A stretch of DNA of 64,000 nt, taken from a virus (lineage: Duplodnaviria > Caudoviricetes). The position numbers and the translations under genes were made by a program. The DNA lies in IMG/VR virus record IMGVR_UViG_3300028840_001835. One strand, 5' to 3'. The number at the start of each line of letters is the position of its first letter. Positions within the stretch are counted from its first letter, which is position 1. Shown one piece after another: positions 1-64,000 of this stretch. The notes under the pieces are model-generated. The model saw nothing but the letters and a program-made list of their open reading frames with translations. It was not told the origin of the DNA and did no database searches.

Positions 1-1237
1 TCTAAAAGAATTTGAGGAGCAGCTCAAGGCAGCAGCGACAAAAGGAGTTCCTGGACAACCAATGACAGCGGGCGGGCCAACGGGAACTAAGCAGATCAAA
101 GTACAGAAGAACATATTGATCTCATTTGTATCAGATGCCACGGGTTGTGGACATATTAGAAATGTGTTTCCAATGCAGTTTCTAAATTCCATATTCGCAA
201 AACAGGGTATGTTGAATACTATAATAACTCCGTTCTTTCTCACACAGCAAGAACTATTGGCAAGAGCACGAATGTTGTTCTTTCAAAGACAGATGACTCA
301 ACAACACTATAATACATTGAGTGTATATAAGAAATTTCAACCCAACCTGAAGTATACAATGGCATGGGACATGGATGATATGATTTGGGGTCTCAATGAG
401 GAGCAGGGTGGAACAAAGGAACATGGTGTTCCTACATATAACTTCGGTTCAAAGAACATAACCAAGGAGGTCAAGAAATGGTCAATCCGGGTGATGGAAC
501 TTATGGATGTATGTACATTTAGTACACAGTTTCTTGCTGACTATGCTAAGAATGAATTGAAGGTCAAGGCCCCGTGCGTGGTTGTACCAAATTCCGTATC
601 TCAATTCTTTTGGGGCGAGGATCTTAGACCAATGCCAACGGCAGAGGAACTAAAGAAACCGCGGGTGATATATACAGGCTCACCGACTCACTATCACAAT
701 CAGAGAAAGAAATTAGGTGATTGGGATAACGCCTGGAGAGCATGGGTCACCGAGTCCGTCAAGGAGGATAAGATACATTTTATTTGTCTTGGTGGGCTAC
801 CATGGTTCTTTGAAAATATAAAGGATAAGATTCAGATCGAGCAATGGGTGGACTCGTTCAGATATCATACATTGGTCAAGAGGTGCAAGGCCCATATCGG
901 TGTTATGCCTCTGGTACCAAATGATTTCAACTATAGTAAATCTGACATCAAGTACATCGAGCATTGTGCAGACGGGGTCCCTGCAATCGGGACAGTCTTT
1001 GAAAACGGAAAGCCATCACCCTATGATGACATTGAATTGAAGGTACCCAATACATGCACCGTAGAGGATATTAATAAAATTGTTGATGAACTTAAAGATC
1101 CTGAATATTATAAATCAGTTCGTGATACTCAGAGAAAGAAATTGGATGATGATGGAAGATGGCTTGAGTCGATTCAGTATGTGAATTATTGGAAAAATCT
1201 TTTACAAAATCCAAAATTCTCACCCATCAAAAAATAA
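1..1237 (+). CDS. Glycosyltransferase (GT-B fold-like), 5' end probably outside window
   Basis: Frame is open from the window edge to the ATG at 62. AWDMDD acidic motif, PNSV, YTGSPTH and the C-terminal PLVPNDFNYSKSDIKYIE segment are typical of phage GT-B glycosyltransferases. Confidence 0.7.
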   Translation, partial: LKEFEEQLKAAATKGVPGQPMTAGGPTGTKQIKVQKNILISFVSDATGCGHIRNVFPMQFLNSIFAKQGMLNTIITPFFLTQQELLARARMLFFQRQMTQQHYNTLSVYKKFQPNLKYTMAWDMDDMIWGLNEEQGGTKEHGVPTYNFGSKNITKEVKKWSIRVMELMDVCTFSTQFLADYAKNELKVKAPCVVVPNSVSQFFWGEDLRPMPTAEELKKPRVIYTGSPTHYHNQRKKLGDWDNAWRAWVTESVKEDKIHFICLGGLPWFFENIKDKIQIEQWVDSFRYHTLVKRCKAHIGVMPLVPNDFNYSKSDIKYIEHCADGVPAIGTVFENGKPSPYDDIELKVPNTCTVEDINKIVDELKDPEYYKSVRDTQRKKLDDDGRWLESIQYVNYWKNLLQNPKFSPIKK

Positions 1238-1283
1238 CTTTAATAAATTTCTTTTCAAAGAATCTTTATTGAAAGGAAATTCA

Positions 1284-2207
1284 ATGAAAACTATAACCAA
1301 ATCGGACGTAGAAAAAGTCCAGAAAAAGATACCCTTCAGGAAGGATCTAAAGATCCTGAGTATAAGTCATTTTGGATGTATGGACGGAACAATATCCACA
1401 ATTCCATTATATAATGTGTTCAGGAACACGACCTTTATGAAGGCGAAGTACGGCAACATAGACGAGATCGTGAGGGGGATCGACTCAGAGAAGTTCGACA
1501 TGGTGATCCTTACCGATATATCGCCGCAAGATCCGGCGCTACTTGATCTTCATGATAACCTGGTGTTGATCGATCATCATGACACGGTGTCCGCCTGCCA
1601 CGACCCAGACAACATGAGATTTGTCTATCAAGATGAATGTGGTGGGACATTGACAAAGAAGTTCGTGAGCATGTATGCAGATGTCGATCTTGGTTACCTT
1701 GATGAGCTAACGCGGCTTGGGCAAGATTATGATCTATGGAATCTGGAGGACCCTCAGAGTCGAGAGTTGAATGAATTACATTTCAACTATTGGGAGGATG
1801 ATTTCGTAAAGCGATTTAAGAATGGTGACACCAAATTCACGAAAAAGGAAAAGGAATATATCGAATCAAAGAAGCAAGAATTTAATCTTGTATATGCCAA
1901 TCTTAATATGTGGGACATTGAAAATATCAATGCGTGTTTTGTTCTTGAAAACAAATTTGTTAATGAGGTGTGCACCAAGCTAATGGACGAGAAAGGGTAT
2001 GATCTTATAATATGTAAAAACCCAGCGAACTCGACATGCTCATTCAGAAGTAAACACCCCGATATACATATCGGTAACATACTTCAGGAGCTTGGGTTTG
2101 GAGGAGGTCATGCCAACTCAGGAGGTATGGCAGAAGAGGACATTATTAAATTTCAAGAAAAGATTGGCGAACTTGTAAATCATATTGAGAAAAACTATTA
2201 TAACTAA
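1284..2207 (+). CDS. DHH/DHHA1 phosphoesterase
   Basis: CMDG, ILTD, LIDHH and C-terminal SFRS...GGGHANSGG motifs; ATG 1284 follows an AAGGA RBS. Confidence 0.85.
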   Translation: MKTITKSDVEKVQKKIPFRKDLKILSISHFGCMDGTISTIPLYNVFRNTTFMKAKYGNIDEIVRGIDSEKFDMVILTDISPQDPALLDLHDNLVLIDHHDTVSACHDPDNMRFVYQDECGGTLTKKFVSMYADVDLGYLDELTRLGQDYDLWNLEDPQSRELNELHFNYWEDDFVKRFKNGDTKFTKKEKEYIESKKQEFNLVYANLNMWDIENINACFVLENKFVNEVCTKLMDEKGYDLIICKNPANSTCSFRSKHPDIHIGNILQELGFGGGHANSGGMAEEDIIKFQEKIGELVNHIEKNYYN

Positions 2208-2216
2208 GGAGATAAG

Positions 2217-2597
2217 ATGAAAGGGTACGGAAAAGAATTAATATTGGATATACATGAATGTGATGTATCCAAATTTAATAAAAAAGATATTGAAAAATAT
2301 CTCAAGGAGCTCTGTGAACTTATCGACATGGTACGAGAGGATCTTCATTGGTGGGAATATTCTCCAGAAACTCTTTCCCAAGAGGAGTATGATAAACTTC
2401 CACCTCACTTAAAAGGAGTTTCATGTTGTCAGTTCATACAAACCAGTAATATTGTAATTCATACACTTGAAGAATTGAAATGTGTTTATTTCAATATATT
2501 TTCATGTAAGAATTTTAAATCTGGAGACGCAGCAGAATTCACAAAGAAATTCTTTGGAGGCAAGATCGTAAACAAACATACAATATATCGAAAGTAA
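2217..2597 (+). CDS. speD: Pyruvoyl-dependent S-adenosylmethionine decarboxylase-like proenzyme (SpeD/SpeH class 1b)
   Basis: GKELILDIHEC, FIQTSNIVIHT (self-cleavage Ser region, canonical ESH) and YFNIFSCK motifs; 126 aa. Confidence 0.75.
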   Translation: MKGYGKELILDIHECDVSKFNKKDIEKYLKELCELIDMVREDLHWWEYSPETLSQEEYDKLPPHLKGVSCCQFIQTSNIVIHTLEELKCVYFNIFSCKNFKSGDAAEFTKKFFGGKIVNKHTIYRK

Positions 2598-2607
2598 GGA
2601 GGTACAT

Positions 2608-2802
2608 ATGCCGTGGCTATTAAATCTATGGGACAAGACAAAAAACGTTGCTCAGTTCATTGATGAATTTTCTGATTTCATTGATGCATTTCTTGAAGCA
2701 ATAAAGGATAAGAAAATCACCAAGGAGGAGAGAAAAGAATTGGTGAAGAAGGCGTTGGACACCGCACTTGAGGTTATCAAAGACTCCGTGAAAAACAAAT
2801 AA
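2608..2802 (+). CDS. Small hypothetical protein
   Basis: GGAGG RBS; abuts the polymerase start. Confidence 0.6.
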   Translation: MPWLLNLWDKTKNVAQFIDEFSDFIDAFLEAIKDKKITKEERKELVKKALDTALEVIKDSVKNK

Positions 2803-5390
2803 TGTTCAAAAGTGTATATTACGACTTTAAGACCAAGAAGATTCACCTATGGGAAACCTTCAATGGTAAGACAAGTAAGCTAGTTGAGGACTATACATAC
2901 GAGTATTATGCTTCTGATGACTCTGGAACTTCACATATAAGGGATGTATATGGAAATCCAGTAAAGCTCCAGACAACCAGAGATAAGAAACGAATAGAAT
3001 CCCTCAAGGAAGCAGGGGTCAACCTCTGCGAATCTGATCTGCAAGAGTCGATTTGTTTTCTTCAGAAAAGATACAAGGGAGTTGAACTAGACCCCAAGGT
3101 CGAGGATTTTGATATAGCCTATATGGATATTGAGGTTGCGGGAGATGATGAATTTCCAGAACCCGAAAAGGCATTATATCCAATCAATCTAATTACAATC
3201 ATTTCCTCAAAGACGGGCGAGACCCATACATGGGGAACGTCGGAATATACAGGTGATTCTAAACTTGTAAAAAACTATACATACATTCCAGATGAGAAAC
3301 GAATGCTTGAAAACTTCATTCGCTGGATGCGAAAAAGAAAGTTTGATATCATCTCTGGATGGAATGTAGAACAGTTTGATATACAAACCATTCTCAGGCG
3401 CTGTCTTGCGCATGGAATAACAGTGTCCCTTTCGCCAATCAACAAGGTGACATATAAGAACACAGAGAATAAAGGTAAGAAAAACTTTTATTGTAATATT
3501 GCCGGTCTAGTTATACTTGACATGATGAAATTATATAAAAATTTCACCTACGACCAGCTTGCGTCTTATTCATTAAACTTTGTTGCCCTTGAGGAAGAGG
3601 TCGGAGGAAAGCTAGAACTAGAGGGACATATTAATGATGTATATAAGACAGATTGGAATAGATTTGTCGAGTATAATATAGTAGATACACAGCTCTGTGA
3701 AAGAATTGAAAACAAGAAAAAGTTTATTGAATTATCATTGAAGATTGCCTCTCAGTCCCTTATTCCAATTGACAAGGTTTACTCGTCAGTCGCAATAACA
3801 GAGGGATACATGCTAAAACTTCTTCATTCGAAAAACATGGTCATGCCCGATAGAAAGACCGTTAAGACAGATATGTGGAAGGAGTTGGGCTTATGGAAAC
3901 ATGGTGACGAACTTCAAAATGTAAAGTATGAAGATGGTGAAAAAGATTTTGAAGCATTTGCCGTCAAGGGGGCTCATGTTGCTGCAACCCCTGGGCTATA
4001 TAAATCATTAGTTGGCGAGGATATTGAATCCTTGTATCCAAGAACGATTCAGATGTTCAACATTAGTCCAGAGACAAAAGTATTCAATCCGACGGTTGAG
4101 CAAATTGAAAATGAAGATTTAATTAAGTCACCAATCAATGGTGTATATTATAGAAGAAAGAAGGGAGTTCTTCCCGCAGCGGTTGAGAGCGTGTTTACTG
4201 AGAAGCAAGAGTTTGAACGACTTGCTGAAGAGGCAGAGAATAGTGGCGACAAGGAACTTGCCAAGTTTTATAAATCTCAGAGACATATAAGAAAGATTAT
4301 GATCAATGCTATGTATGGGGTGCTCCTTAACAAGTTCTTCCATTTCTATGATGTTGATAATGCCAGAGTCGTGACCCGACATGGTAGAAAAATAATTCAA
4401 TTCATCGCAAGTACAACCAACAAGTATTTTAGAGAGATCGTTCCAAAACTATTGCCAACTTTCTTTCCGGGGTGTCCTGCCATTACCATTGATGAAGATG
4501 TGGTAAAGATTATAGACACTGATTCAAACTACATATGCCTTGATAACATTAAGAAGGCGATTGCCCCTAACATGGGTCTGATTGAATTTGCGACTATAAT
4601 TGAGCAAAACATACTTGAACCTTTTTATGAAAATATACTCGACATATGGGCTAAGAGGTTTGGTACTGAACAGATGATCAATATAAAACGAGAGGGAATT
4701 ATAATCAAGCAGTTCTGTCTAGCCAAGAAGAAATATCTTTCACTGCTCGCTGCTAACAAAGGAGTCGTGTTTAAGAAACCCGAGTTAGAGATTAAGGGCG
4801 TTGAGATAAAGAGAAGTGATACCCCTACATTTTGTCGAGATAAAATTGAGAAGGTGGTGGACTGTCTATTTGAAGGGGAAGACCCAGATAAGGATAAAGT
4901 TATAGCTCTATTAAAATCAATTAAAAAAGAATTCAAGAAACAACGACTACCAGATATAGCCTTTAACAAGGGCGTGTATGGGTTCATGAAGTATTCAGAG
5001 CCAATTGAAAAGACATTGAAACGTGGATTCATCAAGATTAAAAAGAGTACACCGATGCACGTTCGTGCGTCCATGTATTATAACTTCTTAATTGAGGAGA
5101 ACAAACTTGGATACATGAAAGTCTCTGATGGGACAAAAATCAAATACATACATACAAATCCAAAGAACAGGTTCGATACAGACACCATAGCATTCATAGG
5201 CAATTGGCCAACGGAGTTTGATGATATATTTGAGATTGATTATGATTATCAATTTGAGAAATCATTTCTTGGTGTTATTCAAAGGATGTTTGATGTACTT
5301 AATTGGGGAAAGATAAATTTCAGGGCTGGAAGTTTGAATAAATTTCTAAAGTCCAGGAGAAAAAAAGTCCATGGAACCAAAGATAAATGA
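2802..5390 (+). CDS. gp43: Family B DNA polymerase (T4 gp43-like)
   Basis: ExoI DIEV, ExoII GWNVEQFD, ExoIII YNIVD; polymerase motifs DIESLYP, KIMINAMYG, DTDS, KKKY, KGVE. Confidence 0.97.
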   Translation: MFKSVYYDFKTKKIHLWETFNGKTSKLVEDYTYEYYASDDSGTSHIRDVYGNPVKLQTTRDKKRIESLKEAGVNLCESDLQESICFLQKRYKGVELDPKVEDFDIAYMDIEVAGDDEFPEPEKALYPINLITIISSKTGETHTWGTSEYTGDSKLVKNYTYIPDEKRMLENFIRWMRKRKFDIISGWNVEQFDIQTILRRCLAHGITVSLSPINKVTYKNTENKGKKNFYCNIAGLVILDMMKLYKNFTYDQLASYSLNFVALEEEVGGKLELEGHINDVYKTDWNRFVEYNIVDTQLCERIENKKKFIELSLKIASQSLIPIDKVYSSVAITEGYMLKLLHSKNMVMPDRKTVKTDMWKELGLWKHGDELQNVKYEDGEKDFEAFAVKGAHVAATPGLYKSLVGEDIESLYPRTIQMFNISPETKVFNPTVEQIENEDLIKSPINGVYYRRKKGVLPAAVESVFTEKQEFERLAEEAENSGDKELAKFYKSQRHIRKIMINAMYGVLLNKFFHFYDVDNARVVTRHGRKIIQFIASTTNKYFREIVPKLLPTFFPGCPAITIDEDVVKIIDTDSNYICLDNIKKAIAPNMGLIEFATIIEQNILEPFYENILDIWAKRFGTEQMINIKREGIIIKQFCLAKKKYLSLLAANKGVVFKKPELEIKGVEIKRSDTPTFCRDKIEKVVDCLFEGEDPDKDKVIALLKSIKKEFKKQRLPDIAFNKGVYGFMKYSEPIEKTLKRGFIKIKKSTPMHVRASMYYNFLIEENKLGYMKVSDGTKIKYIHTNPKNRFDTDTIAFIGNWPTEFDDIFEIDYDYQFEKSFLGVIQRMFDVLNWGKINFRAGSLNKFLKSRRKKVHGTKDK

Positions 5391-5601
5391 ACTGGAAATT
5401 ACTAAGTTAAGATTGGAGCCAGATGATGTATTGGTTGTTAGGGTTCATGGTAATTGTATAACAAAAAACAATCTACATCAAGTTCAGAAACAGTTTGCTG
5501 CGTTATTAAAAACCAACAATATTGTTGCCGTGTCTGAGGCCATTAGTCTTTGTGTTATTCAGAAGCCAATTTCGATTAAACCAGAACATATAGGAGTGTA
5601 G
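5371..5601 (+). CDS. Hypothetical protein
   Basis: 76-aa ORF in operon context. Confidence 0.6.
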   Translation: MEPKINELEITKLRLEPDDVLVVRVHGNCITKNNLHQVQKQFAALLKTNNIVAVSEAISLCVIQKPISIKPEHIGV

Positions 5602-5602
5602 G

Positions 5603-5941
5603 ATGGAGAATTTTAAATCTAGTGAATTGAAGGTTCGTTCAAATTTTGTCGTTGTGGCACCAATCGAAAAGGAAGACACCACAACCTCCGCCGGTATATT
5701 ACTCCCTGCAAATAAATTTGAACCGATAAAGATCGGAAAGGTTATAGCGATAGGCCCGGGTGGAAAAACAAAGAGCGGAAAGATAAGACCAATGACCGTA
5801 GAGGTTGGAGATAAAGTATTGTATAGCATGCATGATGGAGATAGTGCAAATAAGGTATTTAAGGTCGATGATAAAAAATGCTTCTTTATAAGGGAACGAG
5901 ACTTACTTTTAAGTCTAACAGATGAGCATACAATTCGTTAA
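5603..5941 (+). CDS. groES: GroES-like co-chaperonin
   Basis: Mobile loop TTSAGILLP, GKVIAIGPG, VEVGDKVLY, IRERDLL. Confidence 0.9.
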   Translation: MENFKSSELKVRSNFVVVAPIEKEDTTTSAGILLPANKFEPIKIGKVIAIGPGGKTKSGKIRPMTVEVGDKVLYSMHDGDSANKVFKVDDKKCFFIRERDLLLSLTDEHTIR

Positions 5942-6170
5942 AAGAGAACTGGTTGCACATGCGATGCACGAGGCCTGGTCTGGATGGATGGAATATCTAT
6001 TTAGTAAATGCGAGATCGATTCGGTCACTGGTCGAATAACAATTCCTAAACGATATGTCAAGAGATGGAAACGACAAATGAATACTTATTATAGAGACCT
6101 TAAAAGCTCCGAGAAGGAAAGCGATAGAATTGAGGCTGATAAGATTTTAAAACTAATAGATGGAGACTGA
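5922..6170 (+). CDS. RyR-repeat-like small protein
   Basis: AHAMHEAW...YRDLKSSEKESDR resembles the RyR domain pattern AxxxHxxW...YxxLxxxEKxxDR. Confidence 0.5.
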   Translation: MSIQFVKRELVAHAMHEAWSGWMEYLFSKCEIDSVTGRITIPKRYVKRWKRQMNTYYRDLKSSEKESDRIEADKILKLIDGD

Positions 6171-7215
6171 CATGAGAGAAGAAATTTATAAAAAGATAAT
6201 GAGAAACAAGAAGATCATGGACTTCGCCACAAGTGAAAACGAGGAGGCTGAGTTTCTCTCAACCGGTGTAATAGTTCTTAATCTTCTTTTTAGTGGACGT
6301 GTGGACGGCGGTATTCCCGTCGGAAAGGTGTCTCAGATCGCGGCACCATCAGGTCTTGGAAAATCATTTGTTGGACTGACCGCTCTTGCAAACGCACAAC
6401 GAAAAGGATTCTTTGGAATTGTGTTTGACACAGAGAACGCCTTTGATTTCAAATGGGCACAACGTATTGGTGTCGATACATCGCCAGAATCTCTTTTTGT
6501 ATATCAAGAGAACATGATCGAGGATGTTCGTCAGAAGTTTTTGGAGATGATGAAGGATCTCTCTATAGAGGAGCGAATGCATACATTCGTTCTACTTGAT
6601 AGTTATGGCGGACTTCTCACTTCAAAGACAATTGAAGATGCGGAAATTGGTAAAGATGTTGCAGACATGACAGAATCTAAGAAAAAGAATAGACTTGCCA
6701 AGATGCTCATGGGTAAAAAGATAACTGGGTTCGTGGTAAATCATGTATATGATAACATCAGCGGTTATGGAGATGCCTTTAAGATACCGGGCGGCCGGGG
6801 ACTTGAATTTTCCACATCATGTATAGTTCAGGGCAATAGTATGGCCAAAGAAAAGAATTCCCAGAAAGAAATTAGTGGAGCTATTGTCACCGCTATTACA
6901 AATAAATCCAGATTCGGCAAACGTTGGTCTAAACTTCAATATAGATTGAAAAACAATGGCGGGCTTGATGTATTCTATGGATTACTTCCAGATGCAATGG
7001 AACATGGTTGCGTGACTAGCCCCAATCAGGGTTGGTATGTAAGAGCCGGAGATGATCATAAGTATAGGGAGAAGGATATATATAATATAGAGTTCTGGCT
7101 TCCTATCTTTAAGGACACAGATTTTAAGAAACATCTTGAAGATAAATATTCGTTCAAATCAACAGAGATTGATGTGGCGAGTGTTGATATAAACGAGATG
7201 GTCTCGGAGGAATAA
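6160..7215 (+). CDS. uvsX: RecA/UvsX recombinase
   Basis: STGVIVLNLLFSG, Walker A AAPSGLGKS, FDTE, LLDSYG, NHVY, PGGRG. Confidence 0.95.
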   Translation: METDMREEIYKKIMRNKKIMDFATSENEEAEFLSTGVIVLNLLFSGRVDGGIPVGKVSQIAAPSGLGKSFVGLTALANAQRKGFFGIVFDTENAFDFKWAQRIGVDTSPESLFVYQENMIEDVRQKFLEMMKDLSIEERMHTFVLLDSYGGLLTSKTIEDAEIGKDVADMTESKKKNRLAKMLMGKKITGFVVNHVYDNISGYGDAFKIPGGRGLEFSTSCIVQGNSMAKEKNSQKEISGAIVTAITNKSRFGKRWSKLQYRLKNNGGLDVFYGLLPDAMEHGCVTSPNQGWYVRAGDDHKYREKDIYNIEFWLPIFKDTDFKKHLEDKYSFKSTEIDVASVDINEMVSEE

Positions 7216-8643
7216 TTGGATCCTTTATTATTTGAAAAATTAATAATTCAACTTCTGTTCAGAGATCCGAAGTCTAGGGAGAAGTTATTACCATTTCTTC
7301 GACCAGATATATTTGAGACCTTTGAGGTTAAAGAACTGATTTCCAATATATTATCCTTCTCAAACTCTCATAAAAAGTTTCCATCCATTGCAGAACTAAA
7401 AGTAGTAATACAAAATAAGGATGTGTATTCTTTTGTATCGAAAGAACTGGAGAAGGATTACAAGGAAGACTATGATGAAAATTTTATCAAAGGAGAACTT
7501 GAAACTTTTTTCAAGAATAAGATTTTCTATAATGAATTATATACCGCATTAGAGGCTCTAAAGAATGAGGATGAATCAGCAAAGAACGAGGCTCCTGATA
7601 AGTTAAGAGAAGCCTTGGCTTTTAATTTTGATACGGATATTGGGCTAGACTTCTTTGAGTCTGGGGATAAGCTCTTTGAATATCTCCACCACAAAGACAA
7701 TGTAATACCAACTGGTATCGACAGACTAGACAAATTAATCAAAGGAGGGTTTCACGAAAAGACTCTAACACTATTTATGGCGGAGACCAATCTCGGAAAG
7801 TCACTTGTCAAAATAGCCTTTGCGGCAAACTGTCTACTTCAAAATAAAAACGTGCTATACATCACATTGGAAATGGCCGAGGAAAAGGTCTCTGAGCGAA
7901 TCATGTCAAATGTATTTGACTTCAATATAAATGATCTTCAATCAATACCCAAGGTTAGATTTCTCAAAAAGTTTGACGTTATGAGAGAGAAGATTTTAAG
8001 TAAAATTATTATTAAAGAGTTTCCAACCCGTTCTTCCAATACCAATAGAATAAGAAACTTGCTGAAGGAATTGGAGCTCAAAAAGAATTTTGTTCCGGAC
8101 ATTGTGTTTGTTGATTATCTTGGTATAATGTTACCCAATAGAATAAACAAGTCTTTCAATACCAACACGGAGCTCAAAGTAATCTCCGAGGAGTTGAGGG
8201 GCCTGGCGATGGAAAAAGGTATACCTATAGTATCATCCGTTCAGACCAACCGTGGAGGATTCTCTTCCGCAGAGATAGACTTAACAGATATTGCAGAGTC
8301 AATTGGAACTACCAACGCGGCCGATATTATCTTTGGTATAACCCAAACTCCAGAAATGCGAGCAATTGATCGTTTCTGTTTTATACTTCTTAAAAATAGG
8401 TTTGGACTAAATAGACTTAAATGTTCAGTCGGTGTCACCTATGATAAGATGAGATTATATGATGTGGTGGATGATGATGAGGACGAGCAACCGACGAGTG
8501 TTGGAGTGAGTCATGGTAAACCATCCACCCCACCGGGGACCAAATCGACCGAGCTGGTAGACGAAGCGGCAGCTGGAGTATTAAAAACATTCAAACAAAA
8601 TAGGAAGACCGAGAAGAAGAAAATCTTGGACGTAAATATGTAA
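7216..8643 (+). CDS. gp41: Replicative DnaB-like helicase (gp41)
   Basis: TTG start after GGAGG; IPTG, AETNLGKS, YITLEMAE, IKEFP, VDYLGIM, QTNRGG, KNRFG. Confidence 0.95.
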   Translation: MDPLLFEKLIIQLLFRDPKSREKLLPFLRPDIFETFEVKELISNILSFSNSHKKFPSIAELKVVIQNKDVYSFVSKELEKDYKEDYDENFIKGELETFFKNKIFYNELYTALEALKNEDESAKNEAPDKLREALAFNFDTDIGLDFFESGDKLFEYLHHKDNVIPTGIDRLDKLIKGGFHEKTLTLFMAETNLGKSLVKIAFAANCLLQNKNVLYITLEMAEEKVSERIMSNVFDFNINDLQSIPKVRFLKKFDVMREKILSKIIIKEFPTRSSNTNRIRNLLKELELKKNFVPDIVFVDYLGIMLPNRINKSFNTNTELKVISEELRGLAMEKGIPIVSSVQTNRGGFSSAEIDLTDIAESIGTTNAADIIFGITQTPEMRAIDRFCFILLKNRFGLNRLKCSVGVTYDKMRLYDVVDDDEDEQPTSVGVSHGKPSTPPGTKSTELVDEAAAGVLKTFKQNRKTEKKKILDVNM

Positions 8644-8644
8644 T

Positions 8645-9046
8645 ATGAAATTAGGCGATATACAACACATCATAGACAAGCGATTGGAGGAGACTGTTCT
8701 CAAACAAATAAGTAAAGAGACCTTCTTTGGAATCATTGATGAATCAGGAATCGATCTTGATCGATTATCCTCAAAAAGAAAGAAGAATGACTATCTGCCT
8801 TTTCATGAATTTAATTTCATTTTAAAAGAACTTCATAGATCAAAAAGGATTGATATAGCAGAGTCTGCTATATATCTAGAGACAGAAATGTTCACGGTGA
8901 AGGAATTATTGGCGTGTCTCAATGAGGAGAACCTTTACGAACTAAGGGTATCTCTTGCTGAGAGGAATAATATACCACTGAAACATTCGACCCTTGATTT
9001 GTTCCTTTATCCAAAAAAGAAAAGACCAAAAAAGAGGGAACGGTAG
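8645..9046 (+). CDS. Possible late-transcription coactivator (gp33-like)
   Basis: Sits directly before gp59- and gp32-like genes (T4 33-59-32 synteny); weak helical similarity only. Confidence 0.35.
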   Translation: MKLGDIQHIIDKRLEETVLKQISKETFFGIIDESGIDLDRLSSKRKKNDYLPFHEFNFILKELHRSKRIDIAESAIYLETEMFTVKELLACLNEENLYELRVSLAERNNIPLKHSTLDLFLYPKKKRPKKRER

Positions 9047-9071
9047 TGAGTCCATTTCTTATATTTGATAC

Positions 9072-9683
9072 ATGAACAAACTAATGGTATTTAGCACCTT
9101 CCAGAATGTTAAGTCGTATTTTGAGAAGGGTAAGGATATAGATTTTAATTCGAGAGTCAGTACCATCTGGCTTAATAGAAGTCCAGATTATGTAAAGGGC
9201 TACTGTGAGAAAATTGTTCGATACATAAACAATGGACATTTTGATCTTCAGGATTTTAAGATATATCTTTTGTATCATTTCATATTCAACGACCGGTTAT
9301 ATTGGAAGGATGTAAAGGTCACCGAGATTCAGAGAATAAGCACTCTTTTCACTGAGAAAAACCTCCGAAAAGAAGAGGCGTTTATGCTGGAATTGGCCAA
9401 GAAATTAAAGATTAAGAATATAAATACTTACTACAAGACCAACTCCGACGGCAACAATATTTTGCTTGATTTGATCTTGAAAGGTATGATCTCGCCCCTG
9501 TTCTATATAGTAATGTTTGAGCATGGATGGGATGAATCCGAGAACAAGTATGATGTATCTAATCAATTAATAAAGCTAAACAATATAACTAAACTTATAC
9601 TAAACCGAAAAGGAGAAAGAAGATGGCTAAAAGCACGACTAAATCAAAATCAAAGAGAAGGAAATTCGACTGGTCCGCAATAA
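9072..9683 (+). CDS. Probable helicase loader (gp59-like)
   Basis: 203 aa, immediately upstream of gp32; aromatic/basic composition and size match gp59. Call rests mostly on synteny. Confidence 0.55.
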   Translation: MNKLMVFSTFQNVKSYFEKGKDIDFNSRVSTIWLNRSPDYVKGYCEKIVRYINNGHFDLQDFKIYLLYHFIFNDRLYWKDVKVTEIQRISTLFTEKNLRKEEAFMLELAKKLKIKNINTYYKTNSDGNNILLDLILKGMISPLFYIVMFEHGWDESENKYDVSNQLIKLNNITKLILNRKGERRWLKARLNQNQREGNSTGPQ

Positions 9684-10531
9684 CGGAGACAATCAAGACC
9701 GCCGATAAGCCCAACTTTATTAAGGACGACGGTTACTCCGAAAATCTTTTCACCCCACAAATGAAAGACGATGGTACCTATGAGGCCATCATACGTTTCC
9801 TGCCCCGCAGGGAAGACGATGGTGATGGTGTTCCGTTTGTCAAATTATATAACCATGGGTTTCAGACCCTCGGTGGTCAGTGGTTCATTGAGAACTGTCC
9901 AACCACAATCGGTGGTCAGTGTCCTGTGTGTAAGGCGAATAGTATCGCCTGGAAAGCGGGAGATGAGGATCTTGCAAAATCCAGAGCAAGGCGCCAGAGT
10001 TTTTTCGCAAACATTTTGATAGTCAAAGATCCGCAGAAACCCGAGAACGAAGGTAAGGTTTTTATCTTCCGTTACGGTAAGAAGATACATGAAAAGATCA
10101 TGGAGAAGATGTCTCCGTCTGGTGAGCTGGATGAGTCTGTACCTATATTCGACTATGATATCGGTATGAATTTCAAGCTCAAAATTAAGACAGGACCTGC
10201 TCCTAAGAAGTTCAAGAATTATGATTCGTCACAGTTTACTGGCGTACCCACGGCAGTTGGTGAGGAAGAATACATTGAACAGATTGAGTCCATGTTGTTT
10301 CCTCTTCAGCAGATTGTTGGAGACGACAAGTTCAAGTCCTTTGAGGATCTTGAAAATATCTTCAAGAAAAAGATCGGAGAGGTTACCGAGGTTCCGGAGA
10401 AACCTGTCGCACAAGAACCGGCAACTAGCACTTCTAAGAAAACGAATGGGGGCGAGATTGATTCTCCAAGTGAAGAGGATCTTGCTCAAGGTTCAAAATT
10501 CTTTGAAGACCTCAGAAAAGAGGATGAGTAA
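9623..10531 (+). CDS. gp32: Single-stranded DNA-binding protein (gp32)
   Basis: IRFLP, HGFQ...WFIENCPTTIGGQCPVC Zn site, GKVFIFRYGKKI, NYDSSQF, acidic tail ending FFEDL. Confidence 0.95.
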   Translation: MAKSTTKSKSKRRKFDWSAITETIKTADKPNFIKDDGYSENLFTPQMKDDGTYEAIIRFLPRREDDGDGVPFVKLYNHGFQTLGGQWFIENCPTTIGGQCPVCKANSIAWKAGDEDLAKSRARRQSFFANILIVKDPQKPENEGKVFIFRYGKKIHEKIMEKMSPSGELDESVPIFDYDIGMNFKLKIKTGPAPKKFKNYDSSQFTGVPTAVGEEEYIEQIESMLFPLQQIVGDDKFKSFEDLENIFKKKIGEVTEVPEKPVAQEPATSTSKKTNGGEIDSPSEEDLAQGSKFFEDLRKEDE

Positions 10532-10543
10532 ACACAGTCAGAC

Positions 10544-10571
10544 AAAAGGGAGGGTAATGCCCTCCCTTTTT
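10544..10571 (+). terminator. Rho-independent terminator after gp32
   Basis: AAAAGGGAGGG-taatg-CCCTCCCTTTTT. Confidence 0.85.
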
Positions 10572-10578
10572 ATTCTCT

Positions 10579-11613
10579 ATGTTTAATCGTCATGTCATAC
10601 TTGAACGATATTTGCATCTTGCTGTAGGTGGCCTCAAAAGAAAAATTATCAAGACAAACAATATAAACTTTTCTTGTAATGTATGTGGCGATGGCAAGAC
10701 GGGGAATCGTATGCGTGGTCATTTGCTGCGTTCAAAAAGTCGGAAGAGTAGCGAATACTTTTGGGCGTTCAAATGTTTCAATGAAGGATGTCCAGCATCT
10801 GGTGAGGGAAATGCCTGGTCTGCAGAGAAGTGGTTAAAGTTTACAAGCAAGGAATTATATAAGAGATATAGTAGGGAGTTATTCAAAATTCATTCAAGTG
10901 AGAAAGAGAACTCAGAGAAAGAACGGGAGGAAAGACTTCGACAAAAGAAATTAGAAGAGGAGAAACGTAAGAAACAGATCGAAAAAGAGAAGCAAGCGAT
11001 CAAACATTTCAAGACCATAAATGGTGATAGTGATTTCCTATCTCAAAAGGGAAGGGAATTTGTCGAGAAGAGGAGAATTCCCAGAGAGGTCTGGAAGAGA
11101 TGGTGGGTTGCAACTGGGGGAATGTATCGAAATCGTTTGATCATTCCATTCTTTAATAAGAGTAATACGATATATTATTATCAGGCACGAACACTTGTTG
11201 GAGACGAACCAAAATACCTAAATCGTCTTGGATCAAAGGATGATGTTATATATAACATAGATCATATTGATCCCTCCAAACCGGTTATTGTTCTTGAAGG
11301 AATAATTGACTCTTTGTTCATTGAAAATAGTATCGCTATAATTGGGGCAAGTATTTCAAACAAGGTAAAGAAAAGAATAAGTAAACTCGATGTATACTAC
11401 CTATTTGATAATGACAAAACCGGAATGGAAAAGAGTAAGAAATTACTGCTCGATGGAGAGAAAGTATTTCTTTGGAATAAGTGGCATCTATCAAGCGGAT
11501 GTAAAGATATAAATGATGTAATAGTGAAGTATGAGATCGAGAAATTTAAGTTCGGTCATCTAGAGGATTACTTCTCAAAAAACTTTTATGATAAATTATA
11601 TTTGGAGATTTAA
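10579..11613 (+). CDS. gp61: DNA primase (gp61)
   Basis: CNVCGD...CFNEGC Zn ribbon; RLIIPF, YQAR, KYLN, Toprim VLEGIIDS, FDND, KDIND. Confidence 0.93.
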   Translation: MFNRHVILERYLHLAVGGLKRKIIKTNNINFSCNVCGDGKTGNRMRGHLLRSKSRKSSEYFWAFKCFNEGCPASGEGNAWSAEKWLKFTSKELYKRYSRELFKIHSSEKENSEKEREERLRQKKLEEEKRKKQIEKEKQAIKHFKTINGDSDFLSQKGREFVEKRRIPREVWKRWWVATGGMYRNRLIIPFFNKSNTIYYYQARTLVGDEPKYLNRLGSKDDVIYNIDHIDPSKPVIVLEGIIDSLFIENSIAIIGASISNKVKKRISKLDVYYLFDNDKTGMEKSKKLLLDGEKVFLWNKWHLSSGCKDINDVIVKYEIEKFKFGHLEDYFSKNFYDKLYLEI

Positions 11614-11615
11614 AA

Positions 11616-12269
11616 ATGATCATAGCAGGAATAGACCCATCAATAAATGGAACAGGAGTGTTTAAATTTTTCCTAGATGATAAATTACAGGTTCAAAAAG
11701 TTAGTCATTTAGGTTTTACCCAGGTGAAAAAATATTCATGTGAATCAATTATTCACTATAAGAAAACAAACTTTTATAATTACATCGAACAAAACAAATT
11801 CATGTACGATCATTTATCCAGTTTTCTGGACGATGTATCGTATGTGGCAATGGAAGACTATGCTTTTGCGGCTACTGGTCGTGTGTATCATATTGGAGAA
11901 TTCGTAGGTGGGTTGAAGATTCTTTTATATGATTCTGGAAAGATGCTCAGGATGTATGAACCCACCGTTCTCAAAAAGTTTGCAACTGGAAAGGGGAACT
12001 CGGACAAGGTGTCCATGTGCGATGCTTATAATACCATAGCCGCGGCATCGTCAGGATTATTGGATCTTCCATCATTGAAAGAATATGCCTCACCAAAGAC
12101 CGATCTGGTTGACGCATACTATGCTACCAAGTTATTAAATCTGGAACTATTACTTAGATATGGGTTTGTCTCTCTTAATAATCTTTCCCAAACAGATATT
12201 TCCATATTTAATCGTTGTACAAAATCCAACCCGGTCAATATATTGGCAAGGGATTTCCTAAACAAGTAA
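11616..12269 (+). CDS. RuvC-like Holliday junction resolvase
   Basis: IAGIDPS, VAMEDY, LKKFATGKGNSDK, DLVDAY. Confidence 0.8.
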   Translation: MIIAGIDPSINGTGVFKFFLDDKLQVQKVSHLGFTQVKKYSCESIIHYKKTNFYNYIEQNKFMYDHLSSFLDDVSYVAMEDYAFAATGRVYHIGEFVGGLKILLYDSGKMLRMYEPTVLKKFATGKGNSDKVSMCDAYNTIAAASSGLLDLPSLKEYASPKTDLVDAYYATKLLNLELLLRYGFVSLNNLSQTDISIFNRCTKSNPVNILARDFLNK

Positions 12270-12278
12270 GGTAAAATT

Positions 12279-13169
12279 ATGAAAACCAAGCTAACCAAAT
12301 TTATGAAGGGCTACACCAAGAAGGAGAAGGTGCTATTTTTTGATATGCATAATCTCTTATTCAGGTCTCTGTTCGTGTCTCATGGACAGGACCCTCTTGA
12401 CAAGACCTATGGATATTTTAAATTCTTGGTGATGAATGGTATATTTAAGAATATAAAAAACTTTCAACCAACTAAAGTGATAATCGCTTCGGACTCAAGA
12501 AATTATTGGAGGCGTGATATATATCCTGGATACAAGGCATCCAGAAAAGGCATGAGAGATAAATCAGGAATAGACTTTGATCACTTCTTTGGAGTATATG
12601 ACAAATTCATGGAGGATCTTAAAGAGGCGCTTACAATGATTCATTTTCTCGCAGTTCATAGATGCGAGGCTGATGATATAATTGCCGTTCTGACAAAGGA
12701 AAGATTCCAAAAAGATGATGTGGTCAATTACTCGACCGACAAGGATATGTATCAGTTGTTTAAATATAAAAACTATACACAGTTTGATCCAATAAAGAAA
12801 AAATTCATAACACACTTGAATCCAGCCCGGGAATTGGTACTAAAAATACTGACTGGCGATAGAGGTGATGATATCCCCGGCGTCAAGAGCAAATGCGGCC
12901 CTGTTACAGCCCAGCAGATGCTTGACCTGGGGCTAACAAATAGCCTCTTAAACAAGTCGATGGAGGACAATTTCGAGAGGAATAAACAGCTCATAGATTT
13001 CGATATGATACCTTTGGAAATTGTTGAAAAAATTACCTCTGAATTCGATAACTACCATATAAATACATACAATGGTGGAAAAATATTTAACTTTCTTGTC
13101 AAGTATAAACTGAACTTTTTCATAGAGAACTTGCAGGAATTCACACCGTCATTGAAAGAGATAGGTTGA
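12279..13169 (+). CDS. rnh: RNase H / 5'-3' exonuclease (T4 Rnh-like, FEN family)
   Basis: FFDMHN, ASDS..WRRDIYPGYKASR, EADDII, STDKD, GDRGDDIPG. Confidence 0.92.
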   Translation: MKTKLTKFMKGYTKKEKVLFFDMHNLLFRSLFVSHGQDPLDKTYGYFKFLVMNGIFKNIKNFQPTKVIIASDSRNYWRRDIYPGYKASRKGMRDKSGIDFDHFFGVYDKFMEDLKEALTMIHFLAVHRCEADDIIAVLTKERFQKDDVVNYSTDKDMYQLFKYKNYTQFDPIKKKFITHLNPARELVLKILTGDRGDDIPGVKSKCGPVTAQQMLDLGLTNSLLNKSMEDNFERNKQLIDFDMIPLEIVEKITSEFDNYHINTYNGGKIFNFLVKYKLNFFIENLQEFTPSLKEIG

Positions 13170-13666
13170 TGTTAAGATGGTTCGATAGATGGTTTAAGGA
13201 AAAGGTAATGGGAAGATGGTATCAGGGTGAATTTACACCCAAAAACCCAAAGAAATGTATAAATCTTACACTTGGGGGTCAGAAGCCATTCGCCAGATCC
13301 TCTTGGGAAATGCGTTTGATGAATTGGTGCGATTCCAACAAAAATGTGATTAGTTGGGGCTCAGAGATCATCAAGGTACCATATATATTTGAAATCGATC
13401 AAAAGTTACATAACTATTATCCAGATATATGGTGTAAGATCAAAGATAAGGACGGTCTTGTACAGACCTATCTTGTTGAGGTCAAGCCAGATAAACAACA
13501 GAAAAAGCCAGTACCCCCAAGAAATAAAACCCGAAAGGCCATGATGAATTATAACCTGGCCCTCCGAGAATATGTAAAGAATCAAAATAAATGGAAATAT
13601 GCCAAACGTTTTTGTGCGGGGAAAAACTGGAAGTTTAGGATCATCACAGAGAAAATTCTATTCTAG
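13166..13666 (+). CDS. gp4: Head completion nuclease (gp4-like, TnsA N-terminal fold)
   Basis: YQGEF.PKNP.K, RSSWE, WGSE, YYPD, LVEVKP, NQNKW, FRIITEK. Confidence 0.88.
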   Translation: MMLRWFDRWFKEKVMGRWYQGEFTPKNPKKCINLTLGGQKPFARSSWEMRLMNWCDSNKNVISWGSEIIKVPYIFEIDQKLHNYYPDIWCKIKDKDGLVQTYLVEVKPDKQQKKPVPPRNKTRKAMMNYNLALREYVKNQNKWKYAKRFCAGKNWKFRIITEKILF

Positions 13667-13680
13667 GAGGGCACAGCTCG

Positions 13681-15909
13681 ATGTCAATAAAGGAGCTTCA
13701 GGAATACACACGGATTTCAAAATATGCAAGATATAACCACGAATGCGCAAGACGGGAGACCTGGGATGAACAGATAAATCGGGTCGTCAACATGCACCTC
13801 ATCAAGTATGCTAATGTAAACATAACTGATGAGTTGAAAGTCGTGGAACAGGCTATGAAGAGGAGACTCGTCCTCGGTTCTCAACGAGCCCTACAATTTG
13901 GAGGAAGGGCGATACTTGAGAAAAATGCACGGCTATATAATTGCACAGCATCATATTGTGATCGACCTCGTTTCTTTCAGGAAACGATGTGGTTACTTCT
14001 TTGTGGTTGTGGTGTAGGATTTAGTGTTCAGAAACATCACATAGCCAAACTTCCAAAGATCAAGAAACCAACCGGAAGAACATATTCCATAAAGATAGAG
14101 GATTCGATTGAGGGTTGGGCCGATGCCATTGGACAACTTCTTTCATCCTATTTTCAGAGCGATCAACCACATCCCGAGGTAAAGAATTTTACAATTGAAT
14201 TTGATTACTCCGATATAAGACCAGCAGGTTCTATAATCAAATCTAGTGGCGGGAAGGCTCCCGGGCCTGAAGGATTGAAAAACTCAATCGAAAAGATTAG
14301 ACAACTGCTTGATAAAATCTGCGATGATGGTCTTACCAGATTAAGACCTATAGACGCATATGATATAGTCATGCATATATCAGACGCGGTCTTGTCCGGT
14401 GGCGTACGGCGTTCTGCAACAATATGTTTATTCTCATTGGATGATGAGGAAATGATGAATGCCAAGATTGGCAATTGGATGAGTACGAATCCACAGAGGG
14501 CCCGAAGTAACAATTCAGTCATCCTTCTTAGAGATAAAACATACTATAAGGACTTTAAGGAGATCATTGAGAATGTAAAACAATTTGGGGAGCCTGGATT
14601 TGTATGGGCCGATGATCTTGAATTTCTAGTCAACCCATGTGTTGAGATAGGTATATATGCCTATGATAGTAAGGGAAATAGTGGATGGGGGTTTTGTAAT
14701 CTTTGCGAAATAAACATGAAGAAAGCAAAGACCCGTGAGCAGTTTCTTCAAATGTGTGAATATGCAGCGACCATGGGAACATTACAAGCTGGATATAATT
14801 CCTTCCCCTATCTTGGCAAACCTTCAGAGGAAATAGTAAAACGGGAAGCACTACTTGGCGTGTCTATGACAGGCATGATGGATAATCCAGATATAGCCTT
14901 TGATGAGGAACTTCAGCGAGAAGGTGCAAGATTAGTCAGAAAGACCAATGAGAGAATTGCAGGAAAGATTGGAATTAACATAGCTGCTCGGGCGACCTGC
15001 GTAAAACCCGCTGGTAGCACTAGCTGCATACTTGGTACGGCGTCCGGAATCCATCCACATCATTCAAAGAGATATTTTAGACGACAGCAGTCCAATAAGA
15101 TGGAAGAACCGTTACTATATTTTAAGAAGATCAACCCTCTCGCCGTCGAGGAGTCCGTATGGTCGACTAATAACACAGATGAAATGATTACTTTCGTCTG
15201 CGAAGTACCGGCCAACGCAAGAACAAAGGTGAACATAGAGGGAATCAAACTTCTTGAATATGTCAAACTGACTCAGAAGAACTGGGTACAATCTGGAAGA
15301 GATAAAAGTCGTTGCGTTAAAGAATGGTTGAGTCATAACGTTTCAAATACTATTCATGTGAAAGACGATGAATGGGATGAGGTATCCAAATACATATATC
15401 AAAATAGAAAATTCTTTGCTGGTATTTCAATTCTTCCAATCGACGGAGACAAGGACTACCCTCAAGCACCATTTACGACCGTATATACACCAGATGAGAT
15501 AGTAAAGGAATATGGAGATGGGTCATTAATGGCTTCTGGTCTTATTGTTGATGGGATGAGGGCATGGGATGATGATCTATGGGCAGCATGTGCGTGTGTA
15601 CTTGGGCATGGGGAAAACATAACCCTTCCTGACTTTAATAGTGTGAAACAACGAAATAGATGGAAGAGAGAAAATAACTATGATGAGAAGATGGAATGGT
15701 TGCGAAGGGCTAAGCAATTCTCAGATAGATACTTCAATGAAGATTTAAGAAAGATGACATACTGTCTAAAGGATGTATATAACTGGAAACTATGGTGCGA
15801 CCTCAAACGTGAATATAAACCAGTCAACTGGGAAGACTTTCACGAGGAGAGGGACAACACAAAAATAACAGATACTGTTGCATGTGCGGGAGGCAAGTGT
15901 GATCTGTAG
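13681..15909 (+). CDS. nrdJ: Class II (adenosylcobalamin-dependent) ribonucleotide reductase, monomeric RTPR type
   Basis: NCTA, GCGVGFSV, SGGVRRSA, NPCVEI, FCNLCE, TCVKPAGSTS, C-terminal CAGGKC; no intein. Confidence 0.93.
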   Translation: MSIKELQEYTRISKYARYNHECARRETWDEQINRVVNMHLIKYANVNITDELKVVEQAMKRRLVLGSQRALQFGGRAILEKNARLYNCTASYCDRPRFFQETMWLLLCGCGVGFSVQKHHIAKLPKIKKPTGRTYSIKIEDSIEGWADAIGQLLSSYFQSDQPHPEVKNFTIEFDYSDIRPAGSIIKSSGGKAPGPEGLKNSIEKIRQLLDKICDDGLTRLRPIDAYDIVMHISDAVLSGGVRRSATICLFSLDDEEMMNAKIGNWMSTNPQRARSNNSVILLRDKTYYKDFKEIIENVKQFGEPGFVWADDLEFLVNPCVEIGIYAYDSKGNSGWGFCNLCEINMKKAKTREQFLQMCEYAATMGTLQAGYNSFPYLGKPSEEIVKREALLGVSMTGMMDNPDIAFDEELQREGARLVRKTNERIAGKIGINIAARATCVKPAGSTSCILGTASGIHPHHSKRYFRRQQSNKMEEPLLYFKKINPLAVEESVWSTNNTDEMITFVCEVPANARTKVNIEGIKLLEYVKLTQKNWVQSGRDKSRCVKEWLSHNVSNTIHVKDDEWDEVSKYIYQNRKFFAGISILPIDGDKDYPQAPFTTVYTPDEIVKEYGDGSLMASGLIVDGMRAWDDDLWAACACVLGHGENITLPDFNSVKQRNRWKRENNYDEKMEWLRRAKQFSDRYFNEDLRKMTYCLKDVYNWKLWCDLKREYKPVNWEDFHEERDNTKITDTVACAGGKCDL

Positions 15910-15918
15910 GAGAGAAAA

Positions 15919-16602
15919 ATGGTAACCGATACAATATTGGCCAAGGCGTGTCTTGAGTCATATAAAGAAAAAATAATGCCAAACTTAGAAGGGTTTGAAT
16001 GCGATATAATCACAAAGGGAAACGACCGATGTCTCATATTCTATAATGAAAAGGACGTGGTGGTTGTCTTTACTGGCTCTAATGATCTTGAAGATTGGTG
16101 GACGAATGTTCAGTTTATCAAACAGGAGACTCTCTATGGAAAGATACATAATGGTTTCTGGGAGGCATGGCTTGATCTCAGGTCATTGACAAGAACAGCT
16201 CTTGAACGTGTTAATGCGAAAGATAAAAACATATATGTTACTGGACATTCACTTGGAGGGGCTCTCGCTTGTCTATTCTCTGTGGACTCATTCTATAGTG
16301 CATGGATCAAACGACTTGTTACCTTTGGACAACCCCGAGTCGGAAACTGGACATGGAAAGGAAAATTCAAGACGTTAATGGGACCACGGGAATGTGTTCG
16401 ATATATCAATAATCAGGATACGGTCACAAAGATACCATCATTCTTTTTCTTTCATGTGGGACGACCTGTTTACTTTGATAAACATGGAAGAAAGACAATC
16501 AAGAAACCATGGAGCTGGAAATTTATAATTAGAAAGATCAAAGGAATTAATGATCATTCAATGAGAACATACTTTCAGCTTTTGGACGATCATCGGCTTT
16601 AG
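15919..16602 (+). CDS. Class 3 lipase (alpha/beta hydrolase)
   Basis: VFTGS, IHNGF, nucleophile elbow VTGHSLGGALA, TFGQPRVGN, NNQDTV (Asp), DHSM (His). Confidence 0.9.
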   Translation: MVTDTILAKACLESYKEKIMPNLEGFECDIITKGNDRCLIFYNEKDVVVVFTGSNDLEDWWTNVQFIKQETLYGKIHNGFWEAWLDLRSLTRTALERVNAKDKNIYVTGHSLGGALACLFSVDSFYSAWIKRLVTFGQPRVGNWTWKGKFKTLMGPRECVRYINNQDTVTKIPSFFFFHVGRPVYFDKHGRKTIKKPWSWKFIIRKIKGINDHSMRTYFQLLDDHRL

Positions 16603-16751
16603 ATTAAATGTTTATTAGTAAACGGTCCGGACTTTCCAGGAATTATATTGCACCTTTTTGTACACCAAGTCCGGAATCCAAAAATTTAATCCAAAAATAA
16701 AAAACAATTCAATCAAGTTTTTCTATATTTGACATAAAAAAGGATATAATT

Positions 16752-16922
16752 ATGAATCAAAATAAAGAGAAATTTGAACAGGTTGAGGTTGAACTTGACG
16801 ACCAAATATTATTGGAACTGGCACTGGAAGCACATAGACGGGACATAACGTTGAACGCCTTATGTAACGATATACTTCAGAAACACATAAAGGAGAATGA
16901 AACAAAGAATGGCGTCACATAA
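16752..16922 (+). CDS. Small ribbon-helix-helix-like protein (56 aa, not in ORF track)
   Basis: Read manually: MNQNKEKFEQVEVELDDQILLELALEAHRRDITLNALCNDILQKHIKENETKNGVT; AGGA upstream. Confidence 0.6.
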   Translation: MNQNKEKFEQVEVELDDQILLELALEAHRRDITLNALCNDILQKHIKENETKNGVT

Positions 16923-17364
16923 TCCAATATTAAATGAACAGTTTATTGAATCCGTACTCAATAAAGTGATCAAGGCCAGGGTAAAATCGAAAAACAAAAA
17001 ACTCATGGTGCAAAATGTGAAATGTTGGTATGATATGATCCAGGGCGGACTGAGTGTCTCGATTGATCTTAAATATTATAGAATAAGTTATGTGATTAGT
17101 GATTATATACTTCGGGAAAATAATGTCCATGATGTGATGATCGAGGTCGTTAAGAAGTTTGAGTTTGAATTGGAGAAGATCAAAGAATTGTTTTCAAAAA
17201 TAAAGAATAGAAACGATGCGCTCCTGAATTGCAAATCTGATGATAAATTATTGAGAGATTTTTGTATTAATGTAATCAAAGGAAAGATTAAGATTGATGA
17301 CATTAAACAAATTAGAGATGTTGATCAATTTGAAGAGGCTGAATGGATTATAAACCATACTTGA
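16897..17364 (+). CDS. Hypothetical protein with the recurrent ALL..D..LR..C motif
   Basis: 155-aa ORF; KNRNDALLNCKSDDKLLRDFCINVIK. Confidence 0.6.
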   Translation: MKQRMASHNPILNEQFIESVLNKVIKARVKSKNKKLMVQNVKCWYDMIQGGLSVSIDLKYYRISYVISDYILRENNVHDVMIEVVKKFEFELEKIKELFSKIKNRNDALLNCKSDDKLLRDFCINVIKGKIKIDDIKQIRDVDQFEEAEWIINHT

Positions 17365-18665
17365 TGAAGGATGTATATGCCGCGGAGAAGAAAAACCTTT
17401 TCAAGGTCATAAGTTTGTTCGCTGGTATGGGTGGAAGTTCTACCGGTTACCGACTGGCTGGTGGTAATGTAATAGCCGCGAATGAGTTTATGGAATCGGC
17501 ACGAAAAATATACTCTAAAAATTATCCCCATACATTAGTCATACCCGAGGACATACGAAAACTAACGGGTAAAAAGATATTGAACCAAGTAGGATTGAAG
17601 AAGGGGGAGCTGGATGTGCTTGACGGTTCACCGCCATGCGCCTCCTTCTCAAATCAGGTACTAAAGACCAGAGAGAAATCATGGGGAAAGAAAAAGATAT
17701 ATTCAAAAACTGTTCAACGGGTCGATGATCTTTTTTTCGAATTCGCACGAATTTTAAATGAGATTCAACCAAAAGTGTTCATAGCTGAGAACGTCCGCGG
17801 GTTGACTATGGGGAACGCCAAAAAAATACTCGGATCAAAATCAAAGAGCCTGACAGCTTTTGGTAAATTGAAAAAGGATTTAAGTGAGACTCAGACTATA
17901 ACAGAGGCGCTCCGTTCCTGTGGATATAAGGTGTCATTCAAGTTATTAAACTCTCTGGACTTTGGTGTTCCAGAAAAACGTGTTCGACTAATTTTCATAG
18001 GGGTAAGAAATGATATAGACTTTCGGCCATCATTTCCAAAATCAATCAATACAAAACCGATACATGCTAAAGACGTAATTGGCCATCTTCTTTTCAATGG
18101 ATCACAATTCTGGATGAGACCCGATACGGTTGTCTGTAAGACAATGAAGAAATACTTTCCTGCGCTTACTGATCGTGAAGCCATAATGAAGATATCAAGG
18201 GGACAGAATATCAAGGAACTATATGAGTCCATCTATGACAGAACGAATTGGTTCAACACCCATTTCACAATATGTCAGTCCAATCGTCCAATACATGCTC
18301 TAGTCGATAGATGGGAATCAATAGAGGAAGCCAAAGCGATACAGTCATTTCCAGAGGACTTTGATCTACTTCAAGAGAATGTGGAGACAAGAATGTTATC
18401 CATCAACGAGCTGGAAGGTCTAACTGGCCTGGCTAACCATGAAGCAGGATTCAATTGTTGTGATGTGGACAAAGTTTTAAAATTGTCCAAGTTAAACGTG
18501 TCTAGGGATGATAAGTTTTTTAGATTAGATTTTAAGACTAGCAATAAACGTGCTGATGCCATAGGCCATGCTCAGAGTTGGGAGTATATAGGTCGAGCGG
18601 TCCCGCCGCTAATGATGAAGGCAATAGCAAAGCATGTATATGAAAACATATTGAAAGCGGTATGA
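17343..18665 (+). CDS. C5-cytosine DNA methyltransferase homologue 1 (candidate carboxymethyltransferase)
   Basis: Motif I SLFAGMGG, IV GSPPC, VI ENV, VIII PEKRVR, IX QSFPEDF, X variant IGRAVPP. Confidence 0.9.
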   Translation: MDYKPYLMKDVYAAEKKNLFKVISLFAGMGGSSTGYRLAGGNVIAANEFMESARKIYSKNYPHTLVIPEDIRKLTGKKILNQVGLKKGELDVLDGSPPCASFSNQVLKTREKSWGKKKIYSKTVQRVDDLFFEFARILNEIQPKVFIAENVRGLTMGNAKKILGSKSKSLTAFGKLKKDLSETQTITEALRSCGYKVSFKLLNSLDFGVPEKRVRLIFIGVRNDIDFRPSFPKSINTKPIHAKDVIGHLLFNGSQFWMRPDTVVCKTMKKYFPALTDREAIMKISRGQNIKELYESIYDRTNWFNTHFTICQSNRPIHALVDRWESIEEAKAIQSFPEDFDLLQENVETRMLSINELEGLTGLANHEAGFNCCDVDKVLKLSKLNVSRDDKFFRLDFKTSNKRADAIGHAQSWEYIGRAVPPLMMKAIAKHVYENILKAV

Positions 18666-18913
18666 AATTTAGAATTAAACAATACAAATATAATGATTGT
18701 GGGGATATTTATTTTATGTATACCCCTCAGGTTAAACTAGGAATATTAAGTAGTTGGTTAAATATTTATCCAACTCCAACAGATGGTGCCGATGCCTCAA
18801 ATAGTTGTGAATATTCTTATAAGACAAAAAAGGAAGCAGTGAATCTTATTGAAAAATATAAATTTCAAAAAAGAGAAATTAAAATAATAGTAAGTTATCA
18901 AAAGGTCCAATGA
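18662..18913 (+). CDS. Hypothetical protein
   Basis: 83-aa ORF in an AT-rich stretch, overlapping its neighbours. Confidence 0.55.
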   Translation: MKFRIKQYKYNDCGDIYFMYTPQVKLGILSSWLNIYPTPTDGADASNSCEYSYKTKKEAVNLIEKYKFQKREIKIIVSYQKVQ

Positions 18914-19140
18914 AACCAATAGAAGCCAAATATGTATGTAAGATAAAAAATAAATCAATATTTGATACAGGAATTGATATTGATGAAGGCGGGTGGAGTC
19001 TATTTGAAACATTTAAAAAATTCATAAATGAAACTATAGAAATTAATTCAATTGAATATAGATTGATTGGTGTGGATTATCAGAGATGTATAAGCTGGGG
19101 ACAAAAGAGAACCATAATGTTAATGGTGGATGAAATTTAA
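18910..19140 (+). CDS. Hypothetical protein
   Basis: 76-aa ORF, ATGA overlap. Confidence 0.55.
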   Translation: MKPIEAKYVCKIKNKSIFDTGIDIDEGGWSLFETFKKFINETIEINSIEYRLIGVDYQRCISWGQKRTIMLMVDEI

Positions 19141-19450
19141 AATGAATTTTATTACAAGTATAAGCGATGACATTGACGGATGGGTTAAATTAGAAGCAAA
19201 TCTTGATATGGTCAGACATGATTTTCTTGACAAATTAGGAAGATTGATGTTTCTTACTACAGTCAAATATAAAGCAAAGGTGGAAGTGTTTCGATTACCC
19301 GGGGGATTACATAATCTTAATCATACAAAATCAATAACTTTGGTTTTAGAGTTTGAGAGAAAAGGGATAAATAAAGTCGCAGCAATATTAAAGAGTCTAA
19401 AGTTTGACATAAGCCTATTGGAGCGGAATCGTGAATATGTATATGGATGA
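19130..19450 (+). CDS. Hypothetical protein
   Basis: 106-aa ORF in operon. Confidence 0.55.
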   Translation: MKFKMNFITSISDDIDGWVKLEANLDMVRHDFLDKLGRLMFLTTVKYKAKVEVFRLPGGLHNLNHTKSITLVLEFERKGINKVAAILKSLKFDISLLERNREYVYG

Positions 19451-20807
19451 TAGATATAAAGTTCCAACGATGGACGAGGTTCATAAACTATCCTCACAGG
19501 AAAAGTTCAATGTGATTTCATTGTTCGCTGGTATGGGTGGAAGCTCTACTGGTTACCGAATGGCGGGTGCAAAGATACTCGCAGTCAATGAATTTATGAA
19601 GGCGGCTAGGTCAATATATAATAGAAACTATCCAGATACATATATATTCCCCGATGATATACGAACACTAAATGGTGTTCAGATGTTAAAGAAACTTGGT
19701 CTTAAGGTTGGAGAACTTGATCTTCTTGATGGCTCACCTCCTTGCGCCTCATTCTCCATGGCCGGAAAACGGAAGAAGATGTGGGGCGAGGTGAAGGGAT
19801 ATTCATCCACAAAGCAGCGTGTGGACGATCTGTTCTATGAATTTTCAAGGATACTTAAAGATATGCAACCCAAGACCTTCATAGCAGAGAACGTGAAGGG
19901 GCTTGCGCTTGGTGATGTAAAGGCTCTGCTCGGAAACAAGGGTAAGGGACTGGAGAACTTTTTTGGTAAGGCGAGGAATGTGGGTATCATTCATGAGAAG
20001 GATAACATAATTAAGACACTAAGAGCGTGTGGATACAAGGTGTCTTATAAGGTTCTGAATTCAATAGAGTTCGGCGTTCCGCAAATAAGGGAGAGGTTGA
20101 TTTTTGTTGGCGTACGGGATGATCTTGGAATGAGCCCATCATTCCCAGAGGGGAATAAGGGGTTTCGGCAGAGACCGATAAAGGCGGGAGATGTGATGTT
20201 TCCATTCATATTCAACGGCTGTGAGAGGAATCTGACCCACGGGACGAAGGAGTGGGACTATATACATAACTGGTTTAAACCATTAACCACCCTTCATCAG
20301 GTGACCAAGATAGCAAAGAAGAACAACCTCAAAGCGTTCTGCCAGAGGATGCCACGGGATAACTGGTTCTACCCTCATCGGACGATCCTCCAATCAGACT
20401 ATAACATTCATGCGCTGGTCAATAGATACACGGCCGTGAACGAATCAAAATTACTTCAATCATTCCCATCAGACTTTGATGTACTGGGTCAGCCATTCAA
20501 GAGAATAAAAGTTTCAGTCAACGATTTACTTAAAAAGAAATTCAATTGTTATAATTTTCAAGCAGGACAGGACTCTGGAGATATACCATACATTTGTTCT
20601 CTCGTAGATTTTCCAAAGGAACGTTGGGATGAAAAATGTTTCTATCTTGATTTAAAGGAACCAGAGATTAAAGTTGATACCAAGTCACAATATTACAATA
20701 TACTTGGACATAGTAAGTCAAATGAATTTGTTGGAAGGGCCGTTCCTCCTCTATTGATGAAGGCAGTCGCGGAGCATGTATATGAAAAAATCATCTCAAA
20801 AATATAA
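19431..20807 (+). CDS. C5-cytosine DNA methyltransferase homologue 2 (candidate carboxymethyltransferase)
   Basis: SLFAGMGG, GSPPC, ENV, PQIRER, QSFPSDF, motif X variant VGRAVPP; clear paralogue of 17343..18665. Confidence 0.9.
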   Translation: MNMYMDDRYKVPTMDEVHKLSSQEKFNVISLFAGMGGSSTGYRMAGAKILAVNEFMKAARSIYNRNYPDTYIFPDDIRTLNGVQMLKKLGLKVGELDLLDGSPPCASFSMAGKRKKMWGEVKGYSSTKQRVDDLFYEFSRILKDMQPKTFIAENVKGLALGDVKALLGNKGKGLENFFGKARNVGIIHEKDNIIKTLRACGYKVSYKVLNSIEFGVPQIRERLIFVGVRDDLGMSPSFPEGNKGFRQRPIKAGDVMFPFIFNGCERNLTHGTKEWDYIHNWFKPLTTLHQVTKIAKKNNLKAFCQRMPRDNWFYPHRTILQSDYNIHALVNRYTAVNESKLLQSFPSDFDVLGQPFKRIKVSVNDLLKKKFNCYNFQAGQDSGDIPYICSLVDFPKERWDEKCFYLDLKEPEIKVDTKSQYYNILGHSKSNEFVGRAVPPLLMKAVAEHVYEKIISKI

Positions 20808-21156
20808 ACTGCCAGAATTTGAAAATTTATCAATTCCATTAATAAGGAGACAGTTTCCAAAATTATTTGCTAATAAGATTGTTAATGTTCAACCAATGAA
20901 CGGACCGTCTGGGTTGGCTTATGCGTTTATAAACGAGGAAATAAGAAAATTGATAATTAGAATCACGACAAAGAATCAGGCGTTATTATATGTGACCCAT
21001 AATAATAGATTTGTTAGAGAACATTGTATAAACATATTAAAGGAAAAAAACAAAAATGGGAATCGGAGTAAAACTAGGAAATCCTCTAGAAGAAAAACCA
21101 ATCGATCATTTAATGATGAAACTAATGGCTCAGGAGATTCAAAAAGAGATCGATAA
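20776..21156 (+). CDS. Small protein containing a gp23 (major capsid)-like fragment
   Basis: IPLIRRQFPKLFANKIVNVQPMNGPSGLAYAF resembles T4 gp23 MVRRAIPNLIAFDICGVQPMNSPTGQVFA. Confidence 0.55.
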   Translation: MYMKKSSQKYKLPEFENLSIPLIRRQFPKLFANKIVNVQPMNGPSGLAYAFINEEIRKLIIRITTKNQALLYVTHNNRFVREHCINILKEKNKNGNRSKTRKSSRRKTNRSFNDETNGSGDSKRDR

Positions 21157-21241
21157 TATGATACTTAAACAAATAAATAAAATTTCAAAACCCCCAGCAA
21201 TAGAGGTAAAGGTATGCCGTTCTACGATTATCAGTGTGTAG
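21056..21241 (+). CDS. Hypothetical protein
   Basis: 61-aa ORF overlapping both neighbours. Confidence 0.4.
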   Translation: MGIGVKLGNPLEEKPIDHLMMKLMAQEIQKEIDNMILKQINKISKPPAIEVKVCRSTIISV

Positions 21242-21423
21242 GGTGCGATAGAATACAGGAGGAACGACATTCGATCACAGAGACTCCTGAAATCAAATGT
21301 AACTATTGCGCCGCTCCATGTAAAAGACTCATGCCCGGAGATATGAATTACATTCTTAGAGGCGACGGATGGAATGGTAAACGGATAAAGAGAGAAGGAG
21401 AGAAAGGTGGAGAGAGCAATTGA
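21214..21423 (+). CDS. FmdB-family zinc-ribbon protein
   Basis: MPFYDYQCVGC...CNYC...KRLM...LRGDGW; GAGG RBS. Confidence 0.85.
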   Translation: MPFYDYQCVGCDRIQEERHSITETPEIKCNYCAAPCKRLMPGDMNYILRGDGWNGKRIKREGEKGGESN

Positions 21424-21607
21424 TGTTTTACAACGAATGTTAATTCGACAACAGAAGGATATAATGAAAGTCGATGAATATTATAATGAAGTATCCGGAT
21501 GGGGTCTTTTAGAAAAAATTAAAACCAAAAACGATGCGTTGCTATACATGACACATGATAGCAAACTTGTGAGAAATAAATGCAAGGAGATATTACATGA
21601 CAAATAA
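21407..21607 (+). CDS. Hypothetical protein with recurrent C-terminal motif
   Basis: KTKNDALLYMTHDSKLVRNKCKEIL. Confidence 0.6.
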   Translation: MERAIDVLQRMLIRQQKDIMKVDEYYNEVSGWGLLEKIKTKNDALLYMTHDSKLVRNKCKEILHDK

Positions 21608-22295
21608 AGATAATCATTTGAAAAAAGGTTCAAAGGAGTTCTCATTTGATGACATGGAAGATTTCGATACTCATATTGATCTGTCCATACCAAACTACTC
21701 TTTTGTTTTGGAGCAGGTAAGAAATCTATCCGATTATTTCATAGAGGATAACACCAATGTATATGACTTGGGTTGTTCCACTGGAAAATTCCTAAAGTCT
21801 CTTAATAGAAGGGATGGTGTAAGATATGTCGGCATAGATATAAGTAAAAATCTATTGCCCAAGAAGGAGGAATATCCAGATATCCGTTTTGAATGTTCTG
21901 ACCTTCTAAATTATAATGACTACAACACTGCGAGCTTTGTGGTGTCAATGTTTACATTACAATTTCTACCCCTCTCATCAAGAAAGAGATTGATTCAGAA
22001 GATAAACAATTCGTTGATACCTGGAGGTGCATTTATATCTTGCGAGAAGATATATTCCAGTAACGCCAAGTTTCAGGACATTACCAATAGTCTATATTAC
22101 GAGAAGAAAAACGAGCATTTCTCCGGAGACGCCATTCTGCAGAAGGAAAAGGATCTTAGAAAGATAATGAAGATACAATCAATTGAACAGTCGATAAAGG
22201 ACATGGAGGAAATTGGACCTGTCGATATATTCTGGCGCTCCTTTAATTTTGTTGGCTTAATAGCCGTGAGAAAACCATATACATCAGGTCTATAA
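21597..22295 (+). CDS. cmoA: CmoA-like carboxy-S-adenosylmethionine synthase / SAM-dependent methyltransferase
   Basis: FSFDD...SIPNY, YDLGCSTG, GID, MFTLQFL, LIPGGAFISCEK and FWRSFNF parallel CmoA motifs (FDE...SVPGY, YDLGCSLG, NFTLQFL, LNPGG...SEK, WFQCFNF). Confidence 0.8.
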   Translation: MTNKDNHLKKGSKEFSFDDMEDFDTHIDLSIPNYSFVLEQVRNLSDYFIEDNTNVYDLGCSTGKFLKSLNRRDGVRYVGIDISKNLLPKKEEYPDIRFECSDLLNYNDYNTASFVVSMFTLQFLPLSSRKRLIQKINNSLIPGGAFISCEKIYSSNAKFQDITNSLYYEKKNEHFSGDAILQKEKDLRKIMKIQSIEQSIKDMEEIGPVDIFWRSFNFVGLIAVRKPYTSGL

Positions 22296-22356
22296 TCCAC
22301 AAATACTAATAATCCAAAAAATAAAATTCTATATTGAGAAAAACTAAAAGGAGAAT

Positions 22357-23097
22357 ATGATGACAAAAGAAGTACAACCCCAGGATGTCACCTTCGAGAA
22401 AAAGACCCTGGAGCTAATCAACGAGTTGACCAAGATCAACACCAAGTTAATGATAGAGCATGAGGAGGTTGAGAAGGGCAAGGAGCCTGAAAATATAATC
22501 ATTGATGGTACTAATCCAGATACCACAATCGCATATAAATTTTCCGCGCCAAAGGAACATTTTGAGTTTGAGGGTGACGAGGTCGCCTTTTATGACTATA
22601 GCCAGTTCTTCGAGCTGCTTAGTGTTTTTGACAAACCAAAGATTTCCCAGATCGGTGATGAGAAGTTTGAGATAAAACAGAACAAGTCCAAGATCACATA
22701 CTTCATCTCAGATTCGGAGGCGGTTGATGTTGGGTTCTCAGAGGTTGACTTTAAAGACCCGGAGCTTTCATTCTGCATTAGTGATGAACAGTTCAAGGAT
22801 TTACGAAACATGCTCAGGCTCATCGAGGCCGAGAATGTGACCATCTCTGTCGCCGAGGACACGGTGACGGTCAAGCTGTCAACTGGTGACAAAGATAATT
22901 CATATGAGACTCAGTTCAAGACAGAGGAATGGGACGGGACTGAGTTTAGTATAACTTTATCAAAGGATATTTGGGAGAAGGCCCCCGAAGGTTCCTATGA
23001 TATACAAGTCAAGCAGGAAGGTATAATCAGGCTCAAGTATCTTGAGAATGATGCCATCTCCTTGGATTTATACACCGCAGAAATAGAGGAAGAGTAA
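22357..23097 (+). CDS. gp45: Sliding clamp (gp45)
   Basis: TLELINELTKIN, FYDYSQFFELLSVFDKP, YFISD, YDIQVKQEG; size and position next to gp44. Confidence 0.85.
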   Translation: MMTKEVQPQDVTFEKKTLELINELTKINTKLMIEHEEVEKGKEPENIIIDGTNPDTTIAYKFSAPKEHFEFEGDEVAFYDYSQFFELLSVFDKPKISQIGDEKFEIKQNKSKITYFISDSEAVDVGFSEVDFKDPELSFCISDEQFKDLRNMLRLIEAENVTISVAEDTVTVKLSTGDKDNSYETQFKTEEWDGTEFSITLSKDIWEKAPEGSYDIQVKQEGIIRLKYLENDAISLDLYTAEIEEE

Positions 23098-23606
23098 TGG
23101 AAGACCCTGAGAAGAAAGATGATCTATTGAGATCAGATTATAGTCTGGATCCTGTTGAGGAACAGATTGATGTTCAGGTTCCTGAAGGGCAGGAAGGTGA
23201 GTTTTTTGATCTTCCGCATTTGGAAAAAATAAAACTCGCCGCACAGCAACATGGGGTCTCTCTTAAGGATCCTGATAAGGACTGTAACAAATGTCATGGT
23301 CGAGGCTATGTATCGGTTAGATCATTCACGATCTCTGCCGATGACAAAGAGGTAACAAGAGAGATTCCAAATCCTTGTAAGTGTGTCTTTGAGAAACATG
23401 ATCTTCCAAAGATGTTTACGGGTATGATATCGTTGGGCAGAAAGGAAAGACATAGAAACGATAAACGGGAAAGAAGGATAACCCGAAAAGAGTTTCACAC
23501 ATCTGCATCCAACATACTTGAACATAAACTCAAAAAGGAGTTTAAGGTAAAGAGAAAGAAGAAAAAGAAACAACAGAAAAAGGATAGAAAAAGGAATAGA
23601 CGGTGA
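23097..23606 (+). CDS. Hypothetical protein with CxxC...CxC Zn motif and basic tail
   Basis: PDKDCNKCHGRGY...PCKC; Lys/Arg-rich C-terminus. Confidence 0.6.
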   Translation: MEDPEKKDDLLRSDYSLDPVEEQIDVQVPEGQEGEFFDLPHLEKIKLAAQQHGVSLKDPDKDCNKCHGRGYVSVRSFTISADDKEVTREIPNPCKCVFEKHDLPKMFTGMISLGRKERHRNDKRERRITRKEFHTSASNILEHKLKKEFKVKRKKKKKQQKKDRKRNRR

Positions 23607-24553
23607 AACCTAACACAAAGAGAAAAAAGAATAAGTATATCTGGATAGAGTTTTTTCGTCCAATGTCCGTAGAGGACATAATACTTCCGAAGGCATATAT
23701 GAAGACCTTTAGGAAGTTTGTCGAGGAAAAGGAGATACCAAATCTTATGTTGTATTCATCCAGCCCTGGTGTTGGAAAGACGACATTGGCTAAAGCACTA
23801 TGTAATGACATAGGCGCGGATTATCTCTATATAAACGTGTCCAGTGAAAGCGGGATCGATACATTGAGAACATCCATCTCCAGATTCGCATCCACAAAGT
23901 CATTTAATGGTAAGCCAAAGATCGTCATAATGGACGAGTTCGATGGTGCATCCAATAATCTTCAGATGGGCCTTCGTGCAGCGATAGAGGAATTCCATAA
24001 GGTATGTCGATTCATATTTACTTGCAACTATATAACACAGATAAAGGATCCTGTGTTGTCAAGGTGCCAGGTGTTTGATATGAACTTCACCGATAAGAAG
24101 ATTAAAGACGAAATGGTTCCAAAGGTGACCAATCGTGTCTGTAAGATACTCGACTTTAAAAAGGTCGACTATGACAATAGCGTGATCGTAAAGTTGGTCG
24201 AGGATCATTACCCAGACATTAGAAAAACTATTCAAATATGTCAACAGTATAGTGCAGTGAATGGTGTTATAGATAGTAATATTTTTAATTATGAGAAAGT
24301 GGATGAGGAGTTCTATACATATCTTCTCAATAAGGATTTTCGGAATGCAAGAAAATACTTAATTGAAAGTAATTACAATTATGAAGAAATGTTCACTAAT
24401 CTATATCATCATTTTGTTCCAATGTTGACTAAAGAAGTTCAGCCTGAGGCGATTATAACCATTGCTGAGTATATGTATAAAAATAGTCATTCAATTGATA
24501 AAGAAATAAACTTCGCCGCACTCATGCTTGAACTAATGGGACTTATTCAATGA
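23603..24553 (+). CDS. gp44: Clamp loader large subunit (gp44, RFC-like AAA+)
   Basis: WIEFFRP, SPGVGKTT, IMDEFD, FIFTCN, SRC, PDIRK. Confidence 0.95.
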   Translation: MKPNTKRKKNKYIWIEFFRPMSVEDIILPKAYMKTFRKFVEEKEIPNLMLYSSSPGVGKTTLAKALCNDIGADYLYINVSSESGIDTLRTSISRFASTKSFNGKPKIVIMDEFDGASNNLQMGLRAAIEEFHKVCRFIFTCNYITQIKDPVLSRCQVFDMNFTDKKIKDEMVPKVTNRVCKILDFKKVDYDNSVIVKLVEDHYPDIRKTIQICQQYSAVNGVIDSNIFNYEKVDEEFYTYLLNKDFRNARKYLIESNYNYEEMFTNLYHHFVPMLTKEVQPEAIITIAEYMYKNSHSIDKEINFAALMLELMGLIQ

Positions 24554-24792
24554 AAAAGATATTAAAAATGTTAGGGTCTGAATTCATTGAATATTTACAG
24601 TACCTAGGAATGATAGTATTTGGTCTATTTGGTATAGTATTATTATTGTTTCTATGTCTCGGTGGGTTATTCTCAATTGGATTTGGCGTTCCATGTTACA
24701 TTGCGATACCCGTACAGCTTTTGTTTTGGTTCATCTTGAAAGTTTATTTCGATCATCAACCGCCATTAAATAGTGATGGATTTTTTGGATGA
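24550..24792 (+). CDS. Small membrane protein (2 TM)
   Basis: Two hydrophobic segments. Confidence 0.6.
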   Translation: MKKILKMLGSEFIEYLQYLGMIVFGLFGIVLLLFLCLGGLFSIGFGVPCYIAIPVQLLFWFILKVYFDHQPPLNSDGFFG

Positions 24793-25079
24793 AACAATTA
24801 GATATAAGGGTTTTTCATAGAGAAAAACCTAATGGTGTATATGTATTCATACTTGATGATTGCTTCATTTGTCAGGAGTATCTCAAGGAATTAAAGAAAA
24901 TAGATACATCGGATTGGTATCTAATTGACTGCGGACAGAATGCCGGATATTTTCTTCGACAACATAATGTGGATGATGTTCCACATACCAGAGTATATAT
25001 TGATGGAGAGATCATTTGGGAACGTTCCGGTGCATTATATGAAAAACAAAGACGGGAGTTATTTGAGAAGCTAAAATGA
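24789..25079 (+). CDS. Thioredoxin/glutaredoxin-like protein
   Basis: CFIC redox motif, VPHTRVY cis-Pro loop, WERSG. Confidence 0.65.
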   Translation: MKQLDIRVFHREKPNGVYVFILDDCFICQEYLKELKKIDTSDWYLIDCGQNAGYFLRQHNVDDVPHTRVYIDGEIIWERSGALYEKQRRELFEKLK

Positions 25080-25804
25080 TTCGATACATTGTTGCAGCAG
25101 ATAATGAGGATAACTATAACCGATTTTTAAAACCCTCGCTTGAAAAGATAGAAGCCCTTGATAGGGTTACCCTAGTATTAAATAAGGATTTAGATGAAGG
25201 TATATTCAAGAAATATAACCTTGTCTTAAATATGCTTTCAAGTAAAGGAAAGATCAATGATGAGGATGTGTTTGTTTTTGTACATGATGATGTATCGTTT
25301 GAGGATGAGAATCTAGAGGGAAAGATTGAATTATATTTTAGGTATAAAGATAACATCGGGATTGCTGGAGTAATCGGAACAACCATATTTCCGGCAGAGG
25401 GTGGATGGTGGATGTGCGACCGCTCAAAACGAACAAGGGGTAGAATTATACAAGGTCATCCCGATCAACCTGATCATGTGATGGAAGACAAAAAAGGTAT
25501 GTTTGATGACCTTGTATCGGTTGATGGATGTATATTGTTTATGAGTGGACGATTCCTAAAAGACTTTCGTTTTGATGAACAGACCTATGATGGATACCAT
25601 TTTTATGATGTAGATTCATGCTTCACCGCTTTAAGAAAAGGATTCTCCATTGGTATCATTGATGTATTGGTTAGACATGAATCTGAAGGTCCTCTCTCAG
25701 ACTCTTGGTTTACAGAACGAGACAAATTCATCAAGAAATGGACCGCCAGGGGTATGAAGTTTCCCATTCTTAGGGAACATTTATATCAGAATATAAATAG
25801 TTAA
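25076..25804 (+). CDS. GT-A fold glycosyltransferase (GT2-like)
   Basis: KKYN, FVFVHDDV (DxD-like), GIAGVIG, VDGCILF, FDE..YDGYHFYDVD, VRH. Confidence 0.8.
   Translation: MIRYIVAADNEDNYNRFLKPSLEKIEALDRVTLVLNKDLDEGIFKKYNLVLNMLSSKGKINDEDVFVFVHDDVSFEDENLEGKIELYFRYKDNIGIAGVIGTTIFPAEGGWWMCDRSKRTRGRIIQGHPDQPDHVMEDKKGMFDDLVSVDGCILFMSGRFLKDFRFDEQTYDGYHFYDVDSCFTALRKGFSIGIIDVLVRHESEGPLSDSWFTERDKFIKKWTARGMKFPILREHLYQNINS
25792..25799 (+). promoter_or_regulatory. T4-type late promoter
   Basis: TATAAATA 26 nt before the endolysin start. Confidence 0.7.
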
Positions 25805-25825
25805 AAGTTTATTAAATAATGAGGA

Positions 25826-26251
25826 TTGTGTATGCCGAAATTTGGAAGAAGATCATTGAGGGAACTGAAGACCTGTCATAAGGATTTACAGGACATATTA
25901 AATGAAGCAATCAAGTATGTGGACTTTTCTGTTCTACAGGGCAACCGAGACGAGGAGACCCAGAATAAGTATTTTGAACAGGGCAAGTCTAAATTAAAAT
26001 ATCCGAATAGTAAACATAACCCATATCCATCGCTTGCCGTCGATCTTGTACCATACCCTATTGATTGGGGTGACATTAAAAGAATCGGCGCGGTGGCTTT
26101 TGTGATCAAAGGAATCGCCTTCTCAAAGGGGATCAAATTAAGGCTCGGCGTTGATTGGAATAGTGATTATAGATTCACAGAGAGTTTTGTTGATTCACCA
26201 CATATCGAATTACATAGTAAATTGATTGATGGTGAGTGGGTGAGGTATTAA
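25826..26251 (+). CDS. Endolysin, M15 family L-Ala-D-Glu peptidase-like
   Basis: FGRRS...HKDL, DFSVLQGNR, SKH, AVDL, DWN, DSPHIEL (Zn ligands H, D, H). Confidence 0.9.
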   Translation: MCMPKFGRRSLRELKTCHKDLQDILNEAIKYVDFSVLQGNRDEETQNKYFEQGKSKLKYPNSKHNPYPSLAVDLVPYPIDWGDIKRIGAVAFVIKGIAFSKGIKLRLGVDWNSDYRFTESFVDSPHIELHSKLIDGEWVRY

Positions 26252-26655
26252 TGGATGGTCTAGAAGATTTTTACGAAACAATGTGCAGAATTTCTCCGGT
26301 TGGTTTATTCAGGACTGACGAGACCGGAAGGATAACTTATGTCAATCAAAAGTATGAGGACATAGCCCAAATATCAAGAGGGCAAATACTTGGGGTTGGA
26401 TGGTTTGATGCTGTTCATCTTGACGATGTGAAAAAGGTTTCTAACACCTGGTATAATGCTATTGAAAATAATCTTGATTGGAATCTTGAATTTAGATTTA
26501 GATCAAAAGATAAACAGGTCACATGGGTATTGGGTCAAGCTGCAAAGATCAATGGCGGGGGAAAGGGATATGTTGGAACCCTAACAAACATCTCCAAGAA
26601 AAAACAATTGCTTGACGAACTGATGACAATACGAACAGAGATGTTCGCATTGTAA
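26251..26655 (+). CDS. Stand-alone PAS/PAC domain protein
   Basis: SPVGLFRTD..G.ITYVN, GWFDAVHLDD, EFRF..KD.QVTWV, YVGTLTNIS.KK; TAATG overlap with the endolysin stop. Confidence 0.88.
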   Translation: MDGLEDFYETMCRISPVGLFRTDETGRITYVNQKYEDIAQISRGQILGVGWFDAVHLDDVKKVSNTWYNAIENNLDWNLEFRFRSKDKQVTWVLGQAAKINGGGKGYVGTLTNISKKKQLLDELMTIRTEMFAL

Positions 26656-26667
26656 GGAGACAAGCGA

Positions 26668-26904
26668 ATGGACTTTACTTGGCCTATAGCCTTTACGGTA
26701 GTGGCCAGCGTTGTTACGATTCTGGCATTCATATATAAGTTTTTTAAGAAGGACACGACCTGGCAACAACCCGTCAATGATCTAAAAACAGATATGACTG
26801 GTGTAAAAAAGGACGTGGAGAATCTCCAGAAGGACAATGAGAAAATGAGCAACAATATGAAACAGTTGCTCGATAGGTTCATAGATTTCATCCAAAATCA
26901 CTAG
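26668..26904 (+). CDS. Holin-like protein (N-terminal TM plus coiled coil)
   Basis: WPIAFTVVASVVTILAFIY TM followed by heptad repeats; GGAG RBS; downstream of the endolysin. Confidence 0.5.
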   Translation: MDFTWPIAFTVVASVVTILAFIYKFFKKDTTWQQPVNDLKTDMTGVKKDVENLQKDNEKMSNNMKQLLDRFIDFIQNH

Positions 26905-26936
26905 AATAAAAAACAAATTATTACTATATTGAATAC

Positions 26937-27323
26937 ATGAAATTAAGTTTATTTGATCACTTGAAAAATCTGACAATCAATAAGTCGGAGTTTGATCCTC
27001 ATAATGATGAGCAAGCAAAGTCATATACTCCATATATGATAAACAGGTTCATTTCAATGACCGATGTATTGTTGCCAGTCGTAAATCAAATCAATCGTTT
27101 TGATCTTCCAAAATCCGTTCACTATAGATATTTCAAGACACTACTTCCAAAAAGAAAATTCTTTTTCAACTATATAAAGAAGAAAAAGGACGTGGACCTT
27201 GATGAGAAGAAACTACTCTGCAAGTATTTTGAGTGCGGATTAAGAGAGATTGAAAATATAATCACCGTTCTTCCAGAGGATCAGATAAAAGACATATTGA
27301 ATAAATATCGCACTGTTAAATAA
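26937..27323 (+). CDS. gp62: Clamp loader small subunit (gp62)
   Basis: LFDHLKNL, YTPYMINRFISM, VNQIN, HYRYF...KRKFF.YIKK, KYFECG. Confidence 0.85.
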   Translation: MKLSLFDHLKNLTINKSEFDPHNDEQAKSYTPYMINRFISMTDVLLPVVNQINRFDLPKSVHYRYFKTLLPKRKFFFNYIKKKKDVDLDEKKLLCKYFECGLREIENIITVLPEDQIKDILNKYRTVK

Positions 27324-27326
27324 TCA

Positions 27327-27334
27327 TATAAATA
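27327..27334 (+). promoter_or_regulatory. T4-type late promoter
   Basis: Intergenic TATAAATA. Confidence 0.65.
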
Positions 27335-27364
27335 ATAATATGATAATAAATGGTGAGGTGTTTT

Positions 27365-27928
27365 ATGTTTTATTTTTCAAACCCAGCTGATCCCAATAAG
27401 ATGGTCGTGGAGCTTCCGCGAAATGAGGATGGCAAACAATACTGGGTTCCCATCATAGCAAAGAATAAGGAACAGTTGATTGGGTTTGTATCGGCATACA
27501 AGACCTTTTCTTTCTTCTATGATACCCCTATATCCGATATGGAATTAATGTTATCATCTGAACGATTTAGTGATATAATGAAAGATGGGGTCCGTATGAG
27601 AGAGTTGTCCAGAAACGAACTAAAGGAACGAATAAAAAAGGTACTTGACGAACCAGATCGTGGAGAACATATAGAGAATGATGAAAGTATCTATGAAGAT
27701 AACCTCATCACAGTCACCTGTCCACAATGTGGAATGTTCTATTCATTCAAGAATTCGACCGAGGTTCCTGAAGAAAATTTCAAATGTCAAATGTGTAATA
27801 GAGTAGTAATTCATTACACTGGTGTGGACGAGGATAGAGTTCAATTTGATGGGGATGCAGAGCTGATGGATAACTTAATTGCAGAGATACATTCAGAGTC
27901 CATAGGTCCCGATGATACGGAACAATGA
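27365..27928 (+). CDS. Hypothetical protein with C-terminal double CxxC Zn ribbon
   Basis: CPQC...CQMC; GAGGTG RBS before ATG 27365. Confidence 0.65.
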   Translation: MFYFSNPADPNKMVVELPRNEDGKQYWVPIIAKNKEQLIGFVSAYKTFSFFYDTPISDMELMLSSERFSDIMKDGVRMRELSRNELKERIKKVLDEPDRGEHIENDESIYEDNLITVTCPQCGMFYSFKNSTEVPEENFKCQMCNRVVIHYTGVDEDRVQFDGDAELMDNLIAEIHSESIGPDDTEQ

Positions 27929-27932
27929 ATTT

Positions 27933-27940
27933 TATAAATA
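27933..27940 (+). promoter_or_regulatory. T4-type late promoter heading the capsid-targeted gene array
   Basis: Intergenic TATAAATA 33 nt before the ATG at 27974. Confidence 0.75.
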
Positions 27941-27973
27941 ATAGTAGTATTCAGTCAATCATGGAGCTCAGAT

Positions 27974-29446
27974 ATGACAAGATTTAAAGATTTTATAACA
28001 GAGGCGTTCAAGGTCGAACAGGCTGGCAAAATGGTCGGGATCATTAAAAAGGTTCTTGAGAAACGTCTTGGAAAGAAATTATTCGATTACGGCGAAAGGG
28101 TGTTTGATGCCAAGGGCGGTCAAATGCATGGTATATTACTCGGCATAGACGGTTCTCCAAAAGCCATTCAGTTTAATTTCAAGGGTGGTGGAAAACTCAC
28201 CCAGATCCATTCCGTCGATATTTGGGATGCTACGGATAGTCCGGATCCTGCCGTAAACATTGAAACAAAAGGTCTATCAATTATTAAGATACTCCCGGCT
28301 ATAGTGAGTTTCATAGAGAAACCTGTGGTCAAGAAAGACATATTGGTCGCACCAATACAAGAGATGAGAGTGATGGACAAGGACACGATCCTAAGTGAAG
28401 GTCTTGTTGAATATGATGGAAAAGACTTTGCCTCCAAATCAGACGCCGCAATTCATGCCCTGGAACAGGGAAAGGACTCAAGATTTATTAGAAGAAATTT
28501 TGGTTTCTCCATGGCCAATCTTCAAAAGAAACTTGAGAAACTCCAAAAGAAGGGAAAGGCAACAAAGACAAAAGCATCGGCACTTGAGAAATTAAAAGTA
28601 AATCGTGGAAAGAAACTTAAAATAGTTCCCGGTTCTGATGTGAAGAAATCTTCAAAACAACTTGCCAACATCCAATATGCAGATCCAAAAACAATATTCA
28701 AAGATTTGGAATCGTTGGTCAATATGATTATTTCTGGAATCCAACCGTCCCTTCTCATAACAGGAATGGCAGGTATCGGAAAAACATTCACAGTTCAGAA
28801 GCAGCTCAAGGCCGCAGGTAAGGTGAAAGGTCAGGACTTCGTTGTGAAGAAAGGAGCCGTGTCACCATTTGGTCTATATAGAACATTATTCATTAATAGA
28901 AAAAGAATAGTGGTATTTGATGACTCTGACGATGTATTTAAAGACGCAACAGCAAAGAACATTTTGAAGGCCGCTCTTGACTCACACGATGTAAGGGATA
29001 TATCATGGGAAAGTAAGAACACCTATCCAATCAATCCTCTAGATCCCCTCTCAGACGATGAGATGGATTCTCTGGCACTTGGAGAGAAACCAATGTTTCC
29101 AAGTAACTTCATATTTGATGGTCAGGTGATCTTTATCTCTAACTTGAACATAAATCAAATTGACGCAGCCGTTAAGTCAAGGTCTTTTGCCATTGATGTG
29201 ACTCTAAAAGCGACAGATGTTTTCGCTAGGATGGAGTCGGTTCTTGACAAGATGATTCCTGATGTAGTGATCTTTGGTCAGAAAAAGACCGTTCCTATGA
29301 GTGTAAAGAAAGAAGTTCTGGAGATACTAAAGAAGGACGGAGTTGATCTGAACAAGGAAGCCAACATGAGAACGTTTCTTAATGCTGTTAAGATCAGAAT
29401 GTCTGGCGATCCAAACTGGCGACAGATGATGATCCGTTTTGCATAA
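27974..29446 (+). CDS. AAA+ ATPase with capsid-targeting-like N-terminus
   Basis: Walker A GMAGIGKT, Walker B VFDDSD, IFISN, KSRS, NMRTF; starts MTRFKDFITE. Confidence 0.85.
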   Translation: MTRFKDFITEAFKVEQAGKMVGIIKKVLEKRLGKKLFDYGERVFDAKGGQMHGILLGIDGSPKAIQFNFKGGGKLTQIHSVDIWDATDSPDPAVNIETKGLSIIKILPAIVSFIEKPVVKKDILVAPIQEMRVMDKDTILSEGLVEYDGKDFASKSDAAIHALEQGKDSRFIRRNFGFSMANLQKKLEKLQKKGKATKTKASALEKLKVNRGKKLKIVPGSDVKKSSKQLANIQYADPKTIFKDLESLVNMIISGIQPSLLITGMAGIGKTFTVQKQLKAAGKVKGQDFVVKKGAVSPFGLYRTLFINRKRIVVFDDSDDVFKDATAKNILKAALDSHDVRDISWESKNTYPINPLDPLSDDEMDSLALGEKPMFPSNFIFDGQVIFISNLNINQIDAAVKSRSFAIDVTLKATDVFARMESVLDKMIPDVVIFGQKKTVPMSVKKEVLEILKKDGVDLNKEANMRTFLNAVKIRMSGDPNWRQMMIRFA

Positions 29447-29455
29447 GAGGTATAC

Positions 29456-30409
29456 ATGAGAAGATTCAAAGACTTCTATTTAAACGAAGCTATAAACACC
29501 CACGAGGCCGATATAAATGAGATACTTGTTGGATTCTATATATTGGGTCAAGGAAACAAAGGTTCATGGAAAGGTTTTCAGGATGCAGCTTCAGCTAAGA
29601 AACAACTAGCAGCAAAAAGAAAGATTGTTGGGATGTTTGCCTATGGTCTTAGATCCGGTCAGGCAAGAACGATGGCCGAGGAGATCAAGAAATGGGCAAA
29701 GAAGAATGGATATAAAGGCGAACCTGTAAAGGTCTATTGGACTGCGAGAAAAGGTGTTCTATCAAAGGCCGTTGGACAGCAAGTTGATTCTGCAAAGAAC
29801 CCGACCGATACATTGATAGAATATCCAAAAGGTAAGTTCTTAGGTATATCGGCAAAGTCAACCAAACAGAAGGCGGATATCGGTTTCAAGAATCCAGGGA
29901 TGGGAACAGTTGAAAAAGCACTCAAAATAAATCTCGGAAAGATATTAGAGGACGCAGAGAAAGTCATTATAAAGAAACACAAATTATCTCCAAGTAGACC
30001 AAAGAGAAAATTAGAGATACGTGCAGATGCTAATCTTCAAAAAAAGACTAAAGAGGCTGGAAGAAAAGTTCTCTCTGACATGGCCGATGTATTAATGGCT
30101 AAACTTAAAAAGATGAAGCAGAAGGATCTACTTAATTATATACTTGACGATTGGATGGACGCAAAAGATACATTTCCTCCATATATAAAAGTAACAGGTA
30201 TGGGTTCAAAGGAACCTTTTTCTGCAAACATAACAGACCCATTAAGAAACGAGAAATTAGACAAATTATATTCATCCAAGATTACAATTGATAAGACGGG
30301 TAATGATAATGTTATCATCTCTGCTGGTGGAAAGCGAATAATGATGATGCGCCCGAAGTTCGCCTCTGAACAGATGGCGAGTAATATCAAATTTAGTGGC
30401 CAACCATAA
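29456..30409 (+). CDS. PD-(D/E)xK-like nuclease fold protein with capsid-targeting-like N-terminus
   Basis: E...NPTD...GISAK pattern; starts MRRFKDFYLNE. Confidence 0.55.
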   Translation: MRRFKDFYLNEAINTHEADINEILVGFYILGQGNKGSWKGFQDAASAKKQLAAKRKIVGMFAYGLRSGQARTMAEEIKKWAKKNGYKGEPVKVYWTARKGVLSKAVGQQVDSAKNPTDTLIEYPKGKFLGISAKSTKQKADIGFKNPGMGTVEKALKINLGKILEDAEKVIIKKHKLSPSRPKRKLEIRADANLQKKTKEAGRKVLSDMADVLMAKLKKMKQKDLLNYILDDWMDAKDTFPPYIKVTGMGSKEPFSANITDPLRNEKLDKLYSSKITIDKTGNDNVIISAGGKRIMMMRPKFASEQMASNIKFSGQP

Positions 30410-30412
30410 ATA

Positions 30413-30736
30413 ATGAAATATCTATTATGTATATTATTGACCTTGTTATTATCATGTACATCAACAACAAGGCCTTTAAGTGAACGAGGATTGAGTCAAT
30501 CAAAACGGGTTGAGTATATTGAGAAAAATGGTGCTAGATATTCACCAAAGACCAAGCAACAATTCATAGAGAAAAGAATTGGCCCCGGATTCGATAGAGA
30601 CTTGGTCGAGATAATGTATGGGAAACCAAACATGGTTGTTCAAGATAGTATATGGTACTATACCGATAAATGGGGAGACGCTTTGATACGAATTGAGTTT
30701 GAGTCCAGCGGATTTGTAAAGACAGCAGAAAGGTGA
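30413..30736 (+). CDS. Lipoprotein, SmpA/BamE-like
   Basis: Lipobox LLLSC; IGPGFDRDLVEIMYGKP...WYY resembles the SmpA/OmlA motif. CATAAATA at 30405. Confidence 0.6.
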   Translation: MKYLLCILLTLLLSCTSTTRPLSERGLSQSKRVEYIEKNGARYSPKTKQQFIEKRIGPGFDRDLVEIMYGKPNMVVQDSIWYYTDKWGDALIRIEFESSGFVKTAER

Positions 30737-31218
30737 TGAGAATGAGATTTGAACAACTACTGGCAGAAGGCAAAACAGTTACCGCCGGAATACTTCAATA
30801 TAGATTCAAAGGAAATACACTTCAAGTGTTTCTTGCAAAACCAGGAGGCCCTCTCTGGAAAGGACGAGATGATGGCTCTTGGTCGATTCCAAAAGGAAAA
30901 GTCAATGATGGGGAGACGCCAAAAAGGGCGGCCGTTCGTGAGTTTAGTGAGGAGATTGGAGTCCGTCCAGTAACCAAAAACATGATGAGTCTTGGTTCTG
31001 CACCGCTTGCCAATAAAACAATGTATGTATGGGCCGTCGAGGGTGAAAAAGAATTCAAGCGAAGTAATACATTTGAGATGGAATGGCCTCCAAAGAGCGG
31101 TAAGATGAAAAAGTTCCCGGAGATCGAGACAGCAAGATTTTACAATATACCGGAAGCATTAAGAAAAATAAATCAAAGACAGAAGGTTTTCATAGAGAGA
31201 TTACAGGATAATTTATGA
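30733..31218 (+). CDS. NUDIX hydrolase
   Basis: NUDIX box GKVNDGETPKRAAVREFSEEIG; LAKPGGPLW, WSIPKG, FPEIE; MRFEQLLAE leader from 30742. Confidence 0.92.
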   Translation: MMRMRFEQLLAEGKTVTAGILQYRFKGNTLQVFLAKPGGPLWKGRDDGSWSIPKGKVNDGETPKRAAVREFSEEIGVRPVTKNMMSLGSAPLANKTMYVWAVEGEKEFKRSNTFEMEWPPKSGKMKKFPEIETARFYNIPEALRKINQRQKVFIERLQDNL

Positions 31219-31448
31219 ACTGGAGAGGATATATAGTATTATTGTTATTGTTAGGCTGTACTGCTTCTGCGACTTACAAAAAGGTAAAGGTGCGTGATAA
31301 GGTTGTCGATATATATTCTGAAGAAGATAAATGTATATATGTGTTTGAGCCAACGAATAATAAAAGGATATTGGTAAAAGATATATGTGGATTGTGCGCA
31401 GTTGGAGATACACTTATAAGAACAAAATATGTGGTGGAAGATAAATGA
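31215..31448 (+). CDS. Small lipoprotein
   Basis: Signal peptide with lipobox LLLGC. Confidence 0.6.
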   Translation: MNWRGYIVLLLLLGCTASATYKKVKVRDKVVDIYSEEDKCIYVFEPTNNKRILVKDICGLCAVGDTLIRTKYVVEDK

Positions 31449-32878
31449 GATTTCGTGATGTATATAATGAGAGGGTTTTAACCGAAGCGCAAAAGGTTTT
31501 TAAGGATTGGGAGGGTTACATAAAACGTATCCCGATTCTAAAGAAGGGCGTGGAGATACTTAAAGTGCTTGAGAAACACGGTCAGGCATACATTGTTGGT
31601 GGCGCCGTTCGTGATATAATCTCTGGAGAAAAGAAACCAGATGATATAGACATCGCAACGAATGTTCCAATGGAAAAGATTGAATCCTTATTCAAGACCC
31701 ATGACATTGGTGCCAATAAGGATTTTGGTATAGTCGTGGTTAAACACAAGGGTGAGGATTTTGAGATAGCTCAGTTTAGAAAAGATGGAACATATACGGA
31801 TGGTAGGCGGCCAGACAAGATAGAGGTTGTAGCAACATTTAAAGGAGATGCAGAGAGAAGGGATTTCACCATAAACGCCATGGCGGTCGATAGTAAGGGC
31901 AATATAATAGATCACTTTGATGGTCAGGGTGATATAAAGAATAAGACCCTAAGGGCCGTCGGCGACCCGGACAAAAGGTTTAGTGAGGATTACCTGAGAA
32001 TGCTCAGGGCGGTGAGATTTGCTTCTCGATTGGACCTCCAACTTGATCCAGAAGTAACAACAGCGATACAAAAGAGCTCCATTAAGATAAAGGACATAGC
32101 ACCCGAGCGGGTGACCAAGGAGCTCCTTAAGATGGCGAAACAAAAGGGTGGTAAGTTCGCTGACGCAATCGTGAAACTGGATCAAGTTGGACTCCTTCAT
32201 CATATACTTCCGGAAGTAGTAAAGATGAAAGAGTTTGAACATGATATAGAGAATCATCCCGAGGGCGGGGTGTATGCCCATACATTGGCAGCTCTTCGAG
32301 CAAGCGATTCCAAGGATCCAATAGTTAATCTATCAATTCTGCTACATGATATTGGAAAGATCAAAACAAAGAAGATGGATGAGAAGGGACGGATCACCTA
32401 TTTCCAACATCACAAAGAGGGTGCGGAGATGGTCGATCAGATAGCTCAGAGATTAAAATTGGACACCAAGACAAAAAACGCAATGAAGTTCGCCACTCTT
32501 AACCATATGAAAATACACGACTTACTAAAGATGAGTAATAAGAAAATTATTCAATTAATGAATGATCCAAATTGGGCAACCCTTTTAGCGGTCGGGGAAA
32601 TGGACGCACGTGCCCGCGGAAAGATGTTCAATAAGAAGGAGTGGGATGCCATCAAAGTCAAGATAGACGCCATTACACGGCAGTTCGCAGACAAGGGTAC
32701 TGACGCCCTCACCAACATACGAAAAGTCGTTACAGGCTCTCTAATCATGCGCTTAAAGAGAATCAAGCCGGGACCAGCTGTTGGTCGATATATTCAAAAG
32801 ACGGTCGATTGGATCGCGGACAATAACATAAATATTAAAGACGAGGCCAAGATAAAGAAATTTATCAAACAGCTATAG
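31445..32878 (+). CDS. cca: CCA-adding tRNA nucleotidyltransferase / poly(A) polymerase family with HD domain
   Basis: YIVGGAVRD, DIDIAT, RRDFTINAMA, EDYLRMLRAVRF, HPEGGVYAHT, LLHDIGK; starts MRFRDVYNE. Confidence 0.92.
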   Translation: MRFRDVYNERVLTEAQKVFKDWEGYIKRIPILKKGVEILKVLEKHGQAYIVGGAVRDIISGEKKPDDIDIATNVPMEKIESLFKTHDIGANKDFGIVVVKHKGEDFEIAQFRKDGTYTDGRRPDKIEVVATFKGDAERRDFTINAMAVDSKGNIIDHFDGQGDIKNKTLRAVGDPDKRFSEDYLRMLRAVRFASRLDLQLDPEVTTAIQKSSIKIKDIAPERVTKELLKMAKQKGGKFADAIVKLDQVGLLHHILPEVVKMKEFEHDIENHPEGGVYAHTLAALRASDSKDPIVNLSILLHDIGKIKTKKMDEKGRITYFQHHKEGAEMVDQIAQRLKLDTKTKNAMKFATLNHMKIHDLLKMSNKKIIQLMNDPNWATLLAVGEMDARARGKMFNKKEWDAIKVKIDAITRQFADKGTDALTNIRKVVTGSLIMRLKRIKPGPAVGRYIQKTVDWIADNNINIKDEAKIKKFIKQL

Positions 32879-32886
32879 GAGGAAAT

Positions 32887-33129
32887 ATGGACTTTAAGCA
32901 AGTTGTAAATGAAAAAATGACACCAAATCAAAGGAAAGATATCGGTGATGCCCTAAAGGCATTTGTTAATGTCGATGAAATGGATGAGGATGATATTGAA
33001 TTAATCACCCATCATATGACAGGCAAGGATGTTCCTTCTCAGAATGATACAAAAAGAACATATAAGAAATTATTTGAATTAGAGAAACAGTGGTCTAAAC
33101 TGGTTGATACGTTTGTCAAAAAACTATAG
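32887..33129 (+). CDS. Putative internal head protein
   Basis: Starts MDFKQVVNE; GGAGG RBS. Confidence 0.65.
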   Translation: MDFKQVVNEKMTPNQRKDIGDALKAFVNVDEMDEDDIELITHHMTGKDVPSQNDTKRTYKKLFELEKQWSKLVDTFVKKL

Positions 33130-33137
33130 GAGACACC

Positions 33138-33380
33138 ATGGGAAGATTCACTAAATTCATAATAGAAGATCAGAAGGCCGACATTAAGAAATTGATCAAT
33201 AATCCAAAGGAACTAAAGCTCATTATAAAAACAGGCGAGGTCGAAACTGACACCGATGCCTTTGATAAACTATACAAATACTTTACTGATAAGGGAATGA
33301 TGCCTTATGGTGTCGCCAAGGCAAGAACGGGCGATCCTGTCATTTGGTTAGGTCAACAGATTCAAAGGATATTCAAATAA
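33138..33380 (+). CDS. Putative internal head protein
   Basis: Starts MGRFTKFIIE; GGAG RBS. Confidence 0.65.
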   Translation: MGRFTKFIIEDQKADIKKLINNPKELKLIIKTGEVETDTDAFDKLYKYFTDKGMMPYGVAKARTGDPVIWLGQQIQRIFK

Positions 33381-33381
33381 A

Positions 33382-33792
33382 ATGAAATTCAAACATCTTC
33401 TCAATGAAAAATACATGAAAACCACCAAAGTAGATGGCGATGTTGTTGAGATTTTTGTCAATCCAGATCCCGGCGAGATAAAGGCCATAAGTAAAGCGGG
33501 TCTCTTTAAGGATGTTCGATTTGGTGTCGAGGATAAGAAGAACGGAAAGATATATGCCTGGACGGGTGACAAGATACATGAAAAGTTATTGAAGCATATA
33601 GACTTTGATTGGGCGTTTCAATGGACCCCTGGACAACCTGCACTTGGAAGTACATGGGCGCCTCAGTGGGTATCATTTAAAAACAAGGATAGTTTCAAAA
33701 AGAAGATTAAGAAACTTATACCCCAAGTCAAATACATCGGAATAATTGGAATGGACAAAGGAAGGTTAAAAAGTTTAAAGGTTGATCTATGA
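33382..33792 (+). CDS. Putative internal head protein, paralogue A
   Basis: MKFKHLLNEKYMKT..VEIFVNP..E..VRFG..KIYAW. Confidence 0.7.
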   Translation: MKFKHLLNEKYMKTTKVDGDVVEIFVNPDPGEIKAISKAGLFKDVRFGVEDKKNGKIYAWTGDKIHEKLLKHIDFDWAFQWTPGQPALGSTWAPQWVSFKNKDSFKKKIKKLIPQVKYIGIIGMDKGRLKSLKVDL

Positions 33793-34430
33793 AATTTACC
33801 GATCTTCTCAATGAGGAACAGGCGACTCACACAGAGTTGCTCTCTCATTTAAAGAAAATGGGAAGCAGTCCTGTGATGTATAGAGGACACAATCTAAAAT
33901 TCTCACACGGGGCAAACAAAATAAAAAACGACAGAAAGGATTTGGCGTTCAAAGGTAAGATATTGGATACAACACATGGAAAAATGCAGGCAATTCTTAA
34001 AGGGATTGGAATTTTAAAACCTGTCTTTGTTACAACCGCTCCAGCAAAAGCGTCTGTGTTTGGTCAGGTGTATGTAGTCATTCCGAAGGGCAAATGGAAT
34101 GTAAAATATTCAGAAGAGGTCAAGGACTTGACGGATGTTACTAAAAATAAAAAGACAGCAGCCGCATTGATAGATACATATAAAGACGGAATAAAGAAGA
34201 AATATGATGAACTTGTATTGGATACAAAGGAATATTTTTTACTTTCTCCTTCATTCTTTTTGAATCTATCTCCAAAGTGGGTTCAAGAAAAATTCAATTT
34301 GGTGAAGGGTTTTAGAGAGGGATCTGACGCTTATAGGAAGAGAGTTTTCAAGGAGCTGGATACATATAAGAAAGTATATGAAATGATAAAGGCATATGAT
34401 TCATATTATAAATGGAGAAAGAGTCAGTGA
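33789..34430 (+). CDS. Putative internal head protein, possible ADP-ribosyltransferase fold
   Basis: MKFTDLLNE leader; MYRG...FVTT..KASVFG.VYVV...YDELVL spaced like an R-S-E ART pattern. Confidence 0.45.
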   Translation: MKFTDLLNEEQATHTELLSHLKKMGSSPVMYRGHNLKFSHGANKIKNDRKDLAFKGKILDTTHGKMQAILKGIGILKPVFVTTAPAKASVFGQVYVVIPKGKWNVKYSEEVKDLTDVTKNKKTAAALIDTYKDGIKKKYDELVLDTKEYFLLSPSFFLNLSPKWVQEKFNLVKGFREGSDAYRKRVFKELDTYKKVYEMIKAYDSYYKWRKSQ

Positions 34431-34840
34431 AATTCAGAGATGTATTGGATGAAAAATATTTAAAGACTGTAAGGGCAAAAACATTTCCCGTTGGATATGA
34501 GACTGTGGAAGTATTTGAAAATCCAGCGCCAACCGAAATTCAATCAATAGCAAAACAATGGGGCGGCTCTGTTCGATTTGGTGTAATAGACAAACCAAAC
34601 GGAAAGATATATGCATGGGGAGGAGAAATACTTCACCCAAATATGAAAGAGAATCCAGATGGGGTTGACTTTGATTTTGGGTTTTACTATGAGTTTAGAA
34701 CACCTGAAATTATATATACAGATCAGAAGTATTCATTTGCAAGATTTAAAAACAAAAAGAAACTTATAGAAAGAATAAAGAAGATGTTACCAAAAGCAAA
34801 AACCTTTAGACCGTTTGGCGGAAAACCATTCAAGATTTAA
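34427..34840 (+). CDS. Putative internal head protein, paralogue B
   Basis: GTG start at 34427: (M)KFRDVLDEKYLKT..VEVFENP..E..VRFG..KIYAW. Confidence 0.7.
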   Translation: MKFRDVLDEKYLKTVRAKTFPVGYETVEVFENPAPTEIQSIAKQWGGSVRFGVIDKPNGKIYAWGGEILHPNMKENPDGVDFDFGFYYEFRTPEIIYTDQKYSFARFKNKKKLIERIKKMLPKAKTFRPFGGKPFKI

Positions 34841-34841
34841 A

Positions 34842-35258
34842 ATGAAATTTAGTGATCTTTTAAATGAAAAATATTTCAAGACTGTAAAGTTAAAGGGACG
34901 TGCTGTTGAGTTTTTTGTAAATCCTTCAAGTGATGAAGTAAGAAAAACGATTGATAAGGATGGATGGGGAGCCAGATTTTTCATTGAAGATAAAAAGAAA
35001 CCTAAGATATATGCATGGCCAGCGACATTTTTACATAGGGATGTTATCAAACATATACCAGGTAAAAAACTCTTTGGTTTTTACTATGAACCTGGAAGAG
35101 CACATTCTATTATGGGAGACAACTCCGTCGGATGGTTAAACTGGAAGGATGTCAAAAACAAAGAGGAAGTGATCGCTGCGATCAAGAAAATGTTACCCAA
35201 GGTCAAGTATAAAAGTTTTTGGCCAGAGTTAGGATTTAGTTATTTACATGAAATTTGA
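34842..35258 (+). CDS. Putative internal head protein, paralogue C
   Basis: ATG 34842: MKFSDLLNEKYFKT..VEFFVNP..E..ARFF..KIYAW. Confidence 0.7.
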   Translation: MKFSDLLNEKYFKTVKLKGRAVEFFVNPSSDEVRKTIDKDGWGARFFIEDKKKPKIYAWPATFLHRDVIKHIPGKKLFGFYYEPGRAHSIMGDNSVGWLNWKDVKNKEEVIAAIKKMLPKVKYKSFWPELGFSYLHEI

Positions 35259-36435
35259 AACAATATTAAACGAAGGGCAACTTGGAACCAAGAAGGCGAA
35301 GGTCTTTGAGACCGCGGTTGCCATGATCACTCCGTTTTATATAGAGAAAAGATTTTCCAACGCTATCAAATGTATCGAATACATTAAGAAAACCAGTAAC
35401 GATGTATTGATCAAGGAGCTAAATTCCCTTTTTCAGCGGTTTTTCGGGACCGGGAGCCCGGCCCTGATACTTGAATCTTTATTGAGTAATGAAAAATGGC
35501 TGGTCGGTACATGCTATACAGCAGAGGCAATTAAGAAAGAACTTAAGGCCACAAAAAAAGATACATTCCATAAAGATAGTGATGTAGTCAAGCAGCTCGA
35601 GGCACACGTTAAGAAACTACTCAAGGACGCCAATGTATCGGGCATGGATATAAACAAATGGAACCCCGCAGATGTATGGATGTTTAAGAATCCCACAAAG
35701 ACATTACGCACGATATTAAAATTCAAGACGATTGAAGATATAAACGAATATATGATGAGGGAGGCTAAGGGCGGCCGAAACATCGTTGGTATATCATTGA
35801 AGAAAGCCACAAAAAATCCCCCCGTTAAGTGGTTCAATATTGCCGAGATGTCGAAGGAAGCGGATGTCGAGCTTGATCAGATAAAGCATAATATTATGAC
35901 CAAGTTGACAGCCATGACCAAGGACGCTCTCCTCATCGATCTTGATGATAATATAAAGTTCCAGATTCGGAGTACCCGGAAGATTGGAACTCGGGTCAAG
36001 GGTGAGATCAAACAAAAGGGAAAGAAGGGACTTGCCGGGGGAGTAGGTTTTACTGCCATGGTTGGTTGGTTAGAAAAAAACACCAAAGGTAAAGTGATAC
36101 AGTTCTCTCGAAATGAGATAATAATAGATGAACAAATTAGTGAAAAGTTTTTAGGTTTCTTTCTACATATAATATTGGAACTCAAGAAAAGGAAGGAGTT
36201 GGATGTTGGCTTCCTTCGTAACTTCAAAGACATGAAAGACCTTGAAAAGGTGATAGAGGAATTGACCATAGAGAAGAAAGGCGATATAAACCAGGTCGGT
36301 GACATACTATCATCCAAGGTTCAAGCACTCCAGATAGCACTACACGCCAATGATGACTTTTTTAAATTCGTATATAAGTATTCCACAAGTAGCATAGGTA
36401 ATACATCATCGGTCTTTTTAAAGATTGGCGCATAA
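35248..36435 (+). CDS. PD-(D/E)xK-like nuclease fold protein with capsid-targeting-like N-terminus
   Basis: FETA...KWNPADVW...GISLKK; starts MKFETILNE. Confidence 0.55.
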   Translation: MKFETILNEGQLGTKKAKVFETAVAMITPFYIEKRFSNAIKCIEYIKKTSNDVLIKELNSLFQRFFGTGSPALILESLLSNEKWLVGTCYTAEAIKKELKATKKDTFHKDSDVVKQLEAHVKKLLKDANVSGMDINKWNPADVWMFKNPTKTLRTILKFKTIEDINEYMMREAKGGRNIVGISLKKATKNPPVKWFNIAEMSKEADVELDQIKHNIMTKLTAMTKDALLIDLDDNIKFQIRSTRKIGTRVKGEIKQKGKKGLAGGVGFTAMVGWLEKNTKGKVIQFSRNEIIIDEQISEKFLGFFLHIILELKKRKELDVGFLRNFKDMKDLEKVIEELTIEKKGDINQVGDILSSKVQALQIALHANDDFFKFVYKYSTSSIGNTSSVFLKIGA

Positions 36436-36437
36436 GG

Positions 36438-36465
36438 TTGACAACAAAATAAAATTTACTATATT
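36438..36465 (+). promoter_or_regulatory. Promoter class A (TTGACA-N16-TATATT)
   Basis: TTGACA 36438-36443; TACTATATT ending 36465. Confidence 0.8.
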
Positions 36466-36483
36466 TTATTAAATTGAAGAGGA

Positions 36484-37158
36484 GTGAAATCAATGAAAAA
36501 TGTTTTCCTTGTTTCGGGCAAACTACAGTCCGGTAAGAATCAGTTTGCTGAATACCTTGGTCAGGTGATCCAGCTTAATGAAGGAACAGTTACCTTTGAC
36601 CTTTTTGCAAAGGACGTGAAAGAAGGTTCTAGGGACGACTTTAAAAAACTATATGAGTATATAAATAGTAAGGTGAGGGCCATTCGACAAGATTTAATGT
36701 TATTGTCTTGCACCTGTCAATTCACCATAGAGCCACATCTCAATGATCTGGAGACTAAAGAAGATAATTTCTTTGAGGACAAGACAGACCTCACCAGAAT
36801 ACTTCTTCAGTTATATGGAACCGACATATTCCGCAAGAGAATTGACGATGATTATTGGGTCAAGAAATTAATATCAAGGGTTCAGAATTCAGAAGCCGAT
36901 AACATAATTGTTACCGATGTTCGTTTTCCGAATGAGATTGAATTGTTTAAGGGAACACCGGGTATAAATCCCATCTCAATTAGGATAGAGAGGAAGATGG
37001 TTCGTAAGGAAGATTTTCAGGAGCACGAATCAGAGACTTCGCTTGATGAATATAAATTTTGGGACTTTATTGTCGAGAATAATGGAACATTAGAGGATCT
37101 ATATGGGTCTGCAGAAACCATTAACAATGAGGTGATCAAAGATCGAATCCTATCATAA
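36484..37158 (+). CDS. Deoxynucleoside monophosphate kinase (T4 gp1-like)
   Basis: VSGKLQSGKN, FAKDVK, RILLQLYGTDIFR, IVTDVRFPNE, HESE, NNGTLEDL. Confidence 0.88.
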   Translation: MKSMKNVFLVSGKLQSGKNQFAEYLGQVIQLNEGTVTFDLFAKDVKEGSRDDFKKLYEYINSKVRAIRQDLMLLSCTCQFTIEPHLNDLETKEDNFFEDKTDLTRILLQLYGTDIFRKRIDDDYWVKKLISRVQNSEADNIIVTDVRFPNEIELFKGTPGINPISIRIERKMVRKEDFQEHESETSLDEYKFWDFIVENNGTLEDLYGSAETINNEVIKDRILS

Positions 37159-37166
37159 ATATATAC

Positions 37167-37595
37167 ATGAAGTATAGATGCATAGGATCAGAGTTTAGTA
37201 TAAAGGAGTTGGAGTCAGTCCTAAGAATATCTGTACGTTTCTATCTTGACAAGAAGGTGCATAAGAAAATCAAGCAAGAGTATGCGACCAAAGGAAACGA
37301 TATTATAATAGACTTGTTGTTTATGGACAACAGGCATCATACCCAACCAAATTATCATATACAATGGGACTTGGATCTTTCCGAATCAATGAAGAAAAGG
37401 AAAGAGACCAAAGAGGAATTCATAGATTTCTATGCACGGCAGGTCAAAGGAATAATAAATAATAAGGCAATGGCCCTTCTTGATTTAAGGAGCGAGGATG
37501 AAGGGTTAAGATTACTTTCACTAATCAGATTAAAACTTATCAAGATGAAGTTATTGAAAGAAGGAAAAGATGAAAGGAAGAGTTCTGATAGTTAA
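37167..37595 (+). CDS. Hypothetical protein
   Basis: CATAAATA at 37154; C-terminal KAMALLDLRSEDEGLR. Confidence 0.6.
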   Translation: MKYRCIGSEFSIKELESVLRISVRFYLDKKVHKKIKQEYATKGNDIIIDLLFMDNRHHTQPNYHIQWDLDLSESMKKRKETKEEFIDFYARQVKGIINNKAMALLDLRSEDEGLRLLSLIRLKLIKMKLLKEGKDERKSSDS

Positions 37596-38106
37596 CCAAA
37601 ACGATATGCCTCTGTCGATACATGAGATGGACAGGGCTATGCTGCTGTGGGATAAAAACAAAGCAGGTATTGTGGAGGTATATGATGACCAGTTCTTCGA
37701 TGTATTTGGTGAGAAGATTGGTCTTCCCGCAGTGATGCGTATGAACTACTTTGTTAAGATCAACAAAAAGAGACCGCTCCGTGATTTCTATTCAAAGGTC
37801 AATATATGGAAACGAGATGGCGGCCGATGCCAATACTGCGGTCGAAAGGTATCGGTTCGGGAGTTCACAGTCGACCACATCATTCCAAGATGTAAGGGTG
37901 GACAATCAATCTGGACTAATATTGTTACGGCCTGTAAAAAATGTAACAATAAGAAGGACTGCAAGACCTTGAAAGAGGCAGGTATGAAACTAATAAAACG
38001 TCCGGTCGTTCCCGACATCGTGGAAACCGTTTGCGACAATATAAGGCACAAGTTCCTCAACCTGGATAGGGTGGATCACCCATCTTGGTACAATTACATC
38101 AAGTAA
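37570..38106 (+). CDS. HNH endonuclease
   Basis: RCQYCG, TVDHIIP..KGG..W.NIVTACKKCNNKK. Confidence 0.9.
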   Translation: MKGRVLIVNQNDMPLSIHEMDRAMLLWDKNKAGIVEVYDDQFFDVFGEKIGLPAVMRMNYFVKINKKRPLRDFYSKVNIWKRDGGRCQYCGRKVSVREFTVDHIIPRCKGGQSIWTNIVTACKKCNNKKDCKTLKEAGMKLIKRPVVPDIVETVCDNIRHKFLNLDRVDHPSWYNYIK

Positions 38107-38195
38107 AATGAGAGTAGCATATCCAGAGGCTCAACTGAACCTGTTCAATAAGAACAGGAAGGTTGAGCCTATTTTCTTTAAAGGAAAGGAAAACA

Positions 38196-39008
38196 ATGAT
38201 CCGAGACAATTTGAAAGGGCTAATAGGCAATATAAGAAAAGCCAAGGAAGAGAAAAGACCCTGGGTCGATACATTGATGTTTATATCTAAGTTCCGAGGA
38301 ATAATCAGCTTGGCGTTGATGCTTCTGCTGTTTATTTTCTTTGTGAACAAGATTGATATCATGACAGATAACATCGGTGATAGGATGAACCAGATCGATG
38401 ATAAGGTGAACAGGTTAATCCTTAAGATCAATAAAAGAGGATTGGATGTACAGGGTGTCAAGAACATAATTCTGAAATACTGTGATCATATTTCAGTTGA
38501 CACTGCATACATATATGCTGAGGAGATTGTTAGTCTGGCCAATACATATGAGGTCCTAACCCCATCATTACTAACAGCCCAGATATATCAAGAGAGTAAG
38601 TTTTTTAAGGACACTGTTTCAAAAGCAGGAGCTGAGGGTCTAATGCAGATAATGCCAGAGACCCAAGCAATGATCTGCGCAGAATGGAGTATGACTTGTA
38701 CGGATAAAACTGCGTTCAATCCGATAATAAATATGAGGATGGGAGCTTGGTATATGGACTGGTTGATCAAAAGAATCAAACTAATCGAGAACAATAGAAA
38801 CGGCGCATTGGCTTATTATAACGGAGGGGGAAGACAGGCTTTTAGATATATGTTACTTGAAAAGAGTTTGAAAGGTGTTGAACTGGACTCTCTTGAAACA
38901 CATTATATGGAGGCATTAGCAACCGAGACCAAGAACTATGTTTCAAAAATAAATCGGCGGGACTCACTATTCCATCGGATTATAGCAGACCAATTACCAA
39001 CTGGTTAA
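38196..39008 (+). CDS. Membrane-anchored lytic transglycosylase (SLT domain)
   Basis: N-terminal TM, QIYQESKF (catalytic Glu), AEGLMQIMPET, AYYNGG, ETKNYV. Confidence 0.88.
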   Translation: MIRDNLKGLIGNIRKAKEEKRPWVDTLMFISKFRGIISLALMLLLFIFFVNKIDIMTDNIGDRMNQIDDKVNRLILKINKRGLDVQGVKNIILKYCDHISVDTAYIYAEEIVSLANTYEVLTPSLLTAQIYQESKFFKDTVSKAGAEGLMQIMPETQAMICAEWSMTCTDKTAFNPIINMRMGAWYMDWLIKRIKLIENNRNGALAYYNGGGRQAFRYMLLEKSLKGVELDSLETHYMEALATETKNYVSKINRRDSLFHRIIADQLPTG

Positions 39009-39019
39009 GGAGGTACAAG

Positions 39020-39157
39020 TGAGAAGGACAGATCGTGTTTCTAAGAAAGAACTGAATAGAAAAATAGGATCAAACAATAAGAAGAAAAAGAACACAACAC
39101 GAAAAGGTATGGAGCCTTACAAGAGAAAAAGGAAGGATTTTCTAAAGGATATTTAAC
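39020..39157 (+). CDS. Small highly basic protein (45 aa, not in ORF track)
   Basis: AGGAGG RBS then GTG: MRRTDRVSKKELNRKIGSNNKKKKNTTRKGMEPYKRKRKDFLKDI. Confidence 0.5.
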
Positions 39158-39171
39158 GTATAGGAGATACA

Positions 39172-39456
39172 ATGGAAACTGCATTATTGATAGGATGGAT
39201 AGGTATAGGATTGTTGGCTATAATTGCAGTCTTACTATTCACCTTTGTGAAAGGCATAAACTCACTTCTCGATCAAGGTGTTATGGTATTCAAAGCACAG
39301 AGTGAATGGGCAAATCAGATTCTGGACAAGCTCTATGAGGAAAAGAATTCAGGCCAGATCGAGGAGGATAAAGATTCACAGGAGATATATAGAAAGGGCG
39401 AGGAGCTCCTGGACAAGATCAAAGATAATTCCAAAAAAGAAGTTGACGAAAAATAA
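39172..39456 (+). CDS. Membrane-anchored hypothetical protein
   Basis: N-terminal hydrophobic helix; GGAG RBS. Confidence 0.65.
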   Translation: METALLIGWIGIGLLAIIAVLLFTFVKGINSLLDQGVMVFKAQSEWANQILDKLYEEKNSGQIEEDKDSQEIYRKGEELLDKIKDNSKKEVDEK

Positions 39457-39470
39457 AAATTGACTAAATT
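39443..39470 (+). promoter_or_regulatory. Promoter class A variant (TTGACG-N16-TAAATT)
   Basis: Same spacing as the other class A sites; precedes the MoxR gene. Confidence 0.6.
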
Positions 39471-39532
39471 TAAAACGATGAGTGATCAAACTAACTAACC
39501 TAAACCGATAACTAAACCAAGAAAGGATCATT

Positions 39533-40675
39533 ATGCCAGACATAAAAGAAACAATGGCAATCATAGAAGCCACTCCAGACGACCAGGCCATACTTCTGGA
39601 AGGAAAGCATGGTATTGGTAAAAGTGAGTGCGTCAGAACTTACTTTGAGGGAAAAGGTTACCGAGTCGTAACCAAATTCCTTGGACAGTTGGCTGACGCC
39701 GGTGACCTTATCGGGTTGCCGAGGCACACCGAGGACCCAGAGTCAGGAGTCGTTCACACGGACTTCGCACCTCCTACCTGGTGGCCCATGACAATGGAAG
39801 AGAATGTCATACTCTTCCTGGACGAGCTGAACAGGGGTAAGCCCGAGGTCATGCAGTGCATCATGGACATGGTGCTGAACCGCAGACTTAACGATAGAAA
39901 GCTGCCAACCAAGTGTAGGATAATCGCCGCTATGAACCCAGTCAGTGATGACGGGTACTACGAGGTTGAGGAGCTGGACCCGGCGTTACTTGATAGATTC
40001 AACCGTTACGACTTTCTGCCCTCGGTTAACGAGTGGCTGGATTGGGCGACCAAAGCAAAGTGCCATAAATTCGTGATTGGCTTCATCGCAAAACATCCGA
40101 ATCATCTTGATCCGGAGACAAGCGCAAAGGCGGGAGCCGAGAGGAACACAATTCAGGCTTCCAGGCGTTCATGGAAGAGGGTGTCTGACATCCTTAACAA
40201 GAACCCCAACCTGAATGTCCACACCATGAGGGACACGTTCCTTGGTATCCTTGGACCGAAGTCCACCTCCGTGTTCACCAAGTATGTGAAAGAGGAAGGT
40301 AAGGGACTTGACGCTGCGAAGGTCATACTCAAGTACAGCAAGACGATAGAAAATACTCTGAAGAGTCTGGACATTCAGACAGTGACACAGCTCAACAGAG
40401 AGATCGCAATCTGGTTCAAAGAACAGGAGAAGGACATTAAACTCTCCAAGCAGCTTGGCGCCAACACGACCAAGAACTTGCAGAAGTACCTTAACACTAT
40501 TCAGCCAGAGGCGATGGCAGAGTTCTTTGATCTTCTTTCTCGCTCCAACACGGACGGAGAGACTTGGCCTCAGACTCTCTTGAATCTGAATCCTAATCTG
40601 GCCGAGAAGTTCTTCAAGATCGTCCACGGCGAGAAGATCGAGGATAAGCAGACAGACGATGAGTGGGATGATTAA
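39533..40675 (+). CDS. MoxR-like AAA+ ATPase
   Basis: GKHGIGKS, DLIGLP, LFLDELNRG, IAAMNP, LDPALLDRF, SRRSW. Confidence 0.9.
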   Translation: MPDIKETMAIIEATPDDQAILLEGKHGIGKSECVRTYFEGKGYRVVTKFLGQLADAGDLIGLPRHTEDPESGVVHTDFAPPTWWPMTMEENVILFLDELNRGKPEVMQCIMDMVLNRRLNDRKLPTKCRIIAAMNPVSDDGYYEVEELDPALLDRFNRYDFLPSVNEWLDWATKAKCHKFVIGFIAKHPNHLDPETSAKAGAERNTIQASRRSWKRVSDILNKNPNLNVHTMRDTFLGILGPKSTSVFTKYVKEEGKGLDAAKVILKYSKTIENTLKSLDIQTVTQLNREIAIWFKEQEKDIKLSKQLGANTTKNLQKYLNTIQPEAMAEFFDLLSRSNTDGETWPQTLLNLNPNLAEKFFKIVHGEKIEDKQTDDEWDD

Positions 40676-40727
40676 TTCATCCTACTCGGGTAGCTGGAGT
40701 TGATAACAGTATAGGAGACTGATTGAA

Positions 40728-41003
40728 ATGATTAACGGAAAGATATATCCCTATATCTCTGCAGTCGAAAAGCCCTATGATTGGGAGTTTTACTTCACGG
40801 TGAAGCCTTCAAGAAGGGTATACCTGAAAGGGATCAGCAAGGCCAAGTTGGCTAAGTTGAGAAAGAGAACAGCAGAGACCGGATATTTGGAAAGACTTCG
40901 TGCCCTGAACAATGGGTTTGGAGCTTCCACCAGAGCCGAGTATGCCAGAACTTTTTACAAGAAGGTTTTTGGCCGCAAAGGCATCACTACGAGAATACCG
41001 TAG
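40728..41003 (+). CDS. Hypothetical protein
   Basis: 91-aa ORF with AGGAG RBS. Confidence 0.6.
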   Translation: MINGKIYPYISAVEKPYDWEFYFTVKPSRRVYLKGISKAKLAKLRKRTAETGYLERLRALNNGFGASTRAEYARTFYKKVFGRKGITTRIP

Positions 41004-41010
41004 TTTCAAT

Positions 41011-41034
41011 ATGTGAGCCCTTCGGGGCTCACAT
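41011..41034 (+). other. C(UUCG)G extra-stable RNA hairpin
   Basis: ATGTGAGCCC-TTCG-GGGCTCACAT, 10-bp stem, intergenic; typical T4-like mRNA stabiliser/processing element. Confidence 0.8.
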
Positions 41035-41085
41035 CAGTTGAGTTTTTATAGTACCGACACGAACCAACAACTAGAAAGGATAACA

Positions 41086-42528
41086 ATGTCAGAGGAACAG
41101 AACACACCCGGAAAAGACTTGGTGCCAGCCGAGCAGCAACAGGAAAACACCAAAGAGGTAGTCATCTCTGAGGAGGGTTACGATAACATCCGGACAGCTA
41201 AGGAAAAGATTGAGAAGGTCTTGGTGAACTGGTTCACTGATGATCCTGTCATGCTTGGTACTTACTGTCTGGTCGAAAAGGTCGCAAGTAAAGATCAGAA
41301 GACCCTTGGTATCGACACAAGGTCAAGTACACCAAGAATTAAATACAATCCAAATTTCATCAATACTCTTTCTGAGGAGAGGCTCGAATGCATCATGGCT
41401 CAGGAGGGTTTTAAATTATTGCTCAGGCATCCAACTACACGATTGGCGTTCCCTAGAAATATATCTGGTCTCGCTAGTTCTGTTACCGTTACACCAATGT
41501 CCCTCGGTCCGCTTCTGAATATGGAAGGTATGGAAGACTTCTTTCCTACTCCAAAGAACTTCGGACTTCCCGAGGGTAAATTCTTTGAGGAGTATTTTCG
41601 TCAGTTGATGGACAGAAAGTCTGAGACAGACAAACGAATCAAAGAGATTTGGGATTCCATGTCTGACGAGGAAAAACAACAGATGATCAATGACGCCATG
41701 AACAATCAAGGTCAGGGTCAGTCAGATCCCAATCAACAGCCACAAGATGGCCAGGGTCAGGGTCAAGATGATCAGAATGGTCAGGGTCAGGGTCAGGGAA
41801 ATCAGGACCAGGATGGGTTTGAAAAATACGACAATGAAAATGACGCAATGAAGGAATACTTCGATCCCAATAGTACCAACAATGTTGACTGGGGTACGAA
41901 TGATCTTCTGGACGCGGACATTAAAAGCATGGTGGATGAGAAGAAAGGCTCTAGTAAGCAGTGGGGCAAATACACCGGCGAAGCATTAGGTGATATAGTC
42001 GCAGCCAATACACCAAAGATTTCCTGGAAGGAAATTGTGAGGCGTTTTGGTCGCTCGGTTATGTCCCGTAGAACTGTACCCTCAAGGATGAGAGTAAACA
42101 GGCGTTACAAATTCGATCTTCCTGGAGCACGCAGAGAATATGACACTAAGATCATATTCGCAGTCGATGTATCTGGCTCAATGTCAGATGAAGATTTAAA
42201 GGAAGGTTTCGCAGTTATAAACTCGGTGTGCGGTCATGCCGAGATGACCTACATGCTGTTCGATACCAAAATCAAATCAGTTGAAAAGGATTTCAAAAAA
42301 GCCAAGAAGTCCTTTAAAGTGACTGGTCGGGGAGGTACCGATTTCCAGGAAGTGGTCGACTATGCAAACGAACATAAGGCAGACGGTCTCGTAATATTCA
42401 CAGACGGGTATGCTGATTCACCCTCGAAGCCTATAAAGACAAAGACTCTCTGGTTATTACATAGCAAAGGTCAGAGTCCTCCAGTGGAGTGGGGGTTTAG
42501 AGCCTACCTTGATAGGTACGAGAATTAA
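41086..42528 (+). CDS. VWA-domain protein (DUF2201-like metallopeptidase-VWA), MoxR partner
   Basis: IKYNPNF, QG/D-rich linker, ISWKEIVRRF, MIDAS VDVSGSMS, GRGGTDF, FTDG. Confidence 0.88.
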   Translation: MSEEQNTPGKDLVPAEQQQENTKEVVISEEGYDNIRTAKEKIEKVLVNWFTDDPVMLGTYCLVEKVASKDQKTLGIDTRSSTPRIKYNPNFINTLSEERLECIMAQEGFKLLLRHPTTRLAFPRNISGLASSVTVTPMSLGPLLNMEGMEDFFPTPKNFGLPEGKFFEEYFRQLMDRKSETDKRIKEIWDSMSDEEKQQMINDAMNNQGQGQSDPNQQPQDGQGQGQDDQNGQGQGQGNQDQDGFEKYDNENDAMKEYFDPNSTNNVDWGTNDLLDADIKSMVDEKKGSSKQWGKYTGEALGDIVAANTPKISWKEIVRRFGRSVMSRRTVPSRMRVNRRYKFDLPGARREYDTKIIFAVDVSGSMSDEDLKEGFAVINSVCGHAEMTYMLFDTKIKSVEKDFKKAKKSFKVTGRGGTDFQEVVDYANEHKADGLVIFTDGYADSPSKPIKTKTLWLLHSKGQSPPVEWGFRAYLDRYEN

Positions 42529-42554
42529 CCAACTAATATAGGAGAATAAGTTCC

Positions 42555-42767
42555 ATGACAATTAATCATTTGGAGGAGTTTGATAAGAGACTCACAAAAT
42601 ATGTGCAGGCCTTGAAGAAAAACATCCAAGACGCAAAACCTGTCAAGAAACTAAACCCGCATCAGTACAAACTGAGAGGACATATAGTTAAGGCACAGAC
42701 TGAGGTGTTGGATGAGGTTCTTAAAGGAATTCCAAAAGTAAAGGAGAAGGTGGAGTTTATGAGGTGA
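42555..42767 (+). CDS. Hypothetical protein
   Basis: GGAG RBS, 70 aa. Confidence 0.6.
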   Translation: MTINHLEEFDKRLTKYVQALKKNIQDAKPVKKLNPHQYKLRGHIVKAQTEVLDEVLKGIPKVKEKVEFMR

Positions 42768-42837
42768 TATGCCGTTCGGTTGGTTCGGTTCATTCTTTCT
42801 TGGTACGCACGGACTAATCCTTATAGACAATCCACGC

Positions 42838-42870
42838 AAGGGGAGGGACTAGAGTTCCTCCCCTTTTTTT
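42838..42870 (+). terminator. Rho-independent terminator
   Basis: AAGGGGAGG-loop-CCTCCCCTTTTTTT. Confidence 0.85.
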
Positions 42871-42904
42871 GTCACATAAAAAACTAAAACGGTTGGATTT
42901 AACA

Positions 42905-43423
42905 ATGAAAAGAGTATTCATCTGTGAAACTGATATAGTGCCTGTCAACTGGTACTACCAATATGATTCAGTAGAAAATTTCTATTGGTTTAAACTGGCA
43001 CTTACGAAAAACTATAACCTCCGACATGAGAATGAGGAAATTTCATTCTTTGGATTGAATGAAAACTGCACCTTTCGAACCAAGAGAACCGCCGATCCTC
43101 ATCGAATGGCTATTCGGGTATATAACAAAATACTTCAATGGCCCACGGGTGAAGTATCAAGATTTATTCGTAATCCATCATTAATCATACTAGGGTTAAA
43201 GTCTAATATTAGTTGGGAGAAAAACCTAAGTCAAAAGTTCATGAAACATAAGGTGTTCGATTGTGAGATAAGAGAAAATCTGGATTCAACATTAATAGAG
43301 CCAGATACATTAGAATATATGATAAGAAATCAGACTCCAAAACTACCACAAAGCGTTCCTGATAACAAAAAGATGGTGAGGGGTCGCCGGGCTCCCGGCA
43401 GCGGATTAAGGCTAAAACCGTAA
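42905..43423 (+). CDS. Hypothetical protein
   Basis: ATG at 42905 within the track ORF 42869..43423. Confidence 0.55.
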   Translation: MKRVFICETDIVPVNWYYQYDSVENFYWFKLALTKNYNLRHENEEISFFGLNENCTFRTKRTADPHRMAIRVYNKILQWPTGEVSRFIRNPSLIILGLKSNISWEKNLSQKFMKHKVFDCEIRENLDSTLIEPDTLEYMIRNQTPKLPQSVPDNKKMVRGRRAPGSGLRLKP

Positions 43424-43435
43424 ATTTTAAAGCAC

Positions 43436-43466
43436 AAAAAGAGGGAGATAAAAATCTCCCTCTTTT
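43436..43466. terminator. Bidirectional terminator between convergent genes
   Basis: AAAAAGAGGGAGAT-aaaa-ATCTCCCTCTTTT. Confidence 0.85.
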
Positions 43467-43487
43467 AATTTTAGTGCTGCAACAAGG

Positions 43488-43877
43488 TTACACTAAAATG
43501 GATCTCCGTGTCTTACCTTCGATCTGTTTATTAATTGCCTTGACCAATCTTCCAAATGAAAACAATCCATTGTAATCGTAGAACCGATTTCTCTTGATCC
43601 ATTTACAATGGACAAGTATCCTGAGTCCATCTGGATTGACATCAGTCTTCCTGGTGCTACGTTTCATAATGGTAACATCATTCGGAAACTCCCCAAAGAC
43701 CTTGATCATTTCGTTGGTTATTAGCTCCTTCTTCTCGGCAAAGGTCATACCAGATACATCAAACTTGATTAGTTTCTTTCGCATCTTTGTGGTGCCCGGA
43801 ACATCGACCACTTCATGTAACGCATCGGGTTGAACCTTTACATTGGTTACTTTTTTCTTCATACCTAAAATCCTCAT
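43488..43877 (-). CDS. Hypothetical protein, paralogue of 44658..45206
   Basis: CAT at 43875-43877 and TTA at 43488-43490 place the MRILGM... ORF on the minus strand; shares TxxEKK...GExP...PDGxRxLV with 44658..45206. Confidence 0.7.
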   Translation of the reverse strand: MRILGMKKKVTNVKVQPDALHEVVDVPGTTKMRKKLIKFDVSGMTFAEKKELITNEMIKVFGEFPNDVTIMKRSTRKTDVNPDGLRILVHCKWIKRNRFYDYNGLFSFGRLVKAINKQIEGKTRRSILV

Positions 43878-43900
43878 GGGTTAAAATAACACTTATTCCA

Positions 43901-43928
43901 AATATAGTAAATTATATTTGGATGTCAA
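43901..43928 (-). promoter_or_regulatory. Promoter class A (TTGACA-N16-TATATT)
   Basis: AATATAGTA...TGTCAA on the + strand. Confidence 0.8.
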
Positions 43929-43944
43929 TGTAAATTATGGACTT

Positions 43945-44397
43945 TTATTTACCCGGAGGTTTTTGGTCTGGTGGAAGTTCGTCCTCGGTATATATTCCAA
44001 GTTCGTCACAGAAATCAGCCACGCCCTTCTCTATGTTCTCGTCTGTGAACTTTTCCTTGATCTCTTTCTGATGGGCGGTCGTCTGAATCGGAGGCTCGGA
44101 ACTTCCCTCTGAATGGGATAAGCCTGAACCATGATTCTCAAGAACGAAACAGTAAAGACAGAAGTCATTAAAAGAAGTGACCATGGCAGGGGGATAGTTA
44201 TTCTTAATGGCCTGTACATAACTATCATAGACCTCGGGACCTTCCTTCTCCATCCACGACTTAAAATTGACCATCTTGGGATCCTTGGAAAGAACTTCCG
44301 CAATCCTACGTTTGATAGCCAGGGGACTGACGCTGTTCAGCTTCTCCCAGTAATTCTTACCCGGTTTAGGTTCCAGGCTCCCTTCTATGTCTGACAT
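43945..44397 (-). CDS. Hypothetical acidic protein
   Basis: 150-aa ORF with GGGAG RBS. Confidence 0.6.
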   Translation of the reverse strand: MSDIEGSLEPKPGKNYWEKLNSVSPLAIKRRIAEVLSKDPKMVNFKSWMEKEGPEVYDSYVQAIKNNYPPAMVTSFNDFCLYCFVLENHGSGLSHSEGSSEPPIQTTAHQKEIKEKFTDENIEKGVADFCDELGIYTEDELPPDQKPPGK

Positions 44398-44409
44398 GAT
44401 TCTCCCTTC

Positions 44410-44676
44410 TTAAAAGTTAAGGTCACTATTATTTAGTTTGTTTATGTTCTTCAAACCGAAATGTTTTCGTGGGTCAACCTTTCTCTCAAGCATGACCTCA
44501 GCCTTATGTTCGGTAATATGCCTGCATTTTTTTCTCCACTTGTAACCGGGACAAGTGCAGTGCCACTCGCGGTCTTTATATCTTACAAAATAACTCTTAC
44601 CTGTCGAGCCCTCCACAATCCAAAGGCGATCATCCTCGCCATATATACTCTTTCCCATTATTGCTCCAGTAACCAA
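44410..44676 (-). CDS. SWIM zinc-finger protein
   Basis: GSTGKSY.V...WHCTCPGYKWRKKCRHI (CxC...CxH). Confidence 0.8.
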   Translation of the reverse strand: MVTGAIMGKSIYGEDDRLWIVEGSTGKSYFVRYKDREWHCTCPGYKWRKKCRHITEHKAEVMLERKVDPRKHFGLKNINKLNNSDLNF

Positions 44677-45206
44677 TCTATCTTTGAGAATAATGCACTG
44701 ACTCGATACTTACCTTTCTTATCGTATGCTCGCTGTCTATGTAGACCTTCAATCCAAACCAAAAATCTATCACCGTCGGGAAACTCATCACAATTACCAG
44801 CACGGACGCCTATCTTTTTAAACTGAACCCCTTTTGGAACCTCACCATATTTCTCAATGATCATGTCTCTGACCATTTTCTTTTTCTCTTCCCAGGTCTT
44901 TCCGAATGTATCTAGATCAACGACCTTTGAAATCCGTTTACCAGTTACCTTTCTTTTCTTCTTGGGTTCCTCCACCACGGGTTCAATGGATACATCGTTA
45001 GAATCCTTTTTATATTTCTTACCATAGAGCCAACCATTTCCATCACCGAGATTGATTGCCTCGTCTGGGTGTTTCTTTAAATATCTCTGAGCCTCTTCGG
45101 GTGTATATCTTACATCGGGAGCGATCCATACAAACCCATAATCAGGTCCTCTATTCGCATCCTGTCCAATTAATACCTCTTCCTCTTCCTTGACTCGCTT
45201 TACCAT
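44658..45206 (-). CDS. Hypothetical protein, paralogue of 43488..43877
   Basis: TWEEKK...YGEVP...FPDGDRFLVW; GGAG RBS. Confidence 0.7.
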   Translation of the reverse strand: MVKRVKEEEEVLIGQDANRGPDYGFVWIAPDVRYTPEEAQRYLKKHPDEAINLGDGNGWLYGKKYKKDSNDVSIEPVVEEPKKKRKVTGKRISKVVDLDTFGKTWEEKKKMVRDMIIEKYGEVPKGVQFKKIGVRAGNCDEFPDGDRFLVWIEGLHRQRAYDKKGKYRVSALFSKIDWLLEQ

Positions 45207-45230
45207 TCAGTTCTCCTTTGCTATAAACTA

Positions 45231-45299
45231 AATATAGTAAACTCCACAAAAATGTCAAGTTCCAAAAACAGTTGACAAAGAGATAAACATTACTATATT
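45231..45299. promoter_or_regulatory. Divergent class A promoter pair
   Basis: Minus strand: TTGACA(45258-45253)-N16-TATATT. Plus strand: TTGACA(45272)-N16-TATATT(45294-45299). Both have TAC before the -10. Confidence 0.85.
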
Positions 45300-45337
45300 T
45301 AACTAGAAGGTTACATTAAAAGGAAAGAGGTTCTGCA

Positions 45338-45598
45338 ATGGACATGATGGATTATAAAATGGAGATGAAGAGGCAGAAGGAGCCAAAGAGGTATGTTCTG
45401 TTCTGTCCCGAAGTAGGTGATCGATCAGGTCTCGGGTTCAACTCCTTCGATGAGAGATATCGTAAAGGCGAAGGCAACTATATGCCCCATCTGATCAGGT
45501 ATGGAGCCATGTTAAAGTGGTATCAGATCGTTGACACCCAGAATGATAACAAGGTTGTGGAAGAGAATTTTCAGGACGAGGATGATGAATTATTATGA
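45338..45598 (+). CDS. Hypothetical protein
   Basis: 86-aa ORF after the promoter. Confidence 0.6.
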   Translation: MDMMDYKMEMKRQKEPKRYVLFCPEVGDRSGLGFNSFDERYRKGEGNYMPHLIRYGAMLKWYQIVDTQNDNKVVEENFQDEDDELL

Positions 45599-46623
45599 AA
45601 GAGTTTAAGAAGTTTTCAAGTATAGAGAATAGTTACAGAGTCAAGTATCTGGAACTATTAAAACAGTATACTCTTGATGATGGTACATTTGTCGTATCAG
45701 AGAAGATACATGGTGCCAATTTTTCCATTTGGTACGATGGAACTGATCTCAAATGCGCCAAGAGAAGCGCCTTTCTAAAGGAGGATGATAATTTTTCCAA
45801 CTTTCAGGAAGTTCGTGATCGGCTACGTCCGAACATACAGAATCTTCACACCTTTCTTCGTGTGTCCCAGCAGAATATTGAGGACCCGCTCGAGGTCGCA
45901 GTGTATGGAGAACTGTTTGGTGGTTCGTATCCTCACAAGGATGTATCGGTAGATCCGGGGGCCAAGAAAATACAGAAGGGTATACATTATTGCCCTCACA
46001 ATGATTTCTACGCCTTCGATATAAGGGTAAACGGTGTGTACCTATCCGTACCAGAAGCCAATGATCTATTTAACAGGTTTGGGTTTCTTCATGCGGAGAC
46101 TTTATTTGAAGGTTCATTAAAGAACTGCCTGGAATATAAAAATGAATTCCAGACCACCGTCCCTGGTAAGTTTCAACTTCCACAGATTGATGATAACTTC
46201 TGCGAGGGTGTTGTTATAAGACCCGTAGAGCCAAGGTTTTTTCCTAACGGGTCCAGGGTCATTCTCAAGAACAAGAACGCCAAGTGGGAGGAAAAGAGTA
46301 AGGCAAGTGATAGAAAGCCAAAGATAGAGGTTCAACTGACTGACGAGGAACAAAGACTTTACCATGAATTTCATTCTCTCGTTACGGAGAACAGATTAGT
46401 GAATGTGTTATCCAAGTTCGGACCAGTTGGGCAAAAGGACTTTGGAAAGTTACTTGGGGAGTTCTCCAGGGATATATCGGAGGAGTTTAACAAGGATTTC
46501 AATGAGGCCTTCGGTGAGCTGAATAAGTCCGTTCAAAAAATTATCAAAGGTAAGGTCCAAAAGGCAGCAAGTAAGATAATAAGAGATCATTATGTGAACA
46601 TAATTGATGGAACATGGCCTTGA
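45595..46623 (+). CDS. rnlB: RNA ligase 2 (Rnl2 family)
   Basis: FKKFSSIENSY, motif I EKIHGANF, YGELFGG, FYAFDI, EGVVI, LKNK; C-terminal VTENRL.NVLSK.G. Confidence 0.93.
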   Translation: MKEFKKFSSIENSYRVKYLELLKQYTLDDGTFVVSEKIHGANFSIWYDGTDLKCAKRSAFLKEDDNFSNFQEVRDRLRPNIQNLHTFLRVSQQNIEDPLEVAVYGELFGGSYPHKDVSVDPGAKKIQKGIHYCPHNDFYAFDIRVNGVYLSVPEANDLFNRFGFLHAETLFEGSLKNCLEYKNEFQTTVPGKFQLPQIDDNFCEGVVIRPVEPRFFPNGSRVILKNKNAKWEEKSKASDRKPKIEVQLTDEEQRLYHEFHSLVTENRLVNVLSKFGPVGQKDFGKLLGEFSRDISEEFNKDFNEAFGELNKSVQKIIKGKVQKAASKIIRDHYVNIIDGTWP

Positions 46624-46645
46624 TTGGATCGACCTTGATATGCAG

Positions 46646-46674
46646 AAAGGGGAGGTTTAACACCTCCCCTTTTT
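46646..46674. terminator. Bidirectional terminator
   Basis: AAAGGGGAGGT-ttaac-ACCTCCCCTTTT between convergent genes. Confidence 0.85.
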
Positions 46675-46689
46675 ATTTGCCTAAAATTT

Positions 46690-47313
46690 TTATCTACATT
46701 GTGGCCATGCACTACAACCTAAAAACTTCTTTCCAGCCCCTGGACCTCGCTTGGCTTTTCGTTCAACCAAGAATTCCCCGCACTTCTCACAGGTCTGTAA
46801 CTTGTATAGGGCATGATATTGTTCATTGACCTTCTTCTTTAACCTCTCAGCCCAACCAACAAGCCGGTTGATCCGTACCGACTTCCCGATCATCTTGTCT
46901 AACCGATTGTTATATAGAAACACTCGGATAGCGTCCTTTCCCTTTCTTCGGGAGATGCCCGCCTCATCAATGGAGGAGAGTATTCGAATGTATATATCTG
47001 GGTGTGATTTGAACGGGCGTTCATAAACCAGCTCCCTGGTGAAGCCATCTGATTCCGCAATCTGGAAACCGGCGGGTCGGACTATGTCCTCAAACTCCTT
47101 TCTCTCTATATAGACAAAGGCGTCCTTTTTTACCGCCTCTCCCTTTATAATCGCCACCGAGAGCCCGGCCACCCGCTTGTCATTCACCTTTGTGTTGATC
47201 AGGGCGAGGGCCTTATTCTCTTTGATCTCAGAGCACTTCTTCAATGACCGATGATCATCCTGCCTGGCCTTTTTCCAGTCCCGATTTCTCCAACGCATGA
47301 TGTATCCTTTCAA
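46690..47313 (-). CDS. Hypothetical protein with C-terminal topoisomerase-type C4 zinc finger
   Basis: CEKCGEFLVER...KFLGCSAWPQC; GKDAIRV motif. Confidence 0.7.
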   Translation of the reverse strand: MKGYIMRWRNRDWKKARQDDHRSLKKCSEIKENKALALINTKVNDKRVAGLSVAIIKGEAVKKDAFVYIERKEFEDIVRPAGFQIAESDGFTRELVYERPFKSHPDIYIRILSSIDEAGISRRKGKDAIRVFLYNNRLDKMIGKSVRINRLVGWAERLKKKVNEQYHALYKLQTCEKCGEFLVERKAKRGPGAGKKFLGCSAWPQCR

Positions 47314-48038
47314 TTCGATAACTTTGCGAATCTGTTTATATAGTCTGGGTCCTGTGAAAAGATCGGTATCTCCTTATCAATGAACCACTTTCCATCCTCC
47401 CCCTTCACAATACAGGTTCCGCGTTTCTCGATAGTTGGAAGATCATTGAAGTTGATCTTCTTCAAAAGAAAAAGCATGTCCTGGATCTGGTCACAGGATT
47501 TCTTATGTAGCTCTTTGTGAGAGAATTGAGAACGGCCTACCATCTGAATGGCATTACGTGTTGCGTCCTGCTGCCTCCAGAGGAATATGTTATATATCTC
47601 ATTCTCTGGAAGAACAAATCCCCGGCAATCAAAAAACGCACAAGGCATATTAATGTCCACATTATGAAATGCTCTAAATGCCTCATTAAATAACGCTGTC
47701 GCCATGGACGCAGTGACAGACGTGATCTTGTTTATCTTCTTACCAAACCATGGCTCGGTCTCAAAGGTCTGGTCGTCCCTTATAAGAATCGTTATCTCGT
47801 CAGATTGCGTGTATGCGATCTGTGCACCTGGTATCGTTTTGCAAAGGTCAAAAGATGTTCTTATCATAGAATCGATCAACCTATAGTCGAACGGCTTCCT
47901 ACATTTCCATTTCTTTACATTGGTGTGGAAGTGGACACCGTCCAGACGGAGAACGAGAGGCATCCGTATCGGATACTTGCCAGAGAAGGCTCGCTCGTAT
48001 TCTTTCATCCTATCGCCTAAGTTCATTCTCCCTCCCAT
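47310..48038 (-). CDS. thg1: tRNA-His guanylyltransferase / Thg1-like 3'-5' polymerase
   Basis: RMKEYE, RLDGVHFH, YTQSDEI, FDCR, WRQQDATRN, KRG. Confidence 0.93.
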   Translation of the reverse strand: MGGRMNLGDRMKEYERAFSGKYPIRMPLVLRLDGVHFHTNVKKWKCRKPFDYRLIDSMIRTSFDLCKTIPGAQIAYTQSDEITILIRDDQTFETEPWFGKKINKITSVTASMATALFNEAFRAFHNVDINMPCAFFDCRGFVLPENEIYNIFLWRQQDATRNAIQMVGRSQFSHKELHKKSCDQIQDMLFLLKKINFNDLPTIEKRGTCIVKGEDGKWFIDKEIPIFSQDPDYINRFAKLSN

Positions 48039-48235
48039 CCATCATGATATAACCGACGGCACTCTATACAACCGTGTGAGGAATCCATGTCTTTCGCAGT
48101 ACAACCATTGCAGTCATAAGAAGGATGTTCCACCTTTCCGTCGATACGAATCGCACCAGTTATCGTACACCAATCTACATTGGCAACCTCGATACTACTA
48201 TCCGATATCTTAACCCAGTTATGTTTAGCCATCAT
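48023..48235 (-). CDS. Small Cys-rich protein
   Basis: CNGC...CIEC. Confidence 0.5.
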   Translation of the reverse strand: MMAKHNWVKISDSSIEVANVDWCTITGAIRIDGKVEHPSYDCNGCTAKDMDSSHGCIECRRLYHDGWEGE

Positions 48236-49256
48236 CGTCCTCCTTGGTAATTGGTTTCAATATCTTCCAGATATACTCATCGTACCCCTTACCGTCAAGC
48301 ATCTTGAACACGACAGCCCACAGCTTATTGCTAATACTGTTCTTTATTGTGATTGCCTGCTCTTTCCTAGTAGAAAGATTCTTAACCCTCTCAAAGACAC
48401 CAAGGGCCAGAGCCTTGTTTGTATCGAACTCCTTCTCAAAGTTATCCTTGACCTCCTTGATCCACTTCTCAAACTCCTCAGGAAGATTCACCAGTATAGA
48501 ATCAAAGTCTGCACCATCCTTGAGCATCTCCCAAACAGCCTTCTCATTTAGACCGGTGACGATTCTGTGAAGTCTTACATACTCCTCAAACTTCATCTTT
48601 AGTCTAAACCCATTGTCAAACTTCACAACAAAGCCCTCAGAATTATTCTTATCATTCTTAGTTAGAACCCTAAAGTCCTTTACACCGTCATACTTCTTGA
48701 CGGTTGGCAAGGAAATATCATTAATTGAAAAATCAAACCCGGTCTCGTTATCTATGATGGCGAGAAGAAACAGATCTGTTACATCACCATAGTTTACCAC
48801 GATCCTGTTATCTGGATATATGATCTCAAACAGATAGGTGAATCCATCCTTGAAATGAAAATCCTTGTATCTATTTTCAAGTATCCTGTTGGCTACCCGA
48901 GCCTGCTCAGAGTCAAACGAACCGCGAGTTGCAATTCTGGGAGTACCATCGGGCATCTTGTATAAGATACCAAGAGAACCATCCAGCTTGTCATACACCT
49001 CAAAGGTCTCATTAGGTATCTGGATACCTAATCCAGGGAGCTCCTCATAGTTGAAAAACTTCGGGAAAGGCCGTGCAATTATCTCACCATACTCATTGAG
49101 TATCAACCCGCGACACATCATGTTGGTGCCGTTCCAACGCCTTTTGAACTGACAGTCCGGAGTGTAATTATATATGTAATAATCTACCTCTGGATGTTTC
49201 TTGACCATGACATTTCCAGCCTCAATCTCAGTCTGTATCTTATCTAGTAGAGTCAT
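48225..49256 (-). CDS. rnlA: RNA ligase 1 (T4 Rnl1-like)
   Basis: CRGLI...ARPFPKFFNY, motif I DKLDGSL, IATRGSF, YLFEII, EGFVV, LKMK..EY. Confidence 0.92.
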   Translation of the reverse strand: MTLLDKIQTEIEAGNVMVKKHPEVDYYIYNYTPDCQFKRRWNGTNMMCRGLILNEYGEIIARPFPKFFNYEELPGLGIQIPNETFEVYDKLDGSLGILYKMPDGTPRIATRGSFDSEQARVANRILENRYKDFHFKDGFTYLFEIIYPDNRIVVNYGDVTDLFLLAIIDNETGFDFSINDISLPTVKKYDGVKDFRVLTKNDKNNSEGFVVKFDNGFRLKMKFEEYVRLHRIVTGLNEKAVWEMLKDGADFDSILVNLPEEFEKWIKEVKDNFEKEFDTNKALALGVFERVKNLSTRKEQAITIKNSISNKLWAVVFKMLDGKGYDEYIWKILKPITKEDDDG

Positions 49257-49431
49257 ACATTGCTCCTTTAACTATTGATAAACCAAATACATACATCGCA
49301 TTGAAAATCGGAACCAGAGTCCAGAGTCCGACTTCAAATGATAAAACTGGATATCCCTGCGCCAACAGGCAGGCAAGAAAATGCCACCAGGGACCATTAT
49401 ATACAACTGATGCCTCTATCCTATTTTTCAT
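49240..49431 (-). CDS. Small membrane protein
   Basis: Hydrophobic 63-aa ORF. Confidence 0.5.
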   Translation of the reverse strand: MKNRIEASVVYNGPWWHFLACLLAQGYPVLSFEVGLWTLVPIFNAMYVFGLSIVKGAMYDSTR

Positions 49432-50132
49432 TATTCCTCCTCAGGGTTGAATGATTCACAAGCCTTGCCTAAATCCAATCTCTTTCGTGCTATGTTACGC
49501 ACCACTATGTTCTCCTCATCGTCCTGCCTATAATATGATAGATCGCAATTCGATAGTATGTTACCTTTACAGTTGAGATATAGTTCACCATCTATACGTT
49601 CATCCTCAACAGTGAAACCGTGTATGGGATTCTCCCGTCCTTTTCCCAACTTTAGATATGCGTTTCCCTCCTGAATTAAAGAGAAGTCTTTTGTACCATC
49701 TTGCTCGAACTTCATTCGGGCAAAACCAAAGGCCAGGATCTTATCATCAACTTTTCGCCAGTTATGATATCCATCGTTACTTATTTCGACTGCAGTCACT
49801 TCGTTATCGTCACAATATGTCCAAAGTCTAAGAATCGCAAACAAAAACCTATCAGGAACCTTGATGCCATTGGTGGCGATATAGAAGTTCCCAATCCCCA
49901 CCTTGTACTTTTTGGCTAAGCGGATGATGGTTCTGATTTTATCAGGTACCAGGGACGGCTCACCACCAGTTATGGTCAGGAACGATATATACTCCAGTTT
50001 CTGAAAAAGGCCCTCGATGTATTTATCATCAATGTCCTTGTCCTGGGCATCACCCCTCAGGCAGTGCAGACATTTAAGGTTACACCTGCGGGTCACCTCG
50101 ATGATCAAATTATCTATAGAATATTTCTTCAT
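49431..50132 (-). CDS. Radical SAM protein
   Basis: EVTRRCNLKCLHC (CxxxCxxC), TGGEP, IATNG, ISNDGYH. Confidence 0.9.
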   Translation of the reverse strand: MKKYSIDNLIIEVTRRCNLKCLHCLRGDAQDKDIDDKYIEGLFQKLEYISFLTITGGEPSLVPDKIRTIIRLAKKYKVGIGNFYIATNGIKVPDRFLFAILRLWTYCDDNEVTAVEISNDGYHNWRKVDDKILAFGFARMKFEQDGTKDFSLIQEGNAYLKLGKGRENPIHGFTVEDERIDGELYLNCKGNILSNCDLSYYRQDDEENIVVRNIARKRLDLGKACESFNPEEE

Positions 50133-50261
50133 TTCTTTCTCCTATACCAATATATGACTTTTTCGATCTCGGCCTTCTTCATGGATCTTAATTCTGTATC
50201 ACTAATTCTATTATATACTCCGTTCACAAAGTTATCCCTTAGTTCTTTCTCAAAGAAGATC

Positions 50262-50606
50262 CTATCGGATAGATCGTGTTTTTTTTATCGTCAGTTTTTT
50301 GGCCCAATCATGTTTCAACCTACAATGTATAACTGACAGACAATCCCAAAAGTCTCCAATGATCTCGGGCTTGACCTTGTTTAAATATCTCTGAAGTTCG
50401 TCAAAGTTTTTGACCGTATCAATATTATTCCGAAGATATCTAAAGATCATAGAGTTCATCCACTTGCCCTGTTCGATAGTCAGATTCTCACAACCACGGG
50501 AGATTTTATAGAAGTTAAACCTCCAACCTCTAACAGGCCATCCAGCAGCGACCGCCGGAATGGCGGTCATCGCGGTTAACGTCTTTAGAAATGTTCTTCT
50601 ATCCAT
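50262..50606 (-). CDS. Protein with twin-arginine (Tat) signal-like N-terminus
   Basis: Likely true start at 50606: MDRRTFLKTLTAMTAIPAVAA. The track ORF extends upstream over the next gene. Confidence 0.55.
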   Translation of the reverse strand: MDRRTFLKTLTAMTAIPAVAAGWPVRGWRFNFYKISRGCENLTIEQGKWMNSMIFRYLRNNIDTVKNFDELQRYLNKVKPEIIGDFWDCLSVIHCRLKHDWAKKLTIKKTRSIR

Positions 50607-50991
50607 ATATGACCTCACCAAAAATGGCACACTGAGCTGCGGCGTCAACAACCCATGCGTCCCAGTTACCAAGCTCCAACAAATCCTCGAGTCCGTCAAT
50701 ACCATCAAAGTGGTAATCCTTGGCGAGAATTTTCTCCATGAGAATCTGAATACCCTTTTCGGCCATCTCAAGATCGACCTTGTAAAGTTTGGAATTTCCT
50801 TCATCATCCTCGTCCTCCAGATCCTCAAACACGAACATGAAAGGTTTCCCTGGGGTATCGCCATAACGCCAATTGATACACGACAGGCACATTCCGGCCT
50901 CAGGAAAGTTCTGATAAACTTCCTTGGCAATCGTTGTGACATTAATTGGAACCTTAAGTTCCACAATTTTGTCATTGGTCGATTCGGTCAT
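50599..50991 (-). CDS. Hypothetical acidic protein
   Basis: Ends DAWVVDAAAQCAIFGEVIYG; GGAGG RBS. Confidence 0.7.
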   Translation of the reverse strand: MTESTNDKIVELKVPINVTTIAKEVYQNFPEAGMCLSCINWRYGDTPGKPFMFVFEDLEDEDDEGNSKLYKVDLEMAEKGIQILMEKILAKDYHFDGIDGLEDLLELGNWDAWVVDAAAQCAIFGEVIYG

Positions 50992-51521
50992 ATATACCTC
51001 CTTAGTAAGGTTTTGATTTCTGGTTCATTCATATCTCCTAAATCTTTTCCCTCAGGCATGACCACATGCTCATGACCCATCTTGGCCAACTTCAACCCTG
51101 CGGCGTCTCCGTCGCAGACCGCCACCCTTCGATGGGGAAGTATTCGAAGCCAAGACCTGTGCCTCTTCGGATCATTAGAGAGAAGGGCAAATGCGTTCAA
51201 CCCAAGGTTGTGTAACTTGACCGCGTCAAATATACCTTCCGTGAGAAATAGATATTTCTTTCCAGGATCATATGTATCCAATCCAAAGAAACCTATTGCC
51301 TTCTTATAACCCTCACTTGTAAAGTAAGTAAAGTACCTCTGGAGTCTAGGGTCATGGTTATTCCGTATCTTGGGGCCGTTCGGATTATAGGTCTGATATC
51401 CGACCAGTTTGCCTGAAAAGTTATACAACATAAAAGTTGCTATACCATCAGCCTCAGATAAGTGAACAGAATACCGTTCGACTTTAAGATCCCTACTTCT
51501 AAGATGTTCTATTAAATCCAT
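50988..51521 (-). CDS. Toprim-only primase-like protein
   Basis: GKLVGYQ.Y, FLTEGIFDAVKL, VCDGD.AG, KDLGDM; no Zn ribbon. Confidence 0.8.
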   Translation of the reverse strand: MDLIEHLRSRDLKVERYSVHLSEADGIATFMLYNFSGKLVGYQTYNPNGPKIRNNHDPRLQRYFTYFTSEGYKKAIGFFGLDTYDPGKKYLFLTEGIFDAVKLHNLGLNAFALLSNDPKRHRSWLRILPHRRVAVCDGDAAGLKLAKMGHEHVVMPEGKDLGDMNEPEIKTLLRRYI

Positions 51522-51727
51522 TATTTGTACCCCACCAGTTTTATTACCAATGTCTGTTCATTAGAATAAGGTATATCATCCATATCTAAATCTATGGTCA
51601 ATGTATCATGCTCACACCCCTGGCTGGTGAGAGTCCTAACACCACGATTTATCTTATGTCTAAAATCTTTGAGATCCATAAATTCCACACCACGAACCAA
51701 TTCATATTCCACAGACTTTTTATTCAT
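51521..51727 (-). CDS. Hypothetical protein
   Basis: 68-aa ORF in operon. Confidence 0.55.
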   Translation of the reverse strand: MNKKSVEYELVRGVEFMDLKDFRHKINRGVRTLTSQGCEHDTLTIDLDMDDIPYSNEQTLVIKLVGYK

Positions 51728-51948
51728 TTTCCAACCTCCTCTAATATATGTGAACCAGTCATAATAGACTGAACCTGATCCTCATCAAACTCCTCAACAT
51801 ATACCGAACCAACCTCTAGGTGAATAGATTGTTCATCGCAACCTCGTTTGACCAATATATCTTTAGCCATATTGATTGATCTTATAGCCTCTTCAGGACT
51901 ACAGTAATTAAGCTCCAGATAAATATTTTCATGAACCAATGTTCTCAT
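51724..51948 (-). CDS. Hypothetical protein
   Basis: 74-aa ORF, weakly similar to 51521..51727. Confidence 0.55.
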   Translation of the reverse strand: MRTLVHENIYLELNYCSPEEAIRSINMAKDILVKRGCDEQSIHLEVGSVYVEEFDEDQVQSIMTGSHILEEVGK

Positions 51949-52643
51949 TATCCATTCACCTTGCTAAAAACTCTTTTCTTGACTATACCGTGAGGATATA
52001 TACATAAGTCCTTTGCCTGACCTTTACCATAACACATTCCACACTTTTTACATTTAATTCCATGGGTCAGATTGAGGCATAACATCTCACCAACACCAAG
52101 ATCCGAAATATCATTGATCATCCTAAAAGTTCTCCAGCCTTTATTAGCGGCCCGAACCCGACCAACATAAGTCTCCACCGATGCCATCAGGATATCTCTA
52201 TATTCCTGATTATTTTCATTATCCCAATGATGGGTGTAACCAGTATGTTTTTTAGAATTCCGAAGTACCGTTCTCCACACCTCCACAGGAACGGCGGTGG
52301 GATCACCATAAGATCCGATCCGAATTGACTCGCCATTAAAAACATCAGAATTCCAGACCCGAGAATACTTCCCAGCCTTGTATGCTTTATAGATACTATC
52401 GGGCCCGAAGAAAGTCCTAACATAACAACCACCACCGAGACCAAACCTTTGTGGACAATCCCCGCAGATCGATTTATCGTCCAAAGACTTAATTGCATCA
52501 GTCGGACGAATATCCGACCTGATAATAAAAGTCTGGATCATGTCACCAGTCTTTGAATTTTTCGATCCGAATGTAGCAATCGCCACTATCGGTTCACCAT
52601 CAATCCTGGACGGGCCTTCATATAAGATATATCCCTTAGTCAT
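51948..52643 (-). CDS. Gp88-like Cys-rich protein (radical-SAM-like Fe-S candidate)
   Basis: KTGDMIQT, ICGDCP...CYV, RIGSYGDP, GYTH, MASVE, C...C..C..C. Confidence 0.6.
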   Translation of the reverse strand: MTKGYILYEGPSRIDGEPIVAIATFGSKNSKTGDMIQTFIIRSDIRPTDAIKSLDDKSICGDCPQRFGLGGGCYVRTFFGPDSIYKAYKAGKYSRVWNSDVFNGESIRIGSYGDPTAVPVEVWRTVLRNSKKHTGYTHHWDNENNQEYRDILMASVETYVGRVRAANKGWRTFRMINDISDLGVGEMLCLNLTHGIKCKKCGMCYGKGQAKDLCIYPHGIVKKRVFSKVNG

Positions 52644-52645
52644 AA

Positions 52646-53074
52646 TTACATCCTTCTTTCACATTCCGGGCCAATGCCTAATTCTATGGACTTGGGGGTT
52701 GTCAACCGACGTCCACACCTGCAACATTTGCCTTCGTGTTTTATCCCATATCCTTCTGGGACAACCTTGCCTTGTAAAATCATCCCGATACCCCATTCCA
52801 GAACCTTCCAGGCTTTTTGGTCCCGTACTTTGGTCCCTTTGGTAGGATGCACATAGTATGTTTTGGTATTGAAAATTCCCATATAAGAATAGGATCGTTC
52901 ATTATCCGATCCTGTCATTAATGAAACAAAGAATGGGCCATTATCCACCTTGTTTCCTTCCCTGTCATATTGGCACTGCCTAATCTTAAAAGTAAAGTGA
53001 TCACCCTTATCATTATGAATAGTGAACACCGCATTGCCACCTCTGAAAAAGTCCTTGTTTTTGATTTCATTCAT
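52646..53074 (-). CDS. DUF6011-like zinc-finger protein
   Basis: C-terminal CCRCGRRLTTPKSIELGIGPEC. Confidence 0.75.
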   Translation of the reverse strand: MNEIKNKDFFRGGNAVFTIHNDKGDHFTFKIRQCQYDREGNKVDNGPFFVSLMTGSDNERSYSYMGIFNTKTYYVHPTKGTKVRDQKAWKVLEWGIGMILQGKVVPEGYGIKHEGKCCRCGRRLTTPKSIELGIGPECERRM

Positions 53075-53095
53075 GATACCTCCAGTTTCATTATA

Positions 53096-53124
53096 ATTAT
53101 ACTAGGTTTTCAGGCCGCATTCAA
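53096..53124 (-). promoter_or_regulatory. Sigma70-type promoter class B (TTGAAT-N17-TATAAT)
   Basis: ATTATA 53096-53101 and ATTCAA 53119-53124 on the + strand. Confidence 0.75.
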
Positions 53125-53261
53125 GATAAAAACCAACCCGAAATTACGGTATTTTGACGAAAAACCGGGGTTCGATTCCTGTTTTTAGCCGAAAAACCGG
53201 GGCGGGCTCCCGGCCGGGGTTTTGACTGAATTTCGGGACCCTGGTTTTGTTCAGAAAACCC

Positions 53262-53290
53262 TTGAATTTTATCCCGTTCTATGATATAAT
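53262..53290 (+). promoter_or_regulatory. Sigma70-type promoter class B (TTGAAT-N17-TATAAT, extended -10)
   Basis: AAAACCC-TTGAAT...ATGA-TATAAT. Confidence 0.8.
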
Positions 53291-53424
53291 TGAATAATAG
53301 AAATCCCAGCCAGTTGGTCCGCTTTTGCCCCAGGGCGATTAAATGGGTTAAGAGAAACACAGGGAACTGCAGATAACCCTGAGGAGTATCACTGGGGCAG
53401 AATTTTAGGTGAAAGGAAATTCAA

Positions 53425-54102
53425 GTGAGCAAGTACGAACAGAAGGTCAGTCGAGAGGTTATAGAATCCCACTACAAGAATCTGAAATTATTTCTGGGTA
53501 GGATCGCCAAGAGGATCGAGCTGATGGGTTCTTACCGCAGGGGTAAGAGCCTTATTGGTGATCTGGACGTGGCGGTTGAATTAAGGGCGTGCGTCAAGGA
53601 AGACGATGTTAAGCAGGCCGTTGAACAGGTGTTCAAATATAGCAAGGATTTCGAGGTCACCTCTGGTGGCAACAAGCACATTACATTACACACGGCACTG
53701 GCCGGGATCAGGACCCAGCTCGATCTTTACTTTTTTAAACGGGCGCATTGGGGACCTGCCTCTTTGTTTTTGACTGGTAGCGGTCAGCACAACCAGCAGA
53801 TGAGATCGTATGCAAAATCCAAAGGTTGGAAGCTGAACCAGTATGGTCTTTTTGATGAGGATGGAAACCGGTTGGACAAGAACACCGAGCGGAGCATCTA
53901 TAAGGAGCTGGGTCTTCCATATGTCAAACCCGAAGATCGTAAGGGGGAGGATGAACTGGGTCTTGGTAAAAAGGTGAACAAGTCCATAGTCCGGAGGGTC
54001 AGGTCCAGCGATGGGAAAAGGTACTACACCGTAAAAAACGGAACGTGCACCTGCCCCGGATACAAGCATAGAAAGTTTTGCAGACATCTAAACCTAAAAT
54101 GA
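53425..54102 (+). CDS. Minimal family X DNA polymerase (palm + thumb) fused to a SWIM finger
   Basis: GSYRRGK..IGDLD, QLDL, LFLTGS..HN..MR..AK.KG.KLNQYGL, ERSIY..LGLPY..PEDR; C-terminal CTCPGY....CRH. Confidence 0.85.
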   Translation: MSKYEQKVSREVIESHYKNLKLFLGRIAKRIELMGSYRRGKSLIGDLDVAVELRACVKEDDVKQAVEQVFKYSKDFEVTSGGNKHITLHTALAGIRTQLDLYFFKRAHWGPASLFLTGSGQHNQQMRSYAKSKGWKLNQYGLFDEDGNRLDKNTERSIYKELGLPYVKPEDRKGEDELGLGKKVNKSIVRRVRSSDGKRYYTVKNGTCTCPGYKHRKFCRHLNLK

Positions 54103-54317
54103 AAGGAAATAAAATGAAAGGTCTTATAGATACATCCGATATCCAGCATTCCTACTGGAAGCTAAACGGGCTTATGAAAAGACTGAATAATTTTTTCACA
54201 TATCTTTTTGCTGCGTTGGCATCAATATTGATTCCAGTCGCGGTTGACAATTCCATGTATCTCGTTCTATATAAACAGTTCGATGGTAAGAATCCAATTA
54301 AGGAGATGGATTTATGA
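54078..54317 (+). CDS. Small membrane protein
   Basis: Hydrophobic segment FFTYLFAALASILIPV. Confidence 0.5.
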   Translation: MQTSKPKMKGNKMKGLIDTSDIQHSYWKLNGLMKRLNNFFTYLFAALASILIPVAVDNSMYLVLYKQFDGKNPIKEMDL

Positions 54318-54931
54318 ATTCACCCAAACAGTATCTAATTGAATATTTTTACAAGGAACTCAAAGAGGGTATGAGAATGGCCAAACATCAATTCTCCCTG
54401 GGACCGTCTAAAAACTCCCAAAAGTTTGATAGGGACATTGAAGAGGTCGTTCAGTTCGCCGCCCATGTTCATCATGGACAGAAATATGGAAGTCTACCAT
54501 ACACTGTCCACCTCAAACAGGTTCATGATGTATTGGCTGAGTTTGGAATCACAAATCCAGAACTACTTGCGGCTGCCTGGCTACACGATACCCTTGAGGA
54601 CACGGAAAGTAATTATCACGATCTTCTAAAGGAGTTTGGTAGGGTGGTTGCAGATGTGGTCTATGATATGACTGACGAACTTGGTCATAACAGGAAAGAG
54701 AGAAAAATCAAGACGTGGCCGAAGATGGCCTCCAACTACAGGTCTGTCATAGTGAAACAGGCAGACATGATCGCAAATGGTCGGCGTGGTAAGAAAATGG
54801 GCAACGACAAGTACCAGATGTATAAGAAGGAGTATCCAGCATTCCGTGAGTATTTCGAGTCTAGGACTCTCGGTGCAATATGTCTCTGGGAAGAACTGGA
54901 TAAACTTTTTGAGTACAGGACGGCGGCATGA
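54314..54931 (+). CDS. HD-domain hydrolase, RelA/SpoT hydrolase (Mesh1/SAH)-like
   Basis: AAHVHHGQ...PYTVHL..V, AAWLHDTLEDT, FG..VA..V, VKQAD..AN. Confidence 0.85.
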   Translation: MNSPKQYLIEYFYKELKEGMRMAKHQFSLGPSKNSQKFDRDIEEVVQFAAHVHHGQKYGSLPYTVHLKQVHDVLAEFGITNPELLAAAWLHDTLEDTESNYHDLLKEFGRVVADVVYDMTDELGHNRKERKIKTWPKMASNYRSVIVKQADMIANGRRGKKMGNDKYQMYKKEYPAFREYFESRTLGAICLWEELDKLFEYRTAA

Positions 54932-55104
54932 ATAGACAAAAGATAGACTACACAGAAAGGTTTTTTCTCTGGCTGATAGGCTGGTGTAAAATACTGGACG
55001 GTATCATCATGGTGCTGTCCCTCACCCAACATCAAACTAATCTAACACAGAAGGCAGGTTCAACATTCACACAATGGAGACGTAAATCAGGGAGGTGCAG
55101 ATGA
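54928..55104 (+). CDS. Small hypothetical protein (58 aa, not in ORF track)
   Basis: ATGA overlaps at both ends; MNRQKIDYTERFFLWLIGWCKILDGIIMVLSL... Confidence 0.5.
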   Translation: MNRQKIDYTERFFLWLIGWCKILDGIIMVLSLTQHQTNLTQKAGSTFTQWRRKSGRCR

Positions 55105-55961
55105 AACAGGTTATAATGACAAAAGGTTTACCGGCGTCCGGGAAGTCCACATGGGCAAAGGACCTGATAACAAAACACCCCGGTGTATATAAGAGGGTGA
55201 ACAAGGACGATCTTCGTGCCATGCTGGACGTGAGTAAATGGTCTGGCTCCAATGAGAAGTTTGTACTAAAGATCAGGGATGAGATAATTCTGAAATCTCT
55301 GGATGAGGGCAAGCATGTCATAGTGGACGACACCAACCTTCATGAGAAACATGAGACACACATACATGATCTCATTAAGGGCAAGGCGGAGCTGCGGATT
55401 AAGGATTTCACCGATGTGGATCTGGACACCTGTCTCAAGAGGGACGCCAAACGTGAAGCCAGTGTTGGTAAGAAGGTCATTATGAGAATGTACAATCAGT
55501 ATCTTAGACCCGAGCCTGTAAAATACAAATTTACTCCTGGACGTTCAATATGTATTATCTGTGACATTGACGGAACGCTTGCAAAGATGGTTTCCAGAGG
55601 ACCATTCGAGTGGGACAAGGTTGATCAGGACGAAGTGAATGAACCCGTGAGGCATATCATAGAGAGATATACCATGTTTGACTCTGCATATAAGATCATC
55701 ATGCTCTCTGGTCGGGATGGTTCCTCAAGAGAACTGACCGAGAAGTGGCTGGAAGAGAATGGGATATTATACCATCATCTCTATATGAGAACTGCTGGCG
55801 ATTGTAGGAAGGACTCCATAGTCAAACGAGAGCTGTATGACAAATACATCGCCAAAACTTATAATGTACTTTTTGTTCTGGACGACAGGAATCAGGTTGT
55901 TGATATGTGGAGAAATGAGTTAGGTCTCACCTGTCTCCAGGTTGCTGAGGGTGATTTTTAA
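55101..55961 (+). CDS. pseT: Polynucleotide 5'-kinase/3'-phosphatase (PseT-like)
   Basis: GLPASGKST, RVNKDDLR, VDDTN; HAD domain CDIDGT, LSGR, MR..GD.RKD, VLDDR. Confidence 0.95.
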   Translation: MKQVIMTKGLPASGKSTWAKDLITKHPGVYKRVNKDDLRAMLDVSKWSGSNEKFVLKIRDEIILKSLDEGKHVIVDDTNLHEKHETHIHDLIKGKAELRIKDFTDVDLDTCLKRDAKREASVGKKVIMRMYNQYLRPEPVKYKFTPGRSICIICDIDGTLAKMVSRGPFEWDKVDQDEVNEPVRHIIERYTMFDSAYKIIMLSGRDGSSRELTEKWLEENGILYHHLYMRTAGDCRKDSIVKRELYDKYIAKTYNVLFVLDDRNQVVDMWRNELGLTCLQVAEGDF

Positions 55962-55976
55962 GGCGCAAGAAAACCC

Positions 55977-56005
55977 TTGACATTCAATTTGAATTATGAT
56001 ATAAT
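55977..56005 (+). promoter_or_regulatory. Perfect sigma70 consensus promoter driving the sigma-factor gene
   Basis: TTGACA-N17-TATAAT with the same AAACCC...ATGA context as the 53262 site. Confidence 0.9.
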
Positions 56006-56031
56006 GAACTAAAACCAAGAAAGGAAAATCC

Positions 56032-56829
56032 ATGAACATACAAGGACTATATATAAAGGACATCAGAAACACCGCACCAATCTCCAGAAAGGAAGAGGAT
56101 GCACTTCTGAAACTCGCCCAGGAAGGAAATCAAAAGGCGAGAGAGAAACTGGTTAAGGCAAACATGAGATTCGTTCTCAAGATAGCCCTCCAGTACAGGT
56201 TCTGCTCTGTACCTCTTCCCGATCTCATAACGGAAGGTGCCATGGGACTTGATCATGCCGCTAAACGATTTGATCGTGAGAGAGGTCTAAAGTTTATCAC
56301 CTATGCGGTGTACTGGATCAGAGCATTCATCACAAGGGCTCTTAATGAACAGAGCTCCCTTATTCGAATTCCTGCCAATCAGCATCTTAGGATTCGACAG
56401 TCGCTAAAAGAATTCACGACCACTGCCGATCTTCCTGACGATGTTCAGGAGTTCATGCAGCTTAGTAGTTCCGGGACATCCATCCATCAGACCGTGGGAA
56501 CAGGTCGTACCACATTTGGCGATACCATTCCCGATGCGTCCGCGGCAAATCCAGAACATGGGTTGAACCCATATATGGCCGATGAACTGGCTATGGATGT
56601 TCTAAAGATTCTTCCAGAGAAGGAGCTTTACATAATGAAGTCTCTCGCTGGAATAGGTATCGAGGAACCCAAAACACTTAGGGAGATCGGTAAAGAAATG
56701 GATCTCTCCCATGAACGAGTTCGCCAGCTTCAGAAGCAAGCAATCCGCAGAATTCTGAAGTCAGACGATGGTGAACTTTTCATAGAAAGGTTCAAACAGA
56801 TACTGGCGTCTAGGGAGGAGAACGTATGA
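56032..56829 (+). CDS. Sigma-70 family RNA polymerase sigma factor (RpoS/RpoH-like, no region 1.1)
   Basis: Region 1.2 YIKDI..ISRKEE, region 2 LVKANMRFV..IA...DLITEG.MGL..A.KRFD..RG.KFITYAVYWIR, region 4 TLREIG..MDLSHERVRQLQKQA. Confidence 0.93.
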   Translation: MNIQGLYIKDIRNTAPISRKEEDALLKLAQEGNQKAREKLVKANMRFVLKIALQYRFCSVPLPDLITEGAMGLDHAAKRFDRERGLKFITYAVYWIRAFITRALNEQSSLIRIPANQHLRIRQSLKEFTTTADLPDDVQEFMQLSSSGTSIHQTVGTGRTTFGDTIPDASAANPEHGLNPYMADELAMDVLKILPEKELYIMKSLAGIGIEEPKTLREIGKEMDLSHERVRQLQKQAIRRILKSDDGELFIERFKQILASREENV

Positions 56830-57086
56830 TCATTAGAACCGTATATATTGCATATCATTATTCAGAAGATGATTTTCATGGGTTTGGTTGGGTCACTGCG
56901 ATTACCGACGAGCCAGACTTTTTAACCGAGGATGGTGTTAAACGATTATCTAAATTAATAATGTCTGCAAACTATTCAAAGGAACATATCACAGACCCAA
57001 GTAATATCGTTGTGATAAACTGGAAGTCTCGAATTATGTTCTGGAGGTCTATTTGGGAGACATTGAAAGGAGTGTTGCCAACATGA
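56826..57086 (+). CDS. Hypothetical protein
   Basis: GGAGGAG RBS; 86 aa. Confidence 0.6.
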   Translation: MIIRTVYIAYHYSEDDFHGFGWVTAITDEPDFLTEDGVKRLSKLIMSANYSKEHITDPSNIVVINWKSRIMFWRSIWETLKGVLPT

Positions 57087-57583
57087 TCGCTTACATGATC
57101 AGACTTAAAAAAGACTCCAGGTTTAACAAGACCAAATCTACCCTTTATTCCAAGGGTGGTATCAACTGTGTACACATATCCAGATGCCTGGCGGAGCCAT
57201 TAGACAAAGCCAACACCGCTCTTAACATGAGGAAGTTTGGAACAAGGGGTAAAATGTTTGTGTCCGCCAAGGACATATATAACCATCTCAGATATTATAG
57301 AGAAGATGGCAAACAGCTGTACCTTCAGGAGACCGAGGTCGTTACCTTTAAGCTGAAAGACATCCACACGACCGATCCCAGGCTAGTAGCACATGACTTC
57401 TTCAGGCTTTGGCCAAAGATCGTGAAGTGGGGTAAGGAGAAGGCACTTTTCAATATGCGTTCAAAGAACAGCAATATCCGATATCTCACCAACGAATTCA
57501 CCAAGAGGATTATCAAGAATGGAGAAAGCGAGGAAAGCAGGCTTAATTTGGACAATTCTAAGACTGCGAGAAACCGCCCTTAG
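57083..57583 (+). CDS. Hypothetical basic protein
   Basis: ATG 57083 after AGGAG. Confidence 0.6.
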   Translation: MIAYMIRLKKDSRFNKTKSTLYSKGGINCVHISRCLAEPLDKANTALNMRKFGTRGKMFVSAKDIYNHLRYYREDGKQLYLQETEVVTFKLKDIHTTDPRLVAHDFFRLWPKIVKWGKEKALFNMRSKNSNIRYLTNEFTKRIIKNGESEESRLNLDNSKTARNRP

Positions 57584-57675
57584 AGGCTCGAAAATTTGAC
57601 CCACATCTTGACACTTTTTCGATCTCAAACCGCTTGAAAACAGCCAACGCCCCGGATAGAAATCGACACAACAGA

Positions 57676-57709
57676 AAAGCCCTGGGAGATACATTCCCAG
57701 GGCTTCTTT
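57676..57709. terminator. Bidirectional terminator
   Basis: AAAAGCCCTGGGA-gatacat-TCCCAGGGCTTCTTT. Confidence 0.8.
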
Positions 57710-57730
57710 GCGTCTATTTTGGACTTGAAT

Positions 57731-58432
57731 TTAAACCAATCTCAATATATCCTCATAAAGAATGGTATACTTTTCTACGGTTCTATTCTGATGAAAATGT
57801 CCACAGAACCCTTTCTCAAAATCCACTGTCCCATATATATGCTGTAGATAATCGCAGGTCGGATCATGTAACGGATGTCCGGCATGAAACTGAAAATCCG
57901 CAACTACATTAACCAGACTCTGTGGTAACGTGTGGGTCAATATGTAATCGACTTTGTTTTTATGAGACTCTAGGATATTAAGTCCCGCCTCCATCTCAAT
58001 TGAATTCGGAAGCTCCTGTCTCCACCAGTCCAGTCCTTCGGTGCGCCACAGTTTGTCTATACTTAACGCCCCTCCGAAAGTGAAGATGGACTTTCCATCA
58101 AAGTCATAAATCTCCGCACGTCTTAAATGAAAGATACTATCGGATACTTTACCGACGCTCCCACCAAACATTGAAATCTTTTTCAATCGTCCCAATCTAT
58201 AATGATTGTCGTGATTTCCGTCAATGAACAAAGTGGTCCATGGTTTTTCATCGAGCCAGGATGTCCAGTTCCGCTCCACGTGATTTGGACTGTTTCTCCA
58301 GAGCAGACCAAAATCCCCAAGAACGATAACGTAATCCTTCTTGGTCAAGGTGTTGCCTAAAACAAAATTGTCTGACCCTAGTTTCTCTATATCTAGCGGG
58401 ATATGAGTATCACCTGTAAGAAAGATTTTCAT
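57731..58432 (-). CDS. Calcineurin-like metallophosphoesterase
   Basis: GDTH, GDFG, GNHD, ILTHT, GHFH. Confidence 0.92.
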   Translation of the reverse strand: MKIFLTGDTHIPLDIEKLGSDNFVLGNTLTKKDYVIVLGDFGLLWRNSPNHVERNWTSWLDEKPWTTLFIDGNHDNHYRLGRLKKISMFGGSVGKVSDSIFHLRRAEIYDFDGKSIFTFGGALSIDKLWRTEGLDWWRQELPNSIEMEAGLNILESHKNKVDYILTHTLPQSLVNVVADFQFHAGHPLHDPTCDYLQHIYGTVDFEKGFCGHFHQNRTVEKYTILYEDILRLV

Positions 58433-58446
58433 ATTGAATGTCCCGT

Positions 58447-58809
58447 TTAAGCGCCGGAACCCCGGCCGGGAGCCCGGCGGTCTCCTTTCTTTCGCCTTCG
58501 TTTGATATATGCAATAAATTCCTGAATCTGATTAGCATGTTTCATACTCCAGGTCGCACTTGACGAATATGTATTTGGCTGTCCTTTGATTGCGTACCAT
58601 ATATTGAAAAAATAAAACTTGATCTTTCTCCAGCGATTTCCATTCACCCATTTTCCTGGCAACGGTTTGAACTCAAGATAAAATTCATCCATGTCTGGAT
58701 CTTCATTATCCTCCCAAAACACCAACCTTGACACGTGGTCAAAGTCCGGACAGTAACAGTCTATATATGTCTCATACCCGTTGTCTGTCTTTATGAATTT
58801 ATACGCCAT
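58447..58809 (-). CDS. Hypothetical protein
   Basis: 120-aa ORF with GGAG RBS. Confidence 0.6.
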   Translation of the reverse strand: MAYKFIKTDNGYETYIDCYCPDFDHVSRLVFWEDNEDPDMDEFYLEFKPLPGKWVNGNRWRKIKFYFFNIWYAIKGQPNTYSSSATWSMKHANQIQEFIAYIKRRRKKGDRRAPGRGSGA

Positions 58810-59758
58810 TGATCTCCCTCTCTATCCATTTATATGTTAATCGCATCCCTCTCTCAAGATCGGTGCTTGGTACCCAACCAAGCTCCTTATGTATCAATCT
58901 ATTATCCGAATTTCGTCCCTGAACACCAACGGGTCCGGGTGTATTCTTTATTGTTAAATCCTTTCCAGAGATTGCTATGACCAGCCTAGCGAGGTCGTTG
59001 ATCGATATACATCTATCAGAGCCAATATTGATCGGCTCAGAAACATTAGACTCCATGAGCCTTCGTATTCCCTCTATACATTCATCTATATAGAGAAAAG
59101 ACCTCGTCTGTTTACCATCACCCCAAATCTCGATCTCTTCCCCATCCTTCGCCTCTGCCACTTTTCGACATATTGCCGCGGGAACCTTTTCCTTTCCTCC
59201 ATCAAATTCACAACGAGGACCATATACATTGTGCAATCTTGCAATCCTTACATCAATTCCATAGACCTTAGAGAACGATTCGTATAGCTTCTCTGAATAT
59301 AACTTCTCCCATCCATATGGGCTATCGGGTTCTGCGGGTATCGCAAGGTGTTCGGACAATCCTCCATGATTCCTCTTTAGTTGCATACGTTTTGGATATA
59401 CACATGCGGAGCTTGGAAAGAATATCTTCTTGACTCCATATTTTATACAGGAGTTTAATACATTGATGTTTATCTTTGCTGACATCCACATCACCCTTGC
59501 ATCGTTCTCACCCGTGAATAGAAAACCAGCGCCTCCCATCTCGGCCGCGAATTGATAAACCTCATCAATTCCCTCCATGGCCTTATCACAATACTTACTA
59601 ACTTTTAGATCATTTAATATCCATTCATCCATTTGGGGGTTTGACTTTGATAAAGACCAGTAGTCAATACCACGAACCCAATGACCTTCATCTTTCAATC
59701 GGTTCGCCATATAACTACCGATGAATCCATTCACACCACAGACCAATATTCGTTTCAT
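58799..59758 (-). CDS. NAD-dependent epimerase, GDP-mannose 3',5'-epimerase-like
   Basis: GVNGFIG, AAEMGGAGF, SSACVYP, PAEPDSPYGWEK, RLHNVYGP, GKEKVPAA.CRK, GVQGRNSDN. Confidence 0.9.
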   Translation of the reverse strand: MKRILVCGVNGFIGSYMANRLKDEGHWVRGIDYWSLSKSNPQMDEWILNDLKVSKYCDKAMEGIDEVYQFAAEMGGAGFLFTGENDARVMWMSAKININVLNSCIKYGVKKIFFPSSACVYPKRMQLKRNHGGLSEHLAIPAEPDSPYGWEKLYSEKLYESFSKVYGIDVRIARLHNVYGPRCEFDGGKEKVPAAICRKVAEAKDGEEIEIWGDGKQTRSFLYIDECIEGIRRLMESNVSEPINIGSDRCISINDLARLVIAISGKDLTIKNTPGPVGVQGRNSDNRLIHKELGWVPSTDLERGMRLTYKWIEREINGV

Positions 59759-60183
59759 TATGTCATCTCCGCCTGTGCCCACTCTACGTAGGCCTTCAAC
59801 CTTTTGTCCGTCACATCGACTATGATATTGCCACGAACAAAAATCTCATAGCTATCACGACCATACTTGCCGATGCCATATAGCTCGTCCACATCTTTCC
59901 ATTGTTTGTAAAGCCAATCAAATGAAAACAATTTCAATCTCTGTGTTCTCTGGCGACCAAAACCAAGTGGACTTATAAAATCAAACATCTCATTCTCATC
60001 CGCATTAATAACATCCTGTGGCGTTGGGTATCGTTTGAAGAAATCTTTAATCATTGGTTTGACCTGTGTCTTACCTTGCGTCTGATTGAGGAATATGCAA
60101 CCAACAAGCAGCTTCCAGGGTTCTTTCCTGTACCACTCCTGAAGCAGGTTTAATGGTGATGTATATACAGGGGTAACCATCAC
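59758..60183 (-). CDS. MBD4-like HhH-GPD DNA glycosylase
   Basis: PWKLLVGCIFLNQT, FF.RYPTP, PLG...RTQRL, LYGIGKYGRDSY.IF, D..L..Y. Confidence 0.85.
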   Translation of the reverse strand: MMVTPVYTSPLNLLQEWYRKEPWKLLVGCIFLNQTQGKTQVKPMIKDFFKRYPTPQDVINADENEMFDFISPLGFGRQRTQRLKLFSFDWLYKQWKDVDELYGIGKYGRDSYEIFVRGNIIVDVTDKRLKAYVEWAQAEMT

Positions 60184-60383
60184 ATATCTTCCCAGCCGAT
60201 GTTATCAAGAAACTCCTCAGCATCACTATATGCGATCTTCAGAATCTTCTCTCCATCACTATGACCTTTTGAACGACGGCCCCGTTCAAAATCTATTGCG
60301 GTGAGTAATTTGTCCAACCTTGAACAAGCCATCTTGGCGATTGTCCTATCACTTTTCTTTCGTGGAAGTTTTGTTTTACTCAT
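60180..60383 (-). CDS. Hypothetical protein
   Basis: 67-aa ORF, AGGA RBS. Confidence 0.55.
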   Translation of the reverse strand: MSKTKLPRKKSDRTIAKMACSRLDKLLTAIDFERGRRSKGHSDGEKILKIAYSDAEEFLDNIGWEDM

Positions 60384-60401
60384 TCAATATCCTTTCAATT
60401 G

Positions 60402-60480
60402 TGGTAGTCAGGGTGGGACTCGAACCCACACATTAATGCTTTTTGAAAGCACCGCCTCTACCAGATTGGGCTACCTGACC
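60402..60480 (-). tRNA. tRNA-Leu(CAA), short variable arm, encoded CCA
   Basis: Acceptor GGTCAGG/CCTGACT, anticodon arm GTGCT-TTCAAAA-AGCAT, T arm GTGGG-TTCGAGT-CCCAC, ACCA end; 79 nt. Confidence 0.85.
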
Positions 60481-60693
60481 TTGCTCTTTACATTCTTTTG
60501 CCTTGTCACACCAGGACATACATATCTTCTCTAAATTAGGATTTACCATCACTCTCTTACACTTGGGGCACTCCCTCTTTATATCATCCTTCCAGAACTC
60601 GATCTGTTCCTTACAGACCTTACACTGTATCTCAGTGATATCTTCTGGCTTCCAGAAGTTGGGATTCATCCCAGGACATCTATGTATCGGCAT
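60433..60693 (-). CDS. Cys-rich zinc-ribbon small protein, reading into tRNA-Leu
   Basis: CPG...CKVC..IEFWKD...CPKC...NP...C..WC..A..C. Confidence 0.7.
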   Translation of the reverse strand: MPIHRCPGMNPNFWKPEDITEIQCKVCKEQIEFWKDDIKRECPKCKRVMVNPNLEKICMSWCDKAKECKEQGQVAQSGRGGAFKKH

Positions 60694-60699
60694 ATTAAT

Positions 60700-60774
60700 T
60701 GGTGGGTCCGCCCGGAGTCGAACCGGATTCCCAAGGGTAAGAGCCTAGTGCATCGCCGTCAATGCTTCGGACCC
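60700..60774 (-). tRNA. tRNA-Lys(CTT), encoded CCA
   Basis: GGGTCCG/CGGACCC, D stem GCAT/ATGC, loop CTCTTAC, T loop TTCGACT, ACCA. Confidence 0.88.
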
Positions 60775-61424
60775 ATATATCTATTGTAAACTTGTCTATA
60801 TTTAGTTCTAATCTTTCTTATCTTTGCTTTGGGAACACCCTTACATATATTATATATATCTGAGGTCTGATCCCCAATTATATAAGCCTGAATCTCATCG
60901 TTAAAAACATCCTCACAATACTCCATTGTTGATAACCACTTTGTGATTGCTACCTTAACCTCCGTTGGAAGTTCAAATCTGGTCATCTTGTCAATTTCGT
61001 TTTTAAAATTCTCATTCAAATAATATAGGGCATGACACTTCTCATGTTTAAGCGCCGCCAAATCGCCAGCAGTCGCTATTAGATAAAAATGATCATCCAA
61101 TTCAAGATTAACACAGGCCTCCACAAGATGCTTTAGTATGACCTCCCTCTCTCTAAGATCGGTAAACCACTTGAAGAATTTTACAAGTGAGTTTCCGGGT
61201 ATGTTAAACCCCTCAACCTCATCAAAGTAATTAAACGAACCATGCTTCCTGGAATATAAATCCATGTATGTATCCAAGGTGAAATGCTTGCCCTTTATTT
61301 CTTCGAATGAGGACTCATAAAACTCCTGTGGTCTTAACATGGTTGAACATAAATCGAACTGTGTTGGAAACTTTAGATGGATTAACCCATCTTTAAAATT
61401 AACATGAACATCAACCTCTTTCAT
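60759..61424 (-). CDS. Hypothetical protein
   Basis: Likely start MKEVDVH at 61424; the track extension lies inside tRNA-Trp. R.QEFYES, YMD.Y, EGFNIP, HEKCHALY (HExxH-like). Confidence 0.7.
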   Translation of the reverse strand: MKEVDVHVNFKDGLIHLKFPTQFDLCSTMLRPQEFYESSFEEIKGKHFTLDTYMDLYSRKHGSFNYFDEVEGFNIPGNSLVKFFKWFTDLREREVILKHLVEACVNLELDDHFYLIATAGDLAALKHEKCHALYYLNENFKNEIDKMTRFELPTEVKVAITKWLSTMEYCEDVFNDEIQAYIIGDQTSDIYNICKGVPKAKIRKIRTKYRQVYNRYMGPKH

Positions 61425-61439
61425 AGAACCTCTCAAATT

Positions 61440-61513
61440 TGGCAGGCCGCCTAGGAATCGAACCCAGAGCTGATGGTTTGGAGCCATCCATGTTACCACT
61501 ACACCAACGACCT
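61440..61513 (-). tRNA. tRNA-Trp(CCA), encoded CCA
   Basis: AGGTCGT/GCGGCCT, anticodon arm GATGG-CTCCAAA-CCATC, T loop TTCGATT, GCCA end. Confidence 0.92.
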
Positions 61514-61521
61514 ATGATTAT

Positions 61522-62139
61522 TTATGATTCTTTCAAAATCCTTTTTGCGTGTTCTCTCACTATATAGTTATCATCCTTAGAATAAAGAAGGGCCTTGTTC
61601 TTTTTCTCTATGGAATCCATTATCCCGTCCATCTCGTTTATCTTCCAAACATAATCCATCTTCTTGACGATCTTCTCCTTCTGTGTCTGTTTGACCAACG
61701 CCTCATGCCTTTTCCGGACAGAGTCTCTCCACCATATTGGTAAAAGGTTCAACATCAGCTTCTTTAGTGTCCATGGTATCTCTGAATAGAACGGGTCAAT
61801 GATCGTACCGTTCTTCATAAAATCTTTTTTGTTAAACCCTATCCGTATCACGATATCCTTTGTTGGTTCACGTTTCTCACTAAGGAGCGCAAGGAATTCT
61901 CGCTCATCCTTGCCAGGGGTTTCACCATCCATTATATTGGTAAACCTTTCTGGATGCTCATACATGAAAAAGATGGTGTGCTTCATGAATGTGTAATACT
62001 CATGTTTCATATCCCGCCACTTTCGGAATCTGTAGTAAGGATTGATCACTTGAGAGAGAAAAACCCAGGCCATTCTTCTACGAAGTCTCCATCCCGTTAG
62101 TTTGGTAAGTATTTTTCTATCGCCCCATTCCTCTCTCAT
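61522..62139 (-). CDS. Hypothetical protein with recurrent C-terminal motif
   Basis: Ends EKKNKALLYSKDDNYIVREHAKRILKES. Confidence 0.65.
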   Translation of the reverse strand: MREEWGDRKILTKLTGWRLRRRMAWVFLSQVINPYYRFRKWRDMKHEYYTFMKHTIFFMYEHPERFTNIMDGETPGKDEREFLALLSEKREPTKDIVIRIGFNKKDFMKNGTIIDPFYSEIPWTLKKLMLNLLPIWWRDSVRKRHEALVKQTQKEKIVKKMDYVWKINEMDGIMDSIEKKNKALLYSKDDNYIVREHAKRILKES

Positions 62140-62435
62140 CTATAAGTCCTCCCGGAGTATATAGAACGCTCCTCCAGATCCTTAACCCTTTTTTCTAACT
62201 TCTCAATCATCTTTTCAATTTTCCCAAATGGGTTGTCTGTCCATTTGACTTCATATACTTGCTTTGGAATAACTAATTGTATATGAAAGCATGTTGGACA
62301 CCGAAGAACTACCTTATCATTTTCTATCACTGGCTCTGGCAATTTATGCAACGAATCCCTTATACAAGTAAGAGGATGTAAATATTTACTTGTTTGCCAT
62401 TTCTTTATCTGTTCAATTTTCTTTGCATTATTCAA
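62136..62435 (-). CDS. Hypothetical protein (HPxTC...CxxC)
   Basis: YLHPLTC...LRCPTC plus coiled-coil tail. Confidence 0.65.
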   Translation of the reverse strand: MNNAKKIEQIKKWQTSKYLHPLTCIRDSLHKLPEPVIENDKVVLRCPTCFHIQLVIPKQVYEVKWTDNPFGKIEKMIEKLEKRVKDLEERSIYSGRTYR

Positions 62436-62980
62436 AATTCAAATCTCCGTGATTCTACATCGTCCGATTTACCAGTTTCCTCTTCGGGTTCATCTCCGAT
62501 TAATATCTTTCTGCTCATCTTTCTAACATATGTATCGGTATCATCCTTGAACACTATCGCCGATTGAGAGTTGTTCTTCATAGATTCGACTTTAATAAGC
62601 TGAGCCTTAAACGTTTCCAGTCTCTGTTTCTCCTCAGTCATATCAGCATACTCCTTGGTAAATTTATAGCATGCCTCATAGAATAAATCCTTCAACGATT
62701 CCGGCACGTTTGATTTGATCGGTTGTAAGAATCCTCCTTCATCTTTTAACAACGCCATGGAATAGGTAATTTTAAGAGCAATATTCTGAACAAATCCTGT
62801 GGCATCCTCGTTGGCGTAAATGGTATAAGTATAATTTTCCGTGTAATTATCATTAAATGACATCTGAAACACATTTGGATGATCCTTAACGATATTAAGG
62901 ATACCCTTCAATACATCATATTCGGGATACTTCTCCCGATCTTTCTCTATCTGTGTTTTGAACTTTAAAAATTTAAACAT
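62432..62980 (-). CDS. Hypothetical protein
   Basis: 182-aa ORF directly downstream of tRNA-Gly. Confidence 0.6.
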   Translation of the reverse strand: MFKFLKFKTQIEKDREKYPEYDVLKGILNIVKDHPNVFQMSFNDNYTENYTYTIYANEDATGFVQNIALKITYSMALLKDEGGFLQPIKSNVPESLKDLFYEACYKFTKEYADMTEEKQRLETFKAQLIKVESMKNNSQSAIVFKDDTDTYVRKMSRKILIGDEPEEETGKSDDVESRRFEF

Positions 62981-62993
62981 AATTTCAATGTAG

Positions 62994-63071
62994 TGGAGCG
63001 GCCTACGGGAGTCGAACCCGTACTTATAGGTTGGAAGCCTACCGTGCTAATCCATTGAACACTAAGGCCGC
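62994..63071 (-). tRNA. tRNA-Gly(TCC), encoded CCA
   Basis: GCGGCCT/AGGCCGC, anticodon arm GTAGG-CTTCCAA-CCTAT, T arm ACGGG-TTCGACT-CCCGT, TCCA end. Confidence 0.92.
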
Positions 63072-63086
63072 TTTATCCTATTTATA

Positions 63087-63329
63087 TCACATACGCCTTT
63101 TGACGATCTTCATAAAGTCCTCGGGTATCGTACCCTGGACCCCCATTAGCCAGTAGTCGAACTTCATCTGAAGCTCCTTTGCTCCAAAATCTGTTGGGCC
63201 GCGATCTTGGATCTGACCGAATGCCTTTTTATCTTCGATGTCTTGGAGAACGCTCTCCTCGACCTGCTCCACCTGACCATCACTTATCTCTGTCCGGGGA
63301 AATTCTTTAACTGCGAATCCGAATCCCAT
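63087..63329 (-). CDS. Hypothetical protein
   Basis: 80 aa, AAAGGA RBS. Confidence 0.6.
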   Translation of the reverse strand: MGFGFAVKEFPRTEISDGQVEQVEESVLQDIEDKKAFGQIQDRGPTDFGAKELQMKFDYWLMGVQGTIPEDFMKIVKRRM

Positions 63330-63365
63330 TTTTAGTCCTTTCTCTTGATGTTAATGGTTTTGTTT

Positions 63366-63590
63366 TGGTGCCTGGGAACAGAGAAAAATAATACCAAGGA
63401 TGATAACAACTAATAAGAATGAACAACAAAAAGACCCAGCGAGCTGATTAACCACAACAACAAATTAGTGTAGGAATCGAACCTTTGCATGCCCGCTATA
63501 CGTTCATCCATTACGAGTGTAATATATTTGGTCTATCCTTCCTTTTCAGAATCCAGGACCGAAGTCCGTTCATCCTAGTTCCACAGGACT
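63366..63590 (-). ncRNA. Candidate structured ncRNA with tRNA-like D/T arms (YrlA/Y-RNA-like)
   Basis: D-like arm CGT-AATGGATGA-ACG, T arm AGG-TTCGATT-CCT, GGAC-TTCG-GTCC hairpin, U-rich loop, 3' CCCAGGCACCA. Confidence 0.45.
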
Positions 63591-63602
63591 TGAATTGAAA
63601 AA

Positions 63603-63896
63603 TTATTCTAGTGGTGAGACTAGGCTATCATAGTCGATATCAATATCGACCTTGACTTTTGCGTTACTCTCTTTGATGGTCTGGTCGATGTTGAACAGGG
63701 CCTTGTTCAGTTCAACGATCTTTCTATCGACATCCTTCACATCATAGGTAGGCTCCTCGACACGTTTCTCTTCCTGTTCCATGCCGTAGTACCTCGTCCT
63801 TGATGTACTCTGATTCTTCAGCTCGTTAAGCTGATGTACTCTCTGCTTCAATGACTTCTCCATTGAGAGCAGAGCATTGATTGATAAGTTAGCCAT
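63603..63896 (-). CDS. Coiled-coil protein (DIP1984/DUF6847-like)
   Basis: LSINALL...LKQR..QL...P.YDV..VD..I..L......I..SNA.V.V; GGAGG RBS. Confidence 0.55.
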   Translation of the reverse strand: MANLSINALLSMEKSLKQRVHQLNELKNQSTSRTRYYGMEQEEKRVEEPTYDVKDVDRKIVELNKALFNIDQTIKESNAKVKVDIDIDYDSLVSPLE

Positions 63897-63933
63897 TTGT
63901 TCCTCCTTTTTTGGCTATGATAATTCTATTGAA

Positions 63934-63961
63934 AATATAGTAAAGTTTTTAAGTCTGTCAA
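63934..63961 (-). promoter_or_regulatory. Promoter class A (TTGACA-N16-TATATT)
   Basis: AATATAGTA...TGTCAA on the + strand. Confidence 0.8.
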
Positions 63962-64000
63962 CCTTCATGGTCATACGGAAGGTCTGGTATTGGTAAAACG

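What the first reader, a model, noticed from the sequence alone, without database searches (positions are those of the whole stretch)
63366..63590. Unannotated structured RNA with tRNA-like D and T arms, U-rich loop and CCA end (Y-RNA/YrlA-like)
Seen on the minus strand, in a ~270-nt gap between ORFs: a GGAC-UUCG-GUCC hairpin (63556-63567) with an alternative AAGUCC/GGACUU pairing; a GG-containing D-like arm (63501-63515); a perfect T arm AGG-UUCGAUU-CCU (63472-63484); a long UUG/UUA-rich tract; end pairing GGU-CCUGG with CCAGG-C-ACC (bulged C), followed by CCA. No anticodon arm of tRNA geometry is present. Established: bacterial and phage YrlA Y RNAs contain a tRNA-like D/T domain and partner Ro60 near RNA-repair genes. 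Inference: a Y-RNA-like or new tRNA-mimic ncRNA, possibly a decoy for tRNA nucleases. No Ro60 gene is in this window, and the bulged C lies on the 3' strand, unlike classical Y RNAs.
Basis: partly seen in the sequence, partly recalled or inferred. Interest (0 to 1): 0.68.

Follow-up and report, generated by a model that had tools for sequence, protein, structure and literature searches.

The report
New phage RNA with partner protein
The gap holds a real, conserved, roughly 220-base folded RNA from an uncatalogued family that always follows one small helical-protein gene in large uncultured phages; it is not a Y RNA or a dead tRNA, and only this phage's copy has a tRNA-type T-arm hairpin.

Summary
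Window 63368-63589 (minus strand) encodes a genuine structured RNA.

About 35 of 47 distinct phage loci with a homologue of the upstream 97-aa gene carry the same element a median 8 nt after the stop codon. On 19 relatives, 92.8% of base-pair cells pair (60% shuffled, about 40% slid), and all 35 pairs show compensatory changes.

A covariance model built without the window finds the window copy full-length (30.9 bits, E=6e-4). A sequence-only profile finds it as the only hit in the 202-kb genome (E=8e-4). Rfam 15 has no match.

The core is three single-stranded (UUG)n boxes. No other neighbouring gene is conserved, so gene and RNA form a two-part cassette, most likely an RNA-protein particle (inferred).

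The T-arm box GGUUCGAUUCC is real and non-random but is specific to this copy. The D-like arm is weak, and the "CCA end" lies inside the closing helix. The genome has no Ro60.

This scan has noted DIP1984/DUF6847-like gene plus RNA pairs in at least 28 other genomes. This one is a distinct short-protein branch with 3-nt rather than 7-nt repeats. Function is unknown.

The parts
63368..63589 (-). Whole conserved structured RNA element (222 nt).
   Evidence: Covariance models R1 and R2 both match it full-length (30.9 bits, E=5.9e-4 in the window). An nhmmer profile of 19 relatives hits genome 20586-20773, which is window 63579-63392, as the only significant match in 202 kb.
63578..63589 (-). P1 5' strand, GUCCUG-U-GGAAC. 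It starts 13 nt after the stop codon of the upstream gene.
   Evidence: It pairs with 63379-63368 at -13.3 kcal/mol. The same position pairs in every relative with an unrelated sequence: 12 of 12 pairs have compensatory changes.
63368..63379 (-). P1 3' strand, GUUCC-CAGG-C-AC.
63548..63577 (-). Junction UA, then the P2 hairpin: AGGAU/AUUCU outer stem and GGAC-UUCG-GUCC tip (63567-63556).
   Evidence: UAGG followed by a covarying hairpin is present in the relatives (helices 2 and 3 are 94-95% paired). Window fold.
63541..63547 (-). Conserved GAAAAGG junction after P2.
   Evidence: The family consensus here is yGAA.
63528..63542 (-). P1b 5' strand, purine-rich GGAAGGAUAGACCAA. It pairs with 63397-63383.
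   Evidence: Duplex energy is -13.4 kcal/mol. The family strands are 60% and 36% purine. Support is only moderate, because strands from other loci often pair as well.
63383..63397 (-). P1b 3' strand, pyrimidine-rich UUGGUAUUAUUUUUC.
63501..63515 (-). D-arm-like hairpin CGU-AAUGGAUGA-ACG. It lies in the variable region where some relatives have an optional hairpin.
   Evidence: Seen in the sequence. It is not conserved and not statistically distinctive.
63491..63498 (-). P3 5' strand, UAGCGGGC.
   Evidence: It pairs with 63444-63437. P3 covaries in the relatives (helices 4 and 5).
63437..63444 (-). P3 3' strand, GCUCGCUG.
63472..63484 (-). T-arm-like hairpin AGG-UUCGAUU-CCU, an insertion of about 21 nt in the P3 loop found only in this copy.
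   Evidence: It is an exact tRNA T-loop box, expected 0.07 times per window. It is absent from the relatives, and the profile alignment treats it as an insertion.
63455..63464 (-). Box 1, UUUGUUGUUG, in the P3 loop. This is the most conserved stretch of the family.
   Evidence: UUgUUgUu is conserved in at least 90% of 19 relatives. The box region has a 3-nt periodicity.
63422..63432 (-). Box 2, UUUUUGUUGUU, after P3.
63403..63413 (-). Box 3, UUAGUUGUUAU.
63603..63896 (-). Partner gene P0001: 97 aa, helix, beta-hairpin, helix, distantly DUF6847/DIP1984-like.
63934..63961 (-). Sigma-70-like promoter TTGACA-16-TATATT (11 of 12) ahead of P0001, the probable start of the gene-plus-RNA transcript.
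   Evidence: This is a consensus match only.

Best explanation
The interval is the gene for a roughly 222-nt structured non-coding RNA of an uncatalogued family.

Shown:
- The RNA is closed by a 12-16 bp helix of its two ends (P1).
- P1 is followed by UAGG, a hairpin (P2) and a GAAAAG junction.
- A second hairpin (P3) presents an invariant UUGUUGUU in its loop, and two more UUG-repeat boxes follow.
- The helices covary across about 35 phage loci.
- The element always sits a few bases after the stop codon of one roughly 95-aa helical-hairpin protein gene.
- Nothing else in the neighbourhood is conserved.

Inferred:
- Gene and RNA are transcribed together. In this phage the likely start is a sigma-70-like promoter.
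- The RNA is the dedicated partner of that protein: an oligomer of the protein probably reads the three single-stranded (UUG)n boxes displayed on the folded scaffold, giving an RNA-protein particle.
- The cellular target of such a particle is unknown.

Specific to this phage: the RNA lies in the tRNA island and has acquired a tRNA-type T-arm hairpin inside the P3 loop. This is most likely an added tertiary-contact or tRNA-enzyme docking module. It is not a family feature.
For: - Homologues of the upstream protein were found in 6 viral and 52 metagenome loci. The DNA behind their stop codons shares UAGG, GAAAAG and UUGUUG motifs in different reading frames.
- The end-pairing helix is present in each locus with an unrelated sequence. 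A locus's own arms pair better than arms from other loci in 305 of 342 comparisons.
- CM R1, built from 5 sequences, finds 31 loci plus the window.
- On 19 relatives, 92.8% of cells pair against 60.3% shuffled and 37-46% slid. All 35 pairs are compensatory.
- CM R2, built from 19 relatives without the window, finds 27 loci at E below 1e-3 (about 35 at E<=1, each directly after the gene) and the window at 63369-63589 with 30.9 bits.
- The sequence-only profile gives E=7.6e-4 and a unique hit in the genome.
- The median gap from stop codon to RNA is 8 nt.
- Two complete phage genomes of 168 and 219 kb each hold one copy.
- No other gene cluster is shared by more than 7 loci.
- The protein subfamily has 283 clusters at 50% identity, nearly all 90-100 aa. 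The AF2 model is helix, beta-hairpin, helix with pLDDT 79.
- No Rfam match.
Against: - No expression data exist. Transcript ends, processing and protein binding are all inferred.
- The fold energy of the window copy alone is unremarkable (z = -1.31).
- The window copy is a divergent member: 19.6 bits with R1, and its P3 region is remodelled.
- The covariation counts were made on alignments fitted to the model.
- Genetic linkage would also fit a purely cis-acting 3'-UTR element.
- More distant homologues of the protein (for example L033, L053) have no room for the RNA.
- The protein has no recognisable RNA-binding domain.
Confidence: 0.6

Rival explanations
1. The element is a cis-acting part of the mRNA and not a trans-acting particle. 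It could be a 3'-UTR fold that stabilises or autoregulates the upstream gene, or a leader or insulator for whatever gene follows.
For: - It starts a median 8 nt after the stop codon, so a terminating ribosome would open P1.
- In most loci a Shine-Dalgarno site and start codon follow within 10-70 nt, often after a U-run.
- A few loci have an intrinsic terminator just behind it: L037 was called by the scan, and L045 shows a terminator-like hairpin plus U-run in the sequence printed there and.
Against: - The downstream genes differ completely between loci.
- About 200 nt with three conserved single-stranded boxes and a multi-helix scaffold is far more than mRNA end protection needs.
- In L035, L054 and L046 the element is followed directly by tRNA genes, not by an mRNA.
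Confidence: 0.2
2. It is a trans-acting base-pairing RNA or a sponge. The three UUG-repeat boxes would pair with A/C-rich (CAACAA-type) sequences, or soak up a host U/G-binding protein such as Hfq, S1 or a cold-shock protein, independently of the upstream protein.
For: The only nucleotides conserved at 90% or more are single-stranded UUGUUGUU stretches, which is typical of seed or binding sites. Many copies end with a U-run after P1.
Against: This does not explain the strict linkage to one protein gene in otherwise unrelated neighbourhoods. No target was identified and the hosts are unknown.
Confidence: 0.12
3. It is a Y-RNA/YrlA-like tRNA mimic that partners Ro60 or decoys tRNA nucleases.
For:
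- 7 of 46 related loci also lie next to tRNAs or tmRNA.
Against: - No TROVE gene in the genome.
- No Rfam Y RNA, YrlA or tRNA hit at E<=10.
- No GNCGAAN0-1G motif.
- The closing helix is not conserved in sequence.
- The T and D hairpins are absent from all relatives.
Confidence: 0.03
4. It is a decayed tRNA gene, or a tandem tRNA remnant, in the tRNA island.
For: - The GGTTCGATTCC box lies on the tRNA strand.
- 'GACCA-aatatat' (63531-63520) and 'CACCA-aaa' (63370-63363) resemble the CCA-plus-spacer junctions of this phage's tRNA arrays.
Against: - There is no acceptor or anticodon arm, and tRNA models are silent.
- The whole interval is alignable to a family found in phages at places without tRNAs and without these motifs.
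- At most the roughly 21-nt T hairpin could be tRNA-derived.
Confidence: 0.03
5. The U-rich tract encodes small hydrophobic peptides: the 33-aa ORF at 63410-63511 and the 34-aa ORF at 63351-63455.
For: Both ORFs translate to membrane-like peptides.
Against: - Neither ORF has a Shine-Dalgarno site, whereas the flanking genes do.
- In the relatives the conserved boxes fall in different frames and ORFs are not conserved.
- Variation follows base-pairing, not codons.
Confidence: 0.02

Closest known systems
ROOL and GOLLD (orphan ornate RNAs of phages and prophages, Rfam RF03087 and RF01998; bioRxiv 10.1101/2024.12.08.627333).
   Same: They are phage-encoded and strongly covarying, of unknown function, and 'often near tRNA islands'. 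Here the window copy and 7 of 46 relatives lie beside tRNAs or tmRNA.
   Different: There is no sequence or structure match. This RNA is 180-220 nt, against about 580 and over 800 nt. It has an obligate protein-gene partner, whereas ROOL and GOLLD have none known and form RNA-only cages.
Bacterial Y RNAs of the YrlA type with Ro60/Rsr (PMC4201824).
   Same: Both are small RNAs closed by pairing of the 5' and 3' ends, genetically tied to one protein gene. The window copy has T-arm-like and D-like hairpins.
   Different: There is no Ro60 gene, no Ro60-binding helix sequence and no GNCGAAN0-1G motif. The tRNA-like hairpins are not family features. The partner is a 95-aa helical hairpin, not a TROVE ring.
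TRAP with the trp leader and HutP with the hut leader (Bacillus): protein oligomers that read rows of spaced triplets. This comparison is from my own knowledge and earlier notes of this scan.
   Same: Short repeated triplets (here UUG) are displayed single-stranded in several boxes, next to a small protein likely to oligomerise.
   Different: The triplets are contiguous (period 3), not spaced. The RNA is a closed, autonomous scaffold and not a leader with a terminator. The protein is unrelated, and binding is untested.
DIP1984/DUF6847-gene-plus-RNA pairs noted earlier by this scan in at least 28 genomes (AI notes, for example e1-854213, e1-5281358, e1-5193965).
   Same: The layout is the same: a small helical protein of the DUF6847 type, then within a few bases an end-paired RNA of about 200-300 nt absent from Rfam, sometimes in phage tRNA clusters.
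   Different: Here the protein is a half-length (about 95 aa) branch that stays below Pfam's cut-off. The RNA shows no 7-nt periodicity. I could not test whether the RNAs are homologous to each other.

Membership tests
YrlA / bacterial Y RNA. | Encoded next to, or in a genome with, a Ro60 (TROVE) gene. | tested here: not met
   PF05731 has no match in the complete 202-kb genome; the controls ring in Deinococcus and Bacteroides.
YrlA / bacterial Y RNA. | Conserved Ro60-binding helix sequence and the GNCGAAN0-1G motif (PMC4201824). | tested here: not met
   The motif is absent. All 12 P1 pairs change freely between relatives.
YrlA / bacterial Y RNA. | Match to Rfam Y RNA or YrlA models. | tested here: not met
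   No such hit even at E<=10 on 451 nt.
YrlA / bacterial Y RNA. | A tRNA-like D/T domain conserved across the family. | tested here: not met
   A T-loop box is present only in the window copy. No element in the relatives has it.
tRNA or tRNA pseudogene. | Cloverleaf recognised by ARAGORN or Rfam RF00005, with acceptor and anticodon arms. | tested here: not met
   Only 16 nt separate the D-like and T-like hairpins, and no acceptor pairing exists (sequence).
tRNA or tRNA pseudogene. | T-arm box GGTTCGAWTCC. | tested here: met
   Exact match at 63473-63483, expected 0.07 times per window. However, the stem has 3 bp, not 5.
New RNA family defined here (models R1 and R2). | Full-length match to a covariance model built without the window sequence. 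| tested here: met
   R2 gives 30.9 bits over positions 1-194 of 194, E=5.9e-4 in the window and 0.0024 in 262 kb.
New RNA family defined here (models R1 and R2). | Position directly 3' of a P0001-like gene, on the same strand. | tested here: met
   The gap is 13 nt here; the family median is 8 nt.
New RNA family defined here (models R1 and R2). | P1, UAGG-P2-GAAAAG, P3 with UUGUUGUU in its loop, and further UUG boxes. | tested here: met
   P3 is remodelled and carries an insertion.
Pfam DUF6847 (PF20935) / NCBIfam DIP1984 (NF038048), for the partner protein. | Score above the curated cut-off. | tested here: inconclusive
   Scores are 18.3 bits against a cut-off of 27, and 19.4 against 70. 19 of 33 relatives hit PF20935 below threshold. 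Only the C-terminal half of the profile is covered. No PDB relative was found by sequence or by fold.
'Heptad-repeat' RNAs behind DIP1984-like genes (earlier notes of this scan). | A row of units spaced 7 nt apart. | tested here: not met
   Autocorrelation in the box region is 0.39 at lag 3, 0.33 at lag 6 and 0.29 at lag 7, against 0.28 shuffled.
GOLLD / ROOL / other Rfam 15 families. | Match to the family model. | tested here: not met
   There is no hit on the element in the window or in 27 relatives, at gathering threshold and at E<=1.

The most novel reading that the evidence does not exclude
The small helical-hairpin protein and this RNA form an undescribed ribonucleoprotein particle carried by many large phages. 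A protein oligomer would read the three (UUG)n boxes. In this phage the particle has also captured a tRNA T-arm, which would plug it into the tRNA world of its 37-tRNA island, for example docking to enzymes or defence nucleases that bind the tRNA elbow.
Probability: 0.3. Interest if true: 0.78.

Novelty: categorically new. Interest (0 to 1): 0.62.

Why it matters
Orphan structured RNAs with strong covariation are rare entry points to new biology. This one comes with a built-in clue: an obligate partner protein with at least 283 sequence clusters.

The cassette is compact, about 0.55 kb, so it can be expressed in E. coli and tested directly for particle formation and structure.

It adds to the old question of why phage tRNA islands carry extra stable RNAs, such as GOLLD, ROOL and, from my own knowledge (not checked here), the T4 species 1 and 2 RNAs. 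It also shows that a tRNA T-arm can be grafted onto an unrelated RNA scaffold.

Caveat: the function is unknown, and this scan has already noted the broader gene-plus-RNA theme on other DNA.

Tried and rejected
1. blastn of the gap against 50,697 cultured phage genomes: no match. tblastn of three family proteins against the same set: no match.
2. The downstream gene P0002 has no relatives in viral contigs, so it is not part of the unit.
I reached the loci with the search for related loci instead.
4. An exact 21-mer around the T arm is absent from viral contigs.
5. A degenerate box1...box2 DNA pattern gave 95 stretches (80 listed as loci); none of the 80 is a family member by R1. This was a dead end and says nothing about RNA copies without the gene.
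6. GTDB genomes have no relative of the protein. No longer or fused forms were found.
7. The genome search with R1 missed even the window copy, because its pre-filter is too strict for this divergent member.
8. The reverse-transcriptase (retron or DRT-like) idea fails: the genome has no RVT_1.
9. A scan for a pseudoknot or extra covarying pairs found nothing beyond P1-P3.
10. The P1b helix is only moderately supported.
11. Sigma-70-like promoters upstream of the gene are only mildly enriched: 34% against 16% at 9 of 12 or better.
12. Literature searches for DIP1984, DUF6847, UUGUUGUU and jumbo-phage ncRNAs found no description.

Full report
**Context**

The window is the reverse strand of bases 20165-84164 of a complete 202.5-kb uncultured phage genome with terminal repeats. 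All 37 tRNA genes and a tmRNA lie on one strand in the first 24 kb. The finding is at genome 20576-20797, inside that island.

Its immediate neighbours are:
- upstream, a 97-aa gene, P0001 (window 63603-63896, minus strand);
- downstream, an 80-aa gene, P0002, and then tRNA-Gly(UCC).

**Checking the observation**

- The T-arm box GGUUCGAUUCC is clearly non-random. It is expected 0.07 times per window, and this is the only copy on the tRNA strand of the whole genome that is not in a tRNA.
- The D-like hairpin is weak. It has a 3-bp stem, and its AAUGGAU occurs 44 times on that strand.
- The 'CCA' overlaps the paired ACC.
- On its own the region does not fold better than shuffled sequence (z = -1.31).
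- ARAGORN finds nothing, and Rfam finds nothing at gathering score or at E<=10.

So the single sequence could not settle anything. Comparison with relatives did.

**Relatives**

The gap has no DNA match in cultured phages. P0001, however, has homologues at 30-62% identity. An alignment of them retrieved 6 viral and 52 metagenome loci, most from contigs of large phages.

Behind the stop codon of most of these genes lies about 200 nt without a credible ORF. These stretches share UAGG, GAAAAG and several UUGUUG stretches, and the motifs fall in different reading frames from locus to locus. The gene that follows is different almost everywhere.

**Structure and covariation**

In each locus the 12-16 nt just before UAGG are complementary to a stretch 150-220 nt downstream, although their sequences are unrelated between loci. 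Arms from other loci pair as well in only 37 of 342 swaps, mostly between close relatives.

Single-sequence folds agree on a common plan:
- a closing helix P1;
- a side hairpin P2;
- a purine-rich strand that pairs with a pyrimidine-rich strand near the 3' end (P1b, moderate support);
- an optional hairpin;
- a hairpin P3 whose loop holds ACUUUGUUGUUGAU;
- two further UUG-rich boxes.

Model-based searches gave the following:
- Covariance model R1, built from five sequences, found 31 loci and the window.
- On the 19 best relatives, 92.8% of pair cells are standard pairs, against 60.3% after shuffling and 37-46% when partners are slid. All 35 pairs have changes on both sides, in 207 cells. The alignment is fitted to the model, so these numbers lean towards it; the P1 result is independent of the model.
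- Model R2, built from those 19 sequences and not the window, finds 27 loci at E below 1e-3, and about 35 at E<=1 that lie directly after the gene. It places the window copy at 63369-63589, full-length, at 30.9 bits (E=0.0024 in 262 kb, 5.9e-4 in the window).
- A sequence-only profile of the 19 relatives hits the 202-kb genome once, at this place, with E=7.6e-4.
- No Rfam 15 family touches the element in the window or in 27 relatives.
- The literature searches found no description.

**Anatomy in the window (minus strand)**

| Feature | Coordinates |
|---|---|
| P1 | 63589-63578 with 63379-63368 |
| UA junction | 63577-63576 |
| P2 | AGGAU 63576-63572 with AUUCU 63552-63548 |
| P2 tip (GGAC-UUCG-GUCC) | 63567-63556 |
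| GAAAAGG | 63547-63541 |
| P1b | 63542-63528 with 63397-63383 |
| D-like hairpin | 63515-63501, in the family's variable zone |
| P3 | 63498-63491 with 63444-63437 |
| T-arm-like hairpin | 63484-63472, part of an insertion of about 21 nt in the P3 loop |
| Box 1 | 63464-63455 |
| Box 2 | 63432-63422 |
| Box 3 | 63413-63403 |

The family shows that the partner is the 5'-terminal copy of the same GUCCUG word.

The only positions conserved at 90% or more are in the UUG boxes. The box region has a 3-nt periodicity and no 7-nt one.

**The cassette**

- The RNA starts a median 8 nt after the stop codon; here the gap is 13 nt.
- Two complete phage genomes hold exactly one copy each, at the gene.
- Clustering all ORFs within 3 kb shows no other gene shared by more than 7 loci.
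- The protein subfamily has 283 clusters at 50% identity, nearly all 90-100 aa.
- The protein is absent from cultured phages and from GTDB genomes.
- It is predicted as helix, beta-hairpin, helix (pLDDT 79), a prefoldin-beta-like shape, with no significant PDB match.
- It matches DUF6847/DIP1984 only below threshold and over half the profile.
- In this phage a strong sigma-70-like promoter precedes the gene. Such promoters are only mildly enriched in the relatives.
- tRNAs or tmRNA lie within 3 kb in 7 of 46 relatives. In L035, L054 and L046 they follow the RNA directly.

**What it is not**

- Not a Y RNA or YrlA. There is no TROVE gene, no GNCGAAN0-1G motif (PMC4201824), no conserved Ro-binding helix, and the T and D hairpins are specific to this copy.
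- Not a dead tRNA. The whole interval aligns to a family that lacks tRNA features. At most the T hairpin is tRNA-derived.
- Not a retron-like RNA. The genome has no reverse transcriptase.
- Not small ORFs. They have no ribosome-binding sites and no conserved frame.

**Most likely mechanism (inference)**

Gene and RNA are made as one transcript. The RNA folds once ribosomes have left the stop codon, or after processing. It then serves as the dedicated partner of the protein, which as an oligomer reads the three single-stranded UUG boxes.

The strict two-part linkage in otherwise unrelated neighbourhoods is the main argument. I put this reading at about 0.45. I put the existence of the RNA family, and the window copy's membership of it, at about 0.9. 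A purely cis-acting 3'-UTR role (0.2) and a protein-independent pairing or sponge role (0.12) remain open.

**Earlier notes of this scan**

After I had reached the cassette reading, look-ups showed that this scan has noted DIP1984/DUF6847-like genes followed by uncatalogued RNAs in at least 28 other genomes, often described as 'heptad-repeat' RNAs.

These are unchecked AI notes. They prompted the periodicity test, which this subfamily fails, and a re-check for RAGATH-type Rfam hits, which found none. Whether all these RNAs share ancestry was not tested.

**Limits**

- There are no expression or binding data.
- The hosts are unknown.
- E-values from the short calibration are rough.
- The window copy is a divergent member.

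Noticed in passing
Same genome, outside the window (genome about 13830-13905, plus strand).: A tRNA-like gene that ARAGORN did not call. It has a GCCGATG/CATCGGT acceptor stem, a CUCAUAU loop (anticodon CAU), a GAGAGTTCGAGTCTCTC T arm and an ACCA end, but an odd D region.
   Followed up: no
window 53169-53179 (+).: A second exact GGTTCGATTCC box, on the strand opposite to all tRNAs and outside any called tRNA. I did not check whether it lies in a gene.
   Followed up: no
L013:2614-2868 (+).: A group I intron (Rfam RF00028, 68 bits) just upstream of the P0001-like gene of a related phage contig.
   Followed up: no
L006:6128-6182 (+).: A type-P5 twister ribozyme (RF02684, 51.6 bits) about 2.6 kb downstream of the cassette in a 219-kb phage.
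   Followed up: no
L035:456-1056 and L054:393-994 (+).: The RNA is followed within about 23 nt by tRNA-Leu, tRNA-Arg and a phage tmRNA with a long tag ending in VAA or VAV. The layout suggests one precursor of stable RNAs.
   Followed up: partly
L024:1414-1510.: A long, near-perfect palindromic hairpin that hits many miRNA models on both strands. It is probably a terminator or a recombination site.
   Followed up: no
window 63531-63514 and 63370-63361 (-).: 'GACCA-aauauau-U' and 'CACCA-aaac' resemble the CCA-plus-spacer junctions between this phage's tandem tRNAs (compare). This may be chance or a trace of recombination with tRNA arrays.
   Followed up: partly
window 63520-63515 and 63472-63467 (-).: A 6-nt direct repeat UACACU flanks the segment that holds the D-like hairpin, the P3 5' strand and the T hairpin. 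It could be a trace of how the copy-specific hairpins were acquired. Its significance was not assessed.
   Followed up: no
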